DNA from: Trueperaceae bacterium
GTDB lineage: Bacteria; Deinococcota; Deinococci; Deinococcales; Trueperaceae
Direction: 5' to 3'
Length of the DNA stretch: 64,000 nucleotides
Assembly: GCA_965213705.1 (NCBI GenBank)
Contig: OZ243913.1
Location: 928,001 to 992,000, forward strand
The notes under the pieces were generated by a model. The model had not been told where the DNA came from. It did not search any database and was given only the letters and a program-made list of their open reading frames with translations. Shown here piece after piece: positions 1 to 64,000 of the stretch. A program made the translations under genes and the position numbers. The number at the start of each line of letters is the position of its first letter. The stretch's first letter is position 1.

Positions 1-444
1 CGCCGTGGCGCTGAACTGGCCTTTGGTGAGTCCGTAAACCCCGTTGTTCTCGACGATGTAGACCATGCGCACGTTGCGCCGCACGAGGTGTTTGAACTGG
101 CCCATGCCGATGGAGCCGGTGTCCCCGTCGCCCGACACGCCGATGGCGCGCAGCGAGTGGTTCGCCAGCAGCGCGCCCGTGCCGACCGAGGGCATCCGGC
201 CGTGCAGCGCGTTGAAGCCGTGGGACATCCCCAAAAAGTAAGCCGGGGACTTCGAAGAGCAGCCGATGCCTGAGAGCTTGACGACCTCGTGCGGCTGCAG
301 GCTCAGTTCGAAAGCGACTTGGATAATCTGGCTGGCAATCGAGTTGTGGCCGCAACCTTTGCAGAGCGTGCTCGGCCGCCCGCCGTAGTCGGACTTGGAA
401 AGGCCGATGTCGTTGGCCTTGATGGCTTGCGCTCTACTTGCCAT
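1..444 (-). CDS. korB: 2-oxoacid:ferredoxin oxidoreductase beta subunit (3' part runs off window)
   Basis: Manual translation from ATG at 444: MASRAQ...STLCKGCGHNS...SGIGCSSK...HGR...GDGD...NNGVYGLTKGQFS (TPP-binding motifs). Overlaps the alpha-subunit stop. Confidence 0.9.
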   Translation of the reverse strand, partial: MASRAQAIKANDIGLSKSDYGGRPSTLCKGCGHNSIASQIIQVAFELSLQPHEVVKLSGIGCSSKSPAYFLGMSHGFNALHGRMPSVGTGALLANHSLRAIGVSGDGDTGSIGMGQFKHLVRRNVRMVYIVENNGVYGLTKGQFSATA

Positions 445-2269
445 AGTTTTCCTCTTTCTCGAGTTCTTTGAGACGGGCCTCGAGCCACTGCGCGGTCAAG
501 GGCATCCCGTCCAAGTGGGCGACCGAGACGAGCCGCGTCGCTAAGTCCGGCAACTCAGTTTGCAAAATCGCGTGAAGCTGGCCGTCGCGGTTGAGTTCGA
601 TGACGTAAACGCGTTCGTGCGCCTCGACGAACTCACGCACTTCGGTGTTGACGGGCAGCGAACGAACGCGCAAAAAGCTGAAGTCCAAGCCCTCTTTGGC
701 GAGGTGGTCACGAGCCTCTTCGATCGCGTACTGCGTCGTGCCAAGCGCGATAATGCCGAGGCGTGCGTTCTCGACATGGTCAACCACGGGTTTCGGGACG
801 AGCCGCCGCGCGGTGTCGAACTTGCGCTGCAAGCGCGCGGTGTTCTCGAGCCAGTCCTCGGGGCGTTCGCTGTAGACGGCGTGCTCGTTGTGGCCGGTGC
901 CGCGCGCGAACCAGGCGGACTTGGGGTTTTCGTTGCCGGGCAGGGTGCGATAGCCGACGCCGTCGCCGTCTACGTCTAAGTAGCGGGAGAAGGTCTCGAG
1001 GGACTCGAGTTCCGCCGCGTTCAGCACCTTGCCGCGCTTCATACCCTCGCTTGGGTACTCGAACGGCTTGCCCATCCAGTTGTTCATGCCGAGGTCGAGG
1101 TCGCTGAGGACGAACACAGGCGTCTGCAACTCGTCAGCGAGGTCGTGCGCCTTATAACCGAACTCGAAACACTCTTCGATTGACCCAGGAAACAGCACCA
1201 CGTTTTTGGTGTCGCCGTGACCGAGGTAATAAACGAAAGTGATGTCGCCCTGACTCGTGCGCGTCGGCAAACCGGTACTCGGCCCGACGCGCTGGATGTC
1301 CCAAATCACCGCCGGGATTTCGGCGAAGTAGCCCAGTCCGGCGAATTCGCTCATCAGGGAAATACCGGGGCCGCTCGTCGCGGTGACGCTGCGCGCGCCC
1401 GCCCAGCCTGCGCCCAAAGTCATGCCGATGGCGGCGAGTTCGTCCTCGGCCTGAACGACGGCGTAGGTGGCGCGGTCGTCCTCGTTGCGCAGTTTCGGCA
1501 AAAAGTCGCGCAGCGCGTCGATAAAACTGGTGCTCGGCGTAATCGGGTACCAGGCGCTCACCGACGCGCCGCCGAAGACCGCGCCGAGCGCGCCCGCCTC
1601 GTTGCCGGTCATCATGATAAGGCCGTCGGTTTCATTCATGGGTTCGACGCGGTAAGGGTCATTTTTGCCCAAGTTTTCGGCCGTCCAGTCGTACGCGCCC
1701 TTTACGACCACCATGTTCGAGTCCACAAGCTTTTGCCGCCGCCCAAACTGCGCGCCCAAGGCTTCTTCGATAACCTCGAGCGAAATCCCCAAAAGCTGCG
1801 CCACCGCGCCCACGTAGACCATGTTGGCGATGTAGGGTTTGCGCTTGACCGGCACATCGACATCTTTAATAAGCTCGTCCACCGGCAACCCGTAGTAGGT
1901 GAGGTCGCCCCGCTGCGGCAGACCTTTGATGGCCGTGTTGTAAATGCACACGCCGCCGGGCGGTAGGTTGGTCACGTCTTCACTCACCGTCGTCGGGTTA
2001 AAGGCGACGAGCAGTTCCGGCGGCCGCCGCGCCACGTAACCCTCAAAGCTCACCCGGATGTTGTACCAAGTCGGCAAGCCTTGAATGTTCGAGGGGAAGA
2101 TGTTTTTGCCGTGAACCGGAATGCCCATCTTGAAGAATGCGCGCAGCAGGGTGAGGTTGGCGGTCTGGCTGCCAGTGCCGTTCACGGTCGCGGCGACGAG
2201 GGAAAAGTCGTTTACGACCGGCGCGCGGTTTTCCTGTGCCGAAAAAGATTCTCGCTCTAAAACGTCCAT
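434..2269 (-). CDS. korA: 2-oxoacid:acceptor oxidoreductase alpha subunit (gamma-alpha fusion)
   Basis: YPITPST, QAEDELAA, TSGPGISL and QRVGPSTGLPT motifs; 611 aa. Confidence 0.92.
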   Translation of the reverse strand: MDVLERESFSAQENRAPVVNDFSLVAATVNGTGSQTANLTLLRAFFKMGIPVHGKNIFPSNIQGLPTWYNIRVSFEGYVARRPPELLVAFNPTTVSEDVTNLPPGGVCIYNTAIKGLPQRGDLTYYGLPVDELIKDVDVPVKRKPYIANMVYVGAVAQLLGISLEVIEEALGAQFGRRQKLVDSNMVVVKGAYDWTAENLGKNDPYRVEPMNETDGLIMMTGNEAGALGAVFGGASVSAWYPITPSTSFIDALRDFLPKLRNEDDRATYAVVQAEDELAAIGMTLGAGWAGARSVTATSGPGISLMSEFAGLGYFAEIPAVIWDIQRVGPSTGLPTRTSQGDITFVYYLGHGDTKNVVLFPGSIEECFEFGYKAHDLADELQTPVFVLSDLDLGMNNWMGKPFEYPSEGMKRGKVLNAAELESLETFSRYLDVDGDGVGYRTLPGNENPKSAWFARGTGHNEHAVYSERPEDWLENTARLQRKFDTARRLVPKPVVDHVENARLGIIALGTTQYAIEEARDHLAKEGLDFSFLRVRSLPVNTEVREFVEAHERVYVIELNRDGQLHAILQTELPDLATRLVSVAHLDGMPLTAQWLEARLKELEKEENYGK

Positions 2270-2370
2270 ACTTCTCCTTCAAACCCGGTTTGGGGCCAGG
2301 CTCCGCTTGAATGTCTCATCTTAACGAAAATCTCGTTCCCGGTTGAACGCTCGAGGTGACAGGGGCAAAA

Positions 2371-2401
2371 CAAAAGCCGCTCGAGTCTCGAGCGGCTTTT
2401 G
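2371..2401. terminator. Intrinsic terminator-like hairpin
   Basis: CAAAAGCCGCTCGAG-T-CTCGAGCGGCTTTTG inverted repeat just downstream of the 2418-2672 gene. Confidence 0.75.
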
Positions 2402-2417
2402 TAGGTCAAAACTGAAC

Positions 2418-2672
2418 TTACGTTCTTCCTCTTACCGCCTTGATGATGGCGAGTAAAATCACCGCGCCGATAATCGCGACGATGATGCTCCACAAGTTGA
2501 AGCCGGTGAAGGTGCCGAAGCCGAGCAGGTTCATCACAAACCCGCCGATGAACGCGCCGACGATGCCGACGACGATGTCGAGCAGGCAACCTTGCTGGTC
2601 GTTGGTGCCCATGATGAGGCTGGCAATCCAACCCGCCAAGGCCCCGACGATAATCCACGAAAGAATCCCCAT
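2418..2672 (-). CDS. GlsB/YeaQ/YmgE family stress-response membrane protein
   Basis: WIIVGALAGWIA...DIVVGIVGAFIGG...AIIGAVILL; three hydrophobic Gly-rich helices. Confidence 0.9.
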   Translation of the reverse strand: MGILSWIIVGALAGWIASLIMGTNDQQGCLLDIVVGIVGAFIGGFVMNLLGFGTFTGFNLWSIIVAIIGAVILLAIIKAVRGRT

Positions 2673-2752
2673 TGTCCGCCCCTTTCAAAAGCCAGGTTTC
2701 CCGCTGCCGAACGCCTACACTATACATTCCTGAGCTTACAAATTGTCAACCT

Positions 2753-2968
2753 TCAGGCCGAATCGACTTCGCTCGAGAGTTTCAATACCTCGTCGCCGTC
2801 GTCTTGTTCGATGAGCAGGGCCGGGTCGTCGTCGGAGCCGTTGCGGGTGATTTCAGAACCCTTGAGGGTGCGGGTCACTTTTTTGGTGAACGTTTCTGTG
2901 ACCTTGCCTTCGCCCCGGCCGTTGCCCCACTCCCAAGAAACCTTGTCGCCTTTGCTGTAGTTAGCCAT
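2753..2968 (-). CDS. DUF2945 / Tudor-like small stress protein
   Basis: GDKVSWEWGNGRGEGKV...TRNGSDDDPA; GGAGG RBS before ATG 2968. Confidence 0.8.
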   Translation of the reverse strand: MANYSKGDKVSWEWGNGRGEGKVTETFTKKVTRTLKGSEITRNGSDDDPALLIEQDDGDEVLKLSSEVDSA

Positions 2969-3320
2969 ACTGCCTCCCACCCAGAAAGTAGCACCGGAAA
3001 AGGTATGCAGAGTGGGATGAGGTTCGCAATCCAAGTTGGTGTGAATAGTGCCGAGCGGAGTTTGAAACAGTTTGGTCAGGGGTGTTTCAGCAGGCTTGCA
3101 AGTAAGTACACTTTAGTGTGCTCTTTAGTTACAAGCTGTTGGTTAGGCTTTCCGAGTGGCGCTTAAAAAACTCATTATTTCCCGGTAGAATCGTTACTTT
3201 GAGTCAGTTCACCGGCCGGACTGTTGCGAGAGAAAGGCCGCCTCGTCGAGGTTTTGTAACGACCGAGCCAACTGAATACGCCCCCGTTGCAAAAGCACCT
3301 GTCTCAACTTCACACCCAGC

Positions 3321-3983
3321 TCAAGCTCTCTTTACGAGTTCTTCCGCCTCGCTGAACAGCTGCATCTCAAAATCATAAATTTGCTTTTCTGGAAAGCGCC
3401 TAGAGAGACTGTGAATCAGCGTCAAGTAAGCCGGATAGGTCTCATCGCGCTTTAGGCCCATATTCCATCCGAGTGCTTTCGCCTTCTTTCGGGAGTGCTG
3501 ATCCATAAAGGCACGAATGGTTTTGTTTCGGCTCGGGATGTAGGGGAAGAACACCGGGGTCGGTGCCGCGTAGATTTTTTGCACCGCGTTTAGAGACGTG
3601 GCTACCCGAGCATCATAGATGACGAACTCGTCTGGCCGCACTACGGAAAAAATCTTGGAGTAGCTGGCAACCCCGCTCAGCGGCAATGCGGGTTTGGCTT
3701 GTTCCACCTTACTGACGTATATTTGAAAGGTTTCAGGAGCATTGCTTTTAATGCCACCCCAGTCCGAGACTATTTCCTTACACAGCCTTTCCTTTTGCTG
3801 ATTATTCGTGGCGAAATACCACGCTTCTTTAAGGCTGCGCTTCACCTCGAGAGTTGCCTGATAGCCCTTCCCATTTTGATTTTTGGGCCAAAGGTAGTCA
3901 AACTCGGGATGGGCTCGGAAGTAAGCCTCGAACACCTCTATGACAGGAGCAATATGTTTTTCGACAAAAGCCACGCGGGGCAT
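3321..3983 (-). CDS. Hypothetical protein, possible HhH/OGG-like DNA glycosylase fold; AT-rich
   Basis: 220 aa ORF with WGGI, GVASYSKI and IYDARV motifs; lower GC than flanks. Confidence 0.5.
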   Translation of the reverse strand: MPRVAFVEKHIAPVIEVFEAYFRAHPEFDYLWPKNQNGKGYQATLEVKRSLKEAWYFATNNQQKERLCKEIVSDWGGIKSNAPETFQIYVSKVEQAKPALPLSGVASYSKIFSVVRPDEFVIYDARVATSLNAVQKIYAAPTPVFFPYIPSRNKTIRAFMDQHSRKKAKALGWNMGLKRDETYPAYLTLIHSLSRRFPEKQIYDFEMQLFSEAEELVKRA

Positions 3984-4110
3984 TTTCAGAGTTTGCCATT
4001 TTTGTCTGTATATCGGTGTAAGAAATTTGAAACAATCTTGCCGATTCCGTTTAAGGTTTGTTCTCTCAAGCCTCTACAGGACAAAAACGAACCGAAGCAT
4101 TTTGCCTAAG

Positions 4111-5121
4111 TTAGTACCGCCGCTTCGCCCGCGCGTCCGGCAACACCGAACTCATCTCCAAAGCCATGCTCGTGCCGAGAACTACGCAGTCTTGCGGCTC
4201 GTCGGCTATTGCCACGGGGATGTTGGTGGTTTGCCGAAAGTAGGTGTCCAGGTGTTTGAGTTTCGCGCCGCCGCCGGTCATGACGATGCCGCGCTCTATC
4301 ACGTCCGAAATAAGTTCGGGCGGGCCTTGCTCTAAGACCTTACGCACCCCGTCGGCGAGCTTTTGCAGCGAGTCCTTCAAGGCCGCGACGACGTCTTCGG
4401 TGCTCACCGTGACGGTACGCGGCATCCCGTTGATAAGGTCGCGCCCGCGCACTTCCATCGTTTCGCTCTCGCCTTCTTGCAAGGTCGCCGCGCCGACGGT
4501 GCGTTTGATGGCCTCGGCGGTGCGGTCACCGATGAGCAGGTTGTCCTTTTGACGCACGTAGCGAACAATCTCTTGGTCGAAGTGGTTGCCCGCGACGCGC
4601 AAACTTTCCGAGACGACAATTCCGCCCATGCTGATAATCGCGATGTCGGTCGTGCCGCCGCCGATGTCCACGATCATCGAGCCGATGGGCTCGGCGATGT
4701 CCACGCCTGCGCCGATGGCCGCGGCGATGGGCTCCTCGATCAAAAACGCCCTGCGCGCGCCAATTTCGTTCACGGCTTGGAGCACCGCCCGCTTCTCGAC
4801 CTCGGTGATACCGCTCGGGATGCAAACCATGATGTTCAGCCGCGGCCTGAAGAGGCGGCCGGGTCCGCGCAGCACCTTGTCCAAAAAGGCCTTGAGCATT
4901 TTTTCGGTGAGGGTGTAGTCGGCGATGACGCCGTCGGCCATCGGCCGCACCGCCGTGACCGAGCCGGGAGTGCGGCCCAGCATCTTGTAAGCCTCTTCAC
5001 CGACGGCTTTGACGTCGGTGCTGCCGTTGAGGACGGCAATCACGGCGGGTTCGCGCAACACCACGCCGCGCCCCTTGACGTGAATGCGGATGTTGGTGGT
5101 ACCCAAGTCGATGGCTATCAT
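4111..5121 (-). CDS. mreB: Rod shape-determining actin-like protein MreB
   Basis: IDLGTTN, EEPIAAAIGAG, DIGGGTT, MTGGGA. Confidence 0.93.
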   Translation of the reverse strand: MIAIDLGTTNIRIHVKGRGVVLREPAVIAVLNGSTDVKAVGEEAYKMLGRTPGSVTAVRPMADGVIADYTLTEKMLKAFLDKVLRGPGRLFRPRLNIMVCIPSGITEVEKRAVLQAVNEIGARRAFLIEEPIAAAIGAGVDIAEPIGSMIVDIGGGTTDIAIISMGGIVVSESLRVAGNHFDQEIVRYVRQKDNLLIGDRTAEAIKRTVGAATLQEGESETMEVRGRDLINGMPRTVTVSTEDVVAALKDSLQKLADGVRKVLEQGPPELISDVIERGIVMTGGGAKLKHLDTYFRQTTNIPVAIADEPQDCVVLGTSMALEMSSVLPDARAKRRY

Positions 5122-5393
5122 GCCTGAATCACGTCTTTAACTTACCATGTGGGGCGAAAAAGGGAAGCCGGAGGCTCGAGCCCCGAAACCCGCCGAGTCC
5201 CCACTTTCTTTGAAGTCGACACTTCAAAATACAGCCCTCGAGATCGCAAGACGAGACTTCTGTGGCGAGGTCTCGTCTTCGGTTGAAGAATTACTGCTTG
5301 GCTAACCACGCGCATCTAGGGGGTGTCGGCGTCTCTAAAAACACCGACACAGCTTTACAGGGTGCCGTATCACCTTTTACAGTGACACAAACC

Positions 5394-6062
5394 TCAGTAC
5401 CGGTAGTAGTCCTGCGGAATCTTGTTGCCCAGTTCAATCACGGCCGTGTAAATCATGTCCTGAATGGCGGTTTCCATCGGGGTGTTCTCGTAGGTGCTGA
5501 GCGCGCCGCCGCCCAAGCCAAACACTCGAGAGCCCCCGCTTACGCCGACGCTGGTCGCTTCCCCGGTTACGCGGGTGACGCTGACGATGTTTCTCGTGCG
5601 CACGTCGACGACGCGCAGGTCGATGGTCGCGGTCGCTTTGTTGGCCGAGCCGCCGCCGAACAAACCCAGGACGCCGCCGCTGCTGCCCGTGCCGCTCGCG
5701 TTCGGTTCGAACTGGGTTACGGAACCGATGATGGCGAGGTCTGCGCCTTGAAACGCTTCGGACTCGCCGGTCACGTTCAGCTCGCTCTCCAAGGTGCCCA
5801 AGTTAGCCGAGGCCTCGACCACTTGAAAACGGTTGGACTGCACCAGCGCCGTGAGCATCGCGTCGGAAATGCCTTCGCCGACGCCTGTGTAACAGTTTGT
5901 GGCGCGGCACTCGAACGAGCCCAGCACGACGGAGGCTTTGGGGCCGCTGTAGGCGGGCAAGTCGGGAACTTCTTGGACTTGCGACGTGACGCCCGGTGTA
6001 CACCCCGATAGGAGCAGACCCGTCACCAACAAAACACTGATAAATGCCGCCGTTTTCTTCAC
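5394..6062 (-). CDS. CsgG/HfaB family lipoprotein
   Basis: Lipobox LLSGC; DAMLTALVQSNRFQVVE; GADLAIIGSVTQFE; IDLRVVDVRT. Confidence 0.8.
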   Translation of the reverse strand: MKKTAAFISVLLVTGLLLSGCTPGVTSQVQEVPDLPAYSGPKASVVLGSFECRATNCYTGVGEGISDAMLTALVQSNRFQVVEASANLGTLESELNVTGESEAFQGADLAIIGSVTQFEPNASGTGSSGGVLGLFGGGSANKATATIDLRVVDVRTRNIVSVTRVTGEATSVGVSGGSRVFGLGGGALSTYENTPMETAIQDMIYTAVIELGNKIPQDYYRY

Positions 6063-6326
6063 AAGACTCCTCCTCGTAAACCTGTTTCCGTGCTGAACTT
6101 AACATGTGTAAAAAGTTAAAGCAAGACTCATAAACCTGTCAGGACGAAGGTGCGGCTTTGGCCCGAAGGGCTCGAGTTCGGGTTGTTCGGGGCGGGCAAG
6201 CTGGAAAGTCGGTTACAGTTGGAGCGTTGTGGTGAAGTCGGGTGGGCCGTTCTGAAACTGGGCTAACCGAGTCTGAGGTACAAAACCTGAACTGTGAAAT
6301 CCAAGAAGTCTGAAAGAGGTGTTTCG

Positions 6327-7298
6327 GTGAAAGCGGTCGTCGTCAACGAAGACAAAAGCTTGAGCTGGCAAGAGGTTTCCGACCCGGTGTGCGCGCCGGG
6401 GGAGGTCTTGGTTGCGGTTCACTACACCGCGCTCAACCGCGCCGACCTGATGCAGCGGGCGGGTAACTACCCGGTGCCGACAGGGGCGAGCGAGGTGTTG
6501 GGCCTCGAGCTGTCGGGCGTCGTGCTCGAGACCAACGGCCCCTCGGCCTGGCGACCCGGCGACCGGGTCTGCGCGCTGCTGAGCGGCGGCGGCTACGCCG
6601 AACGCGCCTGTGTGCCCGAGCGTCTGCTGATGCCAATTCCCAAAGATTGGACTTTGGCGGAAGCCGCCGGAATGCCGGAAGTTTTTTATACGGCCTTTCT
6701 CAACTTGTTTTTGGAAGCCGGTTTGAAAGGTGGCGAGCGGGTGCTGGTTCACGGCGGCGCGAGCGGCGTCGGTACGGCGGCGATTCAGCTCGCGCGCGAG
6801 GCGGGCTGCGAGGTGTTCGCGACGGCGGGGACGAGTGAAAAAGTGGCGCGTTGCCGGGAACTCGGGGCGAACACGGCGGTCAACTACCGCGAACAAGACT
6901 TTGCCGAGGTCATCGCTGAAAAAACGAATGGCGAGGGCGTCGACGTCATCCTGGACATGGTCGGGGCCGACTACTTCGAGCGCAACTTGTCAAGTCTGGC
7001 GACGGGCGGACGGCTCGTTTTCATCTCGAGCCTGAGCGGGTCGAAGGTCGAACTCGACATCCGCAAACTCATGGCGAAACGGGCTTCCATCAAGGGTTCG
7101 ACGCTGCGCGCCCGGCCCCTGGAGGAAAAGGTCGCCCTCAAAGAAGCGTTCACCCAGCAGTTTTGGGAGGCCCTCGAGCGGGGCCGCGTCAAGCCGGTCG
7201 TCGACCGGGTTTTCGGAGTTCAAGACGCCGAAGCGGCGCACGCGTACATGCAGGGCAACAAAAACATCGGTAAATTGCTGCTCGAGGTCCGCGCCTGA
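6327..7298 (+). CDS. NAD(P)H-quinone oxidoreductase, PIG3 family (MDR)
   Basis: NRADLMQRAGNYP, LGLELSG, HGGASGVG; GTG start after GAGG. Confidence 0.88.
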   Translation: MKAVVVNEDKSLSWQEVSDPVCAPGEVLVAVHYTALNRADLMQRAGNYPVPTGASEVLGLELSGVVLETNGPSAWRPGDRVCALLSGGGYAERACVPERLLMPIPKDWTLAEAAGMPEVFYTAFLNLFLEAGLKGGERVLVHGGASGVGTAAIQLAREAGCEVFATAGTSEKVARCRELGANTAVNYREQDFAEVIAEKTNGEGVDVILDMVGADYFERNLSSLATGGRLVFISSLSGSKVELDIRKLMAKRASIKGSTLRARPLEEKVALKEAFTQQFWEALERGRVKPVVDRVFGVQDAEAAHAYMQGNKNIGKLLLEVRA

Positions 7299-7304
7299 CG
7301 TTTT

Positions 7305-8141
7305 TCAGCCCCGGTCTTCCGGTTTGGCCTCCACCGCCCCGGTCATAATCGCGACCACGTCGGACATGGTGTAGTCTTTCGGGTTGACGACCGCCGCGCG
7401 GCGGCCCATGCGGTGAACGTGGACGCGGTCGGCGATTTCGAACACGTGCGGCATGTTGTGGCTGATGAGGATGACCGGCAGCCCGCGGTCGCGCACCTTG
7501 CGGATGAGGTCCAGCACCATCCCCGACTCTTTAACGCCCAACGCGGCGGTGGGCTCGTCCATGATGATGACGTTGCGGGCGAAGGCCGCGCTGCGCGCCA
7601 CCGCCACGCCCTGCCGCTGCCCGCCGGACAGCGTTTCGACCGCCTGGTGCATCGACTGGATGCGAAACTTGAGGTCTTTCATGTAGTCGGTCGCCTGCTC
7701 GAGCATCCTTTTCTGGTCGCGCAGGCGAAAGACCGAACCCAGAAAGCCCGGTTTGAGCAGTTCGCGCCCCAAAAACATGTTGTCGACAATATTGAGGGCG
7801 GGCGCGACCGCCAGGTCCTGGTACACCGCCTCGATGCCGTGGTGCCGCGCGTCGATGGGGCTGCGAAAGCGCACAGCAACGCCGTTGAGGTAAATCTCGC
7901 CCGCGTCGGGCTGAAGCGCGCCCGACAGGGCTTTAATCAAAGTCGACTTGCCCGCGCCGTTGTCGCCGATGACCGCCAAAATCTCGTGCGGGTAAATCTC
8001 GAAGTCCGCGCCGTCCATCGCCACGACCTGCCCGTAGCGCTTGACGAGTCCGCGGGCGGACAGGACCGGGGTTTGCTTTGTGTCGACCGCGTGCGCCTCA
8101 GAGGGCGGCGGTTCGTAGTGCTGTTGACTGCTGTCGCTCAC
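7305..8141 (-). CDS. Sugar ABC transporter ATP-binding protein (FrcA-like)
   Basis: GDNGAGKS, LSGGQRQ, IIMDEP. Confidence 0.9.
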   Translation of the reverse strand: MSDSSQQHYEPPPSEAHAVDTKQTPVLSARGLVKRYGQVVAMDGADFEIYPHEILAVIGDNGAGKSTLIKALSGALQPDAGEIYLNGVAVRFRSPIDARHHGIEAVYQDLAVAPALNIVDNMFLGRELLKPGFLGSVFRLRDQKRMLEQATDYMKDLKFRIQSMHQAVETLSGGQRQGVAVARSAAFARNVIIMDEPTAALGVKESGMVLDLIRKVRDRGLPVILISHNMPHVFEIADRVHVHRMGRRAAVVNPKDYTMSDVVAIMTGAVEAKPEDRG

Positions 8142-9106
8142 GACTGACCTCGTCTCGAGAGTTGGTCGACGGCCACGGCCAAAATCACCAAAATCCCGGT
8201 GATGAGCACCTGCTCGATGGAACTCCGGCCCATGAGTTGAAGTCCGTTGCGAAACACCCCGACGATGAGCGCCCCGATAAGCGTGCCCAAGATGTTGCCG
8301 CGCCCGCCGAACAAACTGGTGCCGCCCAACACCACGGCGGTGATGCTCTCCAAGTTGCCGTCTTGTCCGGCCTGCGGGTCGCCCACGCCGGTGCGGCCGA
8401 CCAGGAGCAGCCCGGCCACGCCGTAAAAAAAGCCCGCCGTCATGTAGACGCCCGTCAACAAGCGCTTGACCGGGATGCCGGTCAAGCGCGCCGCCTCGGG
8501 GTTGTCGCCGACGGCGTAGATGTGGCGGCCGACCGGGGTGTAGGAGAGCACGTACCAGACGATGAGGTACATCACCAGCATCAGCACCGAGCCGTAGGTG
8601 ATTCGGGTGCCAAGCATCGTGAAGGTCTCACCGAAAAAAGTCTGCTGGGGCGGCAGCCGCGTCACCGTTGAGGTGGTGTAAAGCCTTGTGAGCGCGAAGG
8701 CGATGTTGAGCGTGCCCAAGGTGACGATAAAGGGCGGCAGCTCGAGCCTGGTGACCAGCAACCCGTTGACGAGTCCGAAAGCCATCGTCGCCGCGACGCC
8801 GATAAAAATAGCCAAAACAGGATTCACGCCGCTCGAGACCGCCAGTTTCGTCATCAGCACCGAGCCGAGCGCCATGATGAGGCCGTTGGACAGGTCGATG
8901 CCGCGCGTCAGGATAATGAGCGTTTGGCCGATGGCGAGCGTGCCCACCACCATCACCTGTTGCACGACCAAAGAGAGGTTGCGCCCGGTCAAAAAGCGGT
9001 CGCTCTGCGAGGCGAAAAATAGGCCCGCGACGAGGAGCGCCAACAGCGGGCCGACCGCGGGTGCGCGCAGCACGCGCATGAGGGTGTTGTTGCGGAAACG
9101 GTCCAC
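8138..9106 (-). CDS. Sugar ABC transporter permease (RbsC/FrcC-like)
   Basis: GIDLS, PFIVTLG, AVVLGGTSLFGGRG. Confidence 0.9.
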   Translation of the reverse strand: MDRFRNNTLMRVLRAPAVGPLLALLVAGLFFASQSDRFLTGRNLSLVVQQVMVVGTLAIGQTLIILTRGIDLSNGLIMALGSVLMTKLAVSSGVNPVLAIFIGVAATMAFGLVNGLLVTRLELPPFIVTLGTLNIAFALTRLYTTSTVTRLPPQQTFFGETFTMLGTRITYGSVLMLVMYLIVWYVLSYTPVGRHIYAVGDNPEAARLTGIPVKRLLTGVYMTAGFFYGVAGLLLVGRTGVGDPQAGQDGNLESITAVVLGGTSLFGGRGNILGTLIGALIVGVFRNGLQLMGRSSIEQVLITGILVILAVAVDQLSRRGQS

Positions 9107-9269
9107 GCCTCAGAAACTTGGGTTGCATAGAGGAAAGGACCGAGGACCGAGTAAAAGATAATAAGTAGAGGTCAAAAGCGTTTTCTCCTTTGTCCGGCGC
9201 TGCGTGAGCTTTACAGAAAAAGGGCCGACGGCCGGGGAATCCCGAGCGTCGGCCCTCGACCCCTAAGGT

Positions 9270-10262
9270 CTACTCGCCCCAGCAGTTCTCGAGACCGAAG
9301 GCGGAATCTTCACTGGTCACGCCCTCTTGCATCTGGTCGGTGATGAGCGTGACGCCCGTGTCGGTATAGCCCGACGGCACCTCGCCGCCCTGCACCGCGG
9401 CGACGATGGCCTCGACGCCCAAGGACGCCATTCTCAGCGGGTACTGCTGCGAGGTCGCGCCGATTTCGCCGCTCTCCACGCCGCGCACGCCCGAGCAGCC
9501 GCCGTCGACCGAGACGATCAGCACGTCGTTCTCCATGCCCGCGTTTTTGATGGCCGTGTAAGCGCCAAAGGCGGCGGGCTCGTTGATGGTGTAAACGAGG
9601 TTGATGTCCGGGTTGCTGGTGAGGCAGTTTTCCATCGCCGTTTGACCCTTGGACTGGTCGCCCTGGGTGTCTTGCGAGCAGACCACCTCGGGCGCGGTCA
9701 CCGCGTCGTTGGCGTCTGAGGCGTCGTCGACCAGGCCGTAACCTGCCAAAAAGCCGTTGTGCCGCAAGTAGCCGACCGTGATACCGGGGTTGAGGTCTAG
9801 GGTAGCGATGACGGGCTCTTTGTCACCCATCGCGGCCTTGGCCCACTGGCCGATAAGGAGACCGGCCTGGTAGTTGTCGGTCGCGAACAGCGCGTCGGAC
9901 GCGTCTATGGGGTCGAGCGGCGTGTCGAGCGCGATGACGATGACGCCCTCGTCGCGCGCTTTTTGAATGCTGGGCACGATGGCTTGCGTGTCGCTCGGCA
10001 CGATTAAAATTCCCTGCACGCCCGCGGCGACCATGTTTTCAATCGCGGTGACTTGCGCCTCGTTGTCGCCGTCGAACGAGCCGGCGGCGGTTAAAAGTTC
10101 GACGCCGAGTTCTTCGGCCTTGGCCTGCGCGCCCTCACGCATTTTGACGAAAAAGGGGTTGGTCTCGGTCTTGGTGATGAGCCCGACCATGACGTCTTGG
10201 GCGAAGCTCGAGCCCAACAGCGCAAAGGTGACGAGCAGGGTGACGAGTTTGAGTAGTTTCAC
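9270..10262 (-). CDS. Sugar ABC transporter substrate-binding protein (fructose FrcB-like)
   Basis: Signal peptide, then LITKTETNPFFVKM, ATDNYQAG, SVDGG, QQYPLRMA; GTG start 10262 after an RBS. Confidence 0.85.
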   Translation of the reverse strand: MKLLKLVTLLVTFALLGSSFAQDVMVGLITKTETNPFFVKMREGAQAKAEELGVELLTAAGSFDGDNEAQVTAIENMVAAGVQGILIVPSDTQAIVPSIQKARDEGVIVIALDTPLDPIDASDALFATDNYQAGLLIGQWAKAAMGDKEPVIATLDLNPGITVGYLRHNGFLAGYGLVDDASDANDAVTAPEVVCSQDTQGDQSKGQTAMENCLTSNPDINLVYTINEPAAFGAYTAIKNAGMENDVLIVSVDGGCSGVRGVESGEIGATSQQYPLRMASLGVEAIVAAVQGGEVPSGYTDTGVTLITDQMQEGVTSEDSAFGLENCWGE

Positions 10263-10499
10263 AAAAGTTCCTTTCTTGACCGGCCTGGGCCGGACGGTGG
10301 CTGACGAATTCGGGTTCGGGATGGACTCGTGTCCATTCCGGGCTGAAACCTCGGCACTCCCTTCAAACGAACTTTTGATACAGCAAAGATTGACTTCGGG
10401 CATTGTATAGCGGCGCGAAAAAGTTTGTCAAACACGTGACAGTTGAGAGCCGGCCAATGCCGAACGCCCGCTCTCAAACCCGCGTTGCGGAGGGTGCGG

Positions 10500-10505
10500 T
10501 ATACT
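10500..10505 (+). promoter_or_regulatory. -10 box TATACT 6 nt before ATG (likely leaderless promoter)
   Basis: TATACT-ttcggc-ATG 10512; no SD. Confidence 0.65.
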
Positions 10506-10511
10506 TTCGGC

Positions 10512-11087
10512 ATGACGACAACCCTTGAGGACCCAGCGTTTGAGGACCGGGCGTTTACCAGGTACAAGTTCAGCCTCGAGACCTACAACCGCATGATTGA
10601 GGCGGGCATCCTGACGCCCAACGACAAGGTCGAACTCATTTATGGGGAGATAGTCAACATGTCACCGATGGGAAACAAGCACATTTTCTTAACGGCTAAA
10701 TATACGAACCGTTTAATCAAAATTTATGGTGAAGAGGCTGTGGTTATGTCTCAGTGCCCTGTTCAAATAGTGCCGAATTCCGAGCCGGAGCCTGACGTTA
10801 CCCTTATAAAAGCCCCCATAGACCGCTACGAAGAGCGTAAACCACAGGGCGAAGACGTGCTGCTCATCATCGAAGTTTCAGACTCAACCTTGGCTTACGA
10901 CCGTGGCAAAAAGCTCAGCCTCTACGCCGAGGCGGGCATTCCCGAGGTGTGGATAAGTAACATTCAGGACAACGTGCTCGAGGTTTACCGTGAACCTAAA
11001 CGGTCTACTTACGGCGTGCGCTTGACTCTTTTGGAAGGCGAAGAAATTACACCTCTCTTTTCCGACAAACCGTTTTCGTGGAGTTGA
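10512..11087 (+). CDS. Uma2 family (PD-(D/E)xK) endonuclease
   Basis: VELIYGEIV.MSP, EPEPDV, LLIIEVSDST, KLSLYAEAGIPEVW. Confidence 0.9.
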   Translation: MTTTLEDPAFEDRAFTRYKFSLETYNRMIEAGILTPNDKVELIYGEIVNMSPMGNKHIFLTAKYTNRLIKIYGEEAVVMSQCPVQIVPNSEPEPDVTLIKAPIDRYEERKPQGEDVLLIIEVSDSTLAYDRGKKLSLYAEAGIPEVWISNIQDNVLEVYREPKRSTYGVRLTLLEGEEITPLFSDKPFSWS

Positions 11088-12943
11088 ACGACACGCCCAT
11101 CGGCATGGTGCTCGGCACCGAGCAGGCGACGCCGCTGGCGTTCTGGTTCGCGGTCGCCCCGGACACGAAAGTCCAGCTCGACGACATCGTGTTTATTGAA
11201 GTCGCCGACCCCGAGACCGCGGGCGACGCGGTGCGTTTTTACGGCGTGGTGGACGAGGTGCGGCGCGCTTTCGAGGGCATTCAGTTCGAGGGCGACACCG
11301 AACTCGTGGTGCAAGGCCTTATGCCCGCCAACGTCACCTACGGGGCGCACGTGCTCGTCACTAGGGTCGAGCCCGAGGACTTCATCCCGCCGGGGCCGGG
11401 CGACGCGGTGTTTATGGCGACGGGGGCGGCCTTAGAGAAAGCCCTCTACTTAGACAACATGGAAGCCCCGCTGCCCGCGGGCGTCTTGCGCAACGGCGAG
11501 CCGGGCTACCTCAACTTCGACTTTATCAACGGCACCAAGGGCGCGCACATCAATATCTCGGGCATCTCAGGTATCGCGACCAAGACGAGCTACGCGCTCT
11601 TTCTCCTCTACAGCATCTTTCAGGCGAAAAACTTCAAGACGCGGCGGGGTCTCATCGACAACCCCAACGCGACGAAGGCGATTATCTTCAACGTCAAGGG
11701 CGAAGACCTGCTGTTTCTGGACAAGCCGAACAAGCGCTTTTTGGAGGAGGAACGCAAGTGGCAGGACAAGCGCCGCTCCGCGCAGACGCGCTACGACCTC
11801 TGCAACCTGCCCGCGGGCGCGTTCGAGAGCGTCGAACTGCACGCGCCTGCGAAAGAGGGCGAAAACCTGCTCGCCGACGTTGCTCAGCGCGAAGGCGTGA
11901 GCCCTTACCTGTGGACGCTCCACGAGTTCGCCGCGCAGCGGATGCTGCCTTTCGTCCTCACCGAGCGCGACGCGATGACGAATTTGGGCTTTTTGGTAGG
12001 GCACCTGGAAGAGAAGCTTTACAAGCTCGCTACCGAGACGCGCGGGCCGGGTTTGGAGGTGCAGGCGGGCGACGAGGACTTCGACCCGAACCCGGAGGCG
12101 GGGTTTACGCGGGGGTCGCCCATCACACCCGACGAGGGTTTCGGCTTCAGCGATTTGGAGGCTCGAGCCGGGCGTACCAGGCTCAAAACCTTTGACGAGT
12201 TGGTGAGCTATCTCGAGTACAAACTCCTTATCAAAGGTGCCTCCGAGGACGACAGTAGCAGCAAGGGCGGCGACCCACTCTGGACGGCGCAGCAGGCGAA
12301 GGCGACCCGCGAAGCCCTCATCCGCCGTTTGCGCGGGGCGTCTAAGTACGTGCGCCGACTCGTGCGCGGCGACCTACCGAAAAAAGCGTTCGACCGCGCC
12401 AAGCTCGACATTTTGGGCAGCGACAAACAGGTTCACGTCGTGGACATCAACCGCCTCGCGCCGTTGGCGCAAATGTTCGTCGTCGGCGTGCTGCTGCGGC
12501 AGATTTTCGAGGAGCACGAGGGTTCAGACCGGCGCAAAACGTTCGTGATTCTGGACGAGTTGAACAAGTACGCGCCGTCGGAAGGCGACAGCCCCATTAA
12601 GGACGTGCTCTTGGACATCGCCGAGCGCGGGCGCAGCATGGGAATTATCCTCATCGGGGCGCAGCAGACGGCTAGCGAGGTCGAGCGCCGCGTGGTCGGC
12701 AACGCGGCGGTGCGCGTCGTCGGTAGACTCGACGCCGCCGAGGCCGACCGACCCGAATACAAGTTCATGCCGCGCAGTTTTCTAGGCCGCTCGACGATTC
12801 TAGCCCCCGGTACCATGATTGTTCACCAGCCCGACGTGCCGAGCCCGATGATGCTGAACTTTCCCTTTCCGAGTTGGGCCACGCGGCGCAAAGAGGTGGA
12901 CGAGGCGGTGAGCGACGCGGAGGCGCTGGATATTTTGGGTTGA
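11078..12943 (+). CDS. herA: HerA/FtsK family ATPase (Deinococcus-type HerA)
   Basis: N-terminal HAS-barrel-like region, GAHINISGISGIATKT, FNVKGED, ILDELNKYAP, AERGRSMG, GAQQ. Confidence 0.8.
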   Translation: MELNDTPIGMVLGTEQATPLAFWFAVAPDTKVQLDDIVFIEVADPETAGDAVRFYGVVDEVRRAFEGIQFEGDTELVVQGLMPANVTYGAHVLVTRVEPEDFIPPGPGDAVFMATGAALEKALYLDNMEAPLPAGVLRNGEPGYLNFDFINGTKGAHINISGISGIATKTSYALFLLYSIFQAKNFKTRRGLIDNPNATKAIIFNVKGEDLLFLDKPNKRFLEEERKWQDKRRSAQTRYDLCNLPAGAFESVELHAPAKEGENLLADVAQREGVSPYLWTLHEFAAQRMLPFVLTERDAMTNLGFLVGHLEEKLYKLATETRGPGLEVQAGDEDFDPNPEAGFTRGSPITPDEGFGFSDLEARAGRTRLKTFDELVSYLEYKLLIKGASEDDSSSKGGDPLWTAQQAKATREALIRRLRGASKYVRRLVRGDLPKKAFDRAKLDILGSDKQVHVVDINRLAPLAQMFVVGVLLRQIFEEHEGSDRRKTFVILDELNKYAPSEGDSPIKDVLLDIAERGRSMGIILIGAQQTASEVERRVVGNAAVRVVGRLDAAEADRPEYKFMPRSFLGRSTILAPGTMIVHQPDVPSPMMLNFPFPSWATRRKEVDEAVSDAEALDILG

Positions 12944-12990
12944 AGACTCACACGGGCAGCCTCGAGGGATGCCTGTTTAGGAGCTACATC

Positions 12991-13668
12991 ATGTCCCCAA
13001 ACACCTATTGGCTCGAGCAGCCGCCGCTCGAGCTGAGCACCGAGCAGACAGCGGCCTTCGAGTCCAAGCCTGTTGCCGAGCGTGTTCGTGACGGCTGGCT
13101 GGCGTGTCCCGCCGGGGTGCCCAAGTGGGTCTACTTGAAGTGGCTGGCGCGAACTTCGGACGTGCTCTTTCACGGTTCAAACCGGAGCGACATCACCTGC
13201 TTCGAACCCCGAACACCCGACGACAGTTCGGCGGAAGCCTTCAGCAGACAAACGGCGGTGTTCGCGGCGAGCGCGCCCCTCTGGGCGATGTTTTACGCCA
13301 TTTTGGACAGGTCGCGGACGGGTTTACGGTTGCTCAACGGGGCTTTCGAGGTGCTCGAGCCGAACGACCACCCCGGAACCCGCTACTTTTTTTCGATAAC
13401 CCGAGAAGTATTGGCACAGGGTGCTTGGCGTGTGGGAACGTTGTACCTTTTGCCAGGCGAGACCTTCACCCGGCAGGAAGGCCACACTTGGCGTGGGGAG
13501 GCGACGCTCGAGCACCAGTGGGCCTCGCCCGTCCCGGTAAAGCCGCTCGCCAAGGTCAGGGTCGCGCCCGCTGATTTTCCTTTTTTGAACAAGGTACGAG
13601 GCCATGACAACGCCCATGTAGAGCGGCGGGCTGAAAAAGACCCGCACGGCTTTCCCTGGCTGGACTAG
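12991..13668 (+). CDS. Hypothetical protein, possible ADP-ribosyltransferase fold
   Basis: LFHGS...FEPR, VFAA, GTLYLL, QWAS.VPVKP; AGGAG RBS before ATG 12991. Confidence 0.55.
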
Positions 13669-13705
13669 TGTCGGGTCTCGAGCCCCCTCACCCCACACCC
13701 TCCGG

Positions 13706-13711
13706 TACAAT
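13706..13711 (+). promoter_or_regulatory. -10 box TACAAT 6 nt before lepA ATG (likely leaderless promoter)
   Basis: TACAAT-gccctg-ATG 13718. Confidence 0.7.
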
Positions 13712-13717
13712 GCCCTG

Positions 13718-15505
13718 ATGGAAATCCGCAACTTCTCGATTATCGCCCACGTCGACCACGGCAAGTCGACGCTGGCGGATAGGATTTTAGAACTCACCCA
13801 GACCGTGTCCGAGCGCAACAAACGCGACCAGATGCTGGATACTTTAGACCTCGAGCGCGAGCGCGGCATCACCATCAAGGCGACGCCGGTGCGCCTGTAC
13901 TACCAGGCTAAAAACGGTAAGCGCTACATGTTCAACCTCATCGACACACCCGGCCACGTGGACTTCAACTACGAGGTGTCGCGCGCTCTGCGCGCCTGCG
14001 AGGGCGTGCTGCTCGTGGTGGACGCGTCGCAGGGGGTCGAGGCGCAGACCATCCAGAACGCTTACTTAGCTATCGACAACAATTTAGAGATTTTGCCGAT
14101 TATCAATAAAATCGACCTGCCCAACGCCGACCCGGCGGGAGCGGTGGCCGAGTTGGAGGAGGTCATCGGCATCCCCGGCGACCACGCGGTTTCCGTGTCG
14201 GCAAAAACGGGGGAGAACGTCGCGGCGATTTTGGAGGCCATCGTCGAACACCTGCCCCCGCCGAGCGGCGACCCGGACGCGCCTTTAAGCTGCCTCATCT
14301 TCGACGCGGTGTACGACAGTTACCAGGGCGTCATCCCGTTTATTCGCGTGCTCGAGGGCAGAGTCAAAAAGGGCGACGTGATTAAAGTCGTGAGTACGGG
14401 TAAAGAGTTCGAGGTGGACAAGGTCGGCTTTTTCGAGCCGAGTTTGGCTGTGTCCGACGTGCTGAATCCGGGTGAGGTGGGTTGGCTTACCGCGAGCATC
14501 AAAGACATCGCCGACACGCAAATCGGCGACACCTTCACCTTTGCCGAGCGGCCGACCGAAAACATCGTCCCCGGCTTCAAACCGGCCAAACCGGTCGTGT
14601 TCAGCGGCCTGTACCCGACCGACTCCGAGGACTACCCGAAACTCCGCGAGGCCTTAGAGAAACTCAGCCTCAACGACGCCGCCTTTACTTTCGAGCCGGA
14701 AACCTCGGAGGCGTTGGGCTTCGGGTTTCGCTGTGGCTTTTTGGGCCTCTTGCACGCCGACATCGTGCAGGCGCGGCTCGAGCGCGAGTTCGACCTCGCC
14801 TTAATCGCCACCGCGCCCGCCGTGGTTTACCACGTCGAGACGAGTGACGGCAAAACGACGGTGATTCAAAACCCGGCCGAACTGCCCGACCCGGCCCGCA
14901 TCACCCGGATTTTGGAGCCCTACGTGCGCCTCAGCGTCTACGTGCCGGAAGAGTACGTCGGCAACGCGATGGGCCTGATTCAAGAGCGCCGCGGCGACAT
15001 GAAAAACATGGTTTACCACGGGCGGCGCGTCGAGCTGCGCTACGAGGTGCCCTTCGGCGAAATCCTGTACGACTTTCATGACCGGCTGAAAAGCTTGACT
15101 CGAGGCTACGCCAGCATGGACTACGAACCGCTCGACTACCGCGAGGGGAGCCTCGTCAAGGTCGACATCCTCGTCAACGAGGAAAAAGTCGACGCGCTCT
15201 CGGTCATCGCGCACCGCGACAAGGCTTACGCGCTCGGGCGCAAAATCGTCGACAAGATGGTCGAAGTGATTCCGCGCCAGATGTTCGTGGTGCCAGTGCA
15301 AGCGGCCATCGGCGGCAAGATTTTGGCGCGCGCAACCGTGCGGGCCTTTCGCAAGGACGTGCTGGCGAAGTGCTACGGCGGCGACATCACCCGGAAACGT
15401 AAACTGCTCCAAAAACAGAAAAAGGGCAAAGAGCGCATGAAACAGCTCGGCAGCGTCGAGGTGCCGCAGGAGGCGTTTTTGGCGGTGCTGAGCGGGGACG
15501 AGTAG
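13718..15505 (+). CDS. lepA: Elongation factor 4 LepA
   Basis: [49 protein letters not shown]. Confidence 0.97.
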
Positions 15506-15594
15506 GTCCGTCGTCAAGTCGCCCGAACCTGCCGAGAAAAGGCTTAAGAGAAATGCTTCCGGTGGTTTTCCGCTCACACCTGCTATAAGGGTTT

Positions 15595-16647
15595 ATGCAC
15601 AGCGGTCCCGAGCAGACGCGCACGCCCAGCCTGCGGGTACAGGTCGCGCTCGTTATCGGCGTGTTGTCGTTTTTGCCCAACCTCGTCATGATGTTCACGG
15701 TTTTCTTGCCGAGGGCGGGTTTGCTGCGCGAGGCCTCGGCTGAATTGGGTTGGACGCTCGCCGTTTGGGTGCTCGTCACGGCGGTTCTTTCGGCGGCCGC
15801 GGGTTACGGTTTGTCCTGTCAACTCCTGTCGCCGCTGACGGGTCTTACCCGGCACATCAACAGCTTGCGTCACCTGCCGGAACCGCTCGAGCGCTCAGCC
15901 GTGGACAACGCCCCGGAACCCGCCGAGGTCGCCGAGTTGCGCACCGCTTTCGACGACCTGCTCACACAAGTCGGCACCGAGCAAGCGCGGCGACGCGCTT
16001 TTATGGCGACCCTGATGCACGACTTGAAAACGCCCCTGATTGCCAGCAACCACCTGCTCACCGCCATTCGTGACGACGACACCCTGGGGCGGCGCGAGCG
16101 CGCCCGCTTTGTGAACGGTATGTTGGAGGAGAACGCACGGCTCGTCGAGCTGGTGCAAAAGTTCGTCGACGCCAACAAGCTCGAGCGCCGCGACATACCG
16201 TTGCAGCTCGAGCGCGTCGAGCTGAACCCGCTCGTTCAGCGTGTGGTAACGCGGGTCAAACCTTTGTCCGAGGCGCGCGGCGTCAGCGTCACGGTGCAGG
16301 GCGAAGCGGTAGCGCAAGCCGACGCGCGCGAACTGGAGCGCGCGCTCTACAACCTCCTCAGCAACGCGGTCCGTTACGCGCGTCGCCGAATTACCGTGCA
16401 ACTTTTCCCCGGCCTGGTTCGCCTGACCGACGACGGCCCCGGTTTGCCCGCGCCGCTGAACAAACTGGCGCAACCCTTCAACGCGCAACCGGTTAGTTTG
16501 GGCGGCGAACACTACACGGCGGGCACGGGCGGCTTGGGTCTGTTCATCGCCCGGCGCGTGTTGGAAGCGCACGGGGGCCGTTTGAACGTAGAGTCGAGCG
16601 GGCCGCAGGGTACGGTGCTGCTGGCTTATTTGGGCCGGGAGGGGTAA
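15595..16647 (+). CDS. Membrane sensor histidine kinase
   Basis: Two TM helices, HAMP-like linker, H-box HDLKTPL, N-box NLLSNA, DDGPG, GLGL. Confidence 0.88.
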   Translation: MHSGPEQTRTPSLRVQVALVIGVLSFLPNLVMMFTVFLPRAGLLREASAELGWTLAVWVLVTAVLSAAAGYGLSCQLLSPLTGLTRHINSLRHLPEPLERSAVDNAPEPAEVAELRTAFDDLLTQVGTEQARRRAFMATLMHDLKTPLIASNHLLTAIRDDDTLGRRERARFVNGMLEENARLVELVQKFVDANKLERRDIPLQLERVELNPLVQRVVTRVKPLSEARGVSVTVQGEAVAQADARELERALYNLLSNAVRYARRRITVQLFPGLVRLTDDGPGLPAPLNKLAQPFNAQPVSLGGEHYTAGTGGLGLFIARRVLEAHGGRLNVESSGPQGTVLLAYLGREG

Positions 16648-16648
16648 C

Positions 16649-17242
16649 GTGTCGCGCGTTTTAATAGCCGACGACCATCCGCTGTTTCGCATGGGTCTCG
16701 CCTACGCCCTTAAGGCGCGGGGCTTCGAACTTGTCGCCGAGGTCGCGGACGGCGCCGCGGCGCTCGAAGCCTGCTGCACGCTCCGGCCCGACGTCGCCCT
16801 CCTCGACGTAAAAATGCCTCTTTTGGACGGGCTTTCCGCTTGCCGGCGCATCAGGGCCGAGTGTGCGGACACTCTCGTGGTGATGCTCAGCACGTTCGAC
16901 GAGCCCGCCATCCTCGCCGCCGCCAAGGCGGCCGGGGCCACAGCTTACCTGTCCAAAGAAACCGCGCCTGCCGAGCTGGCTGCACTCCTTCGTGAAGTCA
17001 CCGCGCGCCCCGCGCACGACTGGTTGCCCGCGCCCGACGTCCCGACGCTCACCACGCGCGAAGGGGAAACGTTGCATCTTCTGGCCGCCGGCCACAGCAA
17101 CAAAGCAATCGCCAAGCGGCTCGGCGTGAGTCCGGAAACGGTCAAAGACCATCTCGGAAGCGTCTACCGCAAGCTCGAGGTGAGCGACCGCATGGCGGCG
17201 GTCGGCAAGGCTCGAGCCCTCGGGTTGTTGCGTTTGGGTTGA
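16649..17242 (+). CDS. NarL/LuxR family response regulator
   Basis: IADDHP, LLDVKMP, LTTRE...SNKAIA.RLGVSPETVKDH. Confidence 0.92.
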   Translation: MSRVLIADDHPLFRMGLAYALKARGFELVAEVADGAAALEACCTLRPDVALLDVKMPLLDGLSACRRIRAECADTLVVMLSTFDEPAILAAAKAAGATAYLSKETAPAELAALLREVTARPAHDWLPAPDVPTLTTREGETLHLLAAGHSNKAIAKRLGVSPETVKDHLGSVYRKLEVSDRMAAVGKARALGLLRLG

Positions 17243-17316
17243 GCGGGGTGGCACCTAAGCTAATCCATGGTGACTTTGCAGAATGCTTAGTCGGTCTGTC
17301 CGTACTCGCTCCACTC

Positions 17317-17344
17317 GGGTGAATTTGCAGGAGCAAATTCACCC
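17317..17344. promoter_or_regulatory. 12-bp inverted repeat (terminator or operator)
   Basis: GGGTGAATTTGC-AGGA-GCAAATTCACCC between the regulator and the GGDEF gene. Confidence 0.5.
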
Positions 17345-17422
17345 TGGAAATACCTAAACGGTGTCCTCAACAGTCTTTGTTCCGTAAGTTTTTTGTGAGA
17401 CCCGCCTTATTAAACTGGTTTT

Positions 17423-19723
17423 ATGAAGACAGCCTCTGCGGCCCCTGAAAACATGGCTTCCGAAAGCGCGGTCGACAAAGGCGCGGTCGACCAAAGCACG
17501 GTCGACGAAAGCACGGTCAACAAAGGCATAGTCGACAAAAGCACGGCTGCTAAAAACGTGCCCCCCGCCGAGACGACCGCTGCAGCTTTTCTGGAATTCA
17601 CGCCGCAGCAAACGTCGGTCCTTGAAACTGCGTTTGCCGCAGACTCCGGTCGGTGGGCGCCGACCGGAAACCCGGACCTTTTTGGGCGACCGCCCGAGCT
17701 GGCCGGTCGGCAAACCCTTTTCACCCCTTCGGCGGGGATCGAAAACACCGTGCCCAACGAGACCGTCCCAAAAAAACCTGCTTTAGAGACGGCCTTAGAA
17801 GCTGCCCAGTTCGGGTTCGAAGCGGTTTTGAACAAAGTGCCTATCGAGGTCGTCATTTTCGACGCCGACCACCGCTACGTGTTCTGCAACCCCGAGGCGG
17901 TCAAGGACGAAACCGTTCGCGCTTGGCTCGTCGGGCAGGACGATTTTGAGTACTGCCGCCGCCTGGGCCTCGAGCTGTCACTGGCGACCACGCGGCGCGC
18001 CCGGTTTCGGGCGGCAATCGAGAACCGGGCCGTGGAAAGTTGGGAAGAAACGGTGCGGGACGACTCGGGCGACGTTCGGCATCACTGGCGCAACCTTATG
18101 CCGGTCTTCGGGGCGGACGGCAACCTGGACTTCGTCATCGGTTACGGCCGTGACATCACCGAACGCAAACACGCGAAAGAAGCCTTGGAACGCTTCAACA
18201 GCAAGTTGGAGTCCAGGGTCAAGCTGCGCACGGCCGAACTTGAGTCCGCCAAACTCCACTTGGAAAACCTCAACTTGCAGCTGCAGCACGACGCCTTCCA
18301 CGACGCCCTGACCGGGCTGCCCAACCGAGCTTTGTTCAAAGACCGCTTGGCCCAGGCCGTCGAGCGCGAAAAGCGTCGCCCCGAAAACGGCTTTGCGGTG
18401 TTGTTTTTGGACTTCGACCGTTTCAAGGTCATCAACGACAGCCTCGGTCATGAGGTGGGTGACAGGTTGCTGGTCGCCCTGGGTGAGCGTTTGCGTGACT
18501 GCGTGCGCCCGGGGGACACCGTAGCCCGTTTGGGGGGCGACGAGTTCACCTTGCTCTTGGAAGACTTGGCGCAGGGCGGCAGCGAAGCCGTCAAAACGGC
18601 CGAACGTGTTCAACAGGCGTTGAAACGCCCTTTCCAGCTTGCCGGACAGACGCTCGCCCTTACGGTCAGCATCGGCGTCGTTCCCAGTATGCTCGGCTAC
18701 GAACACGCCGAGGAGGTGTTGCGCGACGCGAACCTAGCTATGTACGAGGCCAAAAAGCGCGGGCGCGCGGGCTACCGACTGTTCAGCCCGCAGTTGCGGG
18801 AACAGGCTTTGCGGCGTTTAGGCCTCGAGACGGACCTGCGCAGCGCCCTGGCGGCGCGTCGACTGGGGGTGCAGTATCAACCCATCGTCGCGGTACAAAC
18901 GGGCCTGCCCGTCGGTTTCGAGGCGCTGGTCCGCTGAACGCACCCGGTCCACGGACCCGTTTCGCCCGACACATTTGTTCCGCTGGCTGAAGAGGTCGGC
19001 CTCGTCACCGAACTCGACTTGTTCGTGTTGCGCACGGCTTGCTTGCAAGTGCGGGCGTGGCAACAGCAGTTCCCGCAGCCGCCGGCGCTCACCCTGAGCG
19101 CCAACCTCTCCGGCAAAAGCGTCGCTTGTCCGGGGCTGTTGGCGCGGGTCGAGGCCATCCTCGACGAAACCGGTTTCGACCCGCGCGACCTCAAGCTCGA
19201 GCTGACCGAAAGTGTGTTGGTCGGCTCGTCCGGCGAAGTCGAGGGAACCCTGGACCAACTCAGGTCCCTGGGTATCAGGCTTCACATCGACGACTTCGGT
19301 ACGGGCTACTCCTCTCTCGCTTACTTGCAAAACCTGCCCGTGAGCACGCTCAAGGTCGACCGCTCCTTTGTAGCGCACATGTTCGACAACCCGGAAAGTG
19401 CCGAGTTGGTGCGCACCGTCGTGGCGATGGCGAAGGCTTTGGGCTTGAGCGTCACGGCCGAGGGCGTCGAGACGGCCGAACAGCTCACGTACCTCAAAGC
19501 CCTGGGCTGCGAGAACGCGCAGGGCTACTTTTTCTCACGACCGCTCCCGGCCGAGGGAGTAGCGAGTTATATGCTGACACCCGCACCCAAGCCCACTGTC
19601 GAGCCGCCCATTCCCGCCTCGGCCGCCACCCGCCGGGACGAACTCGGAACCGCACCGACCACGCCGTCGGGGGTCGAACACCCGCCACAGTCCACCGCTG
19701 ACCGGGTGAAGCTGGCCGTTTAA
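17423..19723 (+). pseudogene. PAS-GGDEF-EAL diguanylate cyclase/phosphodiesterase interrupted by in-frame TGA at 18935-18937
   Basis: PAS (GRDITERK), HDALTGLPNR, RPGD I-site, GGDEF, then EALVR*THPVHG continuing in the same frame to ELTE, IDDFGTGYSS, LKVD, AEGVE, QGY. Confidence 0.8.
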
Positions 19724-19846
19724 AACTTTACCGCCCAAAACTGACCGGGTTACAACCCAAGCCGGTTGGCGCGGGCACTTTCCCGGAACGGTTTTTGCAA
19801 AACACGACCCTAGGCGGCCTCCCGACCGGCTTGTTAAGCTGCTTTT

Positions 19847-20365
19847 ATGTCCCGCGCCCTTCTGTGTGCCAGTTTGCTCGCCGCCGGTCGGCCCTTGACC
19901 CCCAAAGAACTCGCCAAGGTGGCGGGCCTGTCACCCACGGAGGTCGAAGCGGAGGTCGACGCCTTGCAACAGGTGTTGCGTGAAGCCGACCTGGGCCTGG
20001 TGGTCGAGGCCGTCGCGGGCGGTTACCGACTGGTGGTGAACGCGAACCTCGTCCCGGCGCTGACCGACCTGCTCGCGCCGCCGCCGTTGCCGCCGCTGTC
20101 AAACGCGGCCCTGGAAACCCTCGCCATCGTCGCTTACCGCCAGCCCGTCACGCGGGGCGAAATAGAAGCGGCGCGGGGCGCGTCGTGTGTGTCGACCTTG
20201 GAGACTCTACAAGAGCGCGAACTCGTCAAAATCGTGGGCCGCAAGGACGTGGTCGGGCAGCCGCTGCTTTACGCCACGACGGAGCGGTTTTTGCTCGAGT
20301 TCGGCCTGAAGTCTTTGGACGACCTGCCTGAAATCGACAAGCCGGAAGCTTTGTTGCGGAGTTAG
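19847..20365 (+). CDS. scpB: SMC-Scp complex subunit ScpB
   Basis: LSNAALETLAIVAYRQPVTRGEIEAARG, LYATTERFL.EFGL; TAAGCT box 6 nt upstream. Confidence 0.93.
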   Translation: MSRALLCASLLAAGRPLTPKELAKVAGLSPTEVEAEVDALQQVLREADLGLVVEAVAGGYRLVVNANLVPALTDLLAPPPLPPLSNAALETLAIVAYRQPVTRGEIEAARGASCVSTLETLQERELVKIVGRKDVVGQPLLYATTERFLLEFGLKSLDDLPEIDKPEALLRS

Positions 20366-20391
20366 GGATATTAATAATTCAGGGGAGTCTC

Positions 20392-21039
20392 ATGAAAGTC
20401 TACCTTCTGCAAGATGACTTCGACTACAAGAACCACATCATGAAATACCGTCCTATCGTTACCTCGAACCCGCAAGATGGGTTCGAGGTAGCAAGTAAAG
20501 TTAGGAACTCTAGAGGTAAATCTCTCCTCTCCAATTGGGAAGCGCCAGAAATCAAACCCTTTTGGGAAGAACCCGAGAAGCCGGTAGCCGATATATCTTT
20601 TATTGGAGTGACCGGACCGATAACTGTAAATAACAAAGCTGTGGATGGTTTGAGGGAGTTGTTTGAAGCTAGTGGAGAGTTGCTTCCTTTAGATAGTGAA
20701 GAGGGAAAGTACTACATTCACAACGTGACGCAAGTTGTGGACGCAATCAACTTAAAAAACAGTGTCTATAAATGGATTGGCGACGAGGGCATTTCGATGA
20801 GCCTACCTGAAATCTTCAGTTTCCATGCTGGAGCAATATATGGTTTGTCTGCTTTCAGAGCCTCTAAACTAGAGAGAGAAACTCTCTACACGGACATTTT
20901 CAAACAAAGGGTCGAAGAAGCCGACCTGAAAGGCGTTATTTTCCAACTCATCTGGGACAGCGAGGACCCTAACTACCAAGACGAACGATATACACCGGAG
21001 CAGTGGGAGCGGATAAAGCAAGTACACGCTAAAGGTTGA
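20392..21039 (+). CDS. Imm11/DUF1629-like putative immunity protein; AT-rich
   Basis: GELLPL...YYIHNVT..VDAI...FKQRVEEADLKG pattern; low GC; GGGGAG RBS. Confidence 0.55.
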   Translation: MKVYLLQDDFDYKNHIMKYRPIVTSNPQDGFEVASKVRNSRGKSLLSNWEAPEIKPFWEEPEKPVADISFIGVTGPITVNNKAVDGLRELFEASGELLPLDSEEGKYYIHNVTQVVDAINLKNSVYKWIGDEGISMSLPEIFSFHAGAIYGLSAFRASKLERETLYTDIFKQRVEEADLKGVIFQLIWDSEDPNYQDERYTPEQWERIKQVHAKG

Positions 21040-21104
21040 AACGTAAGAGTGACTGTGGCAAGTTTCCTCATGTGGGCACAGACAGAGAAATTGAGGGTCG
21101 AACG

Positions 21105-21536
21105 TCACTCTAGCCTTCGCGCCAGGGCGAACAGCGCGGCGTAGTAGCCGTCCACGCCCAAACCCGTCACCGTACCCACGCACACCGCCGAGACAAAACT
21201 GTGGTGCCGGAACGCTTCACGCGCGTGGGTGTTCGACAGGTGAACTTCGACGACGGGCACTTTAATCCCGGCCACCGCGTCGCGCAGCACGACCGACGTG
21301 TGGGTGAGGCCGCCGGGGTTGAGGACGACGCCCCGAAACCCTTCGTTACCAGCCCCGTGCAGCCACTCGAGCACCTGCCCCTCGTAATTGCTCTGGCGGC
21401 ACACGACCTCCAGCCCGAGCGTCGCACCCCACTCGCCACACATGTTTTCCAGGTCGGCTAAGGTTTGATAGCCGTACACTTCGGGCTCGCGTTGCCCGAG
21501 CAGGTTGAGGTTGGGGCCGTTGAGGACGAGAATCAT
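21105..21536 (-). CDS. aroQ: Type II 3-dehydroquinate dehydratase
   Basis: LNGPNLNLLG.REPEVYG, NPGGLTHTS, EVHLSN.HAREAFRH. Confidence 0.96.
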   Translation of the reverse strand: MILVLNGPNLNLLGQREPEVYGYQTLADLENMCGEWGATLGLEVVCRQSNYEGQVLEWLHGAGNEGFRGVVLNPGGLTHTSVVLRDAVAGIKVPVVEVHLSNTHAREAFRHHSFVSAVCVGTVTGLGVDGYYAALFALARRLE

Positions 21537-22600
21537 CGCGTCTCCTTGAGAGCGTTCCAGGCGGCAGCAAGTTCTTCTTTACTCACGTCGTCCACCATCA
21601 CGGGTTTGCCGACGGCCTCGAGCAACACGTACTTGACCTTGCCGGAATGCGTTTTTTTGTCGCGTTGGAGGTAGGGCTCGAGCGCTGTGAAGTTTTCAAG
21701 CTCGAGGGGGGCGGGCTGCAGCCAATTCAAGAACTCTTTAACACGTTCGGTTTCGTCCGCCAACCCTCTTTGGGTTGCGAGGTGGGCGTTGAACAGCAGT
21801 CCGTAAGCGACCGCGTCGCCGTGGCCCAGGCGGTGTTGGGTGGCGGCCTCGAGCGCATGGCCCAGGGTGTGGCCCAGGTTGAGGTGGGCGCGCACCCCCC
21901 TCTCAAACGGGTCGGCCGCGACGATGTCCGCCTTGACCTCCACCGAGCGCGCGACGAGACCGCTCAAAAAGTCGGCGTCGCCCTGCGGGGTGAACTCCGA
22001 GTTTTTGACGTCTTCCAAGATTCTCTCGTCGGCGAGCAGGCCGTGTTTGAACAGTTCGACCGCGCCCTGCCGAAACTCGCGCTCGCTTAAGCTGCGGAGC
22101 ATGTCCACGTCGATACCGACGGCCCGGGGTTGCCAAAACGCGCCGACCAAGTTTTTGCCCTGCGGCAAGTTCACGCCCGTTTTGCCGCCGACGGAGGCGT
22201 CCATCATCGCCAGCAAACTGGTCGGCAAGCTGTAAAACGCGACGCCGCGCAGGTACGTCGCGGCGACGAAACCCGCTAAGTCGCTCGTGACGCCGCCGCC
22301 CAGGGACAAGACCGCACCCTGCCGGTCAAAAGCGTCCAGGCTCAGGCGCTCGAGCAGTTCCCCATACGTCGTGAGCGTTTTGCTTCTCTCGCCGCCCGAA
22401 AACAGGTACACGCAAACCTCTTTGCCCGCGGCTTTCAGGGCCGCCTCGACCCTCGGGCCGTGACAGGCGTGAACCGCCACCTCGCAGACGAGGGCGACCC
22501 TGCCTTCGCTGACGAGGCCGCAGAACTCGCCGAGTATGCCGGAGCCGACCAGCACTTCGTACGGCGGCGCGACGTTTACGCTGAGTCTGAATCGGTCCAT
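21533..22600 (-). CDS. aroB: 3-dehydroquinate synthase
   Basis: GGGVTSDLAGFVAA, PTSLLAM.DASVGGKTGVN, LNLGHTLGHALE; start placed at ATG 22600. Confidence 0.93.
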   Translation of the reverse strand: MDRFRLSVNVAPPYEVLVGSGILGEFCGLVSEGRVALVCEVAVHACHGPRVEAALKAAGKEVCVYLFSGGERSKTLTTYGELLERLSLDAFDRQGAVLSLGGGVTSDLAGFVAATYLRGVAFYSLPTSLLAMMDASVGGKTGVNLPQGKNLVGAFWQPRAVGIDVDMLRSLSEREFRQGAVELFKHGLLADERILEDVKNSEFTPQGDADFLSGLVARSVEVKADIVAADPFERGVRAHLNLGHTLGHALEAATQHRLGHGDAVAYGLLFNAHLATQRGLADETERVKEFLNWLQPAPLELENFTALEPYLQRDKKTHSGKVKYVLLEAVGKPVMVDDVSKEELAAAWNALKETR

Positions 22601-23133
22601 TGCCACAGTTTCTCCACGATTTCCTCCACCACGTCGACCGAATCGCGGCCGTCCGACAAAATGTCGATGGTCGCCACGTCCTCGTAAGCGCTTTTTCGCG
22701 CCGCCATGAGTTCCTCGATGCGCTCGACCGGGTTGCCGATTTCCAGGAGGGGCCGCTTGTGCCGCCGGGTGCGCTGGTAGATGGTCTGCGGGCTCGCCCA
22801 CAGCACGACGACCGGGCCGCGGCTCTTGAGCATCTCGCGGTTTTCAGCGCGCACGACCGTCCCGCCGCCGGTCGACACGACGACCTCGTCGAGTCTAAGG
22901 CAGCGCCGCACGACTTCGGTTTCGTAGTCGCGGAACGTCTGTTCGCCGTAGGTCTCGAAAATGTCGCCGATGCGCATACAGCTCACTCGCTCGATAACCT
23001 TGTCGGTGTCAATAAAGGTGAGGCCGAGTCGGCGCGACAGTTCCCAGCCGATGCGGCTTTTGCCCGCGCCCATAAACCCGGCCAAGGCGACCCAGGTGAC
23101 GGGCCGTTCCAACTCCACTTGACGATGTACCAC
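22576..23133 (-). CDS. aroK: Shikimate kinase
   Basis: GFMGAGKS, GEQTFRDYE, STGGG, RPLL. Confidence 0.94.
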   Translation of the reverse strand: MVHRQVELERPVTWVALAGFMGAGKSRIGWELSRRLGLTFIDTDKVIERVSCMRIGDIFETYGEQTFRDYETEVVRRCLRLDEVVVSTGGGTVVRAENREMLKSRGPVVVLWASPQTIYQRTRRHKRPLLEIGNPVERIEELMAARKSAYEDVATIDILSDGRDSVDVVEEIVEKLWQWTDSDSA

Positions 23134-23142
23134 GGCCGCGAC

Positions 23143-24297
23143 CTAGTAGCTGGCGACGTAGGCCGTGTGCGCGGCGAGCCGTTCGGTGAGTTCGCGCACC
23201 GTGTCCGCGCCGAACTTTTCGAGCAGCGCGTCGGCGACGACGAGCGCGGTCATCGCCAGCAGCACAACGGAGGCTGCCGGCACGGCGGTCGTGTCGGAGC
23301 GTTCCCGCGCGGCGTCGGCCGCCTCGTGCGTGACCACGTCGACGGTCGGCAGGGGTCGCATGAGGGTGGCGATGGGTTTCATGGCGGCCCGAATCACAAG
23401 CTCTTCGCCCGTGGTGATGCCGCCCTCCAACCCGCCCGAGCGGTTCGTCTTGCGGTAGTAGCCGTCGTCACTGCGAAAAATCGCGTCGTGAACGTCGCTG
23501 CCTGCGCGCAGCGCGTTTTCCCAGCCGTCGCCGATTTCGACGCCCTTGATGGCTTGGATGCTCATGGCCGCCTGCCCCAAACGCCCGTCGAGTTTGCGGT
23601 CCCACTGGGTGTGGCTGCCCAAGCCCACCGGCACGCCGCGAAAACGCGCCTCGATGATGCCGCCCAGCGTGTCGCCGTTCTTTTTGGCGTCGTCGATGCG
23701 CGCGATGATTTTGGCTTCGGCCTCGCGGTCGAAGCTGCGAATCGGGCTGTCGTCGAGTTTGTCTAAAGCGTCCCAATCCATGCCGGCGTCGCAAGGAATC
23801 CCGGCGAAGTTGACCACTCGAGCGCACGCCTGCACGCCCGCGACTTCCAACAGCCGCAGCGCCACCGCGCCCGCCGCCACCCGGCTCGCGGTTTCTCTGG
23901 CCGAGGCGCGCTCGAGCACGTCGCGCAAGTCTTTGTGGCCGTACTTGACGCCACCTGCCAAGTCGACGTGGCCGGGCCGAGCCTCGGTCAGGGCTTTTTT
24001 GCGCGGCTCGTTGCCGGGTTCGGCGGCCATAATCTCCGACCAGTTGCGCCAGTCGCGGTTGTCAATCCGCATGGACAAGGGTGCGCCGGTCGTGCGCCCG
24101 GCCCGGACGCCCGCCAACAGCTGCGCGCAGTCGCTTTCTATCACCATGCGCCGACCGCGCCCGTAACCGCCCTGGCGGCGGCGCAGCCAGGGGTCGACGT
24201 GCTTTTCAGCAACAAGCTCTAAACCGGACGGCACCCCGTCCAGCAACACAGTCAGGGACGGCCCGTGCGACTCGCCCGCGGATAAATATCTAAGCAT
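23143..24297 (-). CDS. aroC: Chorismate synthase
   Basis: AGESHG, RPGHVD, ERASARET, GGLEGG, MKPIATL; TAGGCT box 6 nt upstream. Confidence 0.96.
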   Translation of the reverse strand: MLRYLSAGESHGPSLTVLLDGVPSGLELVAEKHVDPWLRRRQGGYGRGRRMVIESDCAQLLAGVRAGRTTGAPLSMRIDNRDWRNWSEIMAAEPGNEPRKKALTEARPGHVDLAGGVKYGHKDLRDVLERASARETASRVAAGAVALRLLEVAGVQACARVVNFAGIPCDAGMDWDALDKLDDSPIRSFDREAEAKIIARIDDAKKNGDTLGGIIEARFRGVPVGLGSHTQWDRKLDGRLGQAAMSIQAIKGVEIGDGWENALRAGSDVHDAIFRSDDGYYRKTNRSGGLEGGITTGEELVIRAAMKPIATLMRPLPTVDVVTHEAADAARERSDTTAVPAASVVLLAMTALVVADALLEKFGADTVRELTERLAAHTAYVASY

Positions 24298-24329
24298 CCT
24301 TAAAGCCTAGCACGCGCCGCGAAGCCGTG

Positions 24330-24367
24330 ACGAAAGCCGCGTCTTGTCGACAAGACGCGGCTTTCGT
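24330..24367. terminator. Perfect 38-bp palindrome, probable terminator of the pil operon
   Basis: ACGAAAGCCGCGTCTTGTC|GACAAGACGCGGCTTTCGT just downstream of pilQ. Confidence 0.75.
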
Positions 24368-24385
24368 TCGGAGTTTGAAGACGGT

Positions 24386-26017
24386 TTATTCGATGACGTC
24401 GGCCGTGACCACGAGGAGCAGTTCGGTGTCGGTGCGGGAAGTGCTGTTGGTTTTGAACAAGTTGCCCACCAGCGGAATGCTGCTTAAAAGCGGCACGCCC
24501 TGTACCGACTGCGTAAACTGGTTTTGGATGAGCCCGCCTAACAGCACGGTTTGGCCCGGCTCGAGCGTGACCGTCGAAGACACTTTGCGCTCGGAAAAGT
24601 CGATGCGCTGCGGGATGCCGCCTTCGTTGAAGGGCGTGAGCAGGTCGGACACCTCGGCCGTGACGTCCAGGATGACCCGGCCGTCGCTCGAGATGCGCGG
24701 CGTCACTTCGATAATCACCCCGAAGTTGATGGTGCGCTGGCTGGTAGTACCGTCCGGGCCGGGGTAAGTGATTTCGATGCGCCCGCCCGACTTGATGTTG
24801 AAGGGTTGGTTGTTCAAGACCGTCATGTTGCTGTCGTCGACGCGGCGCGACAGACCTTGGCTTTCTAGGGTGTCGAGCACCGCTCCTAAGTTGAGGCCGG
24901 AGACCGCGTTTTGCGCGTCGAAGATGAAGTTGAGGCTGCCGCCCAAAATAGTCGTGGCGAAGTTGCCGATGCCCGCCGCTAAGTTGATACCCAAGTTGTC
25001 GGCGGCTCGAGAGGTGATTTCTTGAATCCGCACCTGCACGTTGACCTGCTGCTGCGGCACGTCGAGCTGCGGGATGAGGGCGGCAATCTGCTCTTGTATG
25101 GTTGGGGTTGCTGTAACTATGAGGCTGTTCGTGCGTTCGTCGGCGACGACAGTAAAAGGTTGAGCTGGAGCGGCGCTGGGTGTGGCAATAACGGCGGTGT
25201 CGGGCAGGGCGGGGCTCGAGCCGTCCACGCTCGTAGCATCCCCCACGGCGTCGATGCTGCGCTCGACGCCGGAAGTTTGCAGCACATCGGCGAGCGTGTC
25301 AGCTTTGGCGTTGGCTAAGGTGTAAATGCGGAGAACCTGGGTTTCATTCGTTTTTTGCCCTGCTATAGGTTGGTCTAGCTCTTGAATAATTGAGGCAATT
25401 TCATCTTGAAGGATTTCTGGAGCCGTAATAATTAAGCTGTTCGTTCTTGGGTCTGCAGAGACGGTAACATCAGCTTGACGAAGTCCAAAGCCTGCCTCAC
25501 CTGTTCCGCCAAGTTCCTGTGTTCCCGAAGTTTGTATTAGGGAAACAGCGCTTCCGTCGAGCACGTCTTTGACGGCTTCAGCCTGCGCGAAGGTCAAACG
25601 ATATATTCGCCGAGTGAATTGTAGGTCTCTTCCTCTTCCGACGTTGTCTGTAAGAACTGCGTCGCCTCTGACTTTGGCAACAATCTCGGGAGGGCCGACA
25701 ACGATAACGTCGTTTTCCAGAAGCACATAGTCCAAGCTGTTCAGGGTCAAAAGCGTGTTCCACACTTGTCGGAACGGTTTGGGGCTGTCGACGTTGATAG
25801 AAACGACCGTGTCGGGAACGCTCTCCACAATAGGGGTGAGCCCGACGCCCCGCGCCAAGCTTTCGACCAACGCGCGCAGCATTTCGCCGTCTTGCTTGGA
25901 CACGAGGACGGTAGGCTCGCTATAGCGAGCGTCCTCAGGCAGGGGCGCGAGTTGCGCGGCGGCGCTGCACCAGAGAACCGCCAACAAAGTCAAACCGAAT
26001 AAACGTTTCATGTTCAC
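24386..26017 (-). CDS. pilQ: Type IV pilus/competence secretin PilQ
   Basis: Two secretin N domains (D.RTNSLI), QQVNVQVRIQE, GQTVLLGGL, VPLLSSIPLVGNLFK. Confidence 0.9.
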   Translation of the reverse strand: MNMKRLFGLTLLAVLWCSAAAQLAPLPEDARYSEPTVLVSKQDGEMLRALVESLARGVGLTPIVESVPDTVVSINVDSPKPFRQVWNTLLTLNSLDYVLLENDVIVVGPPEIVAKVRGDAVLTDNVGRGRDLQFTRRIYRLTFAQAEAVKDVLDGSAVSLIQTSGTQELGGTGEAGFGLRQADVTVSADPRTNSLIITAPEILQDEIASIIQELDQPIAGQKTNETQVLRIYTLANAKADTLADVLQTSGVERSIDAVGDATSVDGSSPALPDTAVIATPSAAPAQPFTVVADERTNSLIVTATPTIQEQIAALIPQLDVPQQQVNVQVRIQEITSRAADNLGINLAAGIGNFATTILGGSLNFIFDAQNAVSGLNLGAVLDTLESQGLSRRVDDSNMTVLNNQPFNIKSGGRIEITYPGPDGTTSQRTINFGVIIEVTPRISSDGRVILDVTAEVSDLLTPFNEGGIPQRIDFSERKVSSTVTLEPGQTVLLGGLIQNQFTQSVQGVPLLSSIPLVGNLFKTNSTSRTDTELLLVVTADVIE

Positions 26018-28032
26018 CCACCTGGATTGAGAATGAGAATTTGTTTTTCGTCTTCTAGGGTCAGTTCGGCTTGTTCGCCTTTGAGACTTGTCAACACGAT
26101 GTCGGTACCCGGAATGGTTTGCCCCAAGTTGACAATGACCGGGGTTGCAGCCTCGTTGGACCTGAACACGCCCACGCCGACCGCACTGATGACGTAACCC
26201 GTAAAACGGTAGTTGCCGTCGCGCAAAAACCGGGTCAGCCCGGACGTGCCCGCCGCTATCGGGTTGCCCAGGGCCGGGCCGCGGCCGGACGTACCGGCCA
26301 GCGGTAGGGGTTCGGCCTCGTTGACCTCGGCTTGCGGCAGCGCGGGGGGCGCGGCGTCGGCGAAGTTCGGGCTGGTTGCGCGGCCGGGCACGCGCAGCGC
26401 GGCCAGTTCGACCAGGGGTGCAACCTCAGGTGTGGCGGCCGCGGCGACAGGCTCGGCGCGCGTCGTCCTTAGCAGGTCGGGTGTGACCGGCAGGGTGCCG
26501 CCGGGGAGGGGCCGTGGCAGGGACGCCACGACGCCGGCGCGCGGTGTGAGCGGTTGGGGTGCGGGGGCGGTGACGCGGGTCGGCACCTGGGGCGCGCTCA
26601 CCTCTATGGGGACGCCCGCAGCGACGGGGGCGTCGGGAATCGGCACGTCGACAATGCCGGACGGTGTGCTGGGCGGTGCCAAACTAAAGTCCGAAGAACC
26701 CGCCGGGGCAACGCTTGGTGCGGCGAAAACTTGGGTTTGGGGTTGCTCGGGCGGCGGGGCGAGCAGGATGGGCGAAAAAGGATTGACTGTCGCCCGCAGT
26801 TCGCCGTTCGGGCGGGCTAAGTCCAAGTCCGGCGCAGCGCCCGCCTCCGGGGTGTCCAGGGCAGGAGGTTCGGTGACCAGAAAGGGCAGTTCGGCGACCT
26901 CGACCTCTCGAGCCGTCAGGGGACCGTCGGTCGCCACCACGCCCAAGCGTTCACTCCCTTCGGTTTGCGCATCCGTGGTTTGTGTATCCGTGGTTTGCGC
27001 AACCGTGGTTTCTGAAACCGTCTGCGCTGTCTCCGCTTGCGCACTCTCCGTCTGTGCAATCTCCGTTTGTCCAGTCTCCATCTGTGCGGGCTCGACTGCG
27101 GGAGCGTCAGGCGCTGAGCCGGCTACCGCTGTGCTGTCTACCGCTGCGCCGGCTACCCCTAAGCTGCCTACCGCTAAGCCGTCTACCGTTGCGCCGTCAA
27201 GCGCCGAAGAGTCGGCCAGGGGAGTAGCTTCTATACCGACGGGCGACGCGTCCGGCAGCGGCGTGTCCGACACCGATGAACCTGACGCCGACGAACCTGA
27301 CGCCGACGAATCTAGCGCTGATGAATTTAACACCGGCGCAGTTGACGCGCCCGGTACCGGCGTCTCGACCGGGGGGGCAACCTGCTGGGCGGCAGAGGCC
27401 GCGTCGGTATTTTGAGGTTCTACTTGCTCCAACGCCGCACCCTCGAGCGCCGCACCCTCCAACGCCGCACCTTCAACCGTTGGGACGGCGACCGCCGTCC
27501 CAACGACCGGGCCTTCGGCCGCTACGTCCTGGCCTGCCAGAGCTACGTCCTGGCCTGCCGAACCGTCACCCTCGACGGCGGCAGCTCCGGACGATTCGCG
27601 CCCAGGCACAGAAGCTTGAACTGAAGCTCGAGCGGCAGTTTCGGCCGCGTCGACCGGGGTCGGCAGGTCGCTGTCGCCGCCGGTCGAGGCGGCGCTGGCG
27701 GCCGTGTCCGGGGCGAGCGTGTTCGCAAAGGCCGAGCCCGACGTCTCGCCTGCGGAGGCGCCGGTGTCAGCAGCCTGGGTGTCGGCAGCCTGGGCGTCCG
27801 TGCGTTGGGTGTCCGCGACTTGGGCGCCTGCGAGTTGCGTGTCTGTAGCGACGTCGGGTGCGACTTGGGTGGCCGCTTCGGGGGTGGTTTCGTTCAGGCT
27901 GGCGAGGGGTACGGCCGGCGTGGTGAACGCTTGTCTGTTCTGGCTGAAGTAGTTGACCCACACCCAGGCGGCGGCGGCCACAAAGACCAACGCGAGCAGT
28001 ACCCTCGCCTCTCTCGAGATTCTCATGGGCAC
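26014..28032 (-). CDS. PilW-like membrane-anchored protein with long low-complexity linker
   Basis: N-terminal TM, Ala/Pro/Thr/Glu repeats, NPFSPI motif, C-terminal beta domain; position matches Thermus pilMNOWQ. Confidence 0.7.
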   Translation of the reverse strand: MPMRISREARVLLALVFVAAAAWVWVNYFSQNRQAFTTPAVPLASLNETTPEAATQVAPDVATDTQLAGAQVADTQRTDAQAADTQAADTGASAGETSGSAFANTLAPDTAASAASTGGDSDLPTPVDAAETAARASVQASVPGRESSGAAAVEGDGSAGQDVALAGQDVAAEGPVVGTAVAVPTVEGAALEGAALEGAALEQVEPQNTDAASAAQQVAPPVETPVPGASTAPVLNSSALDSSASGSSASGSSVSDTPLPDASPVGIEATPLADSSALDGATVDGLAVGSLGVAGAAVDSTAVAGSAPDAPAVEPAQMETGQTEIAQTESAQAETAQTVSETTVAQTTDTQTTDAQTEGSERLGVVATDGPLTAREVEVAELPFLVTEPPALDTPEAGAAPDLDLARPNGELRATVNPFSPILLAPPPEQPQTQVFAAPSVAPAGSSDFSLAPPSTPSGIVDVPIPDAPVAAGVPIEVSAPQVPTRVTAPAPQPLTPRAGVVASLPRPLPGGTLPVTPDLLRTTRAEPVAAAATPEVAPLVELAALRVPGRATSPNFADAAPPALPQAEVNEAEPLPLAGTSGRGPALGNPIAAGTSGLTRFLRDGNYRFTGYVISAVGVGVFRSNEAATPVIVNLGQTIPGTDIVLTSLKGEQAELTLEDEKQILILNPGG

Positions 28033-28619
28033 TCCCCTGAGTTCGGATTCACGCCGGTATAAACGTAGACGGTAAAGTCATAGCTGGCGTCCAGGGCAGG
28101 GTTGTCGACGGCGTCGTCGTTGAGCGCCAAGTTGACCTGACGAATTTTGGTAAAACGTTGCAAGCTCTCGAGTAGGTCCAAAAACTTCATCGTTTGGACG
28201 TAGCTCCCGGCGGTGGCGACCGAAAAGCCCAGCGAACGCACCGACTCTATTTCCTCGCTGTCGGGGCCGCCCTGGGAGACGCTGCTGAATTCGACCCCGG
28301 CCGTCTCTGCGCCCTCGCGCAACTGGTCGAGCAGGCTTGACACTTCGCTGGCAAGGGGCAACTCGGCCAGAAAGGCGCAACGCTCTCCTTGCAGCGCTAA
28401 GATGTCGGCTTCTAAGGAGACGATGCTGTCCCGAGCGATTTCGCCGGTGCGAATGTCGGCGTTGAGCGCCTCTATTTGTACGTCCAAGTCGGCGATACGC
28501 GCTTGCGCCGGACGGTACAAGTAAAAGTACCAAAGCAAACTCAGCAAAACCGTCACCACGATGATGAGAAGGGCGACGTCGCGTTGCCGCAGTTTGCTGA
28601 GGCTGAAACTCAGTTTCAT
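28023..28619 (-). CDS. pilO: Type IV pilus assembly protein PilO
   Basis: TM plus coiled coil, ELP..SEVSSLL, GSY...MKFL..LE.LQRF; operon position. Confidence 0.85.
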   Translation of the reverse strand: MKLSFSLSKLRQRDVALLIIVVTVLLSLLWYFYLYRPAQARIADLDVQIEALNADIRTGEIARDSIVSLEADILALQGERCAFLAELPLASEVSSLLDQLREGAETAGVEFSSVSQGGPDSEEIESVRSLGFSVATAGSYVQTMKFLDLLESLQRFTKIRQVNLALNDDAVDNPALDASYDFTVYVYTGVNPNSGECP

Positions 28620-29245
28620 TGTGTTTCTCCGACCGCGCTGAGCACGTCCCCGACCGCGCCGATGCTTAAACTGTAGGTGTAAATACCCGTTTCCTCGTCA
28701 CGAGCGGCGCTCTGAAAAGAAACGCCGAAGTCGGGTGAGGTTTCCAGGGCTTGAACGAACTCGACCAACACTTCAGGGTTGACGACGTTGCCGCTGACGT
28801 CCATTTCGGCGACGACCGGCCGCCCTTCAAAGCGGCTTTCGTCGGCACTGGGCGGCGTGACGGCCCGCATGGTCAAACTTTGAAAGTCGATGCGGGGGCG
28901 CAACGCCTCGCCCTGCGAAGGCAAAGTCTCGAGCACCGCCCCCAGTTCGCCGGTCCACATGATGCGGTCGGCCTGGACCGCGTTGCGAACCCCGATGAGG
29001 TCGTTGAGTTGCTGTTGCTGCGCGACGAGTTCGTTGCGGCGCGCGATAAACTCTTGCAGGGCCGCCTTGCGCGCCTCGAGCGTAACGACCTCCGCTTGTT
29101 TGTTGGCGACCGTTTGGTTGACCGCGTACTGCACAAAAGCGAGCGTGCCGAGCACCAAAAGCGGGAACAGCACCGCGACAAAACGCCAGTAGCCGGGCTC
29201 GCGCACCCGCCGCAAATGCTTGGGAAGTAAGTTGACGTTAATCAA
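28616..29245 (-). CDS. pilN: Type IV pilus assembly protein PilN
   Basis: INVNLLP N-terminal signature, TM, coiled coil. Confidence 0.88.
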   Translation of the reverse strand: MINVNLLPKHLRRVREPGYWRFVAVLFPLLVLGTLAFVQYAVNQTVANKQAEVVTLEARKAALQEFIARRNELVAQQQQLNDLIGVRNAVQADRIMWTGELGAVLETLPSQGEALRPRIDFQSLTMRAVTPPSADESRFEGRPVVAEMDVSGNVVNPEVLVEFVQALETSPDFGVSFQSAARDEETGIYTYSLSIGAVGDVLSAVGETQ

Positions 29246-30425
29246 CGGCGCTCACCCCTCGCAAGGCCAAACCCAAAGGCACCGCGAACTCGGGTCCGAC
29301 CCGGAGCAAGTACTGCGTGTCGAAGCGGTTCGGGTCAATTGTCACGGTGAGCCACGGGTCGCCGAGTTCGACCTTGAACCCCAGCGCGTCGCCGATGGCT
29401 TCGGGCAGGCCGCGCAGCTTGGCGCCGCCGCCGGTGACAAACACCCGGTTGATGTTGGCGTCGCCGGCTTGAACCCGGAAAAATTCCAAACTGCGCCTGA
29501 TTTCGGTCGTCAGGTCGACCAGCACCGGACGCAACGCCTCGTAAACGCGGCTCGGGCTGAACTGTTCACGTTTGACGTCGAAGTTGAGCAACTCTTCTTC
29601 GTCTTCGGTGGGAATGGTGGCGGTGCCGTAGTCGAGCTTGACCTCTTCGGCGCTGTCGAAGTCCAGCCCGAACGAGCGCTGGATGGCGGCGGTGAACTCG
29701 TCGCCCGACACGCCGATGTTGCGGTTCATCAGGACGCGGTCGCCGCGGACCAGGGTAATCGTCGTGTTCGAGGCGGCGATTTCCAGCACCACCCCGATTT
29801 CACCGCCCTCGGTGTAGGTGTTGCCGACCAGGGTGGTTTTGTCGAGGTGTTCGCCCAACAGCGAGCCGCGCAGCGAGCGCAACAGGCTGAACGGTTTGAT
29901 GTCCACGACCACGGGTTCCAACCCCGCCAGCCGCAAGTAGTCGACCTGCTCGGTTACTAAGTCCAGTCTGGCCGCGGCGATGACGACCTCCAACTGCTGG
30001 TCGTCCTCCACGTCGTTCGGGTTGTCGAGGACGTAGTAGTCGAGGACGACCTCGTCGATAGGAAAGGGAATATAGCGTTCGGCTTCCCACTTGATGGCCT
30101 CGTCGAGTTCGGCCAGGGTCATTTTCGGCACCTGGATGTTGCGCGTGATGGCCTGGCGGTTGCTGACCGCCGTGGCGACAAAGCGTTTTGATATGCCCGC
30201 TTCCTCGAACAGGGCTTTTACTTCGGCGGCCAGACCGGCCGCGTCAACGATGTTGTCGTCTTGAATGAGGCCGGGGGGCATGGGCCGCAGGGCCAGGGTG
30301 ACGAGGCTGGGTGGGGACCCCCCGTGCAGCTCGACCACTTTGATGGCGCTCGTGCCAATTTCCAACCCGACAGCTTCCGTGCGGGGATTGAACAAGCGCG
30401 TCAAAGAATCGCGCAGTGAAGCCAT
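29238..30425 (-). CDS. pilM: Type IV pilus assembly protein PilM
   Basis: GLEIGTSAIKVVEL, WEAERYIPFP, EIRRSLEFF, TGGGAKL. Confidence 0.93.
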   Translation of the reverse strand: MASLRDSLTRLFNPRTEAVGLEIGTSAIKVVELHGGSPPSLVTLALRPMPPGLIQDDNIVDAAGLAAEVKALFEEAGISKRFVATAVSNRQAITRNIQVPKMTLAELDEAIKWEAERYIPFPIDEVVLDYYVLDNPNDVEDDQQLEVVIAAARLDLVTEQVDYLRLAGLEPVVVDIKPFSLLRSLRGSLLGEHLDKTTLVGNTYTEGGEIGVVLEIAASNTTITLVRGDRVLMNRNIGVSGDEFTAAIQRSFGLDFDSAEEVKLDYGTATIPTEDEEELLNFDVKREQFSPSRVYEALRPVLVDLTTEIRRSLEFFRVQAGDANINRVFVTGGGAKLRGLPEAIGDALGFKVELGDPWLTVTIDPNRFDTQYLLRVGPEFAVPLGLALRGVSAVD

Positions 30426-30902
30426 AGTGTCCCCTCCTTAAGTCAGGTCAAGTTAGCACGCACCTAAAAACGCGGGAGGTAAAATTTTCGCACTTCGGAA
30501 AATGGAAAATATCCGAGTTTCAGCAGGTTTTCTCGGAAAACTCGCTCCTTTGGCAAAGCTCGGCACAAGAGCACACCGCCCTCGCTGAGCCGAGTGAAAA
30601 ATGCCCCGTGCAAGAGAAAGACCGAAACGCACGCCTCTTGCTCGGCCATTAACCAAACGGCTCGAGCCGGCGTTTTCTGCAGCCGGCGTTTTCAGTTGGT
30701 GTTAAGACAAATATTGAAACGGCTGCGTGGGTCGACTTTTTCTCGCATCCGCTTGTCTGAGCGTCTCAGTGACTCATGAAAAAGCCAACCGCTGCACTTT
30801 GCGAACGGACAAACTTGATGACTCGGCTTGACAACTCAGAACTTAAAAACCTCACTCCGGTTACGCGTCGGGGTGAGGTTCGGTGTTTGGGGCAAACCGT
30901 TG

Positions 30903-32798
<1,896 letters not shown>

Positions 32799-32848
32799 AG
32801 TCTAAAGTCTACCCCTTAACTGTCAAACATATGTGATAGGTGCTTAAC

Positions 32849-35215
32849 TTACACGGCTTTAGCAAGGTCGTTAAAGCGAACGTGGGCATTGTGAAACTGT
32901 AGCTCGACCGTGCCCACAGGACCGTTGCGTTGCTTACCGATGATGATTTCGGCGATGCCCTGCTTTTCACTGTTCGGGTCATAGTATTCGTCGCGGTAAA
33001 TAAACGCGACGAGGTCGGCGTCTTGCTCGATGCTGCCGCTTTCACGAAGGTCTGACAAGAGAGGCCGCTTGTTCGGCCGCGCCTCGACCGCGCGCGACAG
33101 TTGGCTGAGTGCGACCACGGGAATGTCGAGCTCGCGCGCCAAGACTTTGAGCCCGCGCGAGATGACCGAAATCTCCTGCTGCCGGTTTTCGCCGCCGCCG
33201 AGCCGTGAGCTGCCGCTCATGAGTTGCAAGTAGTCGATGACGATGAGCCCCAGCCCGTGCTCGGCCATGAGCCTGCGCGCCCGGCTGCGCAGTTCCATCA
33301 CGGTCAGGTCGGCGTTGTCGTCGATAAAGATTTTCGCCTCGGCGAGGCGGCCCGCGGTGTCGGCAAGCCGCTGGAAGTCCCGGTCGGAGAGTTGCCCGTT
33401 GCGCACCCGGCTCATGTCGACGCGCGCCTCGCTGCAGAGCATCCGGGTGACAAGTTGTACGGCGGACATCTCCAAGTTGAAAATTCCCACCGTCGCGTTC
33501 TCGCGCAGAGCTACGTTGAGGCCGATGGTGAGGGCGAAGGCGGTGTTGTGGGTGACGGTCATGTCTTCCAGCAAAAAGAGCCCGTCGCCGTGCAGGGTAA
33601 AACCGTAATAGTCGTCGACCTCGTCCGGCTCGACGCTGATGCCCGTCACGCGCCAGTCTTTTCGGTCTGTCCAAGGCGCGGCTTTTTTGCGCGGCACGCG
33701 CACCGGAATCTCATCGACGTTGCCGTTGAAACGCACGCGCCAGACTTCGCAGCGGTAGTCCTCAGCGCCTTCACGCTTCAGGGTCGCCACTTTGTTCGTG
33801 AGCGAGGTGCGGTAGCCGAGCGAGTCGCAGAGATACTTGATTTGTTGGGCGAGGTTTCTAAGCTTCGTCGTAATTTCAAAAGGCCCGTTCTGGCTCGAGA
33901 GATAGTGTCCGTCCGCGTCGATAAGCCCGGCGAGCAGTTCCAGGCGGTTGCGCCTCGAGGTGTGGAGGTAGGCGTCAGGAATGTGTTTGTTCCCCAGTAA
34001 ACCCAGTGCTGCGAGTTGCCCCTGGAGCGACGCTGCCCCCGCCTCGGCCGAGCCGCCGCGCTGACCGCGCGTGATGGCGTAGCTTGGGCAGCGCCCTTCC
34101 GAAGCGTCCACACTCACCCCCATGTCGAGCCGCGCGGCGTACTCGTGGAGATAGTCGACAACCTCACAGTCGCTCGTTGTAATTCTGACGTTGCGTGTTG
34201 CGCCGTCACCCAGCCACAAACCGATAAAGTAAGGCTCTACGGGAACGGGTTTTTCGGGCAGGTCGATGGCGACCTTGTAGCCCTTGTAGTTGCTCTTGAA
34301 CTTGTCGCTCTTGCCCAGCCATTCTTTGACAGACAGGTTGACGACTTCGCCCTTGTGCGGGTTACGGCTGCGTTTCAAGGAAAGAACGTGGCTTTCGTTC
34401 ACGCGGTAGTCGAGGCCGTGGCGCTGCCGCACCCAGATCATTCTTTCACGCCCTCTCGCCAACGACGTGACGTGGCGCGGACACGAGTCCGGCCCCATCA
34501 GCACGTCGCCGACGCGCACGTCCTCGACGTTTTTGAGCGTGCCGTCATACATCACCACGCGGGTGCCCTTGCCGAGACACTTGCCCATCGCCGGCCGCGC
34601 CGCGAGCACGTTCAAACTGCTCGGCTGCAACCCCGCCGTGATGATGTCGAGTTCTTTGAAGCCGGTGCGCAGACCCGAAACCGGGTCGGGGTTGGTAAAC
34701 AGTTCGTTGATGTGGGCAAACGTGTCGCCCACAAGATTGCTCATGCTCTGAAAGTTGTGGCTGCGCTTCGAACTCGAGAGTTCGAAAATACTCGCCTCGG
34801 CCTTGTCGAGGACTTGCTCCAAGGGCAAAGCCTGGTCGTAAGCGGTCTGCATGATTTGCCCGCTCGCTTGAATCAGGTCGCGCAACACCGCCTTGTCGAC
34901 GACGATGCGCGCGTAGTTCTCCGCGTACGCGGCTGTCGGCACGCTGTCGGCCAGCCCGATGAGGTAAGGCACGCTGCCGACGCCCTCCAACTCGCCCGAC
35001 TGCCGCAACTCTTCGGTCAAGGTGACCAAGTCGATGGGCTCGTGGCGGTGGAAGAGCTTTTCCATTCCTCGAAAAATCTTGCGGTGGCTTTCTTTGTAAA
35101 AATGGTTGGCACCGATGATGCCCTCAATAGCGGGATAAACCTCGTTGTCGAGCAGCACCGAACCGAGTACGCTTTGTTCGGCCTCTAAGTTCTGGGGGGG
35201 CAGACGACTTTCCAC
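32849..35215 (-). CDS. dnaB: Replicative DNA helicase DnaB (intein-containing precursor, 788 aa; about 443 aa after splicing)
   Basis: PPQNLEAEQSVLG, ARPAMGK/T split by insert, IDYLQLM, SQLSR, LSDLRESGSIEQDAD, KQRNGP. Confidence 0.96.
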   Translation of the reverse strand: MESRLPPQNLEAEQSVLGSVLLDNEVYPAIEGIIGANHFYKESHRKIFRGMEKLFHRHEPIDLVTLTEELRQSGELEGVGSVPYLIGLADSVPTAAYAENYARIVVDKAVLRDLIQASGQIMQTAYDQALPLEQVLDKAEASIFELSSSKRSHNFQSMSNLVGDTFAHINELFTNPDPVSGLRTGFKELDIITAGLQPSSLNVLAARPAMGKCLGKGTRVVMYDGTLKNVEDVRVGDVLMGPDSCPRHVTSLARGRERMIWVRQRHGLDYRVNESHVLSLKRSRNPHKGEVVNLSVKEWLGKSDKFKSNYKGYKVAIDLPEKPVPVEPYFIGLWLGDGATRNVRITTSDCEVVDYLHEYAARLDMGVSVDASEGRCPSYAITRGQRGGSAEAGAASLQGQLAALGLLGNKHIPDAYLHTSRRNRLELLAGLIDADGHYLSSQNGPFEITTKLRNLAQQIKYLCDSLGYRTSLTNKVATLKREGAEDYRCEVWRVRFNGNVDEIPVRVPRKKAAPWTDRKDWRVTGISVEPDEVDDYYGFTLHGDGLFLLEDMTVTHNTAFALTIGLNVALRENATVGIFNLEMSAVQLVTRMLCSEARVDMSRVRNGQLSDRDFQRLADTAGRLAEAKIFIDDNADLTVMELRSRARRLMAEHGLGLIVIDYLQLMSGSSRLGGGENRQQEISVISRGLKVLARELDIPVVALSQLSRAVEARPNKRPLLSDLRESGSIEQDADLVAFIYRDEYYDPNSEKQGIAEIIIGKQRNGPVGTVELQFHNAHVRFNDLAKAV
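33545..34579 (-). mobile_element. Intein (345 aa) with LAGLIDADG homing endonuclease, inserted in the DnaB Walker A
   Basis: Starts CLGKGT right after GK, ends VTHN followed by Thr; internal YFIGLWLGDG and LLAGLIDADG. Confidence 0.95.
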
Positions 35216-35364
35216 GGGGTCAGTTTAACGCAGAAAAAGGGGGGGCAGCGGGCTGCCGAGTTGGGCGAGCTTCGCCCTGTGTGTGGTAGGTCGGGCGGGC
35301 GTGGCCCAGGGCTTGAAATCCCAAGTTCCGCCCCGACCCCTCGCGGTCAAGTACACTGTTGACG

Positions 35365-37056
35365 ATGCTCTCCTTCGTCCTGGCTTTAGGGCTCAGTTAC
35401 CTTATCGGCTCGCTTCCTTTAGGTGGCGCGCTCATCAAAAGCGTGACCGGCAAAGAGGCGCGCACTTTCAGCGCTCATAACCTAGGCGTCGAAAACCTGT
35501 TTTACTACCTCGGCGCGCCGCTGGCTTTCGCTTCTTTCTTTCTGGATATTTTCAAAGGATTTGTCGCCGTGCTTTTGTTTGCGGGGAGTCCGTGGGCCGC
35601 CCTGGGGGTGTACCTGGGCCACCTGTATCCGCCCTGGTCGCTGGCCTTGCCGAGGGGTCGGGGCAACGGCGTGTTGCTGGGCGTGCTGGCGGCGTTTTGG
35701 GCGACGGGGACGCTGCCCTGGTGGTTGGCCGGCTCGCCGGTCGCGCTCTACGTCGGCATTTTAACGGCGACGGGGTACGCGGCCTTGGCGACCTTGGGGG
35801 GGTTGTTGGCTTTGCTCGCCGGGGCGTCGGTTTCACAGCCGCTGAACGTAGCCGCGGCTCTGCTGGGCGTAACGCTGGTCGCGCTGTGGCGGCACAAACA
35901 CAGCTTGGCCCGCATTTTAGACCGCACCGAAGCGCGCCTCGGCGCGCCGCCCGCCGTCCACGGGCGCGACCCGAACGTCGTGCTGGCGGCGTTTATGGCG
36001 CACCCGCTGTCCGTGGACGACCTCTGGCAGCCGCGCTCGCAACGCTGGCTGAAAGGTTTGCTGCGGCGCGAACTGCTGCCTGAGTGGCTGCTCCGCCGCG
36101 CGCTCTTGCACCTGCGCCCGCAGGTGCAAGACGAACTCACCGGCGTGACTTTGAGCGACGGGCGCGAACTGCGCGTCATGCTCATCAGCGGCTCGCTGCT
36201 GCCCGACCAGGTGCGCAGCTACCCCGAGGTGGCGACGCGGCTGGCAGTTCAGGGGGCGCGCCTGGCGTATGAACGCGGGGCAGAGGCGTTCGGTCTCGGC
36301 GCGTTTTTGTCCACCGTCGGCAACAAAGGCCAGGACGTGCAAGACGCCGTACCCGAAATCGCCATCACCAACGGCGGCGCGTACACCGCGGCGACCGTCA
36401 AGGCGGCGGTGCCGGGTCTGCTCGCCGCGTTCGAGCGTGAGGGCGGCCACTTACGCCGCAGCACGGCGGCGGTGGTCGGGGCCAACGGCGTGGTCGCTTT
36501 CGGGGTGGCGCGGAGCGTGGCGGGCGAGGTCGGCGAACTTCTCCTCGTCGGCCGAGACTTGGCACGCTTGGAGCGCAGCGCCGATACCTTGCGCAAAAAG
36601 TACCCGCACACCCGCGTCAGCGTCGGCACCGACGTGGCCGTGTGTGTGGCGGCCGACCTCGTTTTCGCGGCGACCTCCGACCCGAACCCGGTGGTGTTCG
36701 CCGAGCACGTCAAACCGGGCGCGTGGCTGTTCGACTTAGGAAGACCGGCCGACGTCGACGACTCGGTCCGCAGCGTGCCGGGGGTCCACGTCGTGCCGGG
36801 CGGCGTGGTCAAGCCGCCCGGCAACATGAAGACCTTTATCGACCTGCACTTCGGCGACGGGCTGGTCCCGGCCTGCATGGCCGAGACGATGATCATGACG
36901 GCGACCCGCGCTTTTGAGCGCAAGTCCCTGGGGTCGGTCACGCGCAGCGCCGACATCGACTTTTACTTGGCGGAAGGCGAACGTTTGGGTTTCGAAATCG
37001 TGACTCGAGACGAGCGCGTCAGCAAGACAGGGACCTACGAACGAGGCGTCTTGTGA
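35365..37056 (+). CDS. Fusion of a PlsY-like membrane acyltransferase domain and an acyl-ACP-reductase-like Rossmann domain
   Basis: N-term YLIGSLP, DIFKG, LGHLYP, GRGNG, RHKHSL.R...E; C-term AFMAHP, GLGAF, TNGGAYT, VVGANG, DLGRP.DV, GGVV, ACMAETM; TACACT box 7 nt upstream. Confidence 0.75.
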   Translation: MLSFVLALGLSYLIGSLPLGGALIKSVTGKEARTFSAHNLGVENLFYYLGAPLAFASFFLDIFKGFVAVLLFAGSPWAALGVYLGHLYPPWSLALPRGRGNGVLLGVLAAFWATGTLPWWLAGSPVALYVGILTATGYAALATLGGLLALLAGASVSQPLNVAAALLGVTLVALWRHKHSLARILDRTEARLGAPPAVHGRDPNVVLAAFMAHPLSVDDLWQPRSQRWLKGLLRRELLPEWLLRRALLHLRPQVQDELTGVTLSDGRELRVMLISGSLLPDQVRSYPEVATRLAVQGARLAYERGAEAFGLGAFLSTVGNKGQDVQDAVPEIAITNGGAYTAATVKAAVPGLLAAFEREGGHLRRSTAAVVGANGVVAFGVARSVAGEVGELLLVGRDLARLERSADTLRKKYPHTRVSVGTDVAVCVAADLVFAATSDPNPVVFAEHVKPGAWLFDLGRPADVDDSVRSVPGVHVVPGGVVKPPGNMKTFIDLHFGDGLVPACMAETMIMTATRAFERKSLGSVTRSADIDFYLAEGERLGFEIVTRDERVSKTGTYERGVL

Positions 37057-37183
37057 CAGAAGCGTCAAACCCTCGCACTCGCCTCGAGCAAGACGAGCAG
37101 GACGGCGGCAAAAGACCTTTGAACGTTTACCCGGTCCTCGGTCCTGCCCACTCGGTACCGTCTAGTCCGCCCAAGGGGCTCCC

Positions 37184-37981
37184 GTGACCGTGGCGTTTCG
37201 CATGAAGGGATTTTTGGAAGCTCGCGACGCCGACACCGACCTGTTGTGGGGTTTGGGATGCGAAGGTTTGTGGCAGGATGGCGAAGACATCGTCGCTTAC
37301 TTCGCCGCGCCGCTTGAGCTGCCCTTCGTCGGGGTGTGGGAACAGCTCGAGCCGCAGGACTATATCGAGCGCTACTACGCCGAACTGCAACCGGTTTACC
37401 TGCAAACCCTCGTCGTCGCGCCGACCCACAGCGCGGTCACCGTGACCGGGGGCCAAAAAGTCTTGTGGCTCGACCCCGGCATGGCCTTCGGCACCGGCCA
37501 CCACGAGACGACGCGGCTGGCCTTGAGGGAGCTGGAGCGGCTCGAGCTGGCAGACAAACACGTTCTCGACGTTGGCGCGGGCTCGGGCATCTTGGCGATT
37601 GCCGCCGACCTGCTCGGCGCGGCGAGCGCCCACGGGCTCGACACCGACCCGGACACGCTGCCGGTTGCCGAGGCCAACCGCAGGCTCAACCGCTCTCGAG
37701 CCACCTTCGCCCCGGGCAGCTTGCAAGACGCGCCCGGAAGAAGCGCCGACGTGCTCGTCGCCAACCTGTTCGCCGAGTTGCACCTAGAACTGTGCGGCGA
37801 GTACCGGCGCGTGCTCAAACCGGGCGGCAGTCTTGTCATCTCGGGCATCCTGCACGACAAACTCCCGGCGGTCGAGGCGGCGTTGACGGAGCGTTTCGAG
37901 GTCGGCGCGGTGGTGACCGACGGCGAGTGGGCGCTGCTCACGGCCACGCCCACGGGGACGGGGGCGGTGGGAAAAGAATGA
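37184..37981 (+). CDS. prmA: 50S ribosomal protein L11 methyltransferase
   Basis: DPGMAFGTGHHETT, LDVGAGSGILAI, VANL, ISGIL. Confidence 0.93.
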   Translation: MTVAFRMKGFLEARDADTDLLWGLGCEGLWQDGEDIVAYFAAPLELPFVGVWEQLEPQDYIERYYAELQPVYLQTLVVAPTHSAVTVTGGQKVLWLDPGMAFGTGHHETTRLALRELERLELADKHVLDVGAGSGILAIAADLLGAASAHGLDTDPDTLPVAEANRRLNRSRATFAPGSLQDAPGRSADVLVANLFAELHLELCGEYRRVLKPGGSLVISGILHDKLPAVEAALTERFEVGAVVTDGEWALLTATPTGTGAVGKE

Positions 37982-38688
37982 GGATTCACCGCGTCCACCT
38001 GCCCACCTTGAGCGAGGGCGTCGTCACCTTGACCGGCCCCGAAGCGCGGCACTTGGCCGGCGTGTTGCGCGTCGCGCCCGGCCAACCCATACGCGCCTTC
38101 GACGGCCACGGTTGGGAGGCCGAAGGTGAAGTAACCGCGACCGACGCCTTCCAGGTCACCCTGAACCTCGCCGCACCCTCAAAAAGCGGAGTTGAAGCGC
38201 GGCTGGCTGTCACCGTCGTGGTAGCGCTTCTCAAAGGCGACAAGCTGAGCGACGTGGTGCGGCAAGGCACCGAACTCGGCGCGGTGGGGTTTAGGCTGTT
38301 TACGAGTCGCCACGGCGACGTGCCGAGCTTGTCGGCAACTAAGCTCGAGCGCCTGCGCCGCGTCGCTAAAGAAGCCGCCAAACAGTCGGGCCGGAGCGTG
38401 GTGCCGAGCGTCAAAGAGCCCGCGCCGCTGGGTGAGTTGCCGCTGGACGGCCCCGTCCTCGTCGCCCACCCGCACGCCCCGCTCACGCTGCAAGAAGCCT
38501 TGCAAGACGCGTCCGACCCCGGGAGCCTCACCATCCTTACCGGCCCCGAAGGCGGCCTGAGCGCCGCCGAGGTCACGGCGCTGGAAGAACGAGGCGTGGC
38601 CGCAGTGCACCTCGGCCCACGCGTGTTGCGCGCCGAGACCGCGCCGGTCGCGCTGCTGGCTGCGCTGCTGTTACCGGAGGCCCTGTGA
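37978..38688 (+). CDS. rsmE: 16S rRNA m3U1498 methyltransferase
   Basis: HL..VLR, EAAKQSGR, GPEGG, LGPRVLRAETA; ATG 37978 overlaps the prmA stop. Confidence 0.93.
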   Translation: MRIHRVHLPTLSEGVVTLTGPEARHLAGVLRVAPGQPIRAFDGHGWEAEGEVTATDAFQVTLNLAAPSKSGVEARLAVTVVVALLKGDKLSDVVRQGTELGAVGFRLFTSRHGDVPSLSATKLERLRRVAKEAAKQSGRSVVPSVKEPAPLGELPLDGPVLVAHPHAPLTLQEALQDASDPGSLTILTGPEGGLSAAEVTALEERGVAAVHLGPRVLRAETAPVALLAALLLPEAL

Positions 38689-39086
38689 AACGCTTGCTCG
38701 TTTTACCCTTGGCGGTGCTGAGCGTGACGGCGCTGCTGAGCGCCTGCACCCTCCTCTACGTCCCGCCCGTACCGGAACGCGCCGAGGTGCAGGTCACGCC
38801 GCGCCTGACTCTGGACAAGGCGTCCGAGTTGCGCTGGACGGGTGAACGGCTCGAGCTGAGCGTCACCCCGACCGTGCTGCCCGCAGAGGGCTGGCTCGCG
38901 GTGCAGTGGTTCGCGCCGCAAAACGAGCAAGTCGCCTCGGACTCGGTGTGGTTGGGGGAGGGCGACCCAATCGGTTACCTCTTTTTGTTGCCGGGAAACG
39001 TCGACCCGGTGCCGGGCGAATGGCGCGTGGCGCTGTCGTTCGGCGGGAAGTTCGTGCGGCAGTTCGCGGCGGTCGTGCCCGAATAG
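38685..39086 (+). CDS. Hypothetical lipoprotein
   Basis: Lipobox LLSAC; GWLAVQWF...PGEWR; overlaps the rsmE stop. Confidence 0.7.
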   Translation: MKRLLVLPLAVLSVTALLSACTLLYVPPVPERAEVQVTPRLTLDKASELRWTGERLELSVTPTVLPAEGWLAVQWFAPQNEQVASDSVWLGEGDPIGYLFLLPGNVDPVPGEWRVALSFGGKFVRQFAAVVPE

Positions 39087-39138
39087 GCGCTCGGCCGTTG
39101 CGCGCAACGGTTTCGAAGTCCCGAAGGCGAGGAGCACC

Positions 39139-39540
39139 GTGTACCAAACGGACTACATCATGCGAACCGTCAAACAGTTCTCCGAAATGCTCGCCGCCCT
39201 TTTGTTCGGTGCAAAAGCCAAGGGCGGCCCCCTTTCGTTCGGCGACCTGGACGAACTCAGCCTCACTTTCACGGGCCTTACCCTGGACACGTTGACAGCC
39301 TTGAGCAGTTCGCAAATTCTCCGGCTTTTCTCCGTGAACGGTTTGGACGTGAACAAAGTGTATGCGAGCGCTCGAGTGCTCCATCAACTTGCCGAGCAGG
39401 AGGGTTCAGCAGAAAGGACAATCGTCCTGAAGCAGAAAGCGGTGGATTTGCTGCTGGAAATCCACCGGCGGCTGGGCGGGTACTTGAACGAAGAACACGA
39501 AACTTTGACACACACTTTACAAAGCCCTCAGCCATCCTGA
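39139..39540 (+). CDS. Hypothetical helical protein (DUF6483-like)
   Basis: N-terminal DYIMR.VKQ motif; GAGGAG RBS. Confidence 0.6.
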   Translation: MYQTDYIMRTVKQFSEMLAALLFGAKAKGGPLSFGDLDELSLTFTGLTLDTLTALSSSQILRLFSVNGLDVNKVYASARVLHQLAEQEGSAERTIVLKQKAVDLLLEIHRRLGGYLNEEHETLTHTLQSPQPS

Positions 39541-39748
39541 GGAGTCGGTTTCTCACCTTTTACCGACAGGTTTACAAGTAATTGCGAAGTTTCCAACGCG
39601 ACCGCGTCTCAAATTCCCGACCCGAAGGGCCAGCTCCTTGTTGAGGGGCAAGGTCGAAAGTGCTTTTGTTTCAATTTGCTGAGAAAGAGCTGTTACGGGC
39701 GTTCAATCGCGAGGGTATGGACAGGGCCGAAAAATCTCTTTACCCGGC

Positions 39749-40171
39749 CTAAGAACTCTCGTCGCTCCGCAAACCTCCGCGGCGCGCGCCGGGTGCTCGC
39801 ACCGCTTTTGTGGTCGCAACCGCTGCGGGCAGGCTGAAAAACAGCACGCCCCAGCCGAAGAGCTGTAGCGCGCCGCCTACGGGTGCGACCGCGCCGAGCC
39901 AACTCAGGTTTGTCGCGACGAGCACGTACAAGCTGCCGGAAAAAAGCAGGCTGCCCAAAAACAGCGGCCACATCGCCCGCCACGCCTTCGGGGGCAACGC
40001 GCCAAGCGCCAACAGGCCGAGGGCGTGGAACATCTGGTAACGCACCGCCGTCTCGAACGTGCCCAGGCGTTCCGGTGTGACTAAGTCACGCAGTGCGTGC
40101 GTGCCGAACGCGCCCAGTGCGACGCCCAAAAAAGCGAGCAGCGCGCCGAGTCTGGCCGGGTGGACGTTCAA
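39749..40171 (-). CDS. DUF423 family membrane protein
   Basis: GAFGTH, TAVRYQMFH, FSGSLY, GAVAPVGG. Confidence 0.88.
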   Translation of the reverse strand: MNVHPARLGALLAFLGVALGAFGTHALRDLVTPERLGTFETAVRYQMFHALGLLALGALPPKAWRAMWPLFLGSLLFSGSLYVLVATNLSWLGAVAPVGGALQLFGWGVLFFSLPAAVATTKAVRAPGARRGGLRSDESS

Positions 40172-40452
40172 GCGCGTCGCGCCGTCACAGAAGCGCGCAA
40201 GCTTTTGTGAAAGCGGCCCAAGTCGAAGTCGTCTAAGTCACCTTCGTACGCAAGCAACGCCTCGACCGCCGCGTTGAACTGGTCGACACAAGGGCTCGGC
40301 GCGGGCGCTTCGCTCTCCATCTTCTTGACCTCTTGGTAGCCAGCCTCGCCGTACTCTTCGACCTCGCGCTCTTTGCAAGTCTCGAGGGCGTCAAGGGCAG
40401 TTTGGCAGCGTTTGAACGTGTCGTCCGGTGCTTGGCTGTTCGCGTCTTGCAT
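40168..40452 (-). CDS. Hypothetical protein (94 aa)
   Basis: GAGGT RBS before ATG 40452; stop overlaps the DUF423 start. Confidence 0.55.
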   Translation of the reverse strand: MQDANSQAPDDTFKRCQTALDALETCKEREVEEYGEAGYQEVKKMESEAPAPSPCVDQFNAAVEALLAYEGDLDDFDLGRFHKSLRASVTARRA

Positions 40453-40769
40453 ACTCACCTCACGTCTTAAAGTATGACGCTCACCGCCCCGAAGTTTTGT
40501 AGCCGAGCTTGTCACACGGGGTTTACCCCTTGCGCGCCGCCCACCCAGTTCAACTCTTTCCGGCTGACTTTTATAAACGCTTATAACGAGACCAAAAATC
40601 AGCTTCGGGCCGTGCTCGAGGGGGGTGGGCACGACCAAAAACAGGCAAGGGCTGGTCAACCTAAGGCTCGGGTCAGGCTCCATCTTTCAGCTTCGGTTGC
40701 GCCGCACACTGACAAAATTCGGCCCCCGGCAACGTGCCCCCGGCTGACTTTCCTGTAAACTTGGCTGTT

Positions 40770-41906
40770 GTGAGCGAAGCCGTCCTGACCCAGCCCGAGG
40801 TTGCTACTCAGCCCGAAGTCGCCCAGCCCGAGGTTGCCCAGCCCAAAGTCCTCTGCGCCATGTCGGGCGGGGTGGACTCGTCGGTGGCGGCGGCGCTTTT
40901 GGGTGAGCAGGGTTTCGAGGTCGTGGGCTCGATGCTCCGCTTTTGGCAAGACGAACGGCCCAAAGGCGCGTTTTCGCTGTGCTGCAGCCCGGACGCGGCC
41001 TACGACGCGCGCCGCGTCGCCGACAAAATCGAGGTGCCCTTTTACCTGCTCGACTACCGCGACAAGTTCGAGCAAATCGTCGTCGACCCGTTCGTCCCGA
41101 CTTACGAGCGTGGCGAGACGCCCAACCCCTGCGTGTGGTGCAACCGCGACATCAAGTTCGGCTCGTTTGTAAAGCGCGCGCAGATGCTTGGTTGTGACTT
41201 TATGGCGACCGGCCACTACGTGCGCCGTGTGGACGGACCCCACGGCGTCGAACTGCACCGGGGCGAGGACGACAGCAAAGACCAGACCTACTTTTTGTGG
41301 GCGCTCCCGCGCGAGATTTTGCCCTACTTGCTGTTCCCGTTGGGTGAGCTGACCAAACAAGAGGTGCGTGTTCTGGCCGAGGAACGCGGTTTCACGGTAG
41401 CCGACAAAAAGTCCTCGAGCGGCCTCTGCTTTATCACCGACACGGTGAAAGGGTACTTAGACGAGTTCAGCGCGCCCAAACCCGGCCCGATTCTGGACGC
41501 CGAGGACGGTTTTAAAGAAATTGGGCAGCACCGGGGCGTCCAGTTCTACACCGTCGGCCAGCGCAAGGGGTTGGGGCTGTACCACTCGCACCTGGTGCGC
41601 TTCGTTACAGAACTGCGCGCCGCGGACAACGCGGTCGTCGTGGGCAGCCGCGAGCGGTGTCGCTGGCAAACCCTTACGGCGGGCCGGGCGAACTTTCTCA
41701 CCGATGTAAATGAGCTGCCGACGCGCGTGCTGGCGCAAACCCGCTACCGGCAAAAGCCGGTTCCGGCCACCCTGACGCTTACGGATGAAGGCGGCTTCGA
41801 ACTGGCCTTTGAAATCCCTGTGTTTGCCATTGCGCCGGGGCAGTCGGCCGTGCTTTACGACGGCGACAGACTTTTGGGTGGCGGCGTGATTGAGGCTCGA
41901 GGCTGA
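40770..41906 (+). CDS. mnmA: tRNA 2-thiouridine(34) synthase MnmA
   Basis: AMSGGVDS, TPNPCVWCN, ATGHY, KDQTYFL, YTVGQRKG, APGQSAV; GTG start inferred from an upstream TAAACT box. Confidence 0.95.
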   Translation: MSEAVLTQPEVATQPEVAQPEVAQPKVLCAMSGGVDSSVAAALLGEQGFEVVGSMLRFWQDERPKGAFSLCCSPDAAYDARRVADKIEVPFYLLDYRDKFEQIVVDPFVPTYERGETPNPCVWCNRDIKFGSFVKRAQMLGCDFMATGHYVRRVDGPHGVELHRGEDDSKDQTYFLWALPREILPYLLFPLGELTKQEVRVLAEERGFTVADKKSSSGLCFITDTVKGYLDEFSAPKPGPILDAEDGFKEIGQHRGVQFYTVGQRKGLGLYHSHLVRFVTELRAADNAVVVGSRERCRWQTLTAGRANFLTDVNELPTRVLAQTRYRQKPVPATLTLTDEGGFELAFEIPVFAIAPGQSAVLYDGDRLLGGGVIEARG

Positions 41907-42078
41907 GTTCGACCTTTTCGGTCGTTTTCTAAGTTTTTCTACCGGATGAACACAAGTGGGGCCGGCGGCTTGTGGATTTGGTCTTTCTACCAGCCACTAG
42001 CCTACCGGCTTTCTCCTACTTTGGTCGCTTAACAGGTTTCCGACGACTCCTGTAGACTGTCACCCAAGGAGGAAACTC

Positions 42079-42645
42079 ATGAGTACCATCATCGTGTTGG
42101 TTATTCTCGTCGGACTGGGCCTGTTCGCGGTTTCGGTTTACAACCGCATCGTCACGCTGGAAAACCGGGTGGGCAACGCCTGGGGTCAAATCGACGTGCA
42201 GCTCAAAAAGCGCAACGACCTCGTTCCCAACCTCGTCGAGACGGTCAAGGGCTACGCGGCGCACGAAAAAGGCGTGTTCGAAGAGGTCGCGCGCTCGCGC
42301 CAGGCGATGATGAACGCACAGGGTATTCCTGAGTCCGCGGCGGCAGCCAACCAGATGAGCGCGGCGCTGGGACGGCTGTTCGCGATTTCTGAAAACTACC
42401 CCGACCTCAAGGCGAACCAAAACTTTTTAGAGCTGCAGCGCGAACTCTCCGACGTGGAAAGCAAAATCGCCTACGCGCGCCAGTTTTACAACGACTCGGT
42501 GTTGCAGTACAACAACGCCATCGAGACGGTGCCGGGCGTGCTGCTGGCCGGCCCGATGAACAAAAAAGAGCAAGTGTACTTGGAAATCCCCGAGACCGAG
42601 CGCCAAGCGCCGCAAGTGTCCTTCAGCGCGCAAGCGCAGGGGTAG
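42079..42645 (+). CDS. lemA: LemA family protein
   Basis: AW.QIDVQLKKR.DLVPNLVETVKGYA.HE, ENYPDLKAN, ARQFYN. Confidence 0.93.
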   Translation: MSTIIVLVILVGLGLFAVSVYNRIVTLENRVGNAWGQIDVQLKKRNDLVPNLVETVKGYAAHEKGVFEEVARSRQAMMNAQGIPESAAAANQMSAALGRLFAISENYPDLKANQNFLELQRELSDVESKIAYARQFYNDSVLQYNNAIETVPGVLLAGPMNKKEQVYLEIPETERQAPQVSFSAQAQG

Positions 42646-42698
42646 TCGACGCCTTACCGCAGGATTTTTTACCTAGTCAAACAGAACTTGGAGAGTAG

Positions 42699-42736
42699 AA
42701 GCGAGAGGGGCGACCGTTCGGTCGCCCCTCTCGCTT
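42699..42736. terminator. Bidirectional terminator hairpin
   Basis: AAGCGAGAGGGGCGACCG-TT-CGGTCGCCCCTCTCGCTT between convergent genes. Confidence 0.8.
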
Positions 42737-42769
42737 TTATAAAAATCCGCGTGAAGACTTAGGTGCCGT

Positions 42770-44083
42770 TTACGGAGCGCCGACCTCGCCGCAGGCGAGC
42801 ACGGTGTCCGAACCGTCGGCGTAGAGGTTGACGTGCAAGTTGGCGTTGGTGAGTGCGACGAAACTCATTTCCAGCGTCGTCACGCTCAGTCCGCCTTTAC
42901 CGGCTTGGGAGGGCTCGAGCGTGATCAGGGTGTCGCCGTCGCTGCCGCAGTCGCCTTTGAGCAGTTCGACACCCAGGGTGTCCGCGGTGGCCTGACCGGT
43001 GATAAACAACGTAAGGACGAGGCTTTCGTCGCCGTAGTCCGCAACGAACAGTGAGCCGCGCACACGACTTTCTCCAACCGGAGAGACGGGGTAACGAACC
43101 TGCCGGTCCCGGGGAGTCTCGGCGGGGCTGGCGCTCGGCGCCGGCGGGGTTTGCACAGGTTGTACCCCAGGCGTAACGGGTTGTGCGGGAGCGGCCTCGG
43201 GTGTGGCGGTTTCAGGTGTGGCGGTTTCGGGTGCGGGCGTGACGGGCACCGGCGTCGCAGCGTCGGCGGGCTGTTCGGGCTGTTCGGTCGGCGTCACTGC
43301 CGTCGGCGCAGGGTCGGTCGGTGCAGGTTCGGTCGGCGCTGTTTCTGCCGGTGTCGTCTCAACAGGTGTTGTCTCAGCTGGTGTTGCCTCAACAGGTGTC
43401 GCTTCGGTGGGCGCTGTTTCCGCGGGTGCCTCTGTGGTAGGAGCGCTGTCGGTCGGTGTGGCGTCCGCGGCGGTTTCGTAGTCTATGTGCAAGAGGGGCG
43501 CTTCGCTTTCCCTGCCGTCGAACGACCGCGCGACGCGGTGTCCGGTGCCGCTGAGAACAAACGCGAGCGCGTTACCGCTCTGCCAACCCGGCCGGTCGAC
43601 AATTTCTTGTACGATTTCTGCGAGGTCGGGGGTTTGCTGGTCGGGGCCGGCCTCGTCTGCGGTGGTCCAGGGAGCGGGTGTCCAAGTTACCGCGGCACTC
43701 GTCCGCGGGCGGCTCGAGATGCTGTTGGGCGTTTCTGCAAACGGGGCCGGGCTGTCGCTCGCCTCGCCCTGGACGGTGACGGAGGTGTCTTGGTCGGTGG
43801 TTTCGTCGACGGTGAATTGGAGGTAGGCGTTAGTAACCGTCGCCCCTTGCGGAACGGTCACGTTCTCAAAACGCAGACCGACGATTTGCAAGGTGTCGGC
43901 ATCTTCAAAAAGTTCTAAGTCGGAACTGTCCACATAAACGGTTCCCGCCGGACCCTGCGAGGTCTCGCCCGTAAATTCCTCCGCATCGTCTAGGTTTTGC
44001 GACACGCGTATGTCCAAGCTGGACTGCGCCTGGGTAGTAACCACCAAACAGGCCACACAAAGAGCAAGTAAAAACTTTTTCAC
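42770..44083 (-). CDS. Secreted protein: beta-sandwich (CBM96/DNRLRE-like) domain, Pro/Thr/Ala linker, SOD/CHRD-like C-terminal domain
   Basis: Signal peptide; DDAEE...SSDLEL...VGLRF...PQGAT.TNAY.QF...EIVDRPGW; ETTPA repeats; GDC...LACGEV. Confidence 0.6.
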   Translation of the reverse strand: MKKFLLALCVACLVVTTQAQSSLDIRVSQNLDDAEEFTGETSQGPAGTVYVDSSDLELFEDADTLQIVGLRFENVTVPQGATVTNAYLQFTVDETTDQDTSVTVQGEASDSPAPFAETPNSISSRPRTSAAVTWTPAPWTTADEAGPDQQTPDLAEIVQEIVDRPGWQSGNALAFVLSGTGHRVARSFDGRESEAPLLHIDYETAADATPTDSAPTTEAPAETAPTEATPVEATPAETTPVETTPAETAPTEPAPTDPAPTAVTPTEQPEQPADAATPVPVTPAPETATPETATPEAAPAQPVTPGVQPVQTPPAPSASPAETPRDRQVRYPVSPVGESRVRGSLFVADYGDESLVLTLFITGQATADTLGVELLKGDCGSDGDTLITLEPSQAGKGGLSVTTLEMSFVALTNANLHVNLYADGSDTVLACGEVGAP

Positions 44084-44578
44084 GTTTGCAACTCCTTAGT
44101 AAAATTTACCTCACCGGCTCGGCACCCTTTTGGTTAGCTTGACAAAGGTGGTTACGCTCTTACAGAACCCTGTTGCCGAACCCCCTGTCGCCTTGCGCCC
44201 CACCGCCCCCACTACCTTACACCCGGTTACGTTAGCTTGGCGAACCAAGGGTGCGTGTAAAGTTTATTATAAGGGCGGGCCGACCCGGTTTTTGGGTTTA
44301 ACAGGATTTCCTTTTCCCCTGGACTCACAGGTCACTTACAGATGTCTAATCTAGGCACCATACTATGAGAAAGATTTTCGGGTCCGCAACGGCCCTTCGG
44401 CCCGACTTCCGCGTCCAAGCGGTCGCGTTCAAGCAGTCGTGCTCAAAACAGTCGTGTTCAAACGGTCTTGGGCCGGACAGCTGCAGCCGGGATGGTTTGA
44501 ACCGGGATGATTTGAACGGAGCGTCCCCGACGGAGTCCCCGAACAGAGCGTTTTGGCCGATCAAAAATCGAGGTAACC

Positions 44579-46501
44579 GTGAAAATGATGACCGAATTTA
44601 AAAGTAAGATAGTGCGCTTCGACCCGCAGGGGCTGCCTTCCGTGGTCAAGCCCGTCCTCGACGTGTCTGTCTGGTTGCTCTCTGTCGTCATGGCTTACCT
44701 GACGGTGTTCGTCATTCGGTACGACGCCGCGATTCCCCTTGCGAGCTACCCCGGCCTTGTCTTGTCAATGTTCGTTCTAACGGCTGCCAAGCTTGTAGGC
44801 GCGCACCTGTTGCGCCTCCACCGGCAGAGTTGGAGCCGCCTGTCTTTTCGGGACTTGGGCGCTATTTTGCGGCTTGTCGTCAGCGTCGGGTTCTTGGGTA
44901 GCGCGCTGCTTTTGCTGCTGGGTCCGGAGCTGAGAATCCCCCGCTCGATAGCGGCGCTCGACATGCTGTTGTCGCTGCTTTTTATGGTCGGTTTGCGGAG
45001 TGGCGCCCGGTACTGGCACGAAAACTGGCTGCAGCAAGGCGTGGTGCCCGCCCGCCGTAAAAAAGTGCTCATCGTCGGAGCCGGTGAGGCGGGTTCGCTG
45101 ATGAGTCGGGAGATGCTGCGTCACCCGGAAATGGGCCTGAAGCCGGTCGGGTTTTTAGACGACGACCCACGCAAGGTCGGTCACCGCATCGGGCCGGTAC
45201 CGGTGCTGGGCACCGTCGAACATTTAGACACGGTCATCCAAAAAATCGAGGTCGACGAGGTCGTCATCGCCCTGCCCTCGGCGGGGGGAAGCGTCGTGCG
45301 CGAGGTCGTCGACAAGATAACGGCCAGCAAGTCCGGCGTCACCTACCGAATCATGCCGGGCCTGTACGAGATTTTGAGCGGCCGCGTCGACATCAAACGG
45401 ATGCGCGAGGTCGAAATCGACGACCTCTTGGGCCGCCCCCCGGTCACGCTCGACACGGCAAGCATCCTGGGTTACCTAGAGGGCAAAACGGTCATGATTA
45501 CCGGGGCGGGCGGCTCGATAGGCTCGGAAATCGTGCGTCAAGTGTGCCGCTTTCGCCCGAAAGAACTCATCTTGTTCGGACACGGCGAGAACAGTATTTA
45601 CCAGCTCGAGCGCGAACTCGACCGCGACTGGCCCGACATCAAGTACCACAGCGTCATCGGCGCGATTCAAAACGGGGTGCGGCTGGACTATATCTTCAAC
45701 CGCTACAAGCCCCAGGTCATCTTTCACACGGCGGCGCACAAACACGTGCCCCTTATGGAGACGAACCCCGAAGAGGCGGTGTTCAACAACATCGTCGGCA
45801 GCAAAAACTTGGTCAACTTGGCGCTGAAATACGGCGTGTCGCACTTTGTCAACATTTCGACCGACAAGGCCGTCAACCCGACCTCGGTGATGGGCGCGTC
45901 CAAACGCATGGTCGAGTACATCGTCCAGGACGCCTCGCGGCGGGCTCGTGAAGACCAAACGTTCGTGTCGGTGCGCTTCGGCAACGTGCTCGGCAGCCGC
46001 GGCAGCGTGATTCCGGTTTTTAAGAAGCAAATTTTAGCGGGCGGACCCGTCACCGTCACGCACCCCGACATGGTGCGTTACTTCATGACCATTCCCGAGG
46101 CGTCGCAACTCGTGCTGCAAGCCTCGGCGCAGGGCAGAAACGGCGACATATACATCCTCGACATGGGTGAACCGGTCAAAATTTTGGACCTGGCTAGGGA
46201 CCTCATCAAACTGTCCGGTTTCGAGCCCGACAAGGACATCCAAATCGTCTTCACCGGGATGCGGCCGGGCGAGAAGATGTACGAAGAACTCATGACCGAA
46301 GAAGAACGCGGTGGCGAGACCTCGCACGAGAAAATCTTTGCGGCTAGGGTCATGGCCTTCGACACGGGCGAGCTGGAGAGCATCATCCACCGTTTGCAAG
46401 AAGCCGCGCTGCAAAGCGACCACCTCGTCATCCGGCACTGTCTGGAAGAGTTTATCGACGGCTGCAACCTCGACTACAGCCAGATTCCGGTGAGCGTCTA
46501 G
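44579..46501 (+). CDS. Membrane-bound nucleotide-sugar 4,6-dehydratase (CapD/PglF/WbpM family)
   Basis: Four TMs, GAGEAG, TGAGGSIGSE, AAHKHVP, STDKAVNPT.VMGASKR, RFGNVLGSRGSV, RPGEK. Confidence 0.92.
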   Translation: MKMMTEFKSKIVRFDPQGLPSVVKPVLDVSVWLLSVVMAYLTVFVIRYDAAIPLASYPGLVLSMFVLTAAKLVGAHLLRLHRQSWSRLSFRDLGAILRLVVSVGFLGSALLLLLGPELRIPRSIAALDMLLSLLFMVGLRSGARYWHENWLQQGVVPARRKKVLIVGAGEAGSLMSREMLRHPEMGLKPVGFLDDDPRKVGHRIGPVPVLGTVEHLDTVIQKIEVDEVVIALPSAGGSVVREVVDKITASKSGVTYRIMPGLYEILSGRVDIKRMREVEIDDLLGRPPVTLDTASILGYLEGKTVMITGAGGSIGSEIVRQVCRFRPKELILFGHGENSIYQLERELDRDWPDIKYHSVIGAIQNGVRLDYIFNRYKPQVIFHTAAHKHVPLMETNPEEAVFNNIVGSKNLVNLALKYGVSHFVNISTDKAVNPTSVMGASKRMVEYIVQDASRRAREDQTFVSVRFGNVLGSRGSVIPVFKKQILAGGPVTVTHPDMVRYFMTIPEASQLVLQASAQGRNGDIYILDMGEPVKILDLARDLIKLSGFEPDKDIQIVFTGMRPGEKMYEELMTEEERGGETSHEKIFAARVMAFDTGELESIIHRLQEAALQSDHLVIRHCLEEFIDGCNLDYSQIPVSV

Positions 46502-46631
46502 GCCCACGTCCAGCCCAGCGTCTGGGCCAGGGGGTACGCTCGAGCGTTTGTGACCTTTTGGCGGGCGACGCGGCGGTTATCTGCTACAGTCTAAATTTGG
46601 CGGACTGACTCAGAAGTCGGCGAGAGTAAGG

Positions 46632-48236
46632 ATGGCGGCGATGCAACAAGAGATTACGATTTCTATCAACGACGTGCTGCGCTTTATCGGGCGCGGCTTA
46701 CTATTGGCTCTAATCGTGGCGGGCGCGGCGGGGTTTGTGGTTTATCAACTCAGTCAACGGCGCGAACCCGTGTACGAGTCAAAAGCGACGGTTTTGTCGG
46801 AGCAGCCCAACACGCAGAGCGGCCTTGCCGGCACCCTCTTCAACGCGCCCGTCCTGGACGCGAGCGCCTACAAAGCCGCCGCTGAAAGCGACGCGGTGCT
46901 GAGGACGGCCTTGATAGACCTGACGCAAGAGGACGAGGTAACACCGGGGGCCATCAAGTCGTTACGGGGCAAAACCTCGGTGTCACCGAGCGAAGAACGA
47001 AACTCGGGCCTTATCTCCATCAGAGCAGAGGCCGACACCGCCGAGGGTGCGGCGCAAAGGGCGACCGCGCTGGCAAACGCCCTCGTCGAGTGGGACGAGG
47101 GCCGGGCCAAAAGCAAACTCAACGAACTCATCAACGGCCTCGAGGCGGCGGTCAGACAAATCACCGAAACGATTCGTGGTCTTCAAGCCTCTAACGCTTC
47201 TCAAGCTCAAATCGACGCTCAGGTGGCTCTGCTCGCCGACCGAAGCTCACGGCTCAACAACGCTCAAACCCTGCGGGAGTCGACCGTCACCCTGCTCAGC
47301 GTGCTCCAAGAAGGCAGCGTGCCTTCCAACCCGGTCTCGCCCAATCCTTTGTTCGACGCCACGCTGGCGGCCCTCTTGGGGATTTTCCTGACCTACGGCC
47401 TCCTTTTGGTTCGCAACGCCCTCGACACCAAACTGCGCAGCGTGGACGACGTGGCGACGGTCAGCGGGTTGCCGGTCATCGCCGAGTTTCCCAAACTGCC
47501 CAAGGGCATACGCAACCTGCCGCGGGAGGCCTCGAGCTACCTGCGCACCAACCTGCTGTTTTCCACCGTCGACGCCAACCCTAAGGTGTTGCTGGTTACC
47601 AGCGCCAACAGCGAAGAGGGCAAGTCGAGCATCGCCATCAGTTTGGCGGAGAGTTTTGTGCGCAACGGTTACCGCACGCTCCTTATCGACGCCGACCTGC
47701 GCAAACCCGTCATCGCGGGCGAGTACCGCATCAACAACCTGCACCAGGCCTCTTTGGAAGACTGTCTGAAAAACCCTTACACCGCCCACAAGGCGGCGAC
47801 CGTGTCCATCGGCGCGAAAGACTATCTGTACGTCATCCCCACCTTTCAACCGGCCCCGCAAGCGTCCGAACTCTTGAGCCGCGGCTTTAGGGAGTGTTTG
47901 GACAAGTGGCGGCAAGAGTACGACGTCATCGTCGTCGACTCGGCTCCGGTTTTGGCCGTCGCCGACGCGCTTGCCATCGCGCCGCTCGCGACGGGCACCT
48001 TGCTCGCCATCAACCAACAAAAAACCGACCGGCGGCAACTGCGCTCGACCGTCGAGTTGCTGCACCGCGTCGGCGTGCGGATTTTGGGCATCGCCGTGAC
48101 CCACGTCAGCAAAGAGGCGTCACAGGGCTCGCGCTACAGCTACGGCTACGGCTACGCCGAGTCCGAAGCGGCGGAACGCGAGAGGGAGAAAGACGACTTT
48201 ACAAACCCGCCCCAAGTCGGGAGCACCAAGCGCTGA
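46632..48236 (+). CDS. Polysaccharide co-polymerase / tyrosine autokinase (Wzc/CapB-like)
   Basis: Two TMs around a coiled coil, EEGKS, IDADLRKP, VVDSAP, C-terminal Tyr cluster YSYGYGY. Confidence 0.9.
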   Translation: MAAMQQEITISINDVLRFIGRGLLLALIVAGAAGFVVYQLSQRREPVYESKATVLSEQPNTQSGLAGTLFNAPVLDASAYKAAAESDAVLRTALIDLTQEDEVTPGAIKSLRGKTSVSPSEERNSGLISIRAEADTAEGAAQRATALANALVEWDEGRAKSKLNELINGLEAAVRQITETIRGLQASNASQAQIDAQVALLADRSSRLNNAQTLRESTVTLLSVLQEGSVPSNPVSPNPLFDATLAALLGIFLTYGLLLVRNALDTKLRSVDDVATVSGLPVIAEFPKLPKGIRNLPREASSYLRTNLLFSTVDANPKVLLVTSANSEEGKSSIAISLAESFVRNGYRTLLIDADLRKPVIAGEYRINNLHQASLEDCLKNPYTAHKAATVSIGAKDYLYVIPTFQPAPQASELLSRGFRECLDKWRQEYDVIVVDSAPVLAVADALAIAPLATGTLLAINQQKTDRRQLRSTVELLHRVGVRILGIAVTHVSKEASQGSRYSYGYGYAESEAAEREREKDDFTNPPQVGSTKR

Positions 48237-48264
48237 CAAGAACCGAGGGTGTCTAACGAACGGC

Positions 48265-48290
48265 AGGGCGCGCCAGAGAAGGCGCGCCCT
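48265..48290. terminator. GC-rich hairpin after the wzc-like gene
   Basis: AGGGCGCGCC-AGAGAA-GGCGCGCCCT. Confidence 0.55.
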
Positions 48291-48406
48291 TCTCGTTTGA
48301 GGCGGCGTGTAGGCCCGCTCTCGCTCGAGCCGACCTCGGGGCCCCACCCCACGACCTTTACGGCGAAGACGCACCGTTCGCGTTAACCTGCTGGTAGGAG
48401 GTCGAC

Positions 48407-49033
48407 ATGATACTCGTCGCGGGTGCCCACGGGCGCACAGGCCGACACATCGTTTCGCTGCTGGGGGGCAGGGCCAAGGCCCTTGTCAGACGCCGAGACC
48501 AGGTCGAAAGCATGACGGACTTGGGCGCGGAGGCGGTCGTCGGCGACTTGACGGACATTCCGTTGGACGGGCTGCTGAAGGGCTGCGACGGCGTGATTTT
48601 CGCAGCGGGCGCGGGCATGGACGGTGACCCGGAACAAGTCGACAACGAGGCTGCGGTCAACCTCATCGAGACCCTAAAGCGTCACGGGGACGAGCGCTTC
48701 GTCATGGTCAGTTCTATGGGGACGACCTACCCCGACAAGATGCCGCCGCTGTTGAAACCTTATTTGGTCGCCAAACGCAAGGCGGAACAGGTGCTCGAGA
48801 CCTCCGGCCTAATCTACACGATTGTCCGCCCCGGCGGACTCACCGACGCGCCCGGCACCGGGCAGGTCGAGGTCGCGCCGGCCTTGAACCGGGGCGGCTC
48901 GGTGCCACGCGAGGACGTGGCGAGGGCGGTGGTGCTCGCCGTAGACGCGAGCACGACCTACAACACCGCGTTCGATATTTTGTCGGGCGACACGCCCATC
49001 GCCGCGGCACTGGACAACCTGACGAACGCTTAG
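48407..49033 (+). CDS. Atypical SDR / NAD(P)-binding protein (YhfK-like)
   Basis: GAHGRTG, VIFAAG, YLVAK..AE, IVRPGGLTD, REDVA. Confidence 0.85.
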   Translation: MILVAGAHGRTGRHIVSLLGGRAKALVRRRDQVESMTDLGAEAVVGDLTDIPLDGLLKGCDGVIFAAGAGMDGDPEQVDNEAAVNLIETLKRHGDERFVMVSSMGTTYPDKMPPLLKPYLVAKRKAEQVLETSGLIYTIVRPGGLTDAPGTGQVEVAPALNRGGSVPREDVARAVVLAVDASTTYNTAFDILSGDTPIAAALDNLTNA

Positions 49034-49052
49034 CGGGGCGTAAACTCGGAGC

Positions 49053-49862
49053 ATGTTCAGCAAAGACCAGCTCGACCGCTACGCGCGCCACATCATTCTG
49101 CCGGGCGTGGGTGCGGCGGGCCAGCGCAAGCTTTTAGATGCGAAAATTCTCGTCGTCGGCGCGGGCGGTTTGGGTTCGCCGGTGCTGCTCTACTTAGCGG
49201 CCGCCGGGGTAGGCACGCTCGGCGTGGTGGACTTCGACAGGGTCGAAACGAGCAACCTGCAGCGCCAGGTGCTGCACGACACGGACCACGTCGGTGTTCT
49301 CAAGACGGACTCGGCGCGGCGGCGCGTAACCGCCCTCAACCCGGACGTGCGGGTCGAGGTTTATCCGGAGCGGCTGACGTCAAAGAACGCGCTCGAGCTG
49401 TTCGCACCTTACGACCTCGTCGTTGACGGCAGCGACAGTTTCGCCACCCGCTACCTCGTCAACGACGCCTGCGTGCTGACGGGCAAACCGCTTCTTTACG
49501 GCGCGATGGCGCAGTTCGAGGGGCAACTGAGCTTGTTTCACGCGGCAACCCCGGCGGGTTTAAGTCCCTGCTACCGCTGCTTGTACCCCACGCCGCCCGC
49601 GCCCGGCACGGTGCCGAACTGCGCCGAGGCGGGCGTGTTCGGCGCGCTGCCCGGCGTGGTCGGCAGCATGATGGCGGTCGAGGCCGTCAAGACGCTGCTC
49701 GGTTTGGGTGAGAGTTTGGCGGGTACGCTGCTTCACTACGACGCGCTCTACAGCGAGACGCGGCGCGTCACCGTGACCCGAAACCCCCATTGCGTGGCGT
49801 GCGGGGAGGTGCCAAGCGTCACCGAACTGCAGGACTACGAACTGTTCTGCACCTCACCTTGA
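49053..49862 (+). CDS. moeB: MoeB/ThiF family adenylyltransferase
   Basis: RYARH, GAGGLG, SNLQRQ, CYRC, C..C; TAAACT box 6 nt upstream. Confidence 0.85.
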   Translation: MFSKDQLDRYARHIILPGVGAAGQRKLLDAKILVVGAGGLGSPVLLYLAAAGVGTLGVVDFDRVETSNLQRQVLHDTDHVGVLKTDSARRRVTALNPDVRVEVYPERLTSKNALELFAPYDLVVDGSDSFATRYLVNDACVLTGKPLLYGAMAQFEGQLSLFHAATPAGLSPCYRCLYPTPPAPGTVPNCAEAGVFGALPGVVGSMMAVEAVKTLLGLGESLAGTLLHYDALYSETRRVTVTRNPHCVACGEVPSVTELQDYELFCTSP

Positions 49863-49929
49863 TTGCAGCACACGCGCTACTCCGGACTGTTTTCAGTGTT
49901 TTATGCTCTAAAACCGAAAGGGGAATACC

Positions 49930-50418
49930 GTGACCGTAACAAGCGAACGAGAAAAACTTTGGGACAAAATCAAAGACGTGCGCATCGCCATGATGACGAC
50001 CGTCGAGACGGACGACACCCTGCGCAGCCGCCCGATGTATCTGCAACAAGCCGAATTCGACGGCGACTTGTGGTTTTTCACCCGCGACGACTCGGGTAAG
50101 ATTTCTGAAATCATGCACAACAAACAGGTCAACTTGGGTTTCGCCGACCCCGGCGACAACCTCTACGTGTCGGTGTCGGGCAAGGCGCAAATCACCGACG
50201 ACCGCGCCAAAGAAGAGGAACTCTGGAACCCCATGCTGAAAGCCTGGTTTCCGGACGGTTTGGACGACCCGCACCTGACCCTGATTCGGGTAAGCACGGA
50301 CCAAGCCGAGTATTGGGACTCGCCGAGCAGCAAGATGGTGCAGCTCTACGGTTTTGTCAAAGCGGCGGTGACGGGCGAAAAAGCCGACCCCGGCGAAAAC
50401 GAAAAGCTCAACCTGTAG
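49930..50418 (+). CDS. Pyridoxamine 5'-phosphate oxidase-like general stress protein
   Basis: AMMTT, RSRPM, LWFFT, AWFP.G.DDP, AEYWD. Confidence 0.88.
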   Translation: MTVTSEREKLWDKIKDVRIAMMTTVETDDTLRSRPMYLQQAEFDGDLWFFTRDDSGKISEIMHNKQVNLGFADPGDNLYVSVSGKAQITDDRAKEEELWNPMLKAWFPDGLDDPHLTLIRVSTDQAEYWDSPSSKMVQLYGFVKAAVTGEKADPGENEKLNL

Positions 50419-50506
50419 TCCAAAACGGCAAAAAATGGGGCCGCCTCGTTGTGCTGGGGCGGCCTTCTCAGGTGCTTTTATTGTGACTTTATAGCCCGAT
50501 ACCGGC

Positions 50507-51238
50507 TCAGCGCTGACCGCGACGGCTGAGCAAAAACGCCCCGCCCAACGCCATGCCGACCTTGGCGACGTCGTCCTGGAAGTCCACTTTGCCGTCGCGG
50601 TTGCTGTCGAGTAGGCCGAGCAGGCTGCCCTGCTGAGTGCCGGGTGTTTCCTCTTCGATGGTTTGGCGCTCGCGGTTGACGAGGTCGGCGACCCCTCGAG
50701 AGTCCAAGTTTTGCTGACGCTTGACCTTGCCGAGCGTGCTCATGACGAGCGGTGCGAGTAGCCCCATAAGCTGACCCACTTGGCCGCCGTTCAAGCCCGT
50801 CGCCTGGCTGACGCCGTTTTGCACCGCGCCGCGGCGACCGCCGAAGAGGTGGCCCAAAATGCCTTCTGCGTTGGTCGCGCGACTGCTTCCCCCGCCCAAC
50901 GCGCCGAGCATACTCATGAGGTCGCCGCCCGCACCGCCACTCATGGTGCCGCCCGCACCGCCACCCATCAAACCGCCCAGACCGCCCGCACCACCGCCGA
51001 AGAGTCCCGCAAGCTGGCCCAACAAACTGCCGTCGTGGTCTTGCTCGAGCGCCCGGTTCAGCGACTCCGCGCCGTCGGGTTGGTGCTGGACGTTTTGCGA
51101 CATGCCGCCGATCATCATCGGCACGAGCGCCGAAATCGCCTTGTCGGTCTGTTCCTCGTTCGCGCCTATGCGCTGGCTGATGCCTTCGACCATCCTGGGG
51201 TCGAGCTGTTGACGTAGTTCATCAAGTAGTGAAGCCAC
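50507..51238 (-). CDS. DUF937 family protein
   Basis: ALEQDHDGS, GILGHLFG, LAPLVM..LG, LD.NRDG. Confidence 0.82.
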   Translation of the reverse strand: MASLLDELRQQLDPRMVEGISQRIGANEEQTDKAISALVPMMIGGMSQNVQHQPDGAESLNRALEQDHDGSLLGQLAGLFGGGAGGLGGLMGGGAGGTMSGGAGGDLMSMLGALGGGSSRATNAEGILGHLFGGRRGAVQNGVSQATGLNGGQVGQLMGLLAPLVMSTLGKVKRQQNLDSRGVADLVNRERQTIEEETPGTQQGSLLGLLDSNRDGKVDFQDDVAKVGMALGGAFLLSRRGQR

Positions 51239-51457
51239 TGTTGTCCCCTTTCGCTGGGCTGTGTATTTGGCTCAGACTTTCAATGTAGGCTTCCCGCGCG
51301 CAACCTGCTGTAGACACGACTGCAATTGGAGGGTGAGTTACGTTGTAGGACGAGCGGGTCGAGGTGGGCACATAGACACAGGGGAGCGCTCGGTCAGCGG
51401 TTCTCGGATTTTCTCAAACGACGAACCCTATCCGTCGCCTCACGGTAGGCTGAACCT

Positions 51458-52591
51458 GTGTTGGAGAAGCGCATCTTAACCGCGGAGGTCGTTTACAACG
51501 GCTTGGGCACACCCAGGGCCGACGGAGCCGTCGTCGTGCAAGCGGGCACCGAGGAGCAAGTCGTCGCGCTGGGCGACCCGGCGACGATGCGGCGGAACTT
51601 CCCCGACGCTGCCGAGGAGCACGTCGGCTTCGCCCTGTCGCCGCCGCCGGTCAACGCGCACACACACCTCGACCTCTCGACCATGCCCCACACGCCGGGC
51701 GACTACGCGGCGTTTATCGACGCGGTCGTGGCGAACTCACAGGCGGGGCGGCGCGGCTTGGAAGCCGCCGAGCAAGGCGTGGCAGAGTTGAAGCGATACG
51801 GGACAAAGATGGTCGGCGACGTCGTCGCTCGAGCCGACGTCATGACTTTTTTACTGGCGAGCGACTTGCAAGGCGTCGCCTACTGGGAAGTCCTCGGACC
51901 CGACCCGGCCGACGCCGAACGTGTTTTCAACGAGACGGTCGAACGGTTGCGCGCGTTCAGAAAGCTCGAGCGCCCCGGCGGGATGCGCGTCGGGCTGTCA
52001 CCCCACAGCCCGCACACGGTGAGCGCGCCGCTGCTTCAAAAGCTGGTCCGACTGGCGCAGCAGAACAAGCTCCCGCTCCAAATCCACGTGGCGGAGAGTG
52101 AGAAAGAACTGGCCTTCCACCGGGACGGCGGCGCGTTTCAAGACCTGCAAGTCGCCGGAGCTTGGCAGCCTTCGGGCCTGACGCCGGTAAAGTACCTCGA
52201 GAGCTTGGGCGTGCTGGACGCTGCCCCGACCCTCGTCCACATGGTTCACGTGACCGAAGACGACGTGCGCGCGGTGCAACGGGCGGGCTGCGTGGTCGTT
52301 CATTGCCCGCGCTCGAATCTGGCGCTGGACTGTGGCCGCTTTCCCTGGGAACTCTACGCCAAACACGGCGTGACGGTAGCGTTCGGAACGGACGGTTTGG
52401 GCTCGAGCCCCACACTGTCGATAGAGGATGAGGTGCGGGCGGCACGAGACCTGCACGGCGACAAGGTGAGCCCGCTTGCCCTCGTGTGGTCGGCGGTCAA
52501 GGGGGGCTACCGCGCCCTCGGGCTGACGCCGCCCAAGGTGGTGCGCGGGGACGCGTTTTCTAAGCTGCACGTTTGGCGAGGGGACGTTTAG
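51458..52591 (+). CDS. Metal-dependent amidohydrolase (possibly aminofutalosine deaminase-like)
   Basis: NAHTH, PHSPH, HVAES, HCPRSN, GTD; TAGGCT box 6 nt before GTG. Confidence 0.75.
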
Positions 52592-52704
52592 TTTGTAGCT
52601 TACTAGTCTGTAGCTTGTGGTTTTTTCCCACGAGCCACTGGCTACCGGCTTCTTGCACCTCCTGTTACCATAAGCGAAAAGTTTTGCTCGAGACCTCTGG
52701 AGGC

Positions 52705-54105
52705 ATGATGGACACTAGAACCGAAACCGACACGATGGGCGAAGTGCAAGTTCCCAACGACAAATACTGGGGCGCGCAGACGCAGCGCTCGATTGAGAAC
52801 TTTCCCATCGGGGTCGAGCGCTACAAGATGCCTACCGCCGTGGTGCGCGCCTTTGGAATTTTGAAAAAGGGGGCGGCCAAGGCGAACGCCGAACTGGGCG
52901 AGTTGCCCCGCGACAAAGCCGACCTCATCTCAAAAGCAGCTGACGAAGTTATCGCAGGCAAGCTAGACGAGCACTTTCCGCTCGTGGTGTTTCAAACCGG
53001 CAGCGGCACGCAGTCGAACATGAACGCCAACGAGGTCATCAGCAACCGCGCCACGGAACTTGCTGGCGGCGAGCTGGGCTCCAAAACGCCGGTTCACCCG
53101 AACGACCACGTCAACCGGGGGCAGTCGTCGAACGACACCTTTCCGACCGCCATGCACGTCGCCATGGTCGAGGAGTTGCACCGGCAGCTCTACCCGAACG
53201 TCGAAACCTTGAAGGACACGCTCTCTTCTAAAGCGCAAGAGTTCAACGACATCGTCAAGGTCGGCCGGACGCACCTGCAGGACGCGACGCCCATCACCCT
53301 GGGTCAAGAAATTGGCGGCTGGGTGGCGCAGCTCGAGTACGCCCTTGATGAGGTCCGCCACGCCGAACAAGGCCTGTACGACCTCGCCATTGGCGGCACG
53401 GCGGTCGGCACGGGCTTGAACGCGCACCCGGAATTCGGCGACTTGGCCGCCTCGTACTTTGCCGAGGAAACCGGCTTTCCGTTCAAATCCGCCGCCAACA
53501 AGTTCGCCGCGCTCTCGGCCCACGACGCGCTCGTGACCGTGAGCGCGTCCTTGCGCACGCTCGCAGGCGCGCTGATGAAGATGGCGAACGACGTGCGCTG
53601 GCTCGCCTCGGGGCCGCGCAACGGCATCGGCGAAATCACTATTCCCGAAAACGAACCCGGCTCCTCCATCATGCCGGGCAAGGTCAACCCGACGCAGAGC
53701 GAGGCGCTGACGATGGTCTGCGTGCAGGTGTTCGGCAACGACGCGGCGGTGGCTTTTGCGGGCAGCCAGGGCAACTTTCAACTCAACGTGTTCAAACCGG
53801 TGATGGTCCACAACGCGCTCTCGAGCCTGCAACTTTTAGGCGACGCTTGTAAAGCCTTCAACGACAACTGCGCGGTGGGTCTCGAGCCCAACCTGGCCCG
53901 AATTCGCGAAAACCTGGACAAAAACCTCATGCTGGTGACCGCGCTCAACCGCCACATCGGCTACGACAAGGCTGCCGCCATCGCCAAGAAAGCCCACAAA
54001 GAGGGCTCTACCCTAAAAGAGGCGGCACTGGCTTTGGGACACCTGAGCGAAGACGAGTTCGAACGCTTCGTCGTGCCTCGAGAGATGGTCGGCAAGCTTA
54101 ACTGA
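52705..54105 (+). CDS. fumC: Class II fumarate hydratase
   Basis: [55 protein letters not shown]. Confidence 0.96.
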
Positions 54106-54192
54106 GGTTGTAGGGTTGAAATTGTAGGGTAGCAAGCTGCCTGGACAAGCTTGCCCCGCTTAGGCTGATTGACAGTTCCGAAGGGGGACAAG

Positions 54193-55983
54193 ATGAAACG
54201 AACAGTCCTGATTTGCCTGACTTCACTTCTCGTTTTGGCTGCTTGTGAACGCTATCCGGGCCAGCAGGTCGACGCGCCGCGCGAGCAGCCGGGCGCCTCC
54301 GTCGCGGAGTACCAAGAGTCGACTGCTGATGACCAACTCCTTGACAACCCGATTCCCGGCACCGACACGACCCTGCAAGAAGGTGAAGCGGCTACCGGCC
54401 CCAACGCCGCGGGCGCGGCCGACCCGGTCGACCCCGGCGTCGACGCCGAAACGCAAACGGCCGTCCCCGACGCTACGAACGCCCAAGCCGACGACGCTGA
54501 AGTTGCTGACGCCGAAGTTACGGACACTGCAGTCACGGACGCTGCAGTCACGGACACTGAAGTCGCCGAGGCCGCGGAAACTCCGCTTCCGGACGTGCAA
54601 AACGTGAGCCCCGACCCCGTGGGCGCGGGTCCCGTGGAAACGACGCCCATAGACGTTTCCGCTGTAGCCACGGACAGTTTGGAAACGGGCGGTGCTGCAG
54701 CGGGTGGCTCGGAAACAGTCGCGGTCGCTGAAAGTACGGAATCCGGAGGCGCAGCCGAAACGGCCCCTGTTGAAAGAGACACCGAGATTGCAACCGACGA
54801 AACGGGTGACCTGGAGCGTATCGGTGAAACGTCCACAGTCCTTGCCGACGCCGACGCGGCGCGGGCGGTAGCGACCATCGAGGCCTGGCAGGCGCGGCTG
54901 GACGGTTCGGACGACCCCGACTTAGCGACGGTGAGTGAGGACTTGGCAACGCTCAAAACCGAGCTTCAGGCCGACTCGCCCGACGAAGCTACGGTCAAAA
55001 CTTTACTCTACAAGCTCGGTCAAGAAACGAGCCGTTTAGCGCTCGTCGCGCCCCAGAACGTGGGCGACGCGCTGAACGCGCTCGGCACTTCGCTCAGCGA
55101 AGCGGGTGAAGAAAGCGCGTTGGCTGACGCACCCGTCGACGTCGGCGGGGCGATGCCGGGGGTGGCGCAGTCGGCCACCCCCGCCGCGGACGCGACCAAC
55201 GAAGTCGCCACGGTGGTTCCGAACGTGTCGCCGCCCGCCGCGCCCGGCGCCCTGGACATGAACCTGCAAACCGGTACGGTGGAGCGCGACGACTCGGGCG
55301 TCCTCGACGCTTCGCTCGCCTTGTCGACGGAAACCGGCGGAGCGGTACGCCAAACATCTCAACCGGCCGAAACGGGTGGAGCCGAGACCGGGGCTACCCT
55401 TCCGGTCGGTGAGACGGGTGGGGCTGAAACGGGTGGGGCTGAAACGGGCGGTGCCGGGAGCGAGATAAGCGAAGCGGAAACTCAAGAGAACGTGACGAGC
55501 AGCCAGGCCCCCGAAGTCACCGAGGGCGAACTGCTCGCTTCGGCACGACTCAAAGATGTTGCGGGCACCGATGTCGGCGTGGTGAACGTCGTCTCGAGCG
55601 ACGCCGGCCTCACCTTCGAGTTCGGGCTGCAAGAGGGTGCGGCGCTCCAGACGGGCGAGCACGGCTTTCATGTCCACGAAACCGGCAGCTGCACACCCGA
55701 CTTCGAGGCGGCAGGTGCTCACCTCAACCCGGACGGCTCGAGCCACGGGCTCCTGAGCGCCGACGGGCCGCACGCGGGCGACCTGCCCAACCTCAACATT
55801 TCAGAAAGTGGCACGCCGACCTACGTCGTCACCACCACGCGCCTCAGCGAAGCCGACCTGTTCGACGCCGACGGCAGCGCCATGATCGTTCACGCCGACC
55901 CCGACGACTACGTCACCGACCCCGGCGGCAACAGCGGTGACCGGGTAGCCTGCGGCGTTTTGGAGCGTGTTCCTGCGAACTAG
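54193..55983 (+). CDS. sodC: Lipoprotein with long acidic repeat stalk and C-terminal Cu/Zn superoxide dismutase domain
   Basis: Lipobox LAAC; HGFHVH, C, AGAH.NP, HG, HAGDLPN, IVH, GNSG.RVACG. Confidence 0.8.
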   Translation: MKRTVLICLTSLLVLAACERYPGQQVDAPREQPGASVAEYQESTADDQLLDNPIPGTDTTLQEGEAATGPNAAGAADPVDPGVDAETQTAVPDATNAQADDAEVADAEVTDTAVTDAAVTDTEVAEAAETPLPDVQNVSPDPVGAGPVETTPIDVSAVATDSLETGGAAAGGSETVAVAESTESGGAAETAPVERDTEIATDETGDLERIGETSTVLADADAARAVATIEAWQARLDGSDDPDLATVSEDLATLKTELQADSPDEATVKTLLYKLGQETSRLALVAPQNVGDALNALGTSLSEAGEESALADAPVDVGGAMPGVAQSATPAADATNEVATVVPNVSPPAAPGALDMNLQTGTVERDDSGVLDASLALSTETGGAVRQTSQPAETGGAETGATLPVGETGGAETGGAETGGAGSEISEAETQENVTSSQAPEVTEGELLASARLKDVAGTDVGVVNVVSSDAGLTFEFGLQEGAALQTGEHGFHVHETGSCTPDFEAAGAHLNPDGSSHGLLSADGPHAGDLPNLNISESGTPTYVVTTTRLSEADLFDADGSAMIVHADPDDYVTDPGGNSGDRVACGVLERVPAN

Positions 55984-56052
55984 CGAGAAGTTGCGCGAGG
56001 GGCTCGAGACACCGACGACGTCTTGGGTTGGTTCGCACGTCTCCCGAGCACC

Positions 56053-56085
56053 TAAAAAAGCCAGCCTGACAGGCTGGCTTTTTTA
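56053..56085. terminator. Bidirectional intrinsic terminator
   Basis: TAAAAAAGCCAGCCTG-A-CAGGCTGGCTTTTTTA between convergent genes. Confidence 0.88.
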
Positions 56086-56100
56086 AGTGCGGAGTTCGGT

Positions 56101-56664
56101 TCAGCCTGTTCCCGCCACGTGGTGGTCGATGCCTTCGTACGCTTCTAAAAAGGCGCGCATTCCCGCTTCGTCGACGGTGTCGAAGCGTTGTAAACGGGTC
56201 CAAGCGGTCAGTGTGTAGGGCGTCTCCATACCTTCACGCGGGGCGATGACGACGTTGCGGTAACCGTCGGCGACCGCCTCGAGCTGCTGGATATTTTGTT
56301 CGTTCTCTTCGGGCGTGCCGTAGGCGTACCACAAAATGACGCCGCCGTCCTCCATGTTGTGAACCAACGGCTCCTCCGGCACGAGGTAGTCGTAGCTGCC
56401 CCAGGCAAGCAGGTTGGGCGTGTGCCAGCCCGAGGTGGGCGGGTTGCTGTTGTAGTCGGGATGAGCCGCGCCCTCGCCGATGTGCGTGTTGCCCTGGCTG
56501 CGGAAAGACTCGCCCGGCAGGTTGCGAGCGTTGACGGCGTTGAGGACGATGGGCACCGCGATGACGAGGACCACGACGAGCCCGATAATCCAGGGCCAAG
56601 GGTTGCCGCGCGTCTTCGCGTTGCGACCCCGCTTGGCAGGTTTGGTGTTTGTTTTGGTTGCCAT
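56101..56664 (-). CDS. DUF3105 family membrane-anchored protein
   Basis: TM, then H...YNSNPPTSG.H, VHNMEDG, TAW. Confidence 0.82.
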   Translation of the reverse strand: MATKTNTKPAKRGRNAKTRGNPWPWIIGLVVVLVIAVPIVLNAVNARNLPGESFRSQGNTHIGEGAAHPDYNSNPPTSGWHTPNLLAWGSYDYLVPEEPLVHNMEDGGVILWYAYGTPEENEQNIQQLEAVADGYRNVVIAPREGMETPYTLTAWTRLQRFDTVDEAGMRAFLEAYEGIDHHVAGTG

Positions 56665-56778
56665 ATCACCGGTCAGTGTAGCAGGTCAAGCAAGCGCTGG
56701 GGGAGGCCGCTTAACAAAGCAAGCGGTCGGCGGCGAAGCCCATTTTCGGTATGATGGCACCGATGTCGGGAGGACAAA

Positions 56779-57768
56779 GTGGCTGACACCTTTAGAGCGT
56801 TCCGTGTGACCGAACAGGGCGACGAGTTTGTTCGCAGCGTCGAGAACCTGAACCGAGCCGACCTGCCTGCGGGTGAGGTAACGGTCAAAGTCGCCTACTC
56901 GTCGCTGAACTACAAAGACGCACTCTCGGCGAGCGGCAACCGTGGCGTGACCAAAAGCTACCCGCACACGCCGGGCATCGACGCCGCCGGGACGGTGCTG
57001 CAGTCCGGCGACGAGCGCTTTTCAGAGGGCGACGAGGTTATCGTCACGAGTTACGACCTCGGCATGAACACGCCGGGCGGTTTCGCCGAAACCGTGCGTG
57101 TGCCCGCGGCCTGGGTCGTGCCCCTGCCGCCAGGTTTGAGCGTACGCGAGGCGATGGTGCTGGGCACGGCGGGCTTTACGGCGGCGCTCTGCGTGGACGC
57201 CATAAAGCACCAGGGTTTTCAAGACGGTCCAATCGTCGTCACGGGGGCGAGCGGCGGCGTCGGCAGCGTCGCGGTGGCGCTGCTGGCGAAACTCGGCCTT
57301 GAAGTCGTTGCCAGTACCGGCAGCGACAGCGCGCACGATACCCTCAAAAGTCTGGGCGCGGCGCGCATTGTGGACCGGTCCGAGCTGGCCCTGAAAAACG
57401 ACCGCCCCATGCTCAAAGCCGAGTACGGCGGCGCGGTCGACACGGTGGGCGGCAGCACCCTGGTGAACCTGCTCAAAAGGGTGGAGCCCCACGCCTCGGT
57501 CGCGGCTTGCGGGCTGGTCGGCGGTGCCGACTTGGAGTTGAGCGTTTACCCCTTTATCCTGCGCGGGGTGAACCTGCTCGGCATCGACTCGCAAAACTGC
57601 CCCATGCCCAAACGGCGGCGCGTTTGGGACAAGCTGGGCAGTGACTGGAAGCTCGACTTGACGCCCATCACGACCGAAATCGGCTTGGCGGACCTAGACG
57701 AGCACATCGCGGCGATGTTGCAAGGCCGGACCCAGGGGCGAATTTTAGTCAACCCGGCGAACCGTTGA
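56779..57768 (+). CDS. YhdH/YhfP (AcuI-like) MDR oxidoreductase
   Basis: YSSLNYKDAL, PGIDAAG, GTAGFTA, TGASGGVG, PFILRGV.LLGIDS. Confidence 0.9.
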   Translation: MADTFRAFRVTEQGDEFVRSVENLNRADLPAGEVTVKVAYSSLNYKDALSASGNRGVTKSYPHTPGIDAAGTVLQSGDERFSEGDEVIVTSYDLGMNTPGGFAETVRVPAAWVVPLPPGLSVREAMVLGTAGFTAALCVDAIKHQGFQDGPIVVTGASGGVGSVAVALLAKLGLEVVASTGSDSAHDTLKSLGAARIVDRSELALKNDRPMLKAEYGGAVDTVGGSTLVNLLKRVEPHASVAACGLVGGADLELSVYPFILRGVNLLGIDSQNCPMPKRRRVWDKLGSDWKLDLTPITTEIGLADLDEHIAAMLQGRTQGRILVNPANR

Positions 57769-57769
57769 G

Positions 57770-58231
57770 GTGAACGCTACTTGGGCCGTTTCCCGCTCGG
57801 CGTGGGGTGTTCTCGCGCTCTTAGCTATCGTGACAGGATGTGAAACGAACATGACCACTGCTACGGGCTCCTCCGGGGTGTTGCAACCTTGCCCCAACAG
57901 ACCCAACTGCGTCTCCACCCTGGCCGACCCAGCTGACGCTGAGCACTACCTGCCGCCTCTGGCGGTCGGGAGCGAGCCGCTTGTCATCTCGAGCGTCGCC
58001 GCGGTGTTGAACGAGTGGCCGCGCACCAGAATCACCGAACAGACCGACACCTACTTGCGCGCCGAAGCGCGCAGCCGCGTGTTCGGTTTCGTCGACGACG
58101 TGGAGTTTTATTTCGACAAAGAAGCCGGCCTGCTTCACTTCCGCTCGGCCTCGCGCCTCGGTTACTCGGACCTGGGCGTCAACCGCAAACGCATGGAAGC
58201 GTTGAGCGCGCGGTTGAAAGAGGTACTTTAA
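57770..58231 (+). CDS. DUF1499 family lipoprotein
   Basis: VTGC lipobox; PCPNRPNCVS, FGFVDDVEF, RSASRLGYSDLGVN. Confidence 0.88.
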   Translation: MNATWAVSRSAWGVLALLAIVTGCETNMTTATGSSGVLQPCPNRPNCVSTLADPADAEHYLPPLAVGSEPLVISSVAAVLNEWPRTRITEQTDTYLRAEARSRVFGFVDDVEFYFDKEAGLLHFRSASRLGYSDLGVNRKRMEALSARLKEVL

Positions 58232-58749
58232 CGCCCAAGACCGGCCGTCCCGGCCGCGTCCTCGGCTATGCTCACCGCGTCGCCGACCCGCAGGGTACCG
58301 CCTTTCACAACTCGCGCGGTGATACCGCCGTGGCCGCGCACGGCGTTGTAGCCACCCGGTCCGAGGGCCTCTTCCATGCGCGAGCAAGGATGGCAAGGAC
58401 CGCTGCCCTCCAGCAAAACCTCGCCGACCCAAAAAGGCCGGTCTTTCAAGGCCAACAGGTTGATGCCCGAAACGAGCAGGTTGCGCCGCAGGCGTTCGGG
58501 CTCGAGGCCGTTCAGACCGGCCAACGAAGCGATGACCGGTACGTGCTCAGCCTGCAGCAGCGTGACTTGCCGTGGACTGTCACCGGGCATTTTGCCGTCG
58601 GTGCGGCGGTCGCCCGCCAAACCAAGCCCCGACAAGGCGACGGCTTCCGTGACTTTTATAACCGGTCCCCGCCGCTCGCTACGCAAACCTATCCACACCA
58701 GTGTGCCGGTGCGCGGCAACGTCGACAACAGTTTCAACATACCGAGCAT
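58228..58749 (-). CDS. MOSC domain protein
   Basis: GLAGD, RQVTL, LRRN, PCHPC, GG.LRVGD. Confidence 0.88.
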   Translation of the reverse strand: MLGMLKLLSTLPRTGTLVWIGLRSERRGPVIKVTEAVALSGLGLAGDRRTDGKMPGDSPRQVTLLQAEHVPVIASLAGLNGLEPERLRRNLLVSGINLLALKDRPFWVGEVLLEGSGPCHPCSRMEEALGPGGYNAVRGHGGITARVVKGGTLRVGDAVSIAEDAAGTAGLGR

Positions 58750-58921
58750 TTAAACGCGCTTTGACCCCGTTTTGTCAAGATTGTCCCTTCAAAAATTTAA
58801 ATTATTGTCTTTGCGGGTTAGTCAGAGGTTAGTTAACTCACACCTGACTCATTAAGAAAAGGTTAAGCTTCTGGAGTCGAAGTTTGTAAATTTGCCAGCA
58901 GAGGGGGCGACGGGAGTCGTT

Positions 58922-59176
58922 ATGTATCACGCTACTTATGCCCGACTTAAAGGGGGACATCCTTCCAGGCTCGAGCGCCTTGTCAAGGCCTTGGAAGCGC
59001 AACGTTGCAAGGTGCGCCTCAACTTGGCGGACGGTCTTTTAACCGTGGATATTCCCGACGAGCAGATGTGGTGGGTGTTGACGGGCTGCATCACCATTTT
59101 CTTTGAGGACTACAAAGACGTTGCCGACTGGTCGTTCAAGTTCAAACCCGCCGCGCCCGGCACCCTCACCGCTTAG
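58922..59176 (+). CDS. Small hypothetical protein
   Basis: GGGAG RBS before ATG 58922; fills the gap between the MOSC and methyltransferase genes. Confidence 0.55.
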   Translation: MYHATYARLKGGHPSRLERLVKALEAQRCKVRLNLADGLLTVDIPDEQMWWVLTGCITIFFEDYKDVADWSFKFKPAAPGTLTA

Positions 59177-59260
59177 CGTTCTTGCCAAGCAGGCGGCTTC
59201 AATCGGTTCCGACGGCTTTACCTTCGCCGCTTCGGTCCGACCGAGAGGTTTCGGTTGCTC

Positions 59261-60445
59261 TTACGATTCGACCCGGCCCGACACCAACAAGACCGGCAGA
59301 CCGCCGTTCTTAAACGGTTGCACGCGCCTCGGCTCGAGCCCCGCCGCCGTGAGCCAGGCCGCGTCGTGGGTGACGAACGCAAACGCCCAACCCGCGTAGT
59401 TTTTTCTGAGGTGTTCGCCCCACGCCGCCAGCAGTTCGGCGACCTTGCGCCCTGAGCCGAGGCGGGCACCGTAAGGCAGGTTGCTGACAAGGAGCGACGC
59501 GTCGTCGCTGGGGGGCAACCGCAGCTCGAAGGCGTCCCCGGTTTGAAAACCCACCACCCCGTCCAGCCCGGCGCGGCCGGCGTTGGCTCGAGCCGCGTCA
59601 ACCGCTGCCGGGTCTGAGTCGTTGCCGATGAACAGGGTGGCGGTCGGTTTGGCCTGCGCCGCGGCTTCGCGCTTGAAGCGCTCCCACTTGCTCGGTTGAA
59701 AACTCGGCAGGTGTTCAAAGGCGAAGCTGCGCTGCCAACCCGGCGGCACGTTTTTGGCGAGCAATGCGGCCTCCAACAGCAGCGTGCCCGCGCCGCAAAA
59801 CGGGTCGACGACGCGCGCGTACCGCTCCGTCCCACTCGCCAGCAGCACGCTCGCGGCGAGCGTTTCCCGCAGGGGCGCCACAGTAATGTGCGTCCGGTAG
59901 CCGCGCTTGTGCAGGTGTTCGCCGCTCGTGTCGAGGCTTAAGCTGCAACGGTCCTGAAACAGGCGCACGTGGACAGTGAGCGGGGCTTCCTCTTGCAAGG
60001 CGGGCGCGAGTCCCAAAGGTGCAACGGCCTTTTGAACGGCCTCGTGAACCGTCTCGGCGATGTTTTTGTGGTGGCGCAGCCGCGAGGTTTTTGCGCTGAC
60101 CCGCAGGCTGTAGCCGGGGTTGAAGCCGAGATAGAGTTCCCACGGCACGCGAGCCGCCCGGTCGAACAGGGCCGGGTAAGACTGGGCCAAAAATTCGTCC
60201 ACGCGCAGCAGCACCCGGTGAGCGCTGCGGAGTTGCAGGTTGGTGTGGTAGAGCGTGTCCAAAGGCCCACCGAAATTTACGCCGCCACGCTCGCCGCCCT
60301 GAAGGGCAACTTCGGGCAGGACGGCGACCTCACGTTCAAGCACGTCCTCGAAACCGGGTGCGCACGGGGCGAAAAACTGCTGTGGCACTTTTCGTAAATA
60401 ACGTTTGACGCGGCGCTCGAGGGCACGCTCGGTGAGGTCTGGCAT
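59261..60445 (-). CDS. THUMP-domain class I SAM-dependent RNA methyltransferase (RlmL-like)
   Basis: LDTSGEHLHKRGYR, APLRETLAA, DPFCGAGT, NLPYG; TAAGCT box 6 nt upstream. Confidence 0.88.
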   Translation of the reverse strand: MPDLTERALERRVKRYLRKVPQQFFAPCAPGFEDVLEREVAVLPEVALQGGERGGVNFGGPLDTLYHTNLQLRSAHRVLLRVDEFLAQSYPALFDRAARVPWELYLGFNPGYSLRVSAKTSRLRHHKNIAETVHEAVQKAVAPLGLAPALQEEAPLTVHVRLFQDRCSLSLDTSGEHLHKRGYRTHITVAPLRETLAASVLLASGTERYARVVDPFCGAGTLLLEAALLAKNVPPGWQRSFAFEHLPSFQPSKWERFKREAAAQAKPTATLFIGNDSDPAAVDAARANAGRAGLDGVVGFQTGDAFELRLPPSDDASLLVSNLPYGARLGSGRKVAELLAAWGEHLRKNYAGWAFAFVTHDAAWLTAAGLEPRRVQPFKNGGLPVLLVSGRVES

Positions 60446-60465
60446 GGCTTCAGCTTAACCTTGAA

Positions 60466-60540
60466 GAAAGTACCGAGCACCGAGTGGAAAGTACCGAGTC
60501 AAAAAGGCTTTCCACTCGGTCCTCAGGACTCGGTACTTTT
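60466..60540. repeat. Structured intergenic repeat built from ACCGAG units
   Basis: GAAAGTACCGAGCACCGAGTGGAAAGTACCGAGTC...CTTTCCACTCGGTCCTCAGGACTCGGTACTTT; related copies at about 9134, 37132 and 62952. Confidence 0.7.
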
Positions 60541-60547
60541 CTCTTCC

Positions 60548-61348
60548 CTAGCTTCCGGGCTCGAGGGCGTCGCGCAGCCCGTCGCCGAGGAGGCTCCAGC
60601 CGAGCACAGTCGTCACGATGGCAAGGCCCGGCACGAGGACCGGGTACACGCTCAAACTTAGAAAACCCTGCGCCTCGCGCAGCATATTGCCCCAGCTCGG
60701 CACGTCGGGCGGGGTGCCCAGGCCCAAAAAACTCAGCGCCGCCTCGGCCAACACGGCGACCGCCAGGCTCAAACTCGCCTGGACCAGGATGGGGGAGAGG
60801 GCGTTGGGCAGCACGTGGCGCAGCAAAAGTCGTCCCTCGGACAGCCCGAGCGCCCGTCCGGCCTCGACGAAAGGGCGTTCTTTCAAAGACAGCACCGACG
60901 AGCGCATAATTCGCGCAAAAATCGGCACGGTCGCCAGCCCGATGGCGGTCATGGCGGTCAGCGTGCCCGGCGTGAACACCGCAGCCAGCAACAGCGCCAT
61001 GAGGATGGCGGGAAACGCGTAGAGCGTGTCCACCACGCGCATGATTAGCTCGTCCCACACCCCGCCCAAGAACCCGGCGACAGCTCCTACAAAGCAGCCC
61101 AAACCGAGCGCAATCCCCACCGCGATGAAGCCGACGTAGAGTGTCGCCCGTGCCCCCACCAACAGCCTACTCAACAAGTCCCGCCCGAAGTGGTCGGTGC
61201 CGAGCGGGTGCGCCGCGCTCGGCCCGACGAGCTGCACCGCGAAGTCGAGCGCGTTCGGGTCGTAGGGCAGCCACACGAAACTGAGGCCAGCGCCGAGCAC
61301 GACGATTCCTATAAGAAGGCTGCCGAGGACGAGGTTGAAACGTTTCAC
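60548..61348 (-). CDS. Peptide/nickel ABC transporter permease (DppC-like)
   Basis: HPLGTD.FGRD, RHVLPN, EAALSFLGLG, LLGDGLRD. Confidence 0.92.
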   Translation of the reverse strand: MKRFNLVLGSLLIGIVVLGAGLSFVWLPYDPNALDFAVQLVGPSAAHPLGTDHFGRDLLSRLLVGARATLYVGFIAVGIALGLGCFVGAVAGFLGGVWDELIMRVVDTLYAFPAILMALLLAAVFTPGTLTAMTAIGLATVPIFARIMRSSVLSLKERPFVEAGRALGLSEGRLLLRHVLPNALSPILVQASLSLAVAVLAEAALSFLGLGTPPDVPSWGNMLREAQGFLSLSVYPVLVPGLAIVTTVLGWSLLGDGLRDALEPGS

Positions 61349-61393
61349 AAACTCTAGGTTATTCGGTCGCAGGGGCCGCGTCTATACAACGAG

Positions 61394-61888
61394 CTAACTG
61401 CTAGAGCGCGGTGAACCCGGCGCGAGGGTTTTGCGGAAAACTATCTTATCTTCGCCTTTTGCGTAAAACTCCCGAATACGCGCTTCTTCTTCATACCCGT
61501 TTTTGCGGTAGAAATCGCGCGTCCGCTCGAACTCGTCCAGACCGGAGGTTTCAACCAGGAGCACGCGCTCGCCGCGTTCTGCTAGGGTTTGTTCGATGTG
61601 CTGCATCAACGCCGCGCCTAATCCTTTTCCCTGATAGTCGGGACGCACCGCCAGTAAAAGCGCATTCCAGGTTCCTTGGGTCATCTGTTCGGGTAGGTGG
61701 TAAGCAACAGCGACGGCTTCACCATCGTCGTAGGTGAGCCAATATCCGCTCTCTGCATCTTTAGCAAAATACCCGGTCATCATGTCATCCAGCAGTTCTG
61801 ACGGGAAAAGCCCAGTGCCGTCGATAATCTTTTTCAGCGCAGATACATCTTCGGGTATAACAGCTCGGATATTCGTGTTTATCGTCAT
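61394..61888 (-). CDS. GNAT family N-acetyltransferase; lower GC
   Basis: AVRPDYQGKGLG, VETS, FYRKNGY, ARIREFY. Confidence 0.85.
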   Translation of the reverse strand: MTINTNIRAVIPEDVSALKKIIDGTGLFPSELLDDMMTGYFAKDAESGYWLTYDDGEAVAVAYHLPEQMTQGTWNALLLAVRPDYQGKGLGAALMQHIEQTLAERGERVLLVETSGLDEFERTRDFYRKNGYEEEARIREFYAKGEDKIVFRKTLAPGSPRSSS

Positions 61889-61959
61889 ATCAGTTTCTTT
61901 CGTTAAAGCATCGGTGTAGGTCGGCAACGGTGTTCACGAGGTCTGTACTCTAACCCTAT

Positions 61960-62904
61960 TCAGTCATAGCGGATGCGCGGGTCGAGCAGCCCGTAGGAAA
62001 CGTCGACCAAAAAACTCAGCAGCACGATGGCGCTGGCGTAGACGAGGACTTCACCCTGCAGCAGCGGAAAGTCCCGTGCCCCGATGGCGGTCAAGGCCAA
62101 GCGCCCCAAGCCCGGCAGCGCGAACACTTGCTCGATGACGATGGACCCGACGAGCAGGTTCGACAGGCTGATGCCGAAAATGGTGATGAGCGTGACGAGC
62201 GCGTTGCGCAGGCCGTGTTTCCAAACTACGTTGCGCGCGCGCAGACCCTTAGCCCTCGCGGTGCGGATGTAGTCCTGGTTTAAGACTTCCAACATCGCCG
62301 AGCGCGTCATCCGCGTCATCACCGCGGCCTGGCCCAAGCCGAGCGCGAGCACCGGCAGCGCGAGGCTGCGCAATGTGGCGACCGGGTCGCGCGCCCAGGG
62401 CGTGTAGCCGCCCGCGGGCAACAAGTTCCACTGCACGCTGAACAGCAAAATGAACATTAAGCCCAGCCAAAACGACGGCACCGCCGCCCCAAGTTGCGAC
62501 AGCGTCACGACGAGCGGGTCCAGGACGCTTCCCCGCCGCAGCGCCGCGAAAATGCCCAGCGGCAGCGCGATAAGGCAGGCCAGCAGCGCGCTCAACAGCG
62601 CCAAAGGCAGCGACACCGCCAGCCGGTCGAGGATGAGGCTCGAGACCGGCTTCTGATAGTTCAGCGACTCGCCAAAGTCCCCTCGCACCACCCCACCGAG
62701 CCAACCCACAAAACGCAGCGGCGGCGCAACCTCGAGCCCGAGTTTCGTTCGCAACGCCGCCAAAGCCTGCGGGCTGGCGTTGACCCCGAGAATAACCTCA
62801 GCCGGGTCGCCGGGTACCGCGAGAAGCGCGACAAACACGAGCGTCGCGGCCAAGAAGATGCTGACGAGAGCGGTCAGAAAGCGTCGGACGAGGAAAGCGA
62901 ACAT
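61960..62904 (-). CDS. Peptide/nickel ABC transporter permease (DppB-like)
   Basis: PGDPA, GDFGES, PSFWLG, DYIRTARAKGL, LDPRI. Confidence 0.93.
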   Translation of the reverse strand: MFAFLVRRFLTALVSIFLAATLVFVALLAVPGDPAEVILGVNASPQALAALRTKLGLEVAPPLRFVGWLGGVVRGDFGESLNYQKPVSSLILDRLAVSLPLALLSALLACLIALPLGIFAALRRGSVLDPLVVTLSQLGAAVPSFWLGLMFILLFSVQWNLLPAGGYTPWARDPVATLRSLALPVLALGLGQAAVMTRMTRSAMLEVLNQDYIRTARAKGLRARNVVWKHGLRNALVTLITIFGISLSNLLVGSIVIEQVFALPGLGRLALTAIGARDFPLLQGEVLVYASAIVLLSFLVDVSYGLLDPRIRYD

Positions 62905-62926
62905 CTAAGTGGGGAGTAGAGAAGGC

Positions 62927-62950
62927 AACAAGGGGTTGTAACCCCTTGTT
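62927..62950. promoter_or_regulatory. Hairpin between substrate-binding and permease genes
   Basis: AACAAGGGGTT-GT-AACCCCTTGTT. Confidence 0.6.
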
Positions 62951-62991
62951 TCACTCAGTACTTTCGACTCGGTCCTCGGTACTTTTTTGCC

Positions 62992-64000
62992 TCACTGCGC
63001 CCGGTAGACCTCGGTCATGTCGACGGCGGGCGTGGGCTGGTCGGTCCAGAAGCCGTACACGTCGCTCCGCGCCGCGATCAGGTAGGGCGGGCTGAACACC
63101 CACACGTTGACCGCGTCGTCGGCGATTGTTTTGGCAATTTCCCGGTACAGCTCAGTCTGCTGCGCTTCGTCGGGTGTCGCCTCGATTTCGCCTAAAAGCG
63201 TGCCTATTTCCGGGTTGTCGTAGTGGTAGTAGTAATCCGGGTTGCCGTACACGTTGATGTCGCGCGGCTCGGAGTGGCCGATGATGGTCATGTCGTAGTC
63301 GCCGCCCAGGAAAATCCGCTGCACCCACGTTCCCCACTCGACCACGCTGAGGTCGGTTTCGATGCCTATTTGCGCGAGCTGTTGCGCGATGACCTCGCCG
63401 GTCCGCCGCTCGATGTTGTAGGGCTCGGGCAGTTCGAACTTGATTTCGAAACCGTCCGGGTAACCCGCTTCGGCTAAAAGTTCTTTCGCCTTTTCGGGGT
63501 CATAGGGATAAGGATTGAGGTCGACGTAGTAACCTTCCACCGGGCTCATGTGCGTGCCGATAACCGTGCCGAGCCCGAAAAAAGCCCCGTCGACGATTTG
63601 CTGCTTGTCGATGGCGTAGGTGATGGCCTGCCGCACCAGCGGGTTATCCAGCGGCGGCCGCGTGTTGTTGAGCGCTAAAGTGATTTCGGTCGTCGCGCTG
63701 CCCTCGGTGCCCTTGAGACTGGGGTTGCCCTCAAGCTGCATAAACTGTTCGGGCGGCAACGCCACGCCTATCAGGTCGATGTCGCCGGACTGCAACGCGG
63801 CAAAGCGGGTGTTGGGGTCGGGGATGATTTCAAACGTCACAGCGTCCAGGTAAGGGACACCCTCGAGATAATAATCCGCAAACTTCTCCAGCCGCACCTC
63901 GCTCCCCTCGACGTAGTCCACGAACCGAAACGGCCCGGTGCCGACGGGCTGGCTGCGCTGCGTCTCTGCCTGGGCGGCGGGGTAGATGATGGAGTCGGGG
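62992..64000 (-). CDS. Peptide ABC transporter substrate-binding protein (family 5; 5' end outside window)
   Basis: PVGTGPF, VRQAI.YAID, YDPEKAKELLAEAG. Confidence 0.9.
   Translation of the reverse strand, partial: PDSIIYPAAQAETQRSQPVGTGPFRFVDYVEGSEVRLEKFADYYLEGVPYLDAVTFEIIPDPNTRFAALQSGDIDLIGVALPPEQFMQLEGNPSLKGTEGSATTEITLALNNTRPPLDNPLVRQAITYAIDKQQIVDGAFFGLGTVIGTHMSPVEGYYVDLNPYPYDPEKAKELLAEAGYPDGFEIKFELPEPYNIERRTGEVIAQQLAQIGIETDLSVVEWGTWVQRIFLGGDYDMTIIGHSEPRDINVYGNPDYYYHYDNPEIGTLLGEIEATPDEAQQTELYREIAKTIADDAVNVWVFSPPYLIAARSDVYGFWTDQPTPAVDMTEVYRAQ

Follow-up and report, generated by a model that had tools for sequence, protein, structure and literature searches.

Our analysis indicates that a gene in the window (the whole 64,000-nucleotide stretch of DNA analyzed here) likely encodes a membrane-bound enzyme that has the fold of acyl-ACP reductase (AAR) and catalyzes the reduction of fatty acyl thioesters to fatty aldehydes. 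In this protein a PlsY-like membrane domain is fused to a thioester reductase (TR) domain. We consider it rather probable that the fusion serves a route from acyl thioester through aldehyde to alkylamine, and that it would thereby take the first step toward the alkylamine tail of N-glyceroyl-alkylamine phosphoglycolipids. The fusion is real and conserved, and as judged by the cut-offs of the AAR and PlsY families it lies outside both.

The fusion gene is a single open reading frame of 563 amino acids with no internal stops, and it contains all 11 of the motifs quoted in a preliminary description of the window. In particular, YLIGSLP, SAHNLGVEN, DIFKG, GHLYP and GRGNG begin at residues 12, 36, 61, 85 and 98, in the N-terminal part, and GLGAF, TNGGAYT, VVGANG, DLGRP, GGVV and ACMAE begin at residues 310, 335, 370, 457, 479 and 503, in the C-terminal part. 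The same description placed the gene divergently from dnaB, behind a -10 box of its own, and both statements hold. The features of the locus are:

32849..35215, minus strand: dnaB, the divergent neighbor, which carries a LAGLIDADG intein; there is a TAAACT box at 35227-35222
35352..35357, plus strand: TACACT, a -10-like box, 7 nt upstream of the ATG
35365..37056, plus strand: the fusion gene, PlsY-like membrane domain plus AAR/TamH/PigE-type TR domain
35392..35916, plus strand: PlsY-like domain (PF02660), residues 10-184
35491..35493, plus strand: Glu43, which replaces PlsY Thr41; acidic in 129/129 aligned proteins, not conserved in more distant fusions
35620..35622, plus strand: His86, equivalent of PlsY His92 (acyl-phosphate 'phosphate hole')
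35989..36999, plus strand: TR domain, AAR fold, residues 209-545
36367..36378, plus strand: TNGG, which corresponds to the TTG motif found in AAR and TAD where the domains join, next to the catalytic Cys
36472..36489, plus strand: Rossmann loop VVGANG; Ala378 replaces the third Gly of GxxGxxG, as in 46/46 aligned proteins
36874..36876, plus strand: Cys504, equivalent of AAR Cys294 by profile alignment; Cys in 121/121 homologs

Of 24 orthologous loci, 14 have a TACACT-type box ahead of a candidate start (one of the 24 is mis-anchored and offers no such start), versus 10 of 1031 internal start-like codons. Leaderless starts are a habit of the Deinococcota phylum, and the position of the TACACT box suggests that the transcript of the fusion gene may be leaderless. 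Because the box sits 7 nt before the ATG at 35365, we prefer that codon to the TTG at 35359 as the probable start. A strict sigma-70 promoter scan returned no sites. The idea of a local operon for the fusion gene was rejected, as neighbors vary between families; prmA and rsmE, which lie downstream in the window, did not recur in 17 compared loci. Within dnaB, the intein has a Hint segment at 213-287 and a LAGLIDADG homing endonuclease at 416-490.

The C-terminal half had been described beforehand as AAR-like with its catalytic Cys in place, and this assignment is borne out: the domain has the AAR fold, and Cys504 falls at the position of Cys294. It scores 45.6 bits against the AAR equivalog model TIGR04058, below the cut-off of 449.7, and the best NCBIfam match of the fusion protein is the PigE N-terminal domain (E 2.6e-23). 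AAR outscores TAD, the terminal amidation domain, against the TR domain in both sequence and structure comparison. Pfam detected neither a class III omega-aminotransferase domain nor a nonribosomal peptide synthetase (NRPS) or carrier domain on the fusion protein chain, and no aldehyde-deformylating oxygenase (ADO) was present among the recurring neighbors of the compared loci. The wider TR family comprises 3574 clusters at E<=0.001, whose members stand alone or are fused to a PlsC-type acyltransferase or START domain, both of them lipid domains, or to aminotransferase together with AMP-binding domains; the scan for fused domains covered 47 long members. Several TR copies depart from the common pattern. 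Two genomes of family f2 carry a second, stand-alone TR paralog (L033:6378-7346 and L034:7243-8211) with about 29% identity and a retained Cys, which probably belongs to another pathway. At L175, L176 and L177, TR copies adjoining the orphan protein X300, described below, read PWMAE, with Trp in place of the catalytic Cys and the frame open, and L141:5178-6251 is a further decayed example.

Hydropathy confines the hydrophobic segments to residues 1-174 of the fusion protein. The N-terminal half scores above the Pfam cut-off for PF02660 (86.9 bits versus 24.1) and below that of the PlsY equivalog TIGR00023 (65.6 versus 137.2), and Aquifex PlsY (5xj5) matches it with an E value of 4.4e-10, with homology detectable over residues 8-194. 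We mapped the functional residues of the Aquifex enzyme, as they are described in PMC5700162, onto 129 fusion proteins, using Aquifex numbering and leaving out four others that had no boundary motif. The equivalents of His92, Gly105, Arg183 and Glu189 are retained in all 129, and Asn37 in 109; the Lys104 position holds Arg in 127 and Lys in two. At other positions retention is partial or lost: Ser35 and Ser142 persist in three proteins each, Asn180 in 20, Arg45 in 74 and His177 in 100 (it is replaced in 29), Gly102 has become Arg in 128, and Thr41 is found in none, its place being taken by Glu in 128 and Asp in one. According to PMC5700162, loss of Ser35 or Thr41 severely cuts the activity of the Aquifex enzyme. 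The fusion protein itself carries Ala, Tyr, Arg, Ser, Thr and His at the positions of Ser35, Arg45, Lys104, Asn180, Ser142 and His177, a set that does not reproduce the pocket for glycerol-3-phosphate (G3P). By these counts the acyl-phosphate hole appears to survive for the most part, apart from the lost Thr41, and the G3P pocket does not. Among 11 more distant fusions, His92 and Glu189 are retained throughout and Glu43 is not; two of these distant fusions, P0258 (at the PlsY cut-off) and P0127 (125.9 bits), have near-intact PlsY motifs, and one of the two is named from a Bacillota genome. In some family members (L029:7089-8954 and L032:7069-8949) the PlsY-like domain carries an insertion of about 50-60 amino acids.

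The genome of the window (G000) contains two further PF02660 genes. A check for a separate canonical plsY, proposed in the preliminary description, came out positive: L001 scores 167.1 bits against the TIGR00023 cut-off of 137.2. This canonical-scoring gene (L001:1444-2064, minus strand) carries Asn in place of His92 and Arg in place of Lys104. The third paralog (G000:C1:2952386-2952982; L002:1474-2070, plus strand) scores 118.9 bits, below the PlsY cut-off, has Met at Thr41 and Ser at Asn180, and is without the Arg183/Glu189 tail. Five genomes outside the phylum that have both TR and X300 carry one PlsY each, and it is canonical; no PlsY-like gene was found within 80 TR loci. Since those five genomes have only the canonical enzyme, the PlsY-like half probably serves as a membrane anchor. 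Of the earlier proposal of a repurposed PlsY fold, one part holds, namely that the fold is altered; the other, a new catalytic role, gained no support. Conservation of the half is high (mean column identity 0.60 versus 0.72), and this, together with its fixed new residues, exceeds the needs of a plain tether. In our reading, the half probably keeps the reductase at the membrane and binds a lipid or acyl-phosphate, and it is probably not a G3P acyltransferase.

The names of homologs place the genome of the window among Trueperaceae, in the phylum Deinococcota. Consistent with the core function that had been proposed for it, the fusion is present at full length in 28 of 30 relatives from five families; the two genomes that lack it are G005 (67% complete) and G002 (92% complete, in 620 contigs). 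The AAR profile was also run on 14 named control genomes, of which S. elongatus, T. thermophilus and D. radiodurans alone gave matches at E<=1e-8; the genome of the window itself failed to reach this threshold.

The genome of the window encodes seven class III aminotransferases, the most PigE-like of which (C1:551898-553352, minus strand) is a gene separate from the fusion. Its orthologs (53-89% identity) occur in every f2 and f5 genome and in 16 of the 18 family members, and it is absent from the same two genomes as the fusion, G002 and G005. Best matches in families f3 and f4 are only 40-42% identical to it; of these six f3/f4 enzymes, five were examined, and they score 504-525 bits on a profile of the operon enzymes, and the two that were scanned are not LysJ. 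BLAST alone was uninformative about orthology, giving 32-39% identity to all seven paralogs, and a tree was needed because these identities did not discriminate. In that tree (28 rows, none left out), the G000 copy, the operon and fusion enzymes and the f3/f4 enzymes form one clade with support of 97/99, and the remaining six class III enzymes of that genome fall outside it; the clade also includes a putrescine-aminotransferase-like row and several long branches, the G000 copy among them. Members of the clade score near putrescine aminotransferase, below its cut-off, and by sequence the aminotransferase could instead serve polyamine turnover. At L161, L162 and L164 the f3/f4 aminotransferase lies downstream of a gene that resembles an acyl-CoA thioesterase gene and upstream of one that resembles the gene for RNase R.

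A sample of 301 Bacillota genomes comprised 143 with a strong TR, 50 with a weak or split TR and 108 without TR. The aminotransferase was found in 125, 10 and 5 of these, respectively, leaving 18 strong-TR genomes without it at E<=1e-140. The co-occurrence of TR with class III aminotransferases that the preliminary description had asked about is thus present; we read these counts as a pattern and not as a statistical test, because the genomes are related and the cut-offs were chosen by us. In 4 of 80 loci, TR is preceded by genes for a class III aminotransferase and a START protein; three of these loci also have X300. Aminotransferase and TR also occur on one chain in P0236 and, with the Cys present, in G002 and in all five that were checked of the 50 weak- or split-TR genomes. 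The G002 fusion (L174:2872-7355, 935 amino acids) lies beside a fatty acyl-AMP-ligase-like gene, and this TamA/TamH-like pair may, to judge by sequence, have replaced the missing fusion and aminotransferase.

X300 is a further partner and an addition beyond the earlier description. In the genome of the window it is encoded at:

G000:C1:2684446-2685333: X300, AAR fold, without the catalytic Cys

It has Asn where the Cys of the AAR fold lies and matched no Pfam, NCBIfam or PDB sequence family. The link to the AAR fold comes from structure search only, in which AAR ranked 8th by Foldseek; the idea that X300 is a sequence paralog of TR was rejected, as hhalign found nothing (probability 0.2). X300 adjoins TR in 49 of 80 loci, is fused with TR in 18 of 149 representatives and was found in all 143 strong-TR genomes of the Bacillota sample. 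In the order to which the window belongs, 30 of 31 genomes carry it exactly once, and fusion, aminotransferase and X300 are not neighbors there. Thirty-six of 228 X300 genomes lack TR at E<=1e-40; when five of these were rechecked, one had a split TR, one a degenerate neighbor and three nothing. A conserved gene with an N-terminal HTH, a candidate regulator, lies upstream of X300 and TR in 40 of 80 loci (for example L089:4447-4986), and has no clear homolog in G000. By inspection of sequence, X300 lies directly upstream of efp-like and accB-like genes in five f3/f4 genomes (L116-L120) and upstream of an SCP2-like gene at L131 and L132.

The distribution of these genes connects them to a particular lipid. 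Phosphatidyl-glycosyl-N-glyceroyl alkylamine is described as the major phospholipid of Thermus and Meiothermus, related to a lipid of D. radiodurans, and is termed a marker of the Thermus/Meiothermus/Deinococcus lineage (PMC3035268). In Chthonomonas calidirosea all phospholipids are reported to have an N-glyceroyl-alkylamine core (PMC3367263), and N-glyceroyl alkylamines are tabulated for 'M. thermoacetica DSM 12797' (PMC13274423). The genomes searched were relatives of these two producers: in the family of a Chthonomonadales genome, TR and X300 lie side by side in 24 of 24 genomes, and a Moorellales genome contains both. Here we take the 'M.' to stand for the genus Moorella. As judged from sequence matches, the TR gene set occurs in the three lineages from which N-glyceroyl-alkylamine phospholipids have been reported. 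In the literature searched, whose coverage did not extend to subscription journals, we found no paper that assigns genes to this lipid.

We propose the following pathway. Cys504 would accept an acyl chain from acyl-ACP, and NAD(P)H would release it as the aldehyde, in the manner of AAR and TamH; a class III aminotransferase of the PigE/TamH type, encoded separately, would convert the aldehyde to an alkylamine; the amine would be joined to a glycerate unit, with X300 as candidate enzyme or obligate partner, the step that we put forward least firmly; and other enzymes would add the phosphatidyl and sugar groups. A broader proposal, which we advance tentatively and at somewhat less than even confidence, is that the fusion, the PigE-type aminotransferase and X300 together supply the core pathway that has been missing for N-glyceroyl-alkylamine phospholipids, and do so in Deinococcota, in Armatimonadota and in much of one Bacillota group. 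The final amide bond would then be made by new chemistry, through either X300 or a PlsY domain acting with its roles reversed.

In its full form, such role reversal would make the PlsY-like half an amide synthase that takes 1,3-bisphosphoglycerate as donor and an alkylamine as acceptor and yields an amide analogue of lysophosphatidic acid, with the reductase acting as proposed. The largely retained hole (His92, Gly105, Asn37 and the basic residue at Lys104), the altered G3P contacts at Ser35 and His177 and an invariably acidic residue at Thr41 that could hold the amine all fit this idea, as do the fusions P0258 and P0127. It was an early main idea, and we lowered it to an unlikely one because each of the five genomes from outside the phylum that carry TR and X300 has a single, canonical PlsY and no PlsY-like gene lies within the 80 TR loci; the lack of conservation of Glu43 in more distant fusions also speaks against it. 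That the N-terminal half is instead a working G3P acyltransferase, a second PlsY with a reductase appended, has hardly any weight in our judgment: its PF02660 score, the retention of His177 and Arg45 and the database name 'glycerol-3-phosphate acyltransferase' borne by homologs are outweighed by the sub-threshold TIGR00023 score, the near or complete loss of Ser35 and Thr41 and the presence in the genome of a canonical PlsY and a third paralog.

For the reductase half, the reductive reading must be set against TAD, which has the same fold and the same Cys and for which no reduction is shown (bioRxiv 2024.10.28.620694). By analogy with what has been proposed for TAD, the Cys domain might form an amide from its Cys thioester (for example, from glyceroyl-Cys and an alkylamine) with no release of aldehyde. 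We regard this as very improbable: AAR scores higher than TAD, the aminotransferase fusions repeat the TamH/PigE arrangement, in which reduction is reported, and TAD chemistry is itself unproven. Alternatively, the aldehyde might feed other lipids (fatty alcohols, long-chain 1,2-diols or ether lipids), the aminotransferase link being incidental. The START and PlsC fusions point to a lipid role without naming the product, and long-chain diols are mentioned for Meiothermus, as minor components (PMC3035268). Their minor status sits poorly with a gene that is phylum-wide, and the recurrent adjacency and fusion of TR and omega-aminotransferase, together with their co-occurrence in Bacillota, likewise make this alternative improbable. 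Of the uses that the preliminary description had offered for the aldehyde, the alkylamine gained support from the co-occurrence and the lipid lineages, and the diol and ether lipids gained none.

The alkylamine pathway that we favor would name three concrete genes for the tail of the main Thermus/Meiothermus phospholipid, whose third-chain enzymes were stated in 2022 to be unidentified (PMC9636437). It would also correct names such as 'glycerol-3-phosphate acyltransferase', 'shikimate dehydrogenase' and 'quinate 5-dehydrogenase' across the TR family. If the pathway is right, natural-product chemistry of the TamH/PigE type serves core membrane synthesis, and the gene set gives a genetic marker for alkylamine lipids; under the broader proposal, it would predict these lipids in hundreds of unexamined genomes.

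Several known systems resemble parts of the fusion. With S. elongatus AAR (PDB 6jzq, 6jzu, 6jzy and 6jzz) the TR domain shares its fold and the Cys294 equivalent; it is only about 22-24% identical to AAR, is fused here to a membrane domain and has the aminotransferase and X300 as partners. Like Aquifex aeolicus PlsY, an acyl-phosphate:G3P acyltransferase (5xj5-5xj9), the N-terminal half has equivalents of His92, Gly105, Arg183 and Glu189; unlike it, Ser35, Thr41, Ser142 and Gly102 are changed and His177 and Asn180 are variable. TAD of carmabin CarI (PDB 9e4s and 9e56) has the same fold and an equivalent Cys, but it ends NRPS modules, whereas TR is only 15-17% identical to it and lacks a carrier-protein module. 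The closest parallel is offered by TamH (tambjamine) and PigE (prodigiosin; NF053554, PDB 4ppm), which carry thioester reductase and omega-aminotransferase on one chain; for TamH, the AAR-like TR domain and the aminotransferase are described as taking C12 acyl-ACP to the amine (PMC9594044). An AAR-like TR with its Cys, a PigE-like partner aminotransferase and a proposed route from acyl-ACP through aldehyde to amine are common to both, and on this analogy the TR domain likely works as the TamH/PigE reductase does. Unlike TamH and PigE, the fusion is a single-copy core gene outside any pyrrole cluster, with a separate aminotransferase, a PlsY-like domain and, in X300, an extra partner.
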